Source of the DNA: Reclinomonas americana ATCC 50394
Taxonomy: Eukaryota
Assembly: GCA_048213135.1 (NCBI GenBank)
Contig: PS015060.1
Coordinates: forward strand, 1 to 35,127
Length of the DNA: 35,127 bases
Reading direction: 5' to 3'
Below, one piece after another: positions 1 through 35,127 of the stretch. The position numbers were made by a program, and so were the translations under genes. The notes beneath the pieces are model-generated. The model was given only the letters and a program-made list of their open reading frames with translations, ran no database searches and was not told the DNA's origin. Positions within the stretch are counted from its first letter, which is position 1. Each line of letters begins with the position of its first letter.

Positions 1-69
<69 letters not shown>

Positions 70-85
70 GAGGAGGAGGAGGAGG
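1..85. repeat. (AG)n followed by (GAG)n microsatellite
   Basis: Pure AG dinucleotide run then GAG triplets, directly visible. Confidence 0.95.
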
Positions 86-3000
86 TAGTGTGTCCCTCGA
101 ACCGTCGCACTTCTTCTCCATTCGCCAGTGACCACATTCGCACTGTCTTGTCCGAACCTCCACTCATTAGTTTTGACCCGACGGTGAATGTGACAGGATG
201 CAGCTCCTTGACCCTTAACCCTTAACCCGGGGGCCCCTACCCTTGACCCTTTGCTCTTGACCGTTGGCTTCCTGGGCCCTTGACCCGTAACCCGAGTGTG
301 GGGCAAAAGTTGTGTCTTGCGCAAGTCGCGAAATGTAAGTAGAGACTCCGATTTGCATGACCAACTGTCGCAGTGCATCTTCACATTACTAGATATAATG
401 TGCTGGCCATCGGGTGTCACTGCCACTGCAAGCACCCAACCTGTGCGGCCTTCCAGTCGGCGCACCTCCTCGCCACTTGCCACCGACCAGACCCGTACAG
501 TCCCGTCATAACTGCCACTCACAATGTGCTGGCCATCGGGTGTCACTGCCACTGCATTCACCTGATTCGTGTGGCCTTCCAGTCGGCGCACCTCCTCGCC
601 ACTTGCCAGCGACCACACTCGTACAGTCTTGTCTCCACTGCCACTCACAATGTGCTGACCATCGGGTGTCACTTCCACAGATTTCACCCCACTCGTACGG
701 CCTTCCAAACAGTTTACCTCTTCGCCACTTGCCAGTGACCACACCCGTACAGTCTTGTCATCACTGCCGCTCACAATGTACTGGCCATCGGGTGTTACAG
801 CCACTGTACATACCCAACCCGTGTGGCCTTCCAGTCGGCGCACCTCCTCGCCACTTGCCACCGACCACACGCGTACAGTCTTGTCCCCACTGCTACTCAC
901 AATGTGCTGGCCATCGGGTGTCACTGCCACTGCACGCACCCTTTCAGTGTGTCCTACAAACGGTCTCCTTGGCCACTTTACATCCGTCACATCGGCCCCT
1001 CTGAAATCCGCCTCCCTCGCATACGCCATGCACACATTCACCCCTCTCATATCCGCTCCCCGCCACACCGTCCTGTGCATCACCGCATCCCTCAAATCCG
1101 CACCCCTCACTCGCACACGCGACAGATCGCGCCCGCTGAACGACACTTGTGCCACACACAACACCGCCGCTGCATTCGCAGCTGCCGTCACCAATCGCTC
1201 CTCATCAATCTCGCGTGACAAGTCAATCACTTCCCACAACCTCGCTTGCAATGCAGGAGATCGTCGCACCACCTCAGCCATCTGCTCCACCAGCGATGGT
1301 CGATCATTCAGAAGTCGCACTCCCAGCACATGCTGCTGCACATCTCGCACCGTCAATCTCTTCTCCTCATCCCACGACTCCCAAGCAAACACATGGCGTG
1401 CCACACAGTGCTCCAGCAACGACAGATGCACAAATCCCCACTGCATCGTCCCATACCGTCGCACAATCGGACAGCACACTCGCACGTGCTGATTCTTGCT
1501 GCCGAGGAACTTGTCAAATGGTCCCTCTTCCACTCGACGCAAGGCGGAAGGCGCACCACCAAAGTCCTCATCCTCCTCTCCACCATCACCTGACCGGCTC
1601 TCCGTCACAGACACACGCACCACATTCCTCTCATGCATCAAGCGTGCCAGGCCCTCACTGAACGCGAGACACGTCATCTCACTGGGCACATGCTCCGCAC
1701 CAAGACGTGTCTGCCTCTCCTGTTCCCTCTCAATCCACTGTCGAATGAATTGGTCAAACACATCACACCGAGTCGGTCGCTGCACACCACTCGCCACCAA
1801 CTGCGGCAACACACGAGCCACCACTGCCAGCAGGAATGGATTCGACACCAGTGCATCCAGTCCATGCACACTATTCAGTGCACGAATGTACTCCTCGGCT
1901 GTCGACCGTCGCACTTCACCGTCATGATCACCACCATCACCCACCAACACCAGTCGCTCAAAGTACTCCTCAATCTGCTCCTTGTTGAACGGCACAATGT
2001 GCCGCTCCATCAGCTGTTGCATGCACAACTGTCCTCGTGCATCCACCGGCGCAAAGTACCGACGATATTGCGTCACTCCGCCCAGTGCCGTCAGTGCGTA
2101 ATCCCCTCGACAGGTGATAATCACCTTCGCATCACGACACACATCCAGTTGATTCTTGACAAACAGATTCACACCACGATACAACTCATCATACCCATCA
2201 AGCAACAACAGCAGTGGTTCCTCCTTCAATCGTCGCACATCCGACTCACTGGATCCCAACTCGGGCGACAGTCGTTCCAATGCCTCCTCCAACAGTCGCT
2301 CATCGGCATTTCGCAGAGCACCAAGAGGAACACGCACAGGCACTCGTCTGCTCTCTCTCGTCTGCCACTGTCGCCACGCTCGCTCAGCCAGCACGGACAT
2401 GGTGGTGGTCTTGCCAGCTCCGCTGTTGCCAAAGAGCACCAGAACACGCTGCGTGGTGTTGGCGTCGGTGAGGAAGGCATCCACTTCTGTCAACAGGTCC
2501 GTCATCTTGTCACGCGACGAGACGTCACGATCACGCGAGCACAGCAGCGGCACATACATCTGCATGTCCTTGCGCACACTTTCGCCGTGCTGGTAGAACG
2601 AGAGCTCACGCACAGCTAGTCGATGCAGTCGCTCCTCAAATGTGCTGATCATGTGCTGGACGTGTCGTGCCTCATGGATACGAGCAGTGAATCGAGCTCG
2701 CTCATCGGCCGTCAAGTGCAATCGGAAGATGATGGCGAGGAAGGCCCCACCGTCACCGAGATACTGCTGCACAGTGGCATCCGTCAGCACGAGGTCCTTG
2801 TGCGCCAACGCCTTTCTCACATCATTCAGCTCGTCCACCGCCTTGCGCTCATCAGCACCGTGAATCAACAGCAGCTTGCGACCGTCATCTTCAACAAAGC
2901 CACCATACAGCATGATGGAAGTAAGTGCCGTCGTGTCGAAACCGTCACACGGAGGGTCGGACGACGGGTCGGCGTCGAAGGCAGCACGCCAGGCCAACAC

Positions 3001-3787
3001 CACCGGCTGCTTCTCCTCGAACAACTTGACTCGAGAGGGGTGGAGTGGAGCATGTCGCTCACGCCATGCCTTCACAGCCGCCATATCCATGCCGGCAGGC
3101 GTGAAAATCGGCACCCACGCCCGCACATTAAAGTCGGGGTGGTCGCGACTGAACTGCGCCAGTGCGCATTGACAGCGCTGACGCACGGCCTCCTCCACCA
3201 CCTCAAAGGCCATGTTGATGCGGTTGAAGTTGATCATGCTGCGCGTGCACACAACCACAATCAGTACAGACTCGCACCGAGAGAAGAACAAGAAGGGAGA
3301 GAAGGCTGTTCATGGCAAGCGAAACAAACCGAGTCACTCGCTCCGAGTTGCTGTGCGAGGACACAAGAGTGAGATGCATGTTTTGCACAGAGAGATGATT
3401 CACAAGCATCCAGCACACACCTTGCATCCGCACTCCCACTCCCTCCACTCGACTGCGGCGCCACGCCAAGTGTCAGACGGACAACAAGGTGCGTGGATGA
3501 GTTGATGCCGAGTCCACGCAGTGGTGCCGTACTCATGAGCTCCAAGTCATACGGTACCGGCTTCTCCACCCCCACAATCTCCATCTGCCCATCTCCACTC
3601 TTCTCACGCAGCAAGCGTGTGGCCTCGCGCAGCAAGTCCGCGAGAGTGGACATGGCCGACATGCCCTCCACCACCACCGACAGCGATGAATCATGCGCCG
3701 CACTCACGTGCACAGAGAACTGTGCACAAACAAGGCCAGTGAGCGCAGGGAGGAGGGAAAAGAGAACAAACAAACACACACCGACAT
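86..3787 (-). CDS. NLR/STAND protein: ubiquitin-like, HEPN-like, NACHT, pentapeptide repeat, WD40 repeats (3' end incomplete or disrupted)
   Basis: Manual minus-strand translation. Predicted ATG at 3787, intron 3781-3720, Ubl-like exon 3719-3421 (FSVHV..LSVVV..STLADLL..PLRGLGINSSTHLVVRL), possible micro-exon near 3350-3328, then a stop-free exon from 3238. Motifs: NFNRI 3231-3217, FDTTAL 2940-2923, RKALAH 2817-2800, Walker A GNSGAGKT 2430-2407, Walker B LLLLLDGYDEL 2214-2182, KVIITCR 2127-2107, NPFLL 1842-1828, winged-helix FVHLSLLEH ~1434-1408, AAANA then pentapeptides (GRDLS/GADLR/GADMR/EADFR/GADVT) ~1140-975, WD40 repeats ~957-394, and a further WD fragment ~200-86 in another frame. The + strand frame-1 ORFs in the track are its antisense shadow. 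Confidence 0.9.
206..293. repeat. Degenerate telomere-like heptamer array (TTAACCC/TTGACCC; TTAAGGG-type on the minus strand)
   Basis: ccttgaccc-ttaaccc-ttaaccc...taccc-ttgaccc-tttgctc-ttgaccg...ttgaccc-gtaaccc, with 7-nt periodicity. Confidence 0.6.
394..957 (-). repeat. 126-nt coding tandem repeat (~4.5 copies of a 42-aa WD40 unit)
   Basis: Unit GH(T)xxVxAVAVTPDGQHIVSGSxDKTVRVWS(V/L)ASGEEVRRLE recurs at 126-nt spacing with high DNA identity. Confidence 0.95.
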
Positions 3788-4076
3788 TGTGTGCGTGTGT
3801 TCTTTGTTGTCAGTCACGTTTCACACAAATTCCTGTCAATGAAGTTGTCAGAGATGGTGGGTTTCTTTACTTCTCCNNNNNNNNNNNNNNNNNNNNNNNN
3901 NNNNNNNNNNNNNNNNNNNNNNNNNNNNNNNNNNNNNNNNNNNNNNNNNNNNNNNNNNNNNNNNNNNNNNNNNNNNNNNNNNNNNNNNNNNNNNNNNNNN
4001 NNNNNNNNNNNNNNNNNNNNNNNNNNNNNNNNNNNNNNNNNNNNNTCTCTCTCTCCCTCTCCTCTCCCTCCCTCAC

Positions 4077-6713
4077 ATGGACTCCGCACGCCCGCTCACC
4101 ACGCTCAACCAATACGCCGGCCACACACACCCTCCATCTCCATCCGCACCCTCTCCGTCTCCCCACCCACCTCCCCTTCCTCCTCCTCCTCATCCCCACA
4201 TCGCCAACTCGTCGCCACTGGTTGCGCCAATGGCGACATTCGCCTCTTCGACGCCCACCAATGCACACTACTGCTCCACACAACTCCCTTCGCCACAGTC
4301 TGCATCACACGCCTGAATTTCTCCCCCACCGATCCTTCCATGCTCTTTGCGGGCACGGAGGCAGGCTGCCTGGTCGCGCGTCTCCTTGTCAGCTGCAGCA
4401 GCTCGCCACCGTGCTGTGACGTGGTATGGTCGTCGAGTCAGCAGCACACAGGCGGAGTGCGTGCGTTGCAGGCGTCGCGTGACAATCGCCTGCTGCTCTC
4501 CGGCTCCAGCGATCACACGGTGCGCGTGTGGAACGTGGAGAGTGGCGATTGTGTGGCCACGTGGCTCGGGCACGAGGATTGGGTGTATGGAGTGGCGCTG
4601 TCGTTGGATGCGCAATGGGGGTTGAGTGTGTCGGATGATCGTACGGTGCGCGTGTGGAGTGTGGAGACGAGCGCGGAGATTGCGGTGCATAGGTGTGAGA
4701 AGGCGGAGAGGGCGTGCTCGTTGGCGTTGTCGCCGAATGGAGATGATGTGGCGGTGGGTGGCGGGAGTGGGACGGTGGAGGTGGTGTCGTTGAGGGCGCT
4801 CGTGGCTGGTGGTGGTGGGGAGGTTGAGGTGCGGTCGTTCTTTTCGGGAACGCGAGGGCATGTGGTGGCGCTGTCGTTTAATGCCAGTGGCTCGCATTTG
4901 TTGGTGTCGTGCAAGTGTTGCGTGGGGGGAAAGGGGAAGGGGGAAGGGGGGAGAGAGGGAGGGGTGGGGAGGAGAGGAAGGCAGGGAGGAAGGGGGGAAG
5001 GACAAGAGAGAGAGAGAGAGAGAGAGAAAGAGCTGCGACTATGAATGGCGATGCAGACGCAGTGGATGAGAATGGTTGGAGAGAGACTGAGCAAAGAAGA
5101 AGTGCGATGAGAGAGTGGATACAAGTGAGAAGGCGGAGAGGCAAGAGCTTCAACTCTGAATGGCTGTAGACAAAAGTGGATGAGAATGGTTGGAGAGAGA
5201 CTGAGCAAAGAAGAAGTGTGATGAGAGACAGAGAGAGAGAGACAGAGAGAGACAGAGACAGAGAGAGACAGAGAGAGACAGAGAGAGACAGAGACAGAGA
5301 GAGAGAGAGAGACAGACAGACAGAGAGAGNNNNNNNNNNNNNNNNNNNNNNNNNNNNNNNNNNNNNNNNNNNNNNNNNNNNNNNNNNNNNNNNNNNNNNN
5401 NNNNNNNNNNNNNNNNNNNNNNNNNNNNNNNNNNNNNNNNNNNNNNNNNNNNNNNNNNNNNNNNNNNNNNNNNNNNNNNNNNNNNNNNNNNNNNNNNNNN
5501 NNNNNNNNNNNNNNNNNNNNNNNNNNNNNNNNNNNNNNNNNNNNNNNNNNNNNNNNNNNNNNNNNNNNNNNNNNNNNNNNNNNNNNNNNNNNNNNNNNNN
5601 NNNNNNNNNNNNNNNNNNNNNNNNNNNNNNNNNNNNNNNNNNNNNNNNNNNNNNNNNNNNNNNNNNNNNNNNNNNNNNNNNNNNNNNNNNNNNNNNNNNN
5701 NNNNNNNNNNNNNNNNNNNNNNNNNNNNNNNNNNNNNNNNNNNNNNNNNNNNNNNNNNNNNNNNNNNNNNNNNNNNNNNNNNNNNNNNNNNNNNNNNNNN
5801 NNNNNNNNNNNNNNNNNNNNNNNNNNNNNNNNNNNNNNNNNNNNNNNNNNNNNNNNNNNNNNNNNNNNNNNNNNNNNNNNNNNNNNNNNNNNNNNNNNNN
5901 NNNNNNNNNNNNNNNNNNNNNNNNNNNNNNNNNNNNNNNNNNNNNNNNNNNNNNNNNNNNNNNNNNNNNNNNNNNNNNNNNNNNNNNNNNNNNNNNNNNN
6001 NNNNNNNNNNNNNNNNNNNNNNNNNNNNNNNNNNNNNNNNNNNNNNNNNNNNNNNNNNNNNNNNNNNNNNNNNNNNNNNNNNNNNNNNNNNNNNNNNNNN
6101 NNNNNNNNNNNNNNNNNNNNNNNNNNNNNNNNNNNNNNNNNNNNNNNNNNNNNNNNNNNNNNNNNNNNNNNNNNNNNNNNNNNNNNNNNNNNNNGAGAGA
6201 GAGAGAGAGAGAGAGCGCGGCGACAACGAATGGCGATAGACATAGTGGATGGAAAAGAACTGAGCAAAAAGAAGTGCGATGAGAGAGAGAGAGAGAGAGT
6301 GAGGGAGAGAGAGGAGGGGGAGAGTGGATACAGGTGGAGAAGGAGTGAGGCAAGAGCTGCGACTGTGATGACGATGCAGACAAAGTGGATGAAAGGCTGG
6401 AGAGAGACTGAGCAAAGAAGAAGTGCGATGAGAGAGTGAGGGAGAGAGAGGAAGAGAGGGAGAGAGAGGATGCAAGTGGGGAGGTGGAGAGGAAAGAGCT
6501 GCGACTGTGAATGGCGATGCAGACAAAAGTGACTATATCTCGCTCTCAACTCTCACAATTCACGCGTGTCTCTGCGCCCATTTTCTGTCGTGCTCCTTCA
6601 GCCATCTCCACTGTAGTTTCTCTCTCCGGAAAAGATGCAGCCACTTCCGTACAGTCTTCTGCCGTCTCCTCTCGCTCAGCTTCCACTCTGCTCTCTCACA
6701 TCATTCTCTCTTC

Positions 6714-6745
<32 letters not shown>

Positions 6746-7543
6746 GCGTCTCTCTCTCCCTCCCTTCTCTCCCTTGCTCTTCCCGGCCAGCTTTTCTCTT
6801 CTGCCCACTCGTTCACTTGCTCACTTCCATGGCTCTCTCTCTCTCTCTCTCGCTCTTTCTCTCTTCCTCTCTCTCTCTCATCGCACGTCCCTTTGCTCAG
6901 TCTCTCTCCAGCCTTTCCATCCACTTTTGTCTGCATCGCCATTCACAGTCGCAGGCCTTGCCTCACTCCCTCTCCACTTGCTCCCTCACTCTCTCTCATC
7001 GCACGTCCCTTTGCTCAGTTCTTCACTCCAGCCTTTCCCGTAATCTTGAAGAATGAGTCCGACACCTGATAATGTCTCTTTCTCCCTTTCCCTTGAGCAG
7101 TCGACGTGTCCGTCTGGCACGTGGCTACGCTGACGTGCGTGGCGGTGCTTCGAGGCCACACCAATTTCGTGTACGGCTCACGGTTTTTGTACGACGGGCA
7201 CATTGCCACGGCGGCGTGGGATTCGACGGCGTTTCTGTGGTCTTCGGGTGAGGAGGCGTCAACAATTGCGTTTCGTGCCGCTCTCTTTTTCTCTCATCTT
7301 GTGCCACCGACAGGACCGTGGGGTCATCTGCAAATGATGGAGGAGGAGCTGTTGAGCACGAGGCGCGCCATGGGTGCGCTGCACGAGATCGCTGAGGGTG
7401 GGATTAGGGCAGAGGAGGAACAAGGGCGAGTTGATGCGCCGGTGTGGTATCCGGAGGGGGAACCGTTGCCGCTGTTGGTGTTGAGGTGTTTTATTGCGGA
7501 GGAGGCGAGCATGTGGTGCTTTAGGTTGAGTTTTGGGGAGTGA
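4077..7543 (+). CDS. WD40-repeat protein with a C-terminal helical extension
   Basis: Exon ~4077-4913 has WD motifs (LVATGCANGDIRLFD, HTGGVRAL..LLLSGSSDHTVRVWN, GHEDWVYGV..SVSDDRTVRVWS). A long intron spans a gap. The exon from ~7101 gives VSVWHV..LRGHTNFVYG..ATAAWDSTAFLW through to TGA at 7543. ATG 4077 joins the main frame only through a 2-nt shift in a (CA)n run at 4122-4130. Confidence 0.8.
5029..7038. repeat. Intronic ~90-100 bp repeat in direct and inverted copies
   Basis: Unit agagctgcgactgtgaatggcgatgcagacaaaagtggatga..ggagagagactgagcaaagaagaagtgcgatgagag at ~5029, ~5170, ~6215, ~6350 and ~6495 (partial); reverse-complement copies at ~6873-6968 and ~6991-7038. Confidence 0.85.
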
Positions 7544-7873
7544 ACGATCGAGAAGGAAGAGAAGTGGAGAAAGCAATACTCCATAGCAATCCTCACTTGT
7601 GCTCTGGTGCGGGGCGCGCTGGGGGTGGCACGAGACGGTCCTCGTCGGGTGCAACCGACACGACAAGTTTTCACACGCCAGACACATCGCGCCACAGTGG
7701 CTTGATGGTGCATAAGCTGTCACACGCCGGGTTTGGAATCCGGCTTGCCGGGTTTGAAATCAAGGATATCGAACCCTTTCTATGCTGTCAGAACGCGAAA
7801 ACGACTGGGTGCGCACTCGTAACACGCCTCGAAACATTCATGTCCTTGCTCACTGTTAATTAACCACACAGGA

Positions 7874-10800
7874 ATGCATTGTGAAGGCCGAAGGTGGTCG
7901 GCTGTCCGTCCCCGCTTCTGTGCCGGAGGTGTTCACGGAGACCGCGTCCGCCTCGGTGAGGGGAACGCGTCGCTGTTGTCCGTTGGCGTCGCTCATCATC
8001 AGTCGCCATTGGGCGCACAGGTCTCCTTTGTCAGTGTTGTCAAGCCACAGCTAACGTTTCGATCGGCCTCTTCCGCTGCCGACAGTGGTCACATTCCTCG
8101 TGGATCCGTGCTGGAGCAGGTGCTTGCTCTGCTGCGCTTGCCCGTGTCGACAGTGTTACCGGCGCAGTCGTGGTCGGGTGCCTCTGTACACGTATGTGCC
8201 GGCGGCAGGGCCATGGTGAGTGTGTGAAATTTAAAAATACGCACTTGATTGAGCTCTCCACATCGCGCTCATTTTCCACACACGTGCAGTCCCGTGTGCT
8301 GCACGTGACTGTGGACAGTGAGGAGCTCGAGATGGCGGCGCAGCGACAGGACTACTCCGAAAGCGCACGACTCTCCGTCAATGTGCAGTTGTTGCAAGTG
8401 ATGTTGGCCCTCAGCAGCCTCATTCTGGTCGATATGACTGATCTGGAAGACATTCGCGAGTGGCCCGAGGTCGATCTTCTGCGGTGGCTTGAGTTGCGTG
8501 CCATTCCTTCCTGGTGCGCGCTATAAGATTGCCTGACGCTGATGCCTGCACGTGTTGGTACGTTTTCTCAGCGGATTTGCGCTTGCCGCGTCTCGCAATC
8601 ACCAGTGCACGCCCGTCGATTCTCGAGTCCTTGAGCGCGGCCGTATGACGGCCACACGGCCGACGGTTGTGTTTGTTGTGCCGACGAATACTGGCGTCAA
8701 CAGCGCCTATGCTAGCGCGAGTGAATGGTGCGCGACTTCAGTCTACCCGCCCTCGCTTTATGTTGCTGTTCCTTTTGACAGTGAATCGTTTGTCTATTCG
8801 TAGGCTGCAAGTGCAGGTGGCCACCACCGTGCTTCCGTCGTTGGCAACGGAGAACACGGATCTCGCTTGTCTGCTACATCGTGTTGGAGTCGGTAAGTTG
8901 GCAGTCAGCGGTGTCATGGCACTTAGAAAATGCATGTTGTGTGCGCGTGCGTGTGTTTGTGTGTGTGTGATTCATTGGACATGATGCAGAGCTCGAGGCA
9001 CCGCTGGACCCGCTGCCGACCTTCCTCTCAGTCTATGGCGGAGCCGTGAGGTTTCTCGACTCTCCGCCCTCGTCGAACATTGCTATGGTTAGTGCAGCTG
9101 TGCTGCTTACTCACATACGTGTTCTCAGAACGACTGACATTCTTGTACACATGGGTAGCGGCAACGCGAACTCCGGCGTGAGCTGACGGCTCTTTTTGAG
9201 ACGCACTTGACGCCTCTGCAGCTTCCTATGTTCGTTGCCGATGACGACGAGCAGCCAGTTGTTGCAGTGCCACTTGGACCTGAAGGTGGGCCTGTTGCAT
9301 TGTTCGCAGTGCTTGACACCACCCTTTCGCGATCGTGCTCACCTCCTCCACCGCGCGCAGCCGTGCCGTCGTTCCTCGTCACCATTACCTCGCAATTGGA
9401 CAACATAGGCATTGTGCCCGGTGTGCGCATGTCGGACACTGACATGGACGGGAAGCCGGAGGAGAGCGGTCACCTACGCACTGTGGTTCACCACCCAGTG
9501 GACCTGAGTGAGCGGCTGCTTGTCTTGCTCAAGGCGCACGCTCTGTGCGAAGTGCGCCTCGCACAACGCGCAGTCGGTGCTCACGACAAGCGATGGATTC
9601 AACAGCTTCGGCAGCAACTCGCGAGCACCTACAGCAGCCTGGCCAACACACTGCCTCCGTACTCGCCGCAACATTTGGCTTGCCTCGAGGCAGCCGTGTC
9701 ACTCTGCAGCCACTGGAAGGCGAAGCTCGACTGCGGTCTTGCGCTCATGCGGTTGGAGAAGCACCAAGAAGCTCATCATTTCTTGTATGAGGCGCTGCGG
9801 CACCGTCCCGGCGATGCGGTACTGCGAGAGGCCTACGAGCGCTCGATCAACTCCGACGTCGACTGCTGCCGGGACCCATGTGAGCATTCGTCACAGAGTC
9901 GCGCGGCTGATGTCTCGCGCGAGATGGAGAGCCCTGAGGAGGCCGCGAAGCTCTTTGTCCAGGTTCTGCACGCCCTCTTTGGCGACGACGACGACGAGAC
10001 ACAGCGACTGCCACTCCACGTCATCATGTTGTACCTCAACCAAGTGGTAGCTGCCGACCGCCTTAACGATTTCGCGCAATATCTGCTCGGCATGCTTCAT
10101 GCGGCGGCCAACCGTGCTTGTGAAGCTCTCATGTGCTTCGAGGCCGCCGTCGAGATCCATCAGAAACACCGCCACTGGTTCAAGGCTCGCAAAATCGACC
10201 TGCCTGTCGACGAGAGCTACTACTTCGCTGCCGCCGACGCGTGCCGTTCCTTTGGCGATACGTACAAGGCCGCGTGGTGGTTGGAACGGCTTTGTCGCGA
10301 TGTGCCGACATCGCTGCACTTTCGCCACTTGTGGCACGAAGCCCTGCTGGCGTCACATCAGTACGGGCAGGCGGTGGAGACCATCGAGGAGGCGATGCGC
10401 AGCAATCCTTGCGACGTGGCCCTGTACATGCCGTACGTGCGTGCTCTTTTCCACAATGGTCGGTATGACGAATGCCGCCACCTGCTGAATAAGTGGCTCG
10501 AGCACGGCGGAGCTTGCAACCTACTGGCGAGTGACTGGGCTCTGCTGGCGCAACTGGAGGCTGCTGCTTCCAGGCCGGTGGAAGCCGCAGCATGCTACAG
10601 CATGGCAGCACGCATCGACACATCGAGTCGCGAGTACGGCCAGTTGTACAACGAGCAACTGCGCGTTGTGGCGTCCACTCTCACAAGTGGAGATGCTTGC
10701 GCTGCTGCTGCAGGCGCGCTTGTAACGCGAGTCATGGCACCATGGGTGCATGAGCAGGAGCGGCAGTGGCACGCTGCGCTGCATGCCGTGTTGGAGCCGG

Positions 10801-13166
10801 AGGTCAACGAGCAGCTGCATGGCCCGGTACAGTTCACGCCGCCAAGTGAGTGGGGCGAGAGCGGGCAGCCCGAGTCGTCGCCGCTGTGCGGTCTCGATTA
10901 CCCAGTCGTCGACCCACGTCGCGACACCGCGGAGGCCATCACGGCTGCGCAGCTCGAGGCCAATCGGCGAGATCATGACTTCCGCAATCGACACCCCGAC
11001 ACCTACGACGACGTCAAGTATTACTGGCACCTGTTCTCTGCCACTGGCGATGCGGCTGTACGCTTCAACGATGGTGTGGTCATGCAACTGGCGCGTGACG
11101 GCTTCCACTCGGATCTGTACCTCCGACAGCGACTGCGCGTTTTCAGCACTCTTATTGGCGACGTGCAAGCTGGCCGCGTGCCAGAGAGCTCACAAGTGTT
11201 ACAAGCACTGTCCCGTGAGGCTGTGTCTGTGCGCCAGTCGCTCCTACTCGAGACATTGCGACAGTCGATTGACAACAACCAAGTGCACCTTGGTCAATGG
11301 ACGAACTGCATTCTGTCGCACATTGACGCGTTGGGAGTCGATCAAGAGTTGTCGATCGCTGCCAGTTGGGTTGGACACTGCGTTTACGTGTCATTCCACC
11401 GAGTCGGCGACGAGGTGTTTGTGCGCGTCGATAACCGTGGAGAGGGCCCTCGTCCGCGGGACGTACGCTTGCGCGTGCGAGCGCCTGCAGCTGCTGGAGC
11501 TCCCGATCGAGTGCAGTCCTACGTTGTGGCGCGCTTGCGACGCATCGACATTCAACCAGGAGGCGTTTCTCGACCCTTGCTGGAGACGTACCTTGGCAAC
11601 GTTCGTCGAGCTTGTGATCTCGAAAACGAGACCGGCTCTCCACTGGTGTACGACTTGACTGTCGGTGCCCACGTGGCGCTCTTCGTCGCCCCCAGTCAGG
11701 CCGCTGTGATTGCCGAGCTGCAGTACGCGGCGATGCAATACCAGACCAAGGCCGGCAACTGCGCGCGCAAGAGCCAAGTCGTTGGAACTCGCCGACGCAC
11801 TCGATTTGTTGCCTTGTACAAGCTCATGAAGCAGATGGAGCGGAGTGTGGCCGTGGAAGTGCTCTCGCGGTCGACAACCTTTGATCCACAGCTGGTGCTG
11901 GCCGCGGAGGCTGATCGACCGCAGCCCATCCGTCCCATGATCCGTGCCGCCCTTCCGCAGCGTGTGCTTCACTTGGAGCACCTGACGAGCGCCGAGTTCC
12001 TCCACTTTCGTGGACCGGCGGCTGGGTCACCGCTGCCTCCGCCGCCTTTCATGGCGCTGCAGAGCATCAGTCGACTTGAAATGAGGGATGAAGACGCTGA
12101 CAGTGATGTGCCGTTCCGTTCGGCTACACCGGATCTGTATCAGCTGTTCAAGTACTACTGGCATCTGCTGTCATCGAATGGGCGCACCATGTTCAGCAAC
12201 GGCCAGGAACTCCGTCATGGTTACTTCTTCAGCACCCTGTTCCTGCAGGAGCGCCTCGACCATTTGACGGCACTGCTACACGATTTCGACACCAACGCCG
12301 CTACATCATCGTTTGCTGTTATTACTGCCGAGACACAGCCGGCCACCCTCCGACGCGCTCTCGCTGTGGAGATCGCTGCTGTCACCCGCTCGCTCGCGCT
12401 GTCTGTGATGATTGACGCCGGCGACGTCGATGGAGAAGCGTGGGCTCGAGAGGTGCGGGAGCACGTCCGCAGACTCGACGTGGATGAGGAGTTGTCCCTC
12501 GCGTGTGCCTGGCGGCTCCGCTGCGTGTATGTGACTATTCATCGCATCGACGGTGACCGGCTGGTCATTCGCGTGGATAATCGTGGAAGCACTCCAGTGC
12601 CCCACCTCAACGACGGCCGTCGCTGTTTCCCGTACATTGTCGGTGTTGTGTCGCTGCGCGCCTTTGTGAATGAGGCACGTTACAAACAGTACCTCCGAGG
12701 TATTCGTCGCGCTCGCTCTCTTTCAGAGGCCGAGGGTGCCGCACTAATCTACGACACTTCTCGCGCGGCTTTCGGTCCAGCTTTGGATCAGCGTGTAGTT
12801 TTGCAACAGAGGCAATATCCGGCACTGGCATATCAGCGCACGCCGACAGGCGTCATCAAGAGCCACTGTGTGGGCACCCACATCCGCATGCAACGCGTGC
12901 AGCTGGAGGCGGATCGTCGCATCTTTGCTGGTGCGGCACCACGAGTTAACATTCCGGCGGAAGTAGCCGGCAGTGAGTGGCTTCGTGCGACGTACCGCAA
13001 GCGGGCTGTCGACATGACGTACCGTGAGATCAAGGCCGCCGATGTCGTCCTCACGTTTTCCCGCATGCTGCAGCGTGGTGTGCGACCGAGCTCACTGGTT
13101 CCGGAGTTACCGTTGGGAGGTCTACCGGTGGTGCCAGAGCCTGCTGCTCGTCCAGTGCCTGGTTGA
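7874..13166 (+). CDS. Large TPR-containing protein with two tandem putative cysteine-peptidase-like domains (start uncertain)
   Basis: Several short 5' exons with GT-AG boundaries (~8291-8512, ~8572-8727, ~8804-8891, ~8989-9087), then a ~4.0-kb stop-free exon 9159-13166. TPR-like helices ~9700-10660 (GLALMRLEKHQEAHHFLYEALRHRPGD, YLLGMLH..EALMCFEAAVEI, QYGQAVETIEEAMRSNP). Internal duplication ~10990-11870 and ~12125-13070 sharing KYYWHL, W..xCVYV, RVDNRG, Y.A..YQ. Confidence 0.8.
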
Positions 13167-13333
13167 TGGAGTGTGAAGTGAGAGGCGTGGTTGAGCGCTA
13201 GCCCCTGTCTAAGTTGAATAATGTAAGTGAACAACCAACTTCGTGCCTAAGCATTTCCCGTACTCGGATTAGGTGTAGGTGGGCTAACCAAAGGTGCCGC
13301 CTATCCTCGGAAACAGCAAGTCACCCTTCACTT

Positions 13334-16529
<3,196 letters not shown>

Positions 16530-17234
16530 TGTTTGAGTGTTGTCCTGTGTCTTGGTGGTGAAGTCCAACTGTGATTCCTCTGGCGGAGCTTCGAGAAGTC
16601 GAGTATGCACTTCTTGCAAACAACGATCCAGACGACGTCTAAGTTGCACCACTACGCAGTTGATGGATTGCTACTCCAATTGCAACCTCAACGATGAGCC
16701 CGCTGCAGTGAACCGCTTAGATCTCCCCGCAACGATGTCAGCGAGACCTGCATCCAAGTGAATCGGTTCTCTCTGATGCCAACACCGACACTGCGATGCG
16801 CTGAAAAGAGGCGACACCCTCTCCTACGACTTGCACCTGGCACATTGCGCTATAGCGATAGATCGTCCGTCTTGACGATCAGGTCCAACAGCATTCTCGA
16901 TCCAACGCACCGCTTGCAGTGGACCAAGTCCAACATCAACAAGTGGGGACATATCCCACAGCCCACTGCATTGAACCACTCAGTACGAGTGCAACTGATT
17001 CCCATCCTCAACGGTGTGCTGCGTTGAAAGCAGCGGCAATCGATCCGCGAGACCTGCAGCCTCCATTCGGCGCCCCTCTTTGCAATCCAGCCTCTCGACT
17101 GGCGCCATCGAGACCTGCTCTCCGCTGTGGCACTCCCTTGCGACTGTTGACCAAGTCCAGCCACAGCGGTATTCGGGCACTCTTGTTTGCGACCACTTCT
17201 GCGTCGTCTTGCAAACAATAAACCACTTCAATTG

Positions 17235-19738
17235 TTATAGTAAAGCAGCAGCGGCCGAGCGGTACGCCATCTCCTGCCCCTCGGCCAGGTACTTTTGGAA
17301 TCGCTTGGTCTCCACGAAGCGCGGGAAGCAGTCGGTGTGCAGCACCATTTCCACCTGCGTGCATTCGGTCAGTCTCTTCACCTCCCCACTTCCACAAGAG
17401 GGGACGCAACATGCTGAGCGGCCGCCGCAAAGACACCGCGCGGCCTCCACCCAGTCGAGTACTCGTGCGACACCGCGTCCGGCAGCGGCTCCAGGTCGCA
17501 GATGCGTTGAATGCGACTCACGTGCGACAACTCCGCCGGCTCCTCAATGGCCTCGCGCACACTATTGACAATGTTGCTCGGCTGCGCGGACACCGTGAGA
17601 AAAGCAGAACCGATGAAAAGAGGATGGGCGGAACAAACCAGATTCAGCTCATTCGGCGCGCGAGGCAAAAAGTACTCGACATACAGCTCGTCGGCCAGCT
17701 GCCACGCCGGCGACACGCCACTCCGCCCCGTGTCGCCAGACGCCGACTGTGCATCAACGCCGTGCGCTTTCCGCTCCACCGCCAGTAATCTGTGCCACTC
17801 CTCCAGCCGGTCGAGGAAGAGCAGATTCTCGACGGCTGTGCGCCACCACAACACCTCGAATGAGCAAGAAAGACACATCACCCACCTCCTTCACCCCGTT
17901 CGTCACGCAACCCATTTGACCGACAAGGTGCTCACGAAAGGCATCTCGCAACACCGCAGTCGTCATCACTGTCGAGAAGAGGCCGCCGCCACCGTGCAGC
18001 AGCGGCTCGGACAGCAGCATGCGATCGTGCGCGGCGCGAGCGCGGCTCAACGCAAACTCCTTCCACGTTGTGACGAGGAACACGGTGGCGATGGCGAGCG
18101 AGCCGGCAAACTCCGACGACATTAGCCACAGCAGGGTGATGGGGTTGGTGAACTCGGCAAACTTCCACACCAGGAAACCGACTGCGTGATGGGGGGAAAG
18201 TGAGACGCGGCAAAGAGCTGTGCACTGGATACAGAAAATACGCAACACAAGGCCAGCGGGAGCGAGATGCCAGCAATCCACCACAGCTCCGCGCGCGCGT
18301 ACGCCATGTCGCGGACATTGCGCAGGAGGATGCAGACCACCACAAAGAGAATGCACATGAAGAGGACTGTGGTGTGGTATGAGAGGAGGGGAGGGAGGGG
18401 AGGGGAGGGAGAAGCGATTCTGGAAGGGACGCAACAGAGGCCGACAAATACGCCCGTCATGGTCACCGTCAGTGACATGCAGTCGCACACTTCCTGTGTG
18501 TAGGCGATGAGACCGACAAGTGTATGACAGGGGAAGTAGGGAGAAAGGAGCGGAGGGGGGGGGGGGGGGGGGGGAGAGGAGGAGAGACGANNNNNNNNNN
18601 NNNNNNNNNNNNNNNNNNNNNNNNNNNNNNNNNNNNNNNNNNNNNNNNNNNNNNNNNNNNNNNNNNNNNNNNNNNNNNNNNNNNNNNNNNNNNNNNNNNN
18701 NNNNNNNNNNNNNNNNNNNNNNNNNNNNNNCAACGGCAGTGGGGCAAGAGAAGGGAGTGGGGCGAGAGAAGGGAGTGGAACGAGAGTGAGGGAGTGGAAC
18801 GAGAGTGAGGGAGTGGAACGAGGGAAGGGAGTGGAACGAGAGGAGGAGACGCACCTGCAGGAAAACAGGCTGACTATTCCAAAAGTTCGGCATCTTGAGC
18901 GCAGCGCCGACCAGCACCCCTCCCGTCACCACCATGACCAGCACGGCCAGCTGACCGAGGAGCACCGGTTCGGAGAACACCATCGCATTGCGGAAGGATC
19001 GTCGCAGGTCCTCGGCGGACTCGGTCAGTTTAAAGTCCATGTCGGCGGTGCCGGCGCGGATGCAGTGTTGCTGGAAGCGTGCGCGACTGGCACGGGCGAG
19101 GAGGTAGAGGCGGAAGGCGCGGAGCATCTGCGGAAGGGCAAAGGGTGCGATGAAGGGGAAGAATTAGGAAATGGACAATGACACGAAAGGGACAGAAGAA
19201 CTCGAGGAAGGGGGACAGAGAGGAGAGTCGGAGGAGAGAAGGCGAGCAAATTGAAACAGGAGCGAGGCAGTAATCCAAGACATATAAAACGGCGAGAAAT
19301 TGGACTGAGAAGCAAACAGAGAGGGGATTGAACGCGTGAGAAGAGAGCCGAGGGACAACCAAACACGAGTCCGTCAATCTCTCAGTCATTCAAAGCCGCA
19401 AAGGTCTGCTCCTTCCTTGCTTCACAGCTCCCTTCTCAACATTCATGCATCCTCAGTTAAACTCCCTCTTGCATTCCACTTGTTTTCTCTCAGGCACATT
19501 ATATCTGACCCGCACTCATCATGACTCGACACCGTTGAGTGGCTCTGCATCTCTCAATCTCACAAGCTCTTCTCTCGTTCTCTCTCTCCCAGTCCCCTCA
19601 CAAGTCTCGAGCACTTCACCGTTTTGCAACTCTGCATCTATGAATCTCACCTTCACCTCTCACAAGCTCTCCCTTTCACCCTTCCTCCCCAATCGCTCTC
19701 CGCGTTCAGTGGCAGTGCATCACCTCAATCTCTCTCTG

Positions 19739-19794
<56 letters not shown>

Positions 19795-19993
19795 AATCTG
19801 TCTCATTCACACTTAATCTTTGTAACACCAATTCTTCATGTCCTCCACTCTACGTCACTCGGATGATTGACTCTGCATCTCTGAATCTCGTTTCTACGTC
19901 CCACAAGCGCTTGCTTTCCCCTCGCTCACTAATTGCTCTCCTCGTTCAGTGGCTCTGTATCACCTCGACAACTCGCAGTATCTCCCTGTCCCC

Positions 19994-20073
<80 letters not shown>

Positions 20074-20305
20074 TCTTACGTTCGTACTACTACTACTACT
20101 ACTTACTACTACTACCTACCTACTACCTACTACTACTACNNNNNNNNNNNNNNNNNNNNNNNNNNNNNNNNNNNNNNNNNNNNNNNNNNNNNNNNCCAAC
20201 GACGGCGTTCGTGTTCCCTTCCCTCCTCTCCTAACTTACGTTCGTCTCCTCCTTCCGTCGTAGTCGTCTCGTAGCTACCTCCTACACTACTCTCGTCTCT
20301 CTCTC

Positions 20306-20344
<39 letters not shown>

Positions 20345-21438
20345 CTGGCTGGCTATCTGTCTATATGTCTGTCTCATTCCACACTCAATCTTCGTCACTT
20401 CCACCTCTTGCAAGCTCTTCAATTCTCCCCCCACACGCACTCTTCGTCAATTCACTTTGCATCGCTGAATCTCACCTATACCTCTCACAAGCACTTCCTT
20501 CCCCTCCCTCGCACTCCATCGTTCAGTGGCTCTGCATCACCTTCACAACTCACCAGCTCTTCATGTCCTCCACCTCACTCCTCTCTTGCTATTCACGATC
20601 AATCTTCGTCTATGCATCACTGAATCTCGTCTCTTCGTCTCACACTCTTCCTTACCCCTCGCTCACCCATAGGTCTCTATTCTTCACTTCACCGTTCGAC
20701 ACCGCTGCATCTCTAGCTCTTCAATTCCGCATCCCTTCTCCTCTCTCCGCGTCATTTCACTGCACAGTGACCCCGCATCTTTGGATATCACCTCCACAAC
20801 TCACAAGCTCCTCCTTCCCTTCCTTTCTCCCACAGCTCTGCATCTCTGAATCTCTCTCAAGCTCTCCATTTCCCCCCTCTTCTCCATTTTCCCTTCTCCC
20901 CCTCCCTTCTCCATTATCCCCCTTCCCTCCCTTCTCCCCTCCTTCCCCTTTCCCTCATTACCTGCGCCTGCAAAAACACCACCATCCCAATGTACGACAA
21001 GAACGAAATCACACAGGTGCCCTTGTACAAGTACCACACCGCCAGCAGCGACGCCACCACCATGCTCGCGAACGTACACGCCACCAGCAACGGCGAGCGC
21101 GCCCGCGTCCCACGCCGCCGCCACAGCACAAAGTTGGAGGCGGCGACGACGGCGAACACGGCCGATTGCACTACGAGCTCGGCGGTGAATGCCGGCTGGA
21201 CCCACGATGACTCGTCCATGAGAGGAGCGAGGGTTTGGAGGAGGCGGCTGCACTCGGCGTCTACCTGTTGGGGGGGTGGGAGGGGGGCAAAGGAGGGAAG
21301 AAGAGTGAGGGAGAGAGGAAGGGAGAGAGGAAGGGAGAATGAGAGAAAGAGTAAGGAAGAGAAATGGAGAAAAAACAGTAACAGAGAGAGAGAGGTGGAT
21401 GGAGAGAGAGAGAGAGAAATGGGAGAGGGAGAGAGAGT

Positions 21439-21469
<31 letters not shown>

Positions 21470-21586
21470 CAGGAGGGAGGGAATGCAGACTGAGAGAGGG
21501 AAAGAGGCAGTGCAACAGTGCATGCGAGAGAGAGAGAGAGAGAGATTAAGTGAGTCTGGGGTTTGTCTTGCTCACGCAACGCTCAT
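17235..21586 (-). CDS. 7TM-RGS protein (seven-transmembrane domain fused to a regulator of G-protein signalling domain); start uncertain
   Basis: Exons ~21266-20961, 19128-18855, ~18494-18443, ~18367-18242, ~18181-17925, ~17840-17640, ~17580-17460, ~17440-17390, 17354-17235. About seven hydrophobic segments with TRARSPLL, MLRAFRLY and LRNVRD..RAEL, followed by RGS motifs LRDAFREHL, AVENLLFL, LYVEYFLPRAPNELNL, LHTDCFPRFVET. Confidence 0.85.
18752..18841. repeat. 19-bp intronic minisatellite (agggagtggaacgagagtg), about 5 copies
   Basis: Tandem units directly visible next to a gap. Confidence 0.85.
19440..20860. repeat. Degenerate intronic repeat array in the long 7TM-RGS intron
   Basis: Recurring gttcagtggctctgcatcacct (~19704, 19944, 20521) and gcatc.ctgaatctc (~19635, 19875, 20460, 20634, 20840) blocks. 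Confidence 0.7.
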
Positions 21587-21892
21587 TCTTGTGTGGTGGA
21601 GCGTGCGAGTGTCACGCACTCGCGTGTGCGACTTAGTGTGTGTGTGTGGGCGCGCGTTGACTGCAAGCGTGTGTGAAATGCGCGGTCCGACTTCCGGACA
21701 TCGGGACGCATTGAATGCCGGCCGACGAGCAGAGACTTTGTGAGCAGTATGCCAATGCGATTACAACAAACGAAACTTCACTAATTCATACACAAACAAT
21801 GAGCACTATTCTTCATCAACAACTACAATTGCAAGAATAAGCCTCTCCCGTGATTGCCTTTGCCCAACTCACCACTACGCACCGCCGGCCGC

Positions 21893-24317
21893 CTACGCCT
21901 CGTCCTCCTGCGTCGTGTCGACCTTCACGACAGCCGACGACGCCTGCTGTGACCGTGGAATCCGACCGACCTTCTTCATCTTCTGTCCAACACCACCGGC
22001 ACTCTTGCTGTTATTGCTGATATTGCTGTTGCTGTTGCTATTGCCGTTGGCATCATCATCGGCCTGGAGAACAGCCGACGACATGGCGTCATGCATCGAT
22101 GCCTGCACCGAATTAGCGTAGAATGACCGCTTGCTCTTCTTGGCCGAACCAGTGGCCGACGCCTTTTCTTGCTGCAGTGATGCAGTCACTGATCACCACA
22201 AAAGAAAGTGATGAGTACACACACCTTATCTCAATTACCACCCCCTTTCCCACAACGACGCAACTCGAATTCAACGACGCAGAACCACCGGCGCGATACG
22301 TGCCCTCGTCCTGCACCGACCTCTCGGCCTCGGCGACCACGGCCTCCAACTCCTCCGCGAACGAGTCAGCAGTCAGCAGTGAGAGAGAGGCGCGCACCCC
22401 ACTGAGTGTGGAGGCGGCGGCCGCCATGTTGCCGCCAAAGGCGTATGCCTGCGCCGTCCGCATTGTTTCCACCACCTGGTGGCGCACCTGCTGCTTGTGG
22501 ACCGTCTCGTCAAGACCCTCTGGTTCTTTCACGTTGGCGCTGCGCTCGACAGCACACACAGCCGTCTGCGTCTCCATGCGCCCAGCGACGACATTGTAGA
22601 ACTCGAGCGACAACTCGAGCGCCTGCGTCCGATAGTGCACCGGCTCAATCGACAGCGCCGTCAGCGCCACCGTGACCAGCACATCGCGCTGCTCGTCCGA
22701 ATAAAAGTCGCGCAGCGGCACACTGGCAGTCTGCTTTCCGTCCGGCCCATCCACCGGCGTCACACCACCGACGGGCGTGCCGGCGGCAATGGTGAGGATG
22801 CGCGACGTCGCGGTGTCAGCCTGCAATCGCAACACCGCATTCTGGGCGGTGACCGAGAGAAGGCCGCCGATGCACGAGGCAAAAGCGACGGGAATGTCTG
22901 TGTGCTGAAGGTGAGGAGGAATCAAAAGGTGATTTGAGTTGATAGCCACTCACCATCGGCACCGCGGATGAAGTTATACAGTCCATCACCGGCGTCGGCA
23001 ATCATGGTGCTGCGCGGGAGGAAGAGGGGAGATGAGGGAGGGGTGGGGGAGGAGGAATACAAATCCGCGTGGAAGAGAAGAGACGGGCGCGGAAGAGAGA
23101 AATGAGAAGGAGAAACACAAAGACATGAAGAAGGAAAGAAATATGGAAAGACGAGGACTGCTGTGACAGTTTGGGGAGCACAGTGCGGTGATGTGCTTGT
23201 TTGAAAAGTGCACAGACGCAACAGCAAGCGATCATTGTGCGGCGACCCGAATCCCATGGTGAACACAGACATGGGTTTGTGAATGGTCTCGAGCAAGTTG
23301 TTCACCGCCGCCAAGATCTCCGTCCTGCAGCAGGCGACAACGATGAGTGCACGCAACTCAACCAACCCTCCTCGCAACCAGACGCCATGCACGCAACTCA
23401 TCCACTACACCCTCATTGGCCTCGCCATCGGTGAACAGCACCACCGAGCAAATGGCACCCTCCCTGATCACACTTTCTTGTCAGCCACGAAAACATGCGT
23501 GGATGAGCGCCTCGCACGACTCACCGACACATGCTGCCGAGATGGTTGATGCCCGCAATGAGTCCTCCACTGAGGTTGGTGCCACCAGCCGGCTGCACCT
23601 GCTCAGTCAAGAGACGCCCGATTTCCGCCTGCACCAATCGTGTCAGCAAGAAGCGACGGCAACAGACGAAGGACGACGGCGAGCAGTACCTTCATCTCTT
23701 TGGTCATGTGCGACAGTGGCAACGGCGTCTCGGTGTACGAGTGGAACGTGACCATCGACACTCGATCAGTTTCCTGTGAGCACGACGAGTTGGCAGACAG
23801 TCCTTCTTCACACGCGAAGGATCAATGGTGAACCTTCAGCTGGGTGACGGCAAAGCGCAGAGTCCTGTGGAGCAGATCCATCTTGCTGGGACAGGCACTC
23901 CCCGCGTCGCATGCACCTGCGCGGTCGCTCATAGAACCGCTCCTGCAGTAGAGGACGAGTGAGAGGAGAAAAGGGGGGGGGGGGGAGGGAGGGAGAGAGA
24001 GAGAGAGAAACGCAACTTGTCCAACACAAAGACCAAGTCCAGCGGCTTCCGTGCCTCCTCCACAGCGGAGGAATACTTGGGCGACTGCATCTGGATCAGC
24101 AGATCCATCGATGGCACTGCGGAGAAAGGCACCTCGCGCCACTGCGACTTGCAGGAGAGAGATAGCTGTGGTGGTGGAAGAGGTGAGTGACACGTGTCAT
24201 AACCTCTGCACACACTCTTTCACACGCAACTGTGTCGCTGTTGTCTGCGGCGACTGCCATTGCCCAGGCGACCAAGAGGACGAAAGCGAGGAATGAGAGC
24301 AAACGAGGAGAGCTCAT
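21893..24317 (-). CDS. von Willebrand factor A (VWA) domain protein with N-terminal signal peptide and Vwaint-like C-terminus
   Basis: MSSPRLLSFLAFVLLVAWAMAVAA signal-like start; spliced MIDAS LDLVFVLDK|SGSM; DRVSMVTF; GGTNLSGGL; SVVLFTDGEANEG; VFTMGFGSPHN; IADAGDGLYNFI; IPVAFASCIGGLLSVTAQN; LRDFYSDEQRD; C-terminal FYANSVQASM; TAG at 21893-21895. Confidence 0.88.
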
Positions 24318-25439
24318 TGTGTGTGGTGAGTGGTGTGTGCTCGACCAAGGTGTGATAAAACAACAAATGAGAGGCGGTGGCAAGAGGAAAAGAGGAGGGG
24401 CTTGACGCGTGGCAATGGAAATCAATGGATGGGTGCTGCCACGCGTCAAGAATCCGGCGATTCATGACAGGATTCCGACAAGTGGCAGTGTGCATTGCTT
24501 TCGTTCGGCTGTCCACCTGCATGCGCTCCATCCATTGAGGTGAGACGCAGTGGAACTGCTGGCGACGGCAGCAAGTGCAGAAGAGGGTCGGAAACTGCAA
24601 ACTTCGCGAAATCGATCGCGATCGTGACAGCTTTTCTCCATCGCTCTCTCGACTCGACAAGGGTCGATCCGCCTTCCCCCAGCTCGCGTACAAGTGAAGT
24701 ACAGATCGCACATCGAGCCCGAAGTGTGCAGAATTCACAGTCAATTGCGAGCACACCGTCGATGTCGCCGATCGAGATATCGATTTCTCCTCTCATGATC
24801 AGCGTGCGAGCTTCAAGCACGCAGCTCGATTCGCCATCGACGTCTTCTCCATGATCCGCATCCCACCCACGCATATGCACCAGTGCCACGGGCTGTACCC
24901 TCAGAGGGACCACAAACAAACTAAACACTTTATTCACCACATCCCAGTAATGATCGGCCTTGTCGACTAAGAAACATCTCAACGATCGCCGAGAGGCAAC
25001 ACGGACCACAAGCGGTAAAGCAGAAACGAGAAAGCTAACAAAGAAAGAAACCGTCGACCCCGCCACAGTGACCATGAAGCAGCGCAGCAAAACAACCTGT
25101 GCATATGAGCTCGAGATCGCGACAAACGTCCACAAATCCCTTGCCGCGGCCGACAATGACCTTGGCACACCAACAATATACAAACACATAGTTACTTCTC
25201 CCACAGTCATCTTCCCTTTCAGGAGGCGAAACCAATCAAACGCGTATTGACCTCGAAGTTTCATGGGTTCGTCGTCCTGCTCGAAAACTTCAACTTCACG
25301 TTGAGATCGCTCCATTCGTGGCTTGTCTCTCGCTTCTACATCTTCGCACAACTGACCCACCCGCAACGACACCATAAGAGCCACAGTCCTTTCACTCTCT
25401 CTCGTCCTGCACATTTTTCCGCGCGCTTTTCCCCGCTCA

Positions 25440-27083
25440 ATGGAGTTCGTCACCCTCCTCCGCAGCGGCCGCTTCCGTCTCGTCGAATGCACACACATGG
25501 TGTGCGCAGGCATCCCCTGCTGGCCTGGCTCGCCTGACCTCGTCACCTGCCCGTTCCGGACCTATGCCAAGGACGGCTACTTCAAGACGCAAATCAACAT
25601 TGACACGGGCTTTGGGTGCGCTCATGTGTGTGCGTGAGAGAGAGAGAGAGAGAGACAGTGTGCGTCTCACTGCTGTTGTTGTTGCTGCAGAACGCACATT
25701 GATTCGCCCTCGCATTTCATCAAGGACGCGCGCACGATTTCCGATCTGCATCTGTCAGAGTTGTTCTCGCCTGCGGTGGTCATTGATGTGAGCGACAAGG
25801 TGAGATTCGCCACCTCTCTTCATCTCTGTCACACACGCACTCTCTCTCATTGTGAGTGGGAGAGCAGGTGGAAAGCAACCCGGATTACGAGTTGTCTGTC
25901 GACGATCTCATGCAGTGGGAGAACCGGCACGGTCCGATGCCCGACGATGCACTGGTGTGCATGAAGACGGGATGGGCGGAGCGGTTTGGCTCGCCCGAGG
26001 CCTACGCCAATGCCGATCCGCATGTGCCGCACAAGTGTTACTCGGGCGGTACCATGCATTTTCCCGGGTTCTCGGCGGTTGAGTGGGGGTAGGGGAAGGG
26101 AGGGAAGAAGGGGGAGGAGGGAGAAGGGGGAAGGGAGAGAAGGGGAAGGTGAAGGGGGGCATGCAAGTGGTATCTATTTCTTGCCTGTCTCCTCTCCTTG
26201 TATTCTTCTCTTGCCTTTTTGCATGTGCTGGTGTCTTTGCATAACGACTTTCTCGCGCTTGCTTCGTGTTCACTATCACCCGATGCCCGTTCCTGCTCCT
26301 TGCTTTCTTCTTTCTCGTTCAGGTTGTCTCTTTCGGTCTCCTTTCCCCTCTCTCTTTCTCTCGACAACAATTCACGTTACTCTCCTTGTGCGTCTGTCTG
26401 TCTCCTTTCCTTCGCACTCGTCACCTTTTCATAGCTCTTTGCTCTTCTCTTTCTTGTCCCGCTCTCTCTCTCTCTCTCTTCTCTCTTTGCCTGCACCTTT
26501 GTGATATGATCTATCCCACTCCATCTCTCTTCTTCTCACCACGTCCTCTCTCCTTCGCTCTGTTTTCCCCTCCGCTGGACTTTCTCGTCTCCCTTGTCCC
26601 TTTATTTTTCCTCATTCGCCCTTTCCTCTATCTCCCCTCCTTCTGTCTGTCTCATTCATTCTCTCCTTTCCTCTACCTCCCCTTTCCCTCCTACCCTCTC
26701 CAGGAACTGGCCACCTTCCTGACCGGCGAGCGACGCATTCACGGCATCGCAGTGGATACCCTGTCCCTCGACCCGGGAGTCTCAGAGACCTTCCCCGTGC
26801 ACTTTACGATGGTTAGTTTTTTGTCTCTCACCTGCCCCTCATCTTCCTTGATGCGCTCACTCGCGAGTCGCAGTTCCGCAGCGACAAGTACCAGATCGAG
26901 AACGTCGACTTGCGCGAGATGCCCGAGAACGGCGGCGTCATCATCTCGCTCCCGCTGCGCGTGCAGGGGGCGCCAGAGGTGAGTGAAGCAAGCGTCTCCT
27001 TTGTTCCCTCAACGTGTTTCACTAACATTTTGAGATGCTGGCAGATGGTCTCGCGCGTGGTGGGCATTGCACCGGCCGAGTGA
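25440..27083 (+). CDS. Cyclase family metal-dependent hydrolase (kynurenine formamidase KynB / isatin hydrolase-like)
   Basis: Six exons: 25440-25616 (ECTH..IPCWPGSP), 25691-25799 (THIDSPSHF..PAVVIDV), ~25868-26077 (VCMKTGW..HFPGFS), 26704-26811 (GIAVDTLSLDPG..FPVH), ~26873-26978 (YQIENV..LPLRVQGAPE), ~27044-27083 (SRVVG..TGA). Confidence 0.92.
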
Positions 27084-27457
27084 GCTTGCGTATGATTCTC
27101 TCCATTACATTTTTCATGCACCCATGTCGATTCACGCAATGTGCATCGTATCATACAGTCTTTGATCCCTCCCTCTCCTTTCTCTCTGTACATTTGACCC
27201 TTGATCTTTGCTCAGTCGCTAGATCTGGAGATGACCAGCATAGGAGGGAACAAGTCCTCCAACAGCTAGCTGTGTCCTCAAGCTGATATACCGCCGCAAG
27301 GCCAACTGACATCCTCCCCCTCTCACTCATGCCCTTCTATTCATTCGCTCTCCTTTCTCACTCCTTTGACATTGTTCGCCCCATATTCTCCACTCCGTTT
27401 TCAATCCCCACACCTCAACCCATTCACTCTATATCAAAGCACCGCCTTTCCCTATTC

Positions 27458-30165
27458 TCAGTCCATATCCTCCCCACCCTCCTCTTCCCCATCCTCGCCC
27501 TCCAACACCTGCTTCTCGGCAAACAACTCCTTCACCGGCGGCACCACCAGCGGCAGATACGTCACATCGGCCATGTTGCACGACATCATGTCGAAAGCGA
27601 TGAATGTGCGCCGCGAAAACGACTCGGCAATCACCGGCACACGTGGGTACCGCTGGCTGAAATGCGTCAGCACGGTGCGATACGCATGCATGCGGGTGGC
27701 AATGTCGAGCGCCTGCATGGTGGTGCAATGGCGCTTCTTCGCCGCCTGCTCCTCCATGCCCTCCTCCAGCGTGGCCTCGTGCGCCAGCAGTGTGCAGTGG
27801 CTGCCGTACTCGACCAATTTGTCGGCCGGTGCCATTGTGTCGCCCGAGAAGCTGCGCGGCTGTGGGTGAGGGGGAGAGGGCGAGAGCACGGGCGTGAGAG
27901 TGTGCGGGTACGCAACACAAACTTGAGGCCCGAGCGCTGGAGCAGCACCACGCCCCACGCATCGTTGTTGTTGTGGTGCTTTACTTGCACGCTCATGAAC
28001 TGCGACAGGCCGAGTTCCTTTTGGATAAACTCCCTGTGTGTAGGAGGGTGAGCATCGGCAGTGACTCCAAAGGCAATGTCTGTGGCACGCAACTGGAAAT
28101 CAGGCGACGGATTGTTGGGCACGGGTGACGTCTGCCGACACGTCACGAAGCGATACGACAGTGGCCCCATGGCCAGCTCGACCTCCACCAGCGACGTGTG
28201 CAGTGACATGGGGCCGACGATCCACATCGGCGCCGAGTACACGTCCACACCAGCGCGACGCAGGGCCTGCAATAAGGTGAGAAGCTTATGAATACTAATC
28301 ATACAAGCCGAGGGGGGTGACACGCAACATGCTGTCGCTCGACCATGAACTTGAGCAGGCCCGAGTGATGGTCGGCGTGCATGTGTGACAGCCACACGCA
28401 CTTTAGTTGGATCAGAGCCTGCAATCGGGTGGAATGTTAGGAATCTCGATCTCCAACTATGTACGATGGACAGCGACACGCAACGCGATCCAGGTCGTCG
28501 CCAACGTGTCGCACAAACTGCGCATAGGAGCCCTCGCCGCAGTCGAGCATCAACAGTCCGGCGTCAAACAGATTTACCAGGATGCAAGTCACTGTAGCGG
28601 GACATGAGCGCCATTGTTGTTACCTTCCGTCAGCCTGTCTGTCGGGGCTTCTCTCTCTCTCTCTCGCCATCACTCTCATTTTGAACAGTCGACATCTTGT
28701 CCTTGTCTCGCTGCCTCCCCTTTCTCTCTCTCACTCCCTCTCTGTACTACCGTCGAGTCCCCCCGCGCACTCTCTCGAAACCATCCGTGCTGTTTCTTCG
28801 CCGAACACCACCCCATCCTCGTCGTTGCTGCTCCCTTTGCTCCAACGCTCTCCAACTTGCGCTCTGTTTGTTGTACGTCCTTTCTTCACTCCCTCACTGC
28901 CTCTATTGCTACCGGTCTCTTTATCTGCTTCATTCCCTCTGCCGCCCTGACTGTCTCGAACCATCCATGCTGTTCCTTCATCGAACACCACCCCATCCTC
29001 GTCATTGCTGCTCCCTTTCCTCCAACACTCCCCACTTGCTCTCTGTTTGTTGTACGTCCTTTCTTCACTCCCTCACTGCCTCTATTACTACCTGTCTCTT
29101 TATCTGCTTCATTCCCTCTGCCGCCCTGACTGTCTCGAACCATCCATGCTGTTCCTTCATCGAACACCACTCCATCCTCGTCGTTGCTGCTCCCTTTCCT
29201 CCAACGCTCCCCACTTGCTCTCTGTTTGTTGTACGTCCCTTAAACACATACCAACTGCCTCAGTCACTCCCTGTCTCTTTATCTGCTCTATTCCCTCTGC
29301 CGCTCTGACTGTCTCGAACCATACACGCTGCTCCTTCAACAAGCACAACTCCCTGCTTTCCAACGCTCCATTGCCTGATATCTGTTCCATATGTCTCTCT
29401 GTTTCACTTACTCAGCACCTTCTTCTCTCCTTGTGTCTCTTTCTGCCTTGTTCCATCTGCAGACCTGTGTAAATGTCAGCCTGCTTCTCTCACACTTTGT
29501 CACAGACGCCAACGTGTTCTCGTCACCTTGTGCGCGCCTAGCTCTCTCTTTCTCTCTCACTCACTCTCTCACACGCTCAAAACTCACTGACTGTAGGTCC
29601 TTTTCTCTGCCTTTCTTGCTCTCTCGCAAACCAGCTTGTCAGTCTCTCTANNNNNNNNNNNNNNNNNNNNNNNNNNNNNNNNNNNNNNNNNNNNNNNNNN
29701 NNNNNNNNNNNNNNNNNNNNNNNNNNNNNNNNNNNNNNNNNNNNNNNNNNNNNNNNNNNNNNNNNNNNNNNNNNNNNNNNNNNNNNNNNNNNNNNNNNNN
29801 NNNNNNNNNNNNNNNNNNNNNNNNNNNNNNNNNNNNNNNNNNNNNNNNNNNNNNNNNNNNNNNNNNNNNNNNNNNNNNNNNNNNNNNNNNNNNNNNNNNN
29901 NNNNNNNNNNNNNNNNNNNNNNNNNNNNNNNNNNNNNNNNNNNNNNNNNNNNNNNNNNNNNNNNNNNNNNNNNNNNNNNNNNNNNNNNNNNNNNNNNNNN
30001 NNNNNNNNNNNNNNNNNNNNNNNNNNNNNNNNNNNNNNNNNNNNNNNNNNNNNNNNNNNNNNNNNNNNNNNNNNNNNNNNNNNNNNNNNNNNNNNNNNNN
30101 NNNNNNNNNNNNNNNNNNNNNNNNNNNNNNNNNNNNNNNNNNNNNNNNNNNNNNNNNNNCTACTA

Positions 30166-30229
<64 letters not shown>

Positions 30230-30239
30230 TTCTTTCTCT

Positions 30240-30271
<32 letters not shown>

Positions 30272-33200
30272 CTCCCCTCCCTCCTTCACTCCCTCTCTGT
30301 ACCACCAACCGCTCGCACTCGCCAGCCCCACTCGCACACTCGCAAAACCATCCATGCTGGTCCTTCAATAAACACCACCCCATCTTCTTCGATGACTCTT
30401 TCTACTTTCTTCCCTCTCCCCTCTCTCCGTCAGTCAATCTTTTCACCATCTCCCCTTTTCCCCCTTTACCCCCCCCCCCTCTCCCCCTTTCCCTTCTTCC
30501 CCCTTCTCACCACCACGATGTTTCGACGGCACGGCCGACCCCGTGCCCAAAAACGTCACCTCCATCGTCTGCCGACTGATGAAACCCAGCTTCTCCGTGT
30601 GCTCCGCATCCGTGTCCACCGGCGACGGCATGTCGGGAGTGCGGGCACCGACCAGTTGCTGGGTGGAAGCAACGGGGGTGGGGGGAAACACAACTCCACA
30701 GAAAGCACTCTTGGTCTTCGCACCTGCTCGTACTTGGAGACGAGCTCCTTGACGAGTGGCATGGCATCCAGCTGCGTCAGAATGTCGGCGTACGGTATCT
30801 CACCTGCAGACGTGTGAGACTTTGGTCGACGACACGAGGGACGAGTGGAGGCAGCAACGTTTCAATTGTGTCGTGTCGATGCCGAGGAGCTTGAGTGGCG
30901 CCAAGTTGACCACGAGTCCCGTGGCTCCCGGCAACACATTTTGCGCCACATCCAACTCACCTGCAAACGCACGCGACGATGAGAGACAAACTGGCCACGC
31001 AAATGAACGCGGAAGGCAGACCAGCGACACCCTCGCGTCCGTCGCCCGTGTAGTACTTGGGCGCGACTCGGAAAATGTTGGGATCCACACGATTGAGAAG
31101 CAACTGATTCACTGCCGCCCCGCGGAAGGCGGTGGCCGGGCTTGCGCCCTTGTCGTGCAGCATGATGTGCTGATCATCAAAGAATTAGTAGGAGATCCTT
31201 CACCCTCCCTCCGCCCTTCATCCTGCAAACCTTGCACTCGGGACCGAAGCTCTCCATGAATCGCTGATACGCTGGCGTCTCGGCCGCCTCACGCGGCGCG
31301 AAATGGAACACGAAAGACACACAGTGCGTGGCAGTCGAGCCGCAGTACGGTCTCCACATGCTCGAGGTGGTCAGCGGACCCACAAATGACTCGTTCGGGC
31401 ACGCGCAAATGACCAGAATCTGCGCGACACAGTGAGGATGCACAATGCAAGATGCGTGGTGGTGGTGCACCACTACCAACGCAACGACTCCAGGTGTGCT
31501 GGCCTCCATCACCTCCTCCGGATGCACAACACGGCCATTCTCCAGCGTCACTGCTTCACCACGCTGCAGGCGACCTGGCGCCACCTTGTGATGTGAACGA
31601 GATGTCCGCTCCCCTTTTCCAGCACCTTCCACAACGTACCAAAGGTCGGGCCAGGAGGCACACCAAGAGCACGGGCGCGCGCCGGCTGGAACTTGCCCGG
31701 CACGTCGGGAGTGTGCACAACGTATGACACGGCCGACTGCAGTGGGCACGACTTCTCAAATGCGGCGTACAGCGAGTCGTAATAGCGGTGGAAGACGTCG
31801 GACTCCAGCAGCATGCTCGTCGGTATCTGTGTGGATCTCAAGCAGGTGAATACCCAGAAAAGTATGTGGAGAAAGAGAAAATCGACGTCGTACCCTGCCC
31901 TTGGTGTCGCCCGCTGCTTCCTCTGTGCGGCACATATGAGCGACAGACGGCACACTGCACGCAGCAGTGCGATAAGGATTATCACCTGATGCGGTGCGAA
32001 TGACGGATGCGGACTCGATGGCCTCTTCGCGCGACCTGCAACTCCGACCGTGTGAGGGAGAGAAGGAAACGAAGCAACAATTGGCGACTCATGCGCACCC
32101 TTCTTGCAACATATCCAGGGTGCTGCGACACCACACGGTGCGCACCATGTCGAACAGAGCCTCGTAACACACGTCGCCGATCGTGGCATCTCGTCCCTCG
32201 GCACCCGACTGTCAAGCATATTGGTAAGTTCAACGTCATCCTTCACCACACATCCAATGCTCTCACCAGCTGCCGTCCAACTTGCGACACCACTGGCGGC
32301 ATGGGCACGTCGGAGCCACTGCCATCCACTGCCAGCTCCATCACGCGCTCCAGCAGCGCCCGTGCCGACGAGGCATCGCGCTGTCGCTCGCGTCCGTGGA
32401 CAAACGACACCGAATGCAACGCCGAGCCCATCATCTCCATTGTGTCGGGAGTCAGCGTGGTCCCACGCAGATACTGAAGCACAATAGGCGATGAGCATCA
32501 AGGCTACAATGCCACAGTGACGCGGCACACAGACATACACACTCACACACTCTCATAAACGCACACACATACACACATACACGCACACACATACACACAT
32601 ACACGCACGCGCACACTCACTCTCTCCCCCACACACACACCCGCGCACACACATACACACACACTCTCTCTCCCACACGCTCACACCCACACTCTCTCTC
32701 TTTCTCACACACACGCTTGCACTCACATATACACACCTCCTCCACTTGCCCCAGTCGCTCCCGATCGGCGGCCTCGCGCTCCTGAGTAATCACAATCGGC
32801 AACACGCGCAGCGGCACCGGTCGTGCAATGTGCACGTAGCGCGGCATCGAGCCGCTGGCCTCCTCGTCCTCCTCCTCCCCCGCCGCTGCCGACGCATCGC
32901 CATGCGCACTCGCCAGTCGCTCCTGCGCCGCATTCTCAAACTCTTGCACGAGCAGGTTCAGCCGGTTGGCGGTGAAGTAGTGGCGAAAGGTGGCAAAGAA
33001 GGCGGCGGTGTTGCGCGGTCCGTGCACGTGCAGGATCTCGCCAAAGTGCTTGGCGTATTTAAGAATGATGCCTGGTGGGTGGGTGGGAGGGGGAGGAGGG
33101 GGGGGGGGAAGGGGGTGGGGAAGGGGGAGTGAGAGAGAGAAACACAAATGGACGAGGCGCCGCAGCTATTCAAGCAGGCGGAGGGAACAACGACAATCTT

Positions 33201-34364
33201 CGAAAAGAGCAACAGACGGCACTGGCGCAGAAAGATGGGGAAAGAGAGAAACAGCAGTTCACAGCAACAACAGAACGAACTCGGCCCAGATTTTGCAGAG
33301 AAGAGGGAGAGGGAGAGAGATCATGGAGACAGAAAGAAAGTCGAACTCGAAGAAGATGCAAAATGACAGAGACAAGGCACAGAAAGATGAAGGGAGAGAT
33401 AACACTTCACAGCAACAAAAGAACAAACTCGGCCCAGACTTTCCAGAGAAGGGGGAGAGGAAGAGAGAGAGAGAGAGAGATTACAGAGACAGAAAGTCGA
33501 ACTCGAAGAAGACGCAACATGACAGAGACAAGGCACAGAAAGATGGAGGGAAGGATAGCACTCACAGCAACAAAAGAACAAACTCGGCCCAGACTTTGCA
33601 GAGAAGGGGGAGAGAGAGATCACAGAGACAGAAAGAAAGTCGAACTCGAAGAAAACGCAAAATGACAGAGACAACAGACGGCACTGGCACAGAATGATGG
33701 AGGGAGATAGCACTTCACAGCAACACCAGACAAAATCAGCCCAGAATTTACAGAGCAGGGAGAGAGGAGAGAGAGATCACGGATACAGAAAGAAAGTCGA
33801 ACTCGAAGAAGATGCAAACAGGAGAGTGGTCAAATCGATATCAGAGTACGCCAGCCACAGGCACTTGGAGAGCGACCCTTCTCTCTACACACCCACCGAG
33901 CATTCCTCCACACGAATCGGGGCCAATGTGAGTAAAGAAGATATGATCGATCTTCTGCAGCCGAATGCCGAACTCGGAGGCATATCGCTGAAATCCCTCG
34001 CCAACATTGAAAAGGTACCTGCAAAAAAAGACACAAACACAAATAACGTGAGTAGAGCTGCAGCAAACCAAGAGAAGAAAAGAGGCGCGCAAACCGACGG
34101 CCTTCCACCTACACATTAACAAAGTCAGTGCACACAAACAGGGGAAAGACATCTGTCTCTGCAAGCTCCCTTCTGGTGGTGGCAGTGGAGCTCAGGGCTT
34201 TGTAGACTCTCTCTCTCTCTCTNNNNNNNNNNNNNNNNNNNNCCTCTCTCTCTCCTTTCTCTGTCTGTTTCTCATCATCTGTGTTTCGGAGGGGCACTCA
34301 CCACCAGCAGCACACACGGATCAGTGTCCAGTGTGTTGCCACAGACTTCTGCGTGAATCAACAT
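27458..34364 (-). CDS. ELAC2: Long-form tRNase Z (tRNA 3'-processing endoribonuclease)
   Basis: Multi-exon. N-terminal [51 protein letters not shown]; exosite [53 protein letters not shown]; motif [12 protein letters not shown] (~28390-28362); [30 protein letters not shown] at 27458-27460. Confidence 0.93.
28773..29345. repeat. ~180-bp intronic tandem repeat (3 copies plus a partial; another copy at ~30341-30385)
   Basis: tctcgaa(a)ccat unit starts at 28773, 28954, 29133 and 29312. Confidence 0.9.
33211..33818. repeat. ~150-156-bp intronic tandem repeat (4 copies)
   Basis: cagaaagatg..cacagcaaca..aactcggcccaga..aaagtcgaactcgaagaa unit at ~33227, 33377, 33533 and 33687. Confidence 0.9.
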
Positions 34365-34989
34365 GTGAAAAGAGAACGTCGAGTTGTCCCGCGCGGAAGA
34401 AAAGAGAGAAGCTCGGCACTAGGAGTAGCACGCAAGGATCAGTGCGCAGTGAGGCAAAATGCAAGAGGCGCAGTGTGAATTGCGAAGGTTGCAAGCATGA
34501 ACAAGGAACGTCGCGACTTGAAATCGTTGTCCCTCTTCGTGCTTTTGAAGGAGAGACAGATAAGACGCTCAGCACTCACAGCGTGCAGTATGTGAGCAGC
34601 ATGCAGTGTTGCTTCACCAGTTTACTCTGCGTCTTCAGAGGAACTGAGAACGTCGAGTTGTCCCATTTCAAAATCCGAATCCGCCTTTTATTTCCTTGTC
34701 TGTGAGCCAAGACGATCCAAGACATGAGTCGCGCTCTTCGAGACACAGGCTCGTCCACGGACATTCCGCTCACCATCACCAAGGCAAGCACGCGTGCATG
34801 ACTGACTCTCTCTCTCTCTCTCACTCTCTCTCTTCTCATTGCTTGCATGCACTCAGGGTGTTCTGTGGAGCTGGTTTCTCTAGTTGCGTGCTGCAGTCAC
34901 AGATAGACACAAGCAGAATGCGTGTGCGTGAGAGACAATTCGCACTCACTGTCTTTCATTCATATATCTCGTCTCTTCTCTGCACCACT

Positions 34990-35028
<39 letters not shown>

Positions 35029-35072
35029 GTACGACCGACGGCGGATGGTACGGTACACGACAAGAAAGAGTA

Positions 35073-35126
35073 GGGAAAGGAGAGAAACGGCAGTTCACAG
35101 ACAACAACAGAACGAACTCGGCCCAG
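35073..35126. repeat. Isolated partial copy of the 33.2-kb intronic repeat
   Basis: gggaaaggagagaaacggcagttcacagacaacaacagaacgaactcggcccag nearly matches 33238-33289. Confidence 0.85.
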
Positions 35127-35127
35127 T

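What the first reader, a model, noticed from the sequence alone, without database searches (positions are those of the whole stretch)
86..3787. Hidden NLR-like receptor: Ubl-HEPN-NACHT-pentapeptide-WD40
Seen: a >950-codon stop-free minus-strand exon, missed by the ORF track, with intact NACHT Walker A (GNSGAGKT), Walker B (LLLLLDGYDEL), sensor-1 (KVIITCR), NPFLL and winged-helix motifs, followed by pentapeptide and WD40 repeats. Established: effector-NACHT-repeat is the NLR/STAND layout used in animal, fungal (HNWD, HET-E) and bacterial immunity. Inference: this is a protist immune or self/non-self receptor, and I do not recall this five-module combination being described.
Basis: partly seen in the sequence, partly recalled or inferred. 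Interest (0 to 1): 0.85.

Follow-up and report, generated by a model that had tools for sequence, protein, structure and literature searches.

The report
NLR-like NACHT-WD40 gene in a eukaryote
This is a real gene for an NLR-type "sense and switch" protein (NACHT ATPase, pentapeptide spacer, WD40 sensor) in a draft, intron-bearing eukaryote genome; the core layout is already known from fungi and bacteria, and only its unmatched front end, possibly a ubiquitin-like plus RNase-like head, is unusual and still unproven.

Summary
A minus-strand frame is stop-free from 3309 to the window start (1103 codons). It carries the quoted NACHT motifs, and Pfam hits for NACHT, pentapeptide and WD40 all exceed their curated cut-offs.

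The NACHT-pentapeptide-WD40 core is not new. It aligns collinearly, at 25-31% identity, with NLRs of Mortierellomycotina and Pezizales fungi, two EukProt proteins, and dozens of Mycoavidus (fungal endosymbiont) genes.

The two N-terminal modules are not established:
- **"HEPN":** a sub-threshold Pfam hit, a language-model lead and one Rx4H motif among seven such motifs.
- **"Ubl":** language-model leads, a low-confidence beta-beta-alpha-beta-beta model, and coding-type codon usage in an upstream exon flanked by GT-AG introns.

The 257 residues before the NACHT module have no homologue among 1.84 billion representative proteins. Pfam found no HEPN or ubiquitin domain in the N-termini of 74 bacterial relatives, and phmmer found no N-terminal match in 124 fetched proteins.

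No RNA data or genome were available. The 5' splice junction is ambiguous, and the 3' WD40 array breaks off at about 396.

Verdict: a real NLR-like gene and a new variant of a known kind, of moderate interest.

The parts
3782..3787 (-). Putative first coding exon (ATG TCG), directly followed by a GT donor
   Evidence: First ATG after an in-frame stop. Read through without splicing, this frame hits a stop after 27 codons. Inferred, no RNA support.
3720..3781 (-). Putative intron 1 (62 nt; GTGTGTG donor, pyrimidine tract, CACAG acceptor)
   Evidence: Sequence read. Same style as an independent intron of the nitroreductase-like gene in this window (GTGAGT donor, CT tract, CACAG acceptor).
3421..3719 (-). 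Exon encoding the ubiquitin-like candidate (about 99 aa)
   Evidence: Codon log-likelihood is +0.279 per codon in frame, against -0.60 and -0.46 in the other two frames. GC1/2/3 is 0.66/0.49/0.69, close to the main ORF's 0.67/0.44/0.62. In the Atlas, every named cluster listed is of the ubiquitin/Rad60-SLD family at 0.87-0.90, but the top three (0.90-0.91) are unnamed. The AF2 model has pLDDT 52 and strand-strand-helix-strand-strand order. No Pfam hit and no Foldseek match at E<=0.001.
3239..3420 (-). Putative intron 2 (182 nt in one model; the junction is ambiguous)
   Evidence: Codon log-likelihood is negative in all three frames. Eighteen single GT-AG joins keep the frame open, using acceptors at 3306, 3271 or 3239. 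A (GT)3 run at 3420-3415 offers a donor in every phase.
388..3238 (-). Main exon: N-terminal module, NACHT NOD, pentapeptide repeats, WD40 units (950 codons from the ATG at 3237)
   Evidence: Stop-free frame. Cross-validated coding log-likelihood +0.21 and +0.25 per codon.
2713..2955 (-). HEPN-like candidate region (aa about 95-175); the Pfam stretch is aa 128-156 (2770-2856) and RKALAH is at 2800-2817
   Evidence: Pfam HEPN_Swt1 E 0.017-0.043, 14.5-15.8 bits, below the cut-off of 27.5. Atlas feature hits HEPN_Swt1 0.81 and HEPN_DZIP3 0.76, leads only. Rx4-6H occurs 7 times in the 257 aa, so the motif alone is weak.
2095..2448 (-). NACHT NTPase domain (Walker A 2407-2430, Walker B 2182-2214, sensor-1 Arg 2107-2127)
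   Evidence: Pfam PF05729 at 39.4 bits against 26.7. These residues are invariant in alignment A1 with three relatives.
1198..2094 (-). Post-NACHT helical/winged-helix part of the NOD (NPFLL 1828-1842; F-x-H-x-S motif 1408-1434)
   Evidence: Collinear alignments with P0031, P0064, P0093 and P0110. Invariant columns in A1.
973..1146 (-). Pentapeptide-repeat segment (about 11 units)
   Evidence: Pfam PF00805 at 24.6-29.4 bits against 20.2. The PDB profile search finds only pentapeptide-repeat proteins here.
388..969 (-). WD40 units: four 42-aa units plus half a unit
   Evidence: PF00400 at 173.5 bits. TRF period 126, 4.3 copies. Units are 76-86% identical in protein and 79-87% in DNA.
207..396 (-). 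Unrelated spacer that interrupts the WD40 array
   Evidence: Unique within the window, with no pyrimidine tract before any usable acceptor. The whole tail 67-387 has negative coding scores in all three frames.
87..179 (-). One further WD40 blade in a different frame, followed by (TCC)n/(CT)n and the window edge
   Evidence: tblastn 59-71% identity to the upstream units. Frame translations.

Best explanation
The locus is a genuine nuclear gene of an intron-bearing eukaryote. It encodes a STAND/NLR-type protein of the NACHT-pentapeptide-WD40 family that is otherwise seen in Mortierellomycotina and Pezizales fungi, a few other eukaryotes, and bacteria such as Mycoavidus.

Shown:
- An intact-looking NACHT module with Walker A, Walker B, sensor-1 Arg and winged-helix His.
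- A pentapeptide beta-helix segment.
- An array of very similar WD40 units.

Inferred mechanism, by analogy with characterised NLRs:
1. The WD40 propeller binds a ligand.
2. Binding releases the NACHT switch, which takes up nucleotide and oligomerises.
3. Oligomerisation brings the N-terminal heads together and activates them.

The head is lineage-specific. The first ~175 of the 257 residues before the NACHT module most likely form a divergent HEPN-type RNase that would act once dimerised (about 50%). An upstream exon most likely adds a ubiquitin-like beta-grasp domain at the very N-terminus. I put that exon being coding and part of this gene at about 65%, and its fold being ubiquitin-like at about 55%.

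The probable outcome is RNA cleavage leading to growth arrest or death of the cell on infection or non-self contact. None of the functional steps was tested.
For: Core:
- Stop-free frame of 1103 codons.
- Pfam NACHT, pentapeptide and WD40 all above cut-off.
- Motifs at the stated coordinates, invariant in alignment A1.
- Collinear alignments of 25-28% identity over 688-820 columns with P0031, P0064 and P0110.
- The A1 profile found 30 proteins at E<=1e-5. Eleven are named fungal proteins, and 14 list NACHT, pentapeptide and propeller families together.
- 126 confirmed stretches in prokaryote genomes.
- In a 27-row tree the query falls in a mostly eukaryotic group (13 named eukaryote rows, 5 unnamed) with SH-aLRT 90, apart from Nostoc and Sorangium.

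Eukaryotic setting:
- Eight N gaps and many (CT)n/(GA)n runs.
- A nitroreductase-like gene split by an intron with a GTGAGT donor and CACAG acceptor.
- No prokaryote genome is held for the window.

Head:
- Pfam HEPN_Swt1 E 0.017-0.043, covering RKALAH.
- Atlas leads to HEPN_Swt1 and HEPN_DZIP3.
- The Ubl exon has coding-type codon usage in exactly one frame, and the intron next to it does not.
- Atlas named hits for that exon are all of the ubiquitin family.
- Beta-beta-alpha-beta-beta order in the model.
- GT-AG introns of the local style.
Against: Head identity:
- The HEPN hit is below Pfam's cut-off, and Rx4-6H occurs seven times in the 257 residues.
- phmmer of those 257 residues against 1.84 billion representatives gave 0 hits, so no alignment could be built.
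- The AF2 models are poor (pLDDT 40 and 52). The low-confidence model of the 257 residues contains strands, which an all-helical HEPN should not.
- Foldseek gave no match at E<=0.001 for either model.
- The Ubl exon has no Pfam or NCBIfam hit, and its top three Atlas clusters are unnamed.

Gene model:
- The in-frame join is not discriminating. Eighteen GT-AG joins work, and a (GT)3 run gives every phase.
- A 6-nt first coding exon is unusual.

3' end:
- The WD40 array breaks at about 396, the tail 67-387 scores as non-coding, and no stop codon is seen. The gene may therefore be truncated, decayed or misassembled.

Placement:
- The query sits on a long branch (2.0 changes per column) in an unresolved fork, and its letter make-up departs from the alignment's.
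Confidence: 0.6

Rival explanations
1. The NLR core is the same, but the head is neither HEPN nor ubiquitin-like. It is an orphan lineage-specific domain, perhaps an adaptor, a pore-former or simply the NACHT N-terminal helical extension. The upstream 'Ubl exon' would then be a 5' leader, a separate small gene or non-coding.
For: - 0 hits for the 257 residues in 1.84 billion representatives.
- All HEPN evidence is sub-threshold.
- Rx4-6H occurs seven times.
- Poor models and no fold matches.
- A second, unrelated sub-threshold Pfam hit (Kdo_hydroxy, E 0.0007-0.002, aa 188-271) has a better E-value than the HEPN hit.
- N-terminal domains in this family vary freely: ARM_5 in 22 and TPR_8 in 18 of 74 relatives, and PRTase-CE in 1.
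Against: - The only Pfam and Atlas leads for residues 95-175 agree on the HEPN clan.
- The upstream exon has main-ORF-like codon usage in one frame only.
- In its unspliced frame it ends 24 nt before the ATG at 3237, too close for two separate eukaryotic genes.
Confidence: 0.3
2. The locus is a decaying or truncated NLR pseudogene. The 5' part is still open, but the sensor array is broken.
For: - The WD40 array stops in mid-unit at about 396. About 190 nt of unique sequence follows, then a blade in another frame.
- The tail scores as non-coding.
- Fewer than the seven blades a propeller needs are seen in frame.
Against: - 950 codons are open with intact catalytic motifs and coding-type codon usage.
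- The break lies next to microsatellites, at the window edge, in an assembly with eight gaps in 35 kb.
- Near-identical 126-nt units are a classic place for assembly errors.
Confidence: 0.18
3. It is a Crinkler/CR-type effector rather than a receptor: a ubiquitin-like header followed by a nuclease-like toxin and a regulatory P-loop NTPase.
For: CR proteins are described as a Ubl header plus C-terminal toxin modules that often include a P-loop NTPase with a nuclease (Amaro et al. 2017, PMC5289972, passages). The order here, Ubl-like then nuclease-like then NTPase, resembles that superficially.
Against: - No Pfam hit to the Crinkler header or any ubiquitin-clan family, even at E up to 10.
- The NTPase is a NACHT with a full NOD.
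- It is followed by pentapeptide and WD40 repeats exactly as in NLR relatives. That is a receptor layout.
Confidence: 0.04
4. The gene belongs to a bacterial contaminant or endosymbiont, not to the eukaryote.
For: The family is hugely expanded in Mycoavidus MAG records and is also present in a Coxiellaceae MAG.
Against: - Identity to all bacterial loci is only 25-31%.
- The gene lies on the same sequence as (CT)n-rich, gap-ridden DNA with spliceosomal-type introns.
- Its own 5' end shows GT-AG intron signals.
- The tree places it with eukaryotic sequences.
Confidence: 0.03

Closest known systems
NACHT-pentapeptide-WD40 NLRs of Mortierellomycotina and Pezizales fungi and of Mycoavidus cysteinexigens (P0096-P0109, P0031, P0064; loci L001-L076)
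   Same: Collinear NACHT, helical/winged-helix part, AANA...pentapeptide segment and WD40 array. Walker A/B, sensor-1, NPFLL and F-x-H-x-S are invariant.
   Different: Identity is only 25-31%, on a long unresolved branch. The N-terminal module is unrelated: Pfam on 74 bacterial N-termini finds ARM_5, TPR or PRTase-CE where it finds anything, and phmmer finds no N-terminal match in 124 fetched proteins. The pentapeptide segment is 10 residues shorter than in the two fungal-type sequences of A1 that include it.
Bacterial NLR-related NACHT proteins (bNACHT; Kibby et al., bioRxiv 10.1101/2022.07.19.500537)
   Same: Tripartite effector-NACHT-repeat logic. That paper lists HEPN RNase effectors, pentapeptide repeats and beta-propellers as NACHT partners, and proposes repeated bacteria-to-eukaryote transfers (passages).
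   Different: This gene is eukaryotic and contains introns. No anti-phage role applies. PADLOC gave no bNACHT-type hit.
HET-E / HNWD NACHT-WD40 family of Podospora anserina
   Same: A NACHT followed by WD40 units that are very alike, with differences concentrated in a few columns (cols 4, 5, 7, 8, 23, 25). The high internal conservation and concerted evolution of such repeats are described in Dyrka et al. 2014 (PMC4986451, passages).
   Different: The units here are 76-86% identical, mostly below the 85% criterion used there. The head is not a HET domain. A pentapeptide segment lies between NOD and WD40. Polymorphism and diversifying selection could not be tested from one sequence.
HEPN-NACHT proteins of animals (CXorf38 and DZIP3/hRUL138 HEPN families) and bacterial HEPN-STAND proteins (Anantharaman et al. 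2013, PMC3710099)
   Same: An N-terminal HEPN-type RNase candidate joined to a NACHT/STAND NTPase, read as an RNA-degrading immune or suicide output (passages).
   Different: The HEPN assignment here is sub-threshold. The partner domains in animals are DEATH, CARD, LRR and ankyrin, not pentapeptide-WD40.
Sacsin (Ubl plus HEPN in one protein) and Crinkler/CR effectors (Ubl header plus toxin modules)
   Same: A ubiquitin-like domain at the N-terminus of a protein that also carries a HEPN or nuclease-type module (passages).
   Different: There is no detectable sequence relationship. Sacsin's HEPN is C-terminal and not coupled to a NACHT. CR proteins lack the NOD-repeat receptor part.

Membership tests
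NACHT (STAND P-loop NTPase) | Profile match above Pfam's gathering score | tested here: met
   PF05729 at 39.4 bits against 26.7, E 6.9e-10, aa 264-381.
NACHT (STAND P-loop NTPase) | Walker A GxxxxGK[ST], Walker B hhhhD followed by acidic residues, sensor-1 Arg | tested here: met
   GNSGAGKT, LLLLLDGYDEL and KVIITCR. G31, G34, G36, K37, D108, D111, E112 and R138 are invariant in A1.
NACHT (STAND P-loop NTPase) | Winged-helix part with a conserved His (F-x-H-x-S) | tested here: met
   FVHLSLLEH at aa 602-610. F363, H365 and S367 are invariant in A1. That this His contacts nucleotide is recalled from NLR structures and was not tested.
NACHT (STAND P-loop NTPase) | Sequence similarity to a solved NACHT structure | tested here: not met
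   phmmer and the A1 profile against PDB sequences matched no NACHT or NLR chain: all but one match are pentapeptide-repeat proteins or designs, and the other is a 'phosphate-loop protein' at E 0.0039. This shows distance from solved NLRs and is not evidence against NACHT.
NLR-like tripartite architecture (effector - NOD - repeats) | N-terminal module, central NOD and C-terminal superstructure-forming repeats in one polypeptide | tested here: met
   One open frame holds a 257-aa head, the NACHT NOD, and pentapeptide and WD40 repeats.
NLR-like tripartite architecture (effector - NOD - repeats) | Immune or non-self recognition function | not testable with these tools
   No expression, genetic or biochemical data. 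No RNA run listed.
Pentapeptide repeat | Profile match above the gathering score | tested here: met
   PF00805 at 24.6 and 29.4 bits against 20.2. PDB pentapeptide proteins are matched by A1.
WD40 beta-propeller | WD40 repeats above the gathering score | tested here: met
   PF00400 at 173.5 bits, 4 stretches.
WD40 beta-propeller | Enough blades (usually seven or more) to close a propeller | tested here: inconclusive
   4.5 units in frame plus one more out of frame. The array is broken at about 396 and the window ends.
HEPN RNase superfamily | Profile match above the gathering score | tested here: not met
   HEPN_Swt1 at 14.5-15.8 bits against 27.5. No NCBIfam hit.
HEPN RNase superfamily | Rx4-6H catalytic motif | tested here: inconclusive
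   RKALAH at aa 141-146 lies inside the Pfam stretch, but seven Rx4-6H matches occur in the 257 aa.
HEPN RNase superfamily | All-alpha four-helix-bundle fold | tested here: inconclusive
   The AF2 single-sequence model has pLDDT 40 and mixes helices and strands. Foldseek gave no match at E<=0.001.
Ubiquitin-like beta-grasp | Profile match to a ubiquitin-clan family | tested here: not met
   No ubiquitin-clan Pfam hit at E up to 10 and no NCBIfam hit.
Ubiquitin-like beta-grasp | Beta-beta-alpha-beta-beta fold | tested here: inconclusive
   The model shows E2-7, E12-19, H23-41, E46-56, E76-84, but at pLDDT 52. Foldseek found no ubiquitin-like match. Atlas named clusters are of the ubiquitin family at 0.87-0.90, leads only.
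Fungal HNWD-type 'highly internally conserved' repeats (Dyrka et al. 2014 criterion) | At least 85% identity between repeat units over at least 100 aa | tested here: not met
   Pairwise unit identity is 76-86%, and only one of six pairs reaches 85%.
Crinkler/CR effector | CR-type Ubl header domain | tested here: not met
   No Pfam hit of the Crinkler or ubiquitin clan for 3423-3719.

The most novel reading that the evidence does not exclude
A eukaryote outside fungi and animals carries an NLR of the fungal/Mycoavidus-type NACHT-pentapeptide-WD40 clade. Its output module would be a ubiquitin-like domain followed by a HEPN RNase. That head was not seen by Pfam in the N-termini of 74 bacterial relatives or by phmmer in 124 fetched proteins, and it has no sequence homologue among 1.84 billion representative proteins. 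If true, it would be an independently assembled, RNA-targeting NLR in a protist, and an example of effector swapping on a conserved sensor-switch chassis across kingdoms.
Probability: 0.3. Interest if true: 0.6.

Novelty: new variant of a known kind. Interest (0 to 1): 0.4.

Why it matters
NLR-type proteins are central to innate immunity and allorecognition in animals, plants, fungi and bacteria, but are little described in other eukaryotes.

This gene shows that the NACHT-pentapeptide-WD40 chassis, so far seen mainly in Mortierella-type fungi and their endosymbionts, also occurs in a very divergent form in another intron-bearing eukaryote. There it carries a head that has no detectable relatives.

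If that head is an RNase, the gene would be a compact, testable model of oligomerisation-triggered RNA cleavage in a eukaryotic NLR. If not, it marks an orphan effector domain worth solving.

The core finding itself is ordinary for the field. The layout is catalogued, and horizontal spread of NACHT genes has already been proposed.

Tried and rejected
- **Whole-genome search:** no genome is held for this window, so paralogue counts and organism identity could not be obtained.
- **RNA evidence:** The look-up of sequencing runs listed no run ('none was listed').
- **Rfam and tRNA scans of the window:** nothing.
- **Earlier findings of this scan:** none for this genome or sequence.
- **phmmer of the 257-aa head against 1.84 billion representatives:** 0 hits.
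- **PDB sequence search of the head:** only chance-level rows, E >= 0.4.
- **AF2 single-sequence models:** pLDDT 40 for the head and 52 for the Ubl exon. Foldseek against the PDB found 0 matches at E<=0.001 for both, with top rows of topoisomerase, XRCC4 and S6 permutants. These are meaningless at such confidence.
- **PADLOC:** only a P-loop-level hit, mad8 at E 8.6e-4.
- **NCBIfam on the head and the Ubl exon:** nothing.
- **Intron in the WD40 break (384..207):** a frame-compatible GT-AG pair exists (worked out by hand), but it lacks a pyrimidine tract and would leave an incomplete blade. Rejected as unlikely.
- **70-nt intron 3420..3351 plus 39-nt intron 3277..3239:** not frame-compatible (worked out).
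- **Telomere-like reading of the GGGTTAAGGG run at about 215-235:** dropped. It is a short local repeat of GGGT(C/T)AAGG within unique sequence.
- **tblastn of each module against the window:** no paralogue of the head or the NOD.
- **Organism identification:** the window's protein is not in the searched collections. No hit exceeded 31% identity in the NOD, and no remaining tool carries eukaryote taxonomy.

Full report
**What is in the sequence.**

On the minus strand, one frame is free of stop codons from 3309 down to base 1. That is 1103 codons, and the frame runs off the window start, which is an (AG)33 microsatellite. The frame is closed upstream by TGA at 3312-3310, and the first ATG is at 3237.

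Counting residues from that ATG, the quoted motifs are all present:

| Motif | Residues | Window |
|---|---|---|
| Walker A GNSGAGKT | 270-277 | 2407-2430 |
| Walker B LLLLLDGYDEL | 342-352 | 2182-2214 |
| Sensor-1 KVIITCR | 371-377 | 2107-2127 |
| NPFLL | 466-470 | 1828-1842 |
| FVHLSLLEH | 602-610 | 1408-1434 |

The Pfam results are:
- NACHT at E 6.9e-10, 39.4 bits against a gathering score of 26.7, aa 264-381.
- Pentapeptide at 24.6-29.4 bits against 20.2.
- WD40 at 173.5 bits against 27.

Tandem Repeats Finder sees a 126-nt unit in 4.3 copies at 397-941, with 82% matches.

**Setting.**

The window is draft eukaryotic DNA:
- It has eight runs of N and dozens of (CT)n/(GA)n tracts.
- No prokaryote genome is held for it.
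- A nitroreductase-like gene is split into exons near 16050 and 14100-13500. Its intron has a GTGAGT donor and a CT-rich tract ending in CACAG.

I could not name the organism. The window's proteins are not in the searched collections, and Rfam and tRNA scans found nothing.

**The core belongs to a known family.**

A first search with the whole protein was swamped by WD40 hits, but it turned up full-length relatives. Pairwise alignments are collinear from just before Walker A through the pentapeptide segment into the WD40 units:
- 25% over 744 columns with P0031.
- 23% over 688 columns with a Kalaharituber protein, P0064.
- 27% over the NOD with a Mortierella protein, P0093.
- 28% over 820 columns with a EukProt entry, P0110.

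I built a profile of the NOD-pentapeptide part (A1) and searched it among longer proteins. It found 30 proteins at E<=1e-5:
- 11 are named proteins of Mortierellomycotina or Pezizales.
- 2 are EukProt entries.
- 1 is a Cymbomonas NACHT-ankyrin protein.
- 2 are Sorangium proteins.
- The rest are unnamed.

Fourteen of the 30 list NACHT, pentapeptide and propeller families together in the printed Pfam column, which is truncated.

The same profile, scanned over one genome per prokaryote species, matched 231 stretches. Of these, 126 were confirmed and 76 loci were kept. Seventy-three are Mycoavidus cysteinexigens MAG records, and one each is from a Coxiellaceae MAG, an Anammoxibacter MAG and a gammaproteobacterial MAG. 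Identities to the query are 25-31%.

I then built a quick maximum-likelihood tree of 27 NOD regions. Twelve of the 39 profile-positive proteins were left out because they did not span the NACHT part: P0005, P0007, P0094, P0106, P0112, P0116, P0117, P0119, P0120, P0121, P0124 and P0125. The tree puts the query on a long branch of 2.0 changes per column. That branch sits in an unresolved fork of a mostly eukaryotic group (13 named eukaryote rows, 5 unnamed; SH-aLRT 90) with the two fungal groups, the EukProt pair and Cymbomonas. Nostoc and Sorangium fall outside it. The tool warns that long rows are placed unreliably and that the query's letter make-up is unusual.

The literature already lists these parts:
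- Kibby et al. name HEPN RNases as effectors, and pentapeptide repeats and beta-propellers as sensor repeats, of NACHT proteins. They also propose several bacteria-to-eukaryote transfers, including a HET-E/D-like clade shared with endosymbionts of fungi (passages).
- Wojciechowski et al. note NACHT-WD40 proteins shared by Mortierella-type fungi and Mycoavidus (passages).
- Earlier notes of this scan reached the same view of the pentapeptide segment as a standard part. My searches agree with them.

**The WD40 units.**

Four 42-residue units and half a fifth are in frame. They are 76-86% identical in protein and 79-87% in DNA. The differences fall in 13 of 42 columns, notably columns 4, 5, 7 and 8 after the GH(T), and columns 23 and 25. 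This recalls the internally conserved, concertedly evolving repeats of fungal NLRs (Dyrka et al. 2014, passages), although only one of six unit pairs reaches the 85% criterion used there.

The array then breaks in mid-unit at about 396. About 190 nt of sequence that is unique in the window follows. One more blade then lies in a different frame at 87-179, followed by microsatellites and the window edge. The tail scores as non-coding in all frames. A GT-AG pair (384..207) would keep the frame, but it lacks a pyrimidine tract and would leave a defective blade. I therefore read the break as either an assembly fault in near-identical repeats or a real truncation, and I cannot tell which.

**The head (residues 1-257).**

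This is the part that would make the gene unusual, and it is the weakest part.
- phmmer against 1.84 billion representative proteins found nothing.
- Pfam gives only HEPN_Swt1 at E 0.017-0.043 (14.5-15.8 bits against a cut-off of 27.5), over aa 128-156, which contain RKALAH.
- Pfam also gives an unrelated sub-threshold hit to Kdo_hydroxy over aa 188-271.
- The language-model Atlas puts HEPN_Swt1 (0.81) and HEPN_DZIP3 (0.76) clusters first. By the tool's own statistics these scores are leads only.
- Rx4-6H occurs seven times in these 257 residues, so the motif alone proves little.
- The single-sequence AF2 model is unusable (pLDDT 40), and Foldseek found nothing.

From memory only, and not from any call, the spacing of an FD..L segment about 39 residues before the R-x4-H resembles DZIP3-type HEPN domains. 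I put the HEPN reading at about one half.

**The upstream exon.**

Upstream of the ATG at 3237, the same strand shows ATG TCG at 3787-3782 followed by GTGTGTG. A pyrimidine tract ending in CACAG at 3720 comes next, and then an open stretch 3719-3421 that ends at another GTGTGTG.

Evidence that this stretch is coding:
- Its codon usage matches the main ORF in exactly one frame: +0.279 log2 units per codon, against -0.60 and -0.46 in the other frames. The main ORF scores +0.21 and +0.25 in cross-validation.
- Its GC1/2/3 profile also matches.
- The 182 nt that follow are negative in all frames.

Evidence on its fold:
- Its product has no Pfam or NCBIfam hit.
- Every named Atlas cluster listed is of the ubiquitin or Rad60-SLD family (0.87-0.90). 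The three best clusters, at 0.90-0.91, are unnamed.
- The AF2 model has the order strand-strand-helix-strand-strand, but at pLDDT 52.
- Foldseek found nothing useful.

Joining 3421 to 3238 keeps the frame. However, 18 different GT-AG joins do so, because a (GT)3 run supplies a donor in every phase and three acceptors (3306, 3271, 3239) are usable. Frame compatibility is therefore weak evidence, and the exact junction is open. Unspliced, the exon's frame ends only 24 nt before the ATG at 3237, which argues against two separate genes. No RNA run was listed.

**How unusual is the head?**

Among relatives I found no counterpart:
- phmmer of the head and of the Ubl exon against the 124 fetched proteins gave best E-values of 0.23 and 0.83.
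- I scanned the N-terminal regions of 74 of the 76 bacterial loci with Pfam. L073 and L074 were dropped because their N-termini are 6 and 38 residues. ARM_5 appears in 22, TPR_8 in 18 with other TPR families in fewer, and PRTase-CE in 1. HEPN and ubiquitin families appear in none.
- The EukProt relatives have an Ala-rich helical N-terminus.

The idea of a HEPN on a NACHT is in print for animals (CXorf38 and DZIP3 families) and for bacterial STANDs. Ubl plus HEPN occurs in sacsin (Anantharaman et al. 2013, passages). Ubl headers on toxin modules define Crinkler/CR proteins (Amaro et al. 2017, passages).

A full-text search for NACHT, HEPN and ubiquitin-like together returned 7 papers. For three of them (PMC3710099, PMC8195603, PMC7159879) I read passages found with other search terms, and for the other four only the listing. 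None describes this combination in what I saw. Supplementary tables, which may list architectures, were closed.

**Mechanism.**

Shown: an intact-looking NACHT switch between a variable head and a repeat sensor.

Inferred from characterised NLRs and HEPN enzymes:
1. Ligand binding by the WD40 propeller releases the NOD.
2. The NOD oligomerises on nucleotide binding.
3. Clustered heads become active. If they are HEPN domains, they would pair to form RNase sites.
4. RNA is cut, and the cell arrests or dies.

The Ubl could act as an autoinhibitory or docking element. That is speculation.

**Verdict.**

This is a real NLR-like gene. The NACHT-pentapeptide-WD40 core is a divergent new member of a catalogued family. 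The proposed Ubl-HEPN head is plausible but unproven and has no detectable relatives. The gene model is open at both ends. I rate it a new variant of a known kind, with interest 0.4.

Noticed in passing
window 4235-4909 and 6974-7315 (+ strand): A separate WD40-repeat gene lies head-to-head with the NLR gene, across the N gap at 3877-4045. Its exons are 30-37% identical to the NLR's WD40 units. Whether the two genes share a promoter region or a function is unknown.
   Followed up: partly
window 9159-13166 (+ strand): A 1335-codon open frame whose only Pfam hits are TPR. By eye it contains an internal duplication: two similar segments each hold a KYYWHL... stretch and a later VDNRG... stretch.
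   Followed up: no
window 13497-14231 and about 15930-16080 (- strand): A nitroreductase-like gene (by eye) split by an intron of about 2 kb, full of (CT)n and holding an N gap. The boundaries visible are a GTGAGT donor and a CACAG acceptor after a CT tract. I used it as the local example of intron style.
   Followed up: partly
window 207-396: The spacer that interrupts the WD40 array contains short GGGT(C/T)AAGG repeats and is unique in the window. Its origin (insertion, misassembly or decay) is unexplained.
   Followed up: partly
loci L001-L076: The NACHT-pentapeptide-WD40 family is hugely expanded in Mycoavidus cysteinexigens MAG records (73 of the 76 loci kept, many per assembly). Single copies occur in a Coxiellaceae MAG (L058), an Anammoxibacter MAG (L059) and a gammaproteobacterial MAG (L074). 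L058's 339-aa N-terminus has no Pfam family.
   Followed up: partly
window 2425-2676 (aa 188-271 of the NLR): A sub-threshold Pfam hit to Kdo_hydroxy (E 0.0007-0.002, 17.8-19.4 bits against a cut-off of 25) spans the helical linker and Walker A. It is probably spurious, but it has a better E-value than the HEPN hit.
   Followed up: no

Follow-up and report, generated by a model that had tools for sequence, protein, structure and literature searches.

The HEPN superfamily is characterized by metal-independent RNase activity, with a composite active site formed through dimerization, and the mechanism proposed below is modelled on RNase L/Ire1 KEN and Csm6, HEPN RNases that become active once two domains are juxtaposed. 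Fusions of HEPN to a NACHT NTPase, predicted to work as immune or suicide receptors that degrade RNA, have been catalogued in molluscs, cnidarians, cephalochordates and bacteria; no eukaryotic one is known to have been tested biochemically. The arrangement as such is not new, having been described in oysters, corals and bacteria, and in the published fusions the HEPN domain lies N-terminal to NACHT (PMC3710099, PMC9646362). The DZIP3/hRUL138-like proteins of bivalves and cnidarians (Pfam HEPN_DZIP3, PF18738) have an N-terminal HEPN, a central NACHT and C-terminal LRR, TPR or WD40 repeats; Rx4H is their commonest motif spacing and more than 50 such genes are recorded in the pearl oyster (PMC9646362; PMC3710099, Table 1). 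In cephalochordates and cnidarians, HEPN domains of the CXorf38 family, members of the Swt1 clade, occur joined to NACHT and Death domains and are read in section 16 of PMC3710099 as RNA-degrading apoptotic or antiviral effectors, and HEPN is among the enzymatic effectors listed for bacterial NACHT proteins (bioRxiv 10.1101/2022.07.19.500537). Bacterial Swt1-like HEPN domains of the Ava_2192 type are fused to an AAA+ ATPase and occur in restriction-modification-linked operons (PMC3710099, Table 1). According to section 6 of PMC3710099, the R and H of the HEPN motif were found essential by mutagenesis in several HEPN RNases and R is mostly followed by N, D or H, and section 7 places the motif at a helix end with a loop after it.

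The window analysed here is a 35,127-nt stretch of Reclinomonas americana ATCC 50394, and at its left end a minus-strand open reading frame runs from 3291 to beyond the left edge. The original prediction located a HEPN RNase effector domain at 2720-3237; the plus strand of this segment is stop-rich, and the strings on which that prediction was built (MINFNRIN...EEAVR, FDTTALTSIML and AVDELNDVRKALAH) were all found to be encoded on the minus strand. The first ATG of the frame is located at 3237, with a pyrimidine tract and an AG ahead of it and an in-frame stop upstream; counted from this ATG, the predicted segment covers aa 1-172, FDTTALTSIML lies at aa 100-110, and AVDELNDVRKALAH holds both R141 and H146. 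The Pfam results indicated the protein order N-domain, NACHT, pentapeptide repeats and five WD40 repeats, a tripartite NLR-like layout that extends over ~975 unbroken codons (Table 1). The NACHT domain expected after the N-domain was confirmed, with an intact Walker A motif, and its match lies above the Pfam cut-off; the product of this gene is of the STAND/NLR type.

Table 1. Positions in the window of the features of the minus-strand gene, and the evidence for each.
Feature	Position	Strand	Evidence
N-terminal HEPN-like domain (predicted), aa 1-175	2713..3237	-	Pfam HEPN_Swt1, 35-sequence profile, hhalign, alignment-driven AF2
E15-E-A-V-R19, Ex3R motif of first helix	3181..3195	-	alignment with 35 HEPN_Swt1 domains
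W58, conserved-Trp column	3064..3066	-	W in 32/35 HEPN_Swt1 domains
F100-D-T-T-A-L105, counterpart of (L/W)D..AL motif	2923..2940	-	inside hhalign alignment
R141-K-A-L-A-H146, candidate Rx4H catalytic motif	2800..2817	-	alignment with 35 bacterial HEPN_Swt1 domains
Helical linker / pre-NACHT, aa 176-263	2449..2712	-	BLAST alignments to NACHT-core relatives set in at query aa 172-267, downstream of HEPN core
NACHT NTPase, aa 264-383	2089..2448	-	Pfam PF05729, E 9.2e-10, 39 bits vs cut-off 26.7
Walker A GNSGAGKT, aa 270-277	2407-2430	-	inside NACHT
Pentapeptide repeats, aa 698-732	1042..1146	-	Pfam PF00805, E 1e-5, 25.4 bits vs cut-off 20.2
Five near-identical WD40 repeats, aa 758-975	313..966	-	Pfam PF00400, E 2.5e-52, 5 stretches
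Disrupted 3′ end: non-WD40 sequence, out-of-frame WD40 repeat (about 85-180), (GA)n at edge	1..312	-	three-frame translation

The NACHT-to-WD40 core has 39 relatives at E<=0.001 (best 7.2e-53), and in alignments that cover most of the query region identity is 22-31%. Like this protein, homologues from Mortierellomycetes and from their Mycoavidus/Glomeribacter endosymbionts carry NACHT, pentapeptide and WD40 repeats in the same order, but their N-termini are unrelated to the present one (best E 0.18 by phmmer with filters off); precomputed Pfam lists instead show a protein kinase in at least one of them and an Mrr-type nuclease family in one. Homologues of the N-domain itself were sought widely. 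When aa 1-215 were compared with a 5.8-billion-cluster collection, none of 1517 candidates, with lengths confined to 593-1889, reached E<=0.01. An exhaustive phmmer search of 1.84 billion representatives gave a single match (E 3.1e-4) to a 2131-aa repetitive adhesin-like protein, which was rejected as spurious, having matched on repeats. Genome, viral and metagenome contigs yielded no homologue of the N-domain, tblastn across the window found the domain itself only (next best E 0.58), and PADLOC and NCBIfam contained no family matching it. A PDB sequence search returned the UBA domain 1wiv alone (aa 97-136), and its E of 0.94 is insignificant, so that a UBA identity was rejected.

The motif originally singled out was an Rx4-6H pattern. 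This pattern occurs six times in the 215-aa N-region and at least once in 94% of 5000 composition-matched shuffles; on its own it is not above chance and constitutes no evidence for HEPN. In a scan of the Pfam library, HEPN_Swt1 (PF18731) was the sole family at E<=10 for the N-domain (E 0.039 for aa 1-215, E 0.012 for aa 96-182), with a match that spans only profile positions 73-101 of 115, ~30 residues round the motif, and a score of 14.6-16.4 bits, well below the curated gathering cut-off of 27.5. HEPN_DZIP3 and all other Pfam HEPN families gave no match at E<=10. The N-domain was then scored with a purpose-built profile of 35 bacterial HEPN_Swt1 domains, from which locus L032, with an in-frame TAG within its match, was excluded; searching genomes of the class that includes G171 yielded no HEPN_Swt1 loci beyond these. 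The score was 7.8 bits with a 12-sequence profile and rose to 15.7 bits with the 35 sequences (E 5.3e-7 for a single comparison), a value reached by 0/2000 full shuffles (maximum 7.0) and 0/2000 shuffles in 15-aa windows (maximum 6.5). Supportively, the gene came out at the top of 370 real proteins and ORFs (91,555 aa) at 12.0 bits and E 0.0028, against 7.0 bits for the runner-up. Profile–profile comparison by hhalign aligned aa 90-161 to HEPN_Swt1 over 67 columns with a probability of 57% and P 1e-4, and none of 200 shuffles reached its score (maximum 23.4 vs 31.4). The significant portion of all profile matches centres on aa 126-160, and the N-terminal helix by itself, at -1.8 bits on the 35-sequence profile, is not significant. 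As a profile match, therefore, the ordered pattern of landmarks exceeds chance. The assignment to a DZIP3/Swt1-like HEPN held, at borderline strength, for its Swt1 half, but the DZIP3 half found no counterpart in Pfam at E<=10. The sequence evidence for a Swt1-like HEPN may accordingly be described as convergent but borderline.

In the alignment with the 35 bacterial domains (alignment A1), the column of R141 holds R in 34/35 and that of H146 holds H in 35/35, A145 corresponds to A in 26/35, D101 to D in 28/35 and L105 to L in 31/35. An upstream conserved acidic residue, typically within Ex3[KR], is a further criterion of the HEPN superfamily, and the first helix here offers E15 and R19, at columns with E in 8/35 and R in 11/35 domains (e.g. 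of ENSIR type). A ~25-aa insertion specific to the present protein follows helix 1, ahead of W58. Altogether, 8 of the 11 best-conserved HEPN_Swt1 columns (W58, D101, L105, R131, R141, A145, H146 and L160) were matched colinearly over ~100 residues, in an alignment made with the query included. The three landmarks named at the outset, the N-terminal helix, FDTTAL and RKALAH, are likewise colinear with conserved HEPN_Swt1 columns. The remaining three near-invariant residues are missed, W (34/35) being replaced by G119, N (29/35) by K142 and R (33/35) by Q158, and these replacements weaken both HEPN membership and activity. In place of the N, D or H that is a trait of the superfamily, K142 follows the conserved R; the 35 sampled domains have N in 29, G in 2, A in 2, D in 1, I in 1 and K in none at this position. 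The caution expressed from the start about the K was thus justified; the near-invariant W and second R are also missing.

With respect to the described systems, the N-domain resembles the bacterial Swt1-like HEPN domains in its sole Pfam family, in its colinear W, (L/W)D..AL and R..V.EL..(V/I)R.xxAH landmarks, and in its place at the very start of a large NTPase protein; many bacterial HEPN_Swt1 matches sit in ORFs of 1050-1223 aa. Unlike them, it has no N after R, no NW tryptophan and no RxLD arginine, scores below the Pfam cut-off, contains the insertion after helix 1, and is joined to a NACHT rather than a DUF499-type AAA+ in a eukaryotic host. The domain order of the DZIP3/hRUL138-like proteins is the same as here, but these form an animal-lineage family that typically has N next to R, while the present window is not recognizable as animal, and their Pfam family is not the one matched. 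With the CXorf38 family and the bacterial HEPN-bearing STAND NTPases the likeness is one of architecture, the joining of HEPN to a NACHT/STAND NTPase, and the CXorf38 Zn-ribbon insert is absent. No sequence relation of the N-domain to RNase L/Ire1 KEN or Csm6 was detectable.

Structure prediction gave further, qualified indications. The single-sequence AF2 model of the N-domain was unusable (pLDDT 39.6), and the helical look attributed to the segment is seen in the alignment-driven AF2 model only. This model (pLDDT 74.6) is predicted to be all-helical, with a helix at 128-145, a loop and a helix at 153-172, and it places the R141-H146 motif at the end of helix 128-145, ahead of the loop; it was built on the HEPN_Swt1 alignment, and its HEPN-like fold is therefore partly circular. 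Its best VIA match was the yeast Swt1 C-terminal (HEPN) domain 4pqz (rmsd 3.7, 116 aligned), with a Z of 7.8 that lies within the chance range of helical bundles, as Cas12e scored 7.6 and acyl-CoA dehydrogenases 7.1-7.2. Foldseek against the PDB found nothing at E<=0.001 for this model, and Csm6 chains reached only E 1.8-3.3 in Foldseek and Z 6.1 in VIA. A two-copy complex prediction for aa 1-200 scored 0.00; made alignment-free and with the component fold uncertain, it speaks neither for nor against dimerization. Using the alignment-free language-model search, 18 of 30 ESM Atlas neighbours at 0.92-0.93 were clusters with HEPN_Swt1 or HEPN_DZIP3, family labels that apply to just 11-20% of the cluster members, and 22 of 30 carried them when named clusters only were considered. 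The consistency count in the named-cluster search was 2/10, since the best named family there was DUF4559. It is in these neighbour clusters alone that a DZIP3 link appears, with the family on 11-38% of members.

What the analysis demonstrates is the order of the domains and a statistical resemblance to HEPN_Swt1; aa ~1-175 are probably a highly diverged HEPN fold of the Swt1/Abi2 clade. A fold of this kind could nevertheless be catalytically dead and, in the manner of the eukaryotic Swt1 HEPN, bind RNA, act in sensing or work as a homotypic adaptor. We consider this rather unlikely, although K142, G119 and Q158 all point in that direction, and PMC3710099 has the polar residue after R contributing to KEN catalysis and the Swt1 HEPN dyad as probably inactive. 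R141 and H146 are both kept, with A145; moreover, K is itself polar and basic, and 6 of the 35 bacterial domains likewise do without N after R, with G, A, D or I instead. It is plainly unlikely, in our judgement, that the N-domain is unrelated to HEPN, a helical effector or adaptor specific to its lineage, and that the likeness is a chance match of one amphipathic helix with R....AH. No shuffle among 4000 and none of 369 other real sequences reached the profile score, the hhalign match takes in FDTTAL, which lies 40 residues further upstream at a spacing like that of the family, W58, D101, L105 and R131 also fall on conserved HEPN_Swt1 columns, and the language-model search arrived at HEPN clusters independently. 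These observations have to be set against a profile signal that is significant each time round the same helix and negative for the N-terminal helix alone, against the six Rx4-6H occurrences, the unmet Pfam cut-off and the lack of a significant Foldseek match, and against the weak UBA hit as the sole yield of the PDB sequence search.

The 3′ end of the gene is disrupted, and the locus may therefore be a pseudogene or an assembly error. The fifth WD40 repeat gives way to ~100 aa of non-WD40 sequence, beyond which one more WD40 repeat lies out of frame; the ORF reaches the window edge unstopped, and the draft sequence of the window has gaps, with 2509 N. We nevertheless regard it as quite improbable that the gene is decaying or misassembled and makes no functional protein: ~975 codons are uninterrupted, with the Walker A intact, and the break lies in near-identical tandem repeats beside a microsatellite, where drafts would commonly collapse.

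Elsewhere in the window, 65 other ORFs were scanned against Pfam and four had above-cut-off matches, namely WD40 (4100-5044, plus strand), TPR (9207-13166, plus strand), a nitroreductase and a tRNase Z fragment. Below the cut-off were a WD40 match at 7106-7543 (plus strand; 25.0 bits vs 27) and CSRNP_N (20.3 vs 27). A neighbouring ORF of 1319 aa had no homologue at E<=1e-5.

To return to the diverged HEPN fold, the RNase activity, dimerization and activation through NACHT oligomerization originally proposed for it are uncertain. The putative HEPN domain would occupy the effector position ahead of the NACHT NTPase, the pentapeptide repeats and the WD40 propeller. The C-terminal repeats may sense a ligand, and nucleotide binding would then lead to NACHT oligomerization, as is suggested by the family. 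By analogy with RNase L/Ire1 KEN, Csm6 and further HEPN RNases, the N-terminal HEPN domains would thereby be juxtaposed, and R141 and H146 of neighbouring protomers could form a metal-independent RNase site; RNA cleavage would then arrest growth, kill the cell or destroy viral RNA. That the N-domain is a HEPN domain acting as an effector module is, taken as one claim, an evenly balanced proposition, and the chances that a HEPN fold is combined with active RNase effector function fall somewhat short of even. More doubtful, and offered tentatively, is a broader reading, set in an intron-poor protist lineage of which little has been sampled and to which the window may lend a kinetoplastid-like look: an orphan, fast-evolved HEPN RNase would serve an NLR-like receptor as its death or antiviral effector. 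The NACHT-pentapeptide-WD40 chassis, which Mortierellomycete fungi and their bacterial endosymbionts also have, would then have moved horizontally and been re-armed with another effector. If this is true, RNA-targeting NLR immunity would exist beyond animals and bacteria.

A single-copy case in a unicellular eukaryote would widen the range of the HEPN–NACHT architecture, and the gene would offer a compact, intron-free construct for the switch from NACHT oligomerization to HEPN RNase. The protein also illustrates effector-domain drift, as its N-domain has no detectable homologue in ~1.8 billion representatives, yet the candidate catalytic R and H are kept. Should RNA viruses occur in the host lineage, this gene would be a candidate for an antiviral sensor.

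Translation confirmed the coordinates and quoted strings of the original prediction, in which window 2720–3237 encodes a putative HEPN RNase effector domain with the Rx4-6H motif RKALAH, and placed the gene on the minus strand; stops interrupt the plus-strand frame across this interval. The minus-strand ORF begins at 3291, leaves the window at its left end and comprises 1097 codons. The ATG nearest its 5′ end, at 3237, comes immediately after a pyrimidine tract followed by AG, and the same frame has a stop farther upstream. Residues are numbered from this Met, 2720–3237 corresponding to aa 1–172, the N-terminal domain (N-domain) of a NACHT–WD40 protein. Past the fifth WD40 repeat (window 1–400, minus strand), the frame gives ~100 aa of unrelated sequence, an extra WD40 repeat lies in a different frame at ~85–180 (minus strand), and (GA)n then closes the window edge; this 3′ break is either a collapsed or misassembled draft repeat or a real disruption or frameshift. 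Short CCCTTAACCC/CCCTTGACC-like repeats occur within the ~300 nt unrelated stretch after the WD40 array (minus strand).

Features of the NLR-like gene and of the remaining window
Feature	Position	Strand	Basis or remark
MINFNRIN…EEAVR, containing E15-x3-R19		minus	translation
FDTTALTSIML	aa 100–110	minus	translation
AVDELNDVRKALAH	R141…H146, window 2800–2817	minus	translation
NACHT	downstream of N-domain	minus	PF05729, E 9.2e-10, above cut-off
Walker A GNSGAGKT	aa 270–277	minus	within NACHT
Pentapeptide repeats	downstream	minus	E 1e-5, above cut-off
Five near-identical WD40 repeats	downstream	minus	E 2.5e-52
Second WD40 coding region	4100–5044 and 7106–7543	plus	just upstream of NLR gene, opposite strand
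1319-aa ORF	9207–13166	plus	TPR repeats near aa 176–440
Nitroreductase-family ORF	13500–14231	minus	Pfam E 1.1e-16
tRNase Z N-terminal fragment	33844–34191	minus	Pfam E 7e-10

The window is eukaryotic-looking and may resemble kinetoplastid genomes. Its sequence is a draft with gaps (2509 N), extended tracts of (GA)n and (CA)n, and long ORFs without interruption. The plus-strand WD40 region, split by N-gaps (5300–6200), may belong to a further receptor-like gene with repeats, arranged divergently to the NLR gene. For the 1319-aa ORF, no homologue was found at E≤1e-5 in a search of 5.8 billion clusters; its large C-terminal module is apparently duplicated internally, in two ...KYYWHL...VYV..HR....L.IRVDNRG... 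copies. Among the 65 other window ORFs, only the nitroreductase and tRNase Z ORFs scored above Pfam cut-offs besides WD40 and TPR; most long ORFs have no Pfam family, consistent with a poorly sampled lineage.

With 20 R and 10 H, the 215-aa N-region is rich in both residues. The Rx4-6H pattern occurs in it six times, and at least one such match arose in 94% of 5000 shuffles. The bare pattern is no more than chance, and the HEPN claim must therefore rest on profile or fold evidence. Among all 24,736 Pfam models, HEPN_Swt1 (PF18731) was the only family at E≤10 (E 0.039 for aa 1–215 and 0.012 for aa 96–182), matching over profile positions 73–101 of 115 at 14.6–16.4 bits, below the cut-off of 27.5 bits for formal membership. 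HEPN_DZIP3 (PF18738) gave no match in the same search, so that the proposed likeness to Swt1 and DZIP3 HEPNs held for the former as a sub-threshold match and failed for the latter at the profile level.

A profile independent of Pfam's model was built from real bacterial HEPN_Swt1 domains, with matches in 12 and then 20 of 401 genomes; 35 of the 36 fetched loci were used, L032 being omitted because of an in-frame stop. The N-domain scored 7.8 bits against a 12-sequence profile (attained by 1 of 2000 shuffles) and 15.7 bits, E 5.3e-7 as a single comparison, against the 35-sequence profile; thus, the score rose with the better profile. The latter score was attained by none of 2000 full shuffles (maximum 7.0) or 2000 15-aa window shuffles (maximum 6.5), and the reversed sequence gave no score against this profile. 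When the 35-sequence profile was used to rank 370 sequences, made up of real proteins and ORFs of the window (91,555 aa in all), the NLR gene came first (12.0 bits, E 0.0028; runner-up 7.0 bits). When the N-domain sequence alone was compared by hhalign with the alignment of the 35 domains, it matched over aa 90–161 at 57% probability (P 1e-4), a stretch taking in both FDTTAL and RKALAH, and none of 200 shuffles attained this score.

The alignment-free ESM Atlas search returned, for aa 1–215, 18 of 30 neighbours (at 0.92–0.93) labelled HEPN_Swt1 (10) or HEPN_DZIP3 (8), with a common family or clan in 8 of the 10 best named matches, and for aa 1–190, 22 of 30 named clusters labelled HEPN (13 Swt1, 9 DZIP3), the Pfam label being carried by just 11–20% of members in those clusters. 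For aa 1–190 the best named family was DUF4559, hence a consistency count of 2/10.

Single-sequence AlphaFold2 gave no usable model of the N-domain (pLDDT 39.6). The model driven by alignment A1, which joins the 35 bacterial HEPN_Swt1 domains and the N-domain, was all-helical (pLDDT 74.6, pTM 0.67) and placed R141–H146 at the end of helix 128–145, with a loop next, the same motif position, a helix end before a loop, that section 7 of PMC3710099 gives for HEPN domains. Foldseek against the PDB found nothing for this model at E≤0.001, with Csm6 chains at E 1.8–3.3. The top match by VIA, which is independent of Foldseek, was the yeast Swt1 C-terminal domain (4pqz; Z 7.8, rmsd 3.7, 116 aligned), followed lower down by the HEPN entries 2hsb (7.3), sacsin HEPN 3o10 (6.9), 1wwp (6.6), 3c8g, 3brj and 4nqf; non-HEPN helical proteins scored nearly equally (Cas12e 7.6, acyl-CoA dehydrogenases 7.1–7.2), Z below ~13 being common for helical bundles. 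Since A1 is made of HEPN_Swt1 sequences, the fold results are a consistency check, not independent proof.

Residue columns in alignment A1, where inclusion of the query itself favours matches
Family residue	N-domain	Outcome
W 32/35	W58	match
D 28/35	D101	match
L 31/35	L105	match
W 34/35	G119	miss
R 26/35	R131	match
R 34/35	R141	match
N 29/35 (others G, A, D, I; K in none)	K142	miss
A 26/35	A145	match
H 35/35	H146	match
R 33/35	Q158	miss
L 21/35	L160	match

E15-x3-R19 aligns with the E…R of an ENSIR-type subset (E 8/35, R 11/35), and the helix bearing it has no significant profile score by itself.

Homologues of the N-domain were not found by a word-indexed search of 5.8 billion clusters, nor relatives by scans of bacterial and archaeal genomes, viral contigs and metagenome contigs, nor a paralogue within the window. 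Exhaustive phmmer against 1.84 billion representatives returned a single match, a repetitive adhesin-like protein, which was rejected as it matched only on its repeats. By these searches, the N-domain is an orphan at the sequence level. The NACHT-to-WD40 core has 39 related proteins at E≤0.001 (best 7.2e-53), and identity is 22–31% in alignments that span most of the queried region. These proteins share the domain order NACHT–pentapeptide–WD40, and most belong to Mortierellomycete fungi or to Mycoavidus/Glomeribacter endosymbionts. Within P0004–P0021, the fungi are Linnemannia, Gryganskiella, Dissophora and Mortierella, and the bacterial endosymbionts are Mycoavidus and Glomeribacter. Because the core alignments begin at aa 172–267 and the relatives' N-termini show no similarity to the N-domain (filters off, best E 0.18), the N-terminal slot, as judged from these alignments, is variable among these NLR relatives, which fits the place of an effector; precomputed Pfam lists give protein-kinase families in one relative and an Mrr-type nuclease family in another. 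The chassis is common to these fungi, their endosymbionts and the unrelated eukaryote here, a pattern suggesting that it may have moved horizontally.

Fusions of this kind have precedents. Table 1 and section 16 of PMC3710099 describe three kinds: in animals and Capsaspora, DZIP3/hRUL138-type HEPNs joined to NACHT, Death, CARD, LRR and TPR; in cephalochordates and cnidarians, Swt1-clade CXorf38 HEPNs joined to NACHT; and in bacteria, N-terminal HEPNs joined to STAND NTPases. According to PMC9646362, the pearl oyster has >50 HEPN_DZIP3–NACHT genes, in which Rx4H is the commonest spacing and N typically follows R, and bioRxiv 10.1101/2022.07.19.500537 counts HEPN as one of the enzymatic effectors that bacterial NACHT proteins carry. 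The N-domain occupies the same N-terminal slot as HEPN in the published HEPN–NACHT fusions and in the sampled bacterial HEPN_Swt1 proteins. As the fusion is already established, the N-domain would be a very divergent further case, and the architecture is not new. Many of the bacterial matches (L002–L037) lie at the N-terminus of 1050–1223-aa ORFs, presumably the defence proteins that, according to PMC3710099, combine HEPN with AAA+ (DUF499), and one genome (G654) carries five copies.

Collectively, the N-domain probably adopts a Swt1/Abi2-clade HEPN fold, because several weak lines agree, two of them from mutually independent methods (profile statistics and language-model neighbours), together with the architecture, in which it fills the N-terminal slot of a STAND NTPase. 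RNase activity of this putative HEPN domain is less certain than its fold. It has R141 and H146, equivalents of the R and H that section 6 of PMC3710099 reports as essential for those HEPN RNases that were tested, but at K142, G119 and Q158 it differs from residues that are nearly invariant in the family. The original prediction's reading of the N-domain is supported in part. The N-domain most likely works like HEPN_Swt1 and HEPN_DZIP3 domains despite falling outside both Pfam families. From the domain order and other HEPN RNases, we infer that the C-terminal repeats would sense a ligand, leading to NACHT oligomerisation, which would juxtapose HEPN domains and so switch on RNA cleavage. With an architecture already known and key assignments borderline, the gene represents a plausible HEPN–NLR in an unsampled eukaryote.
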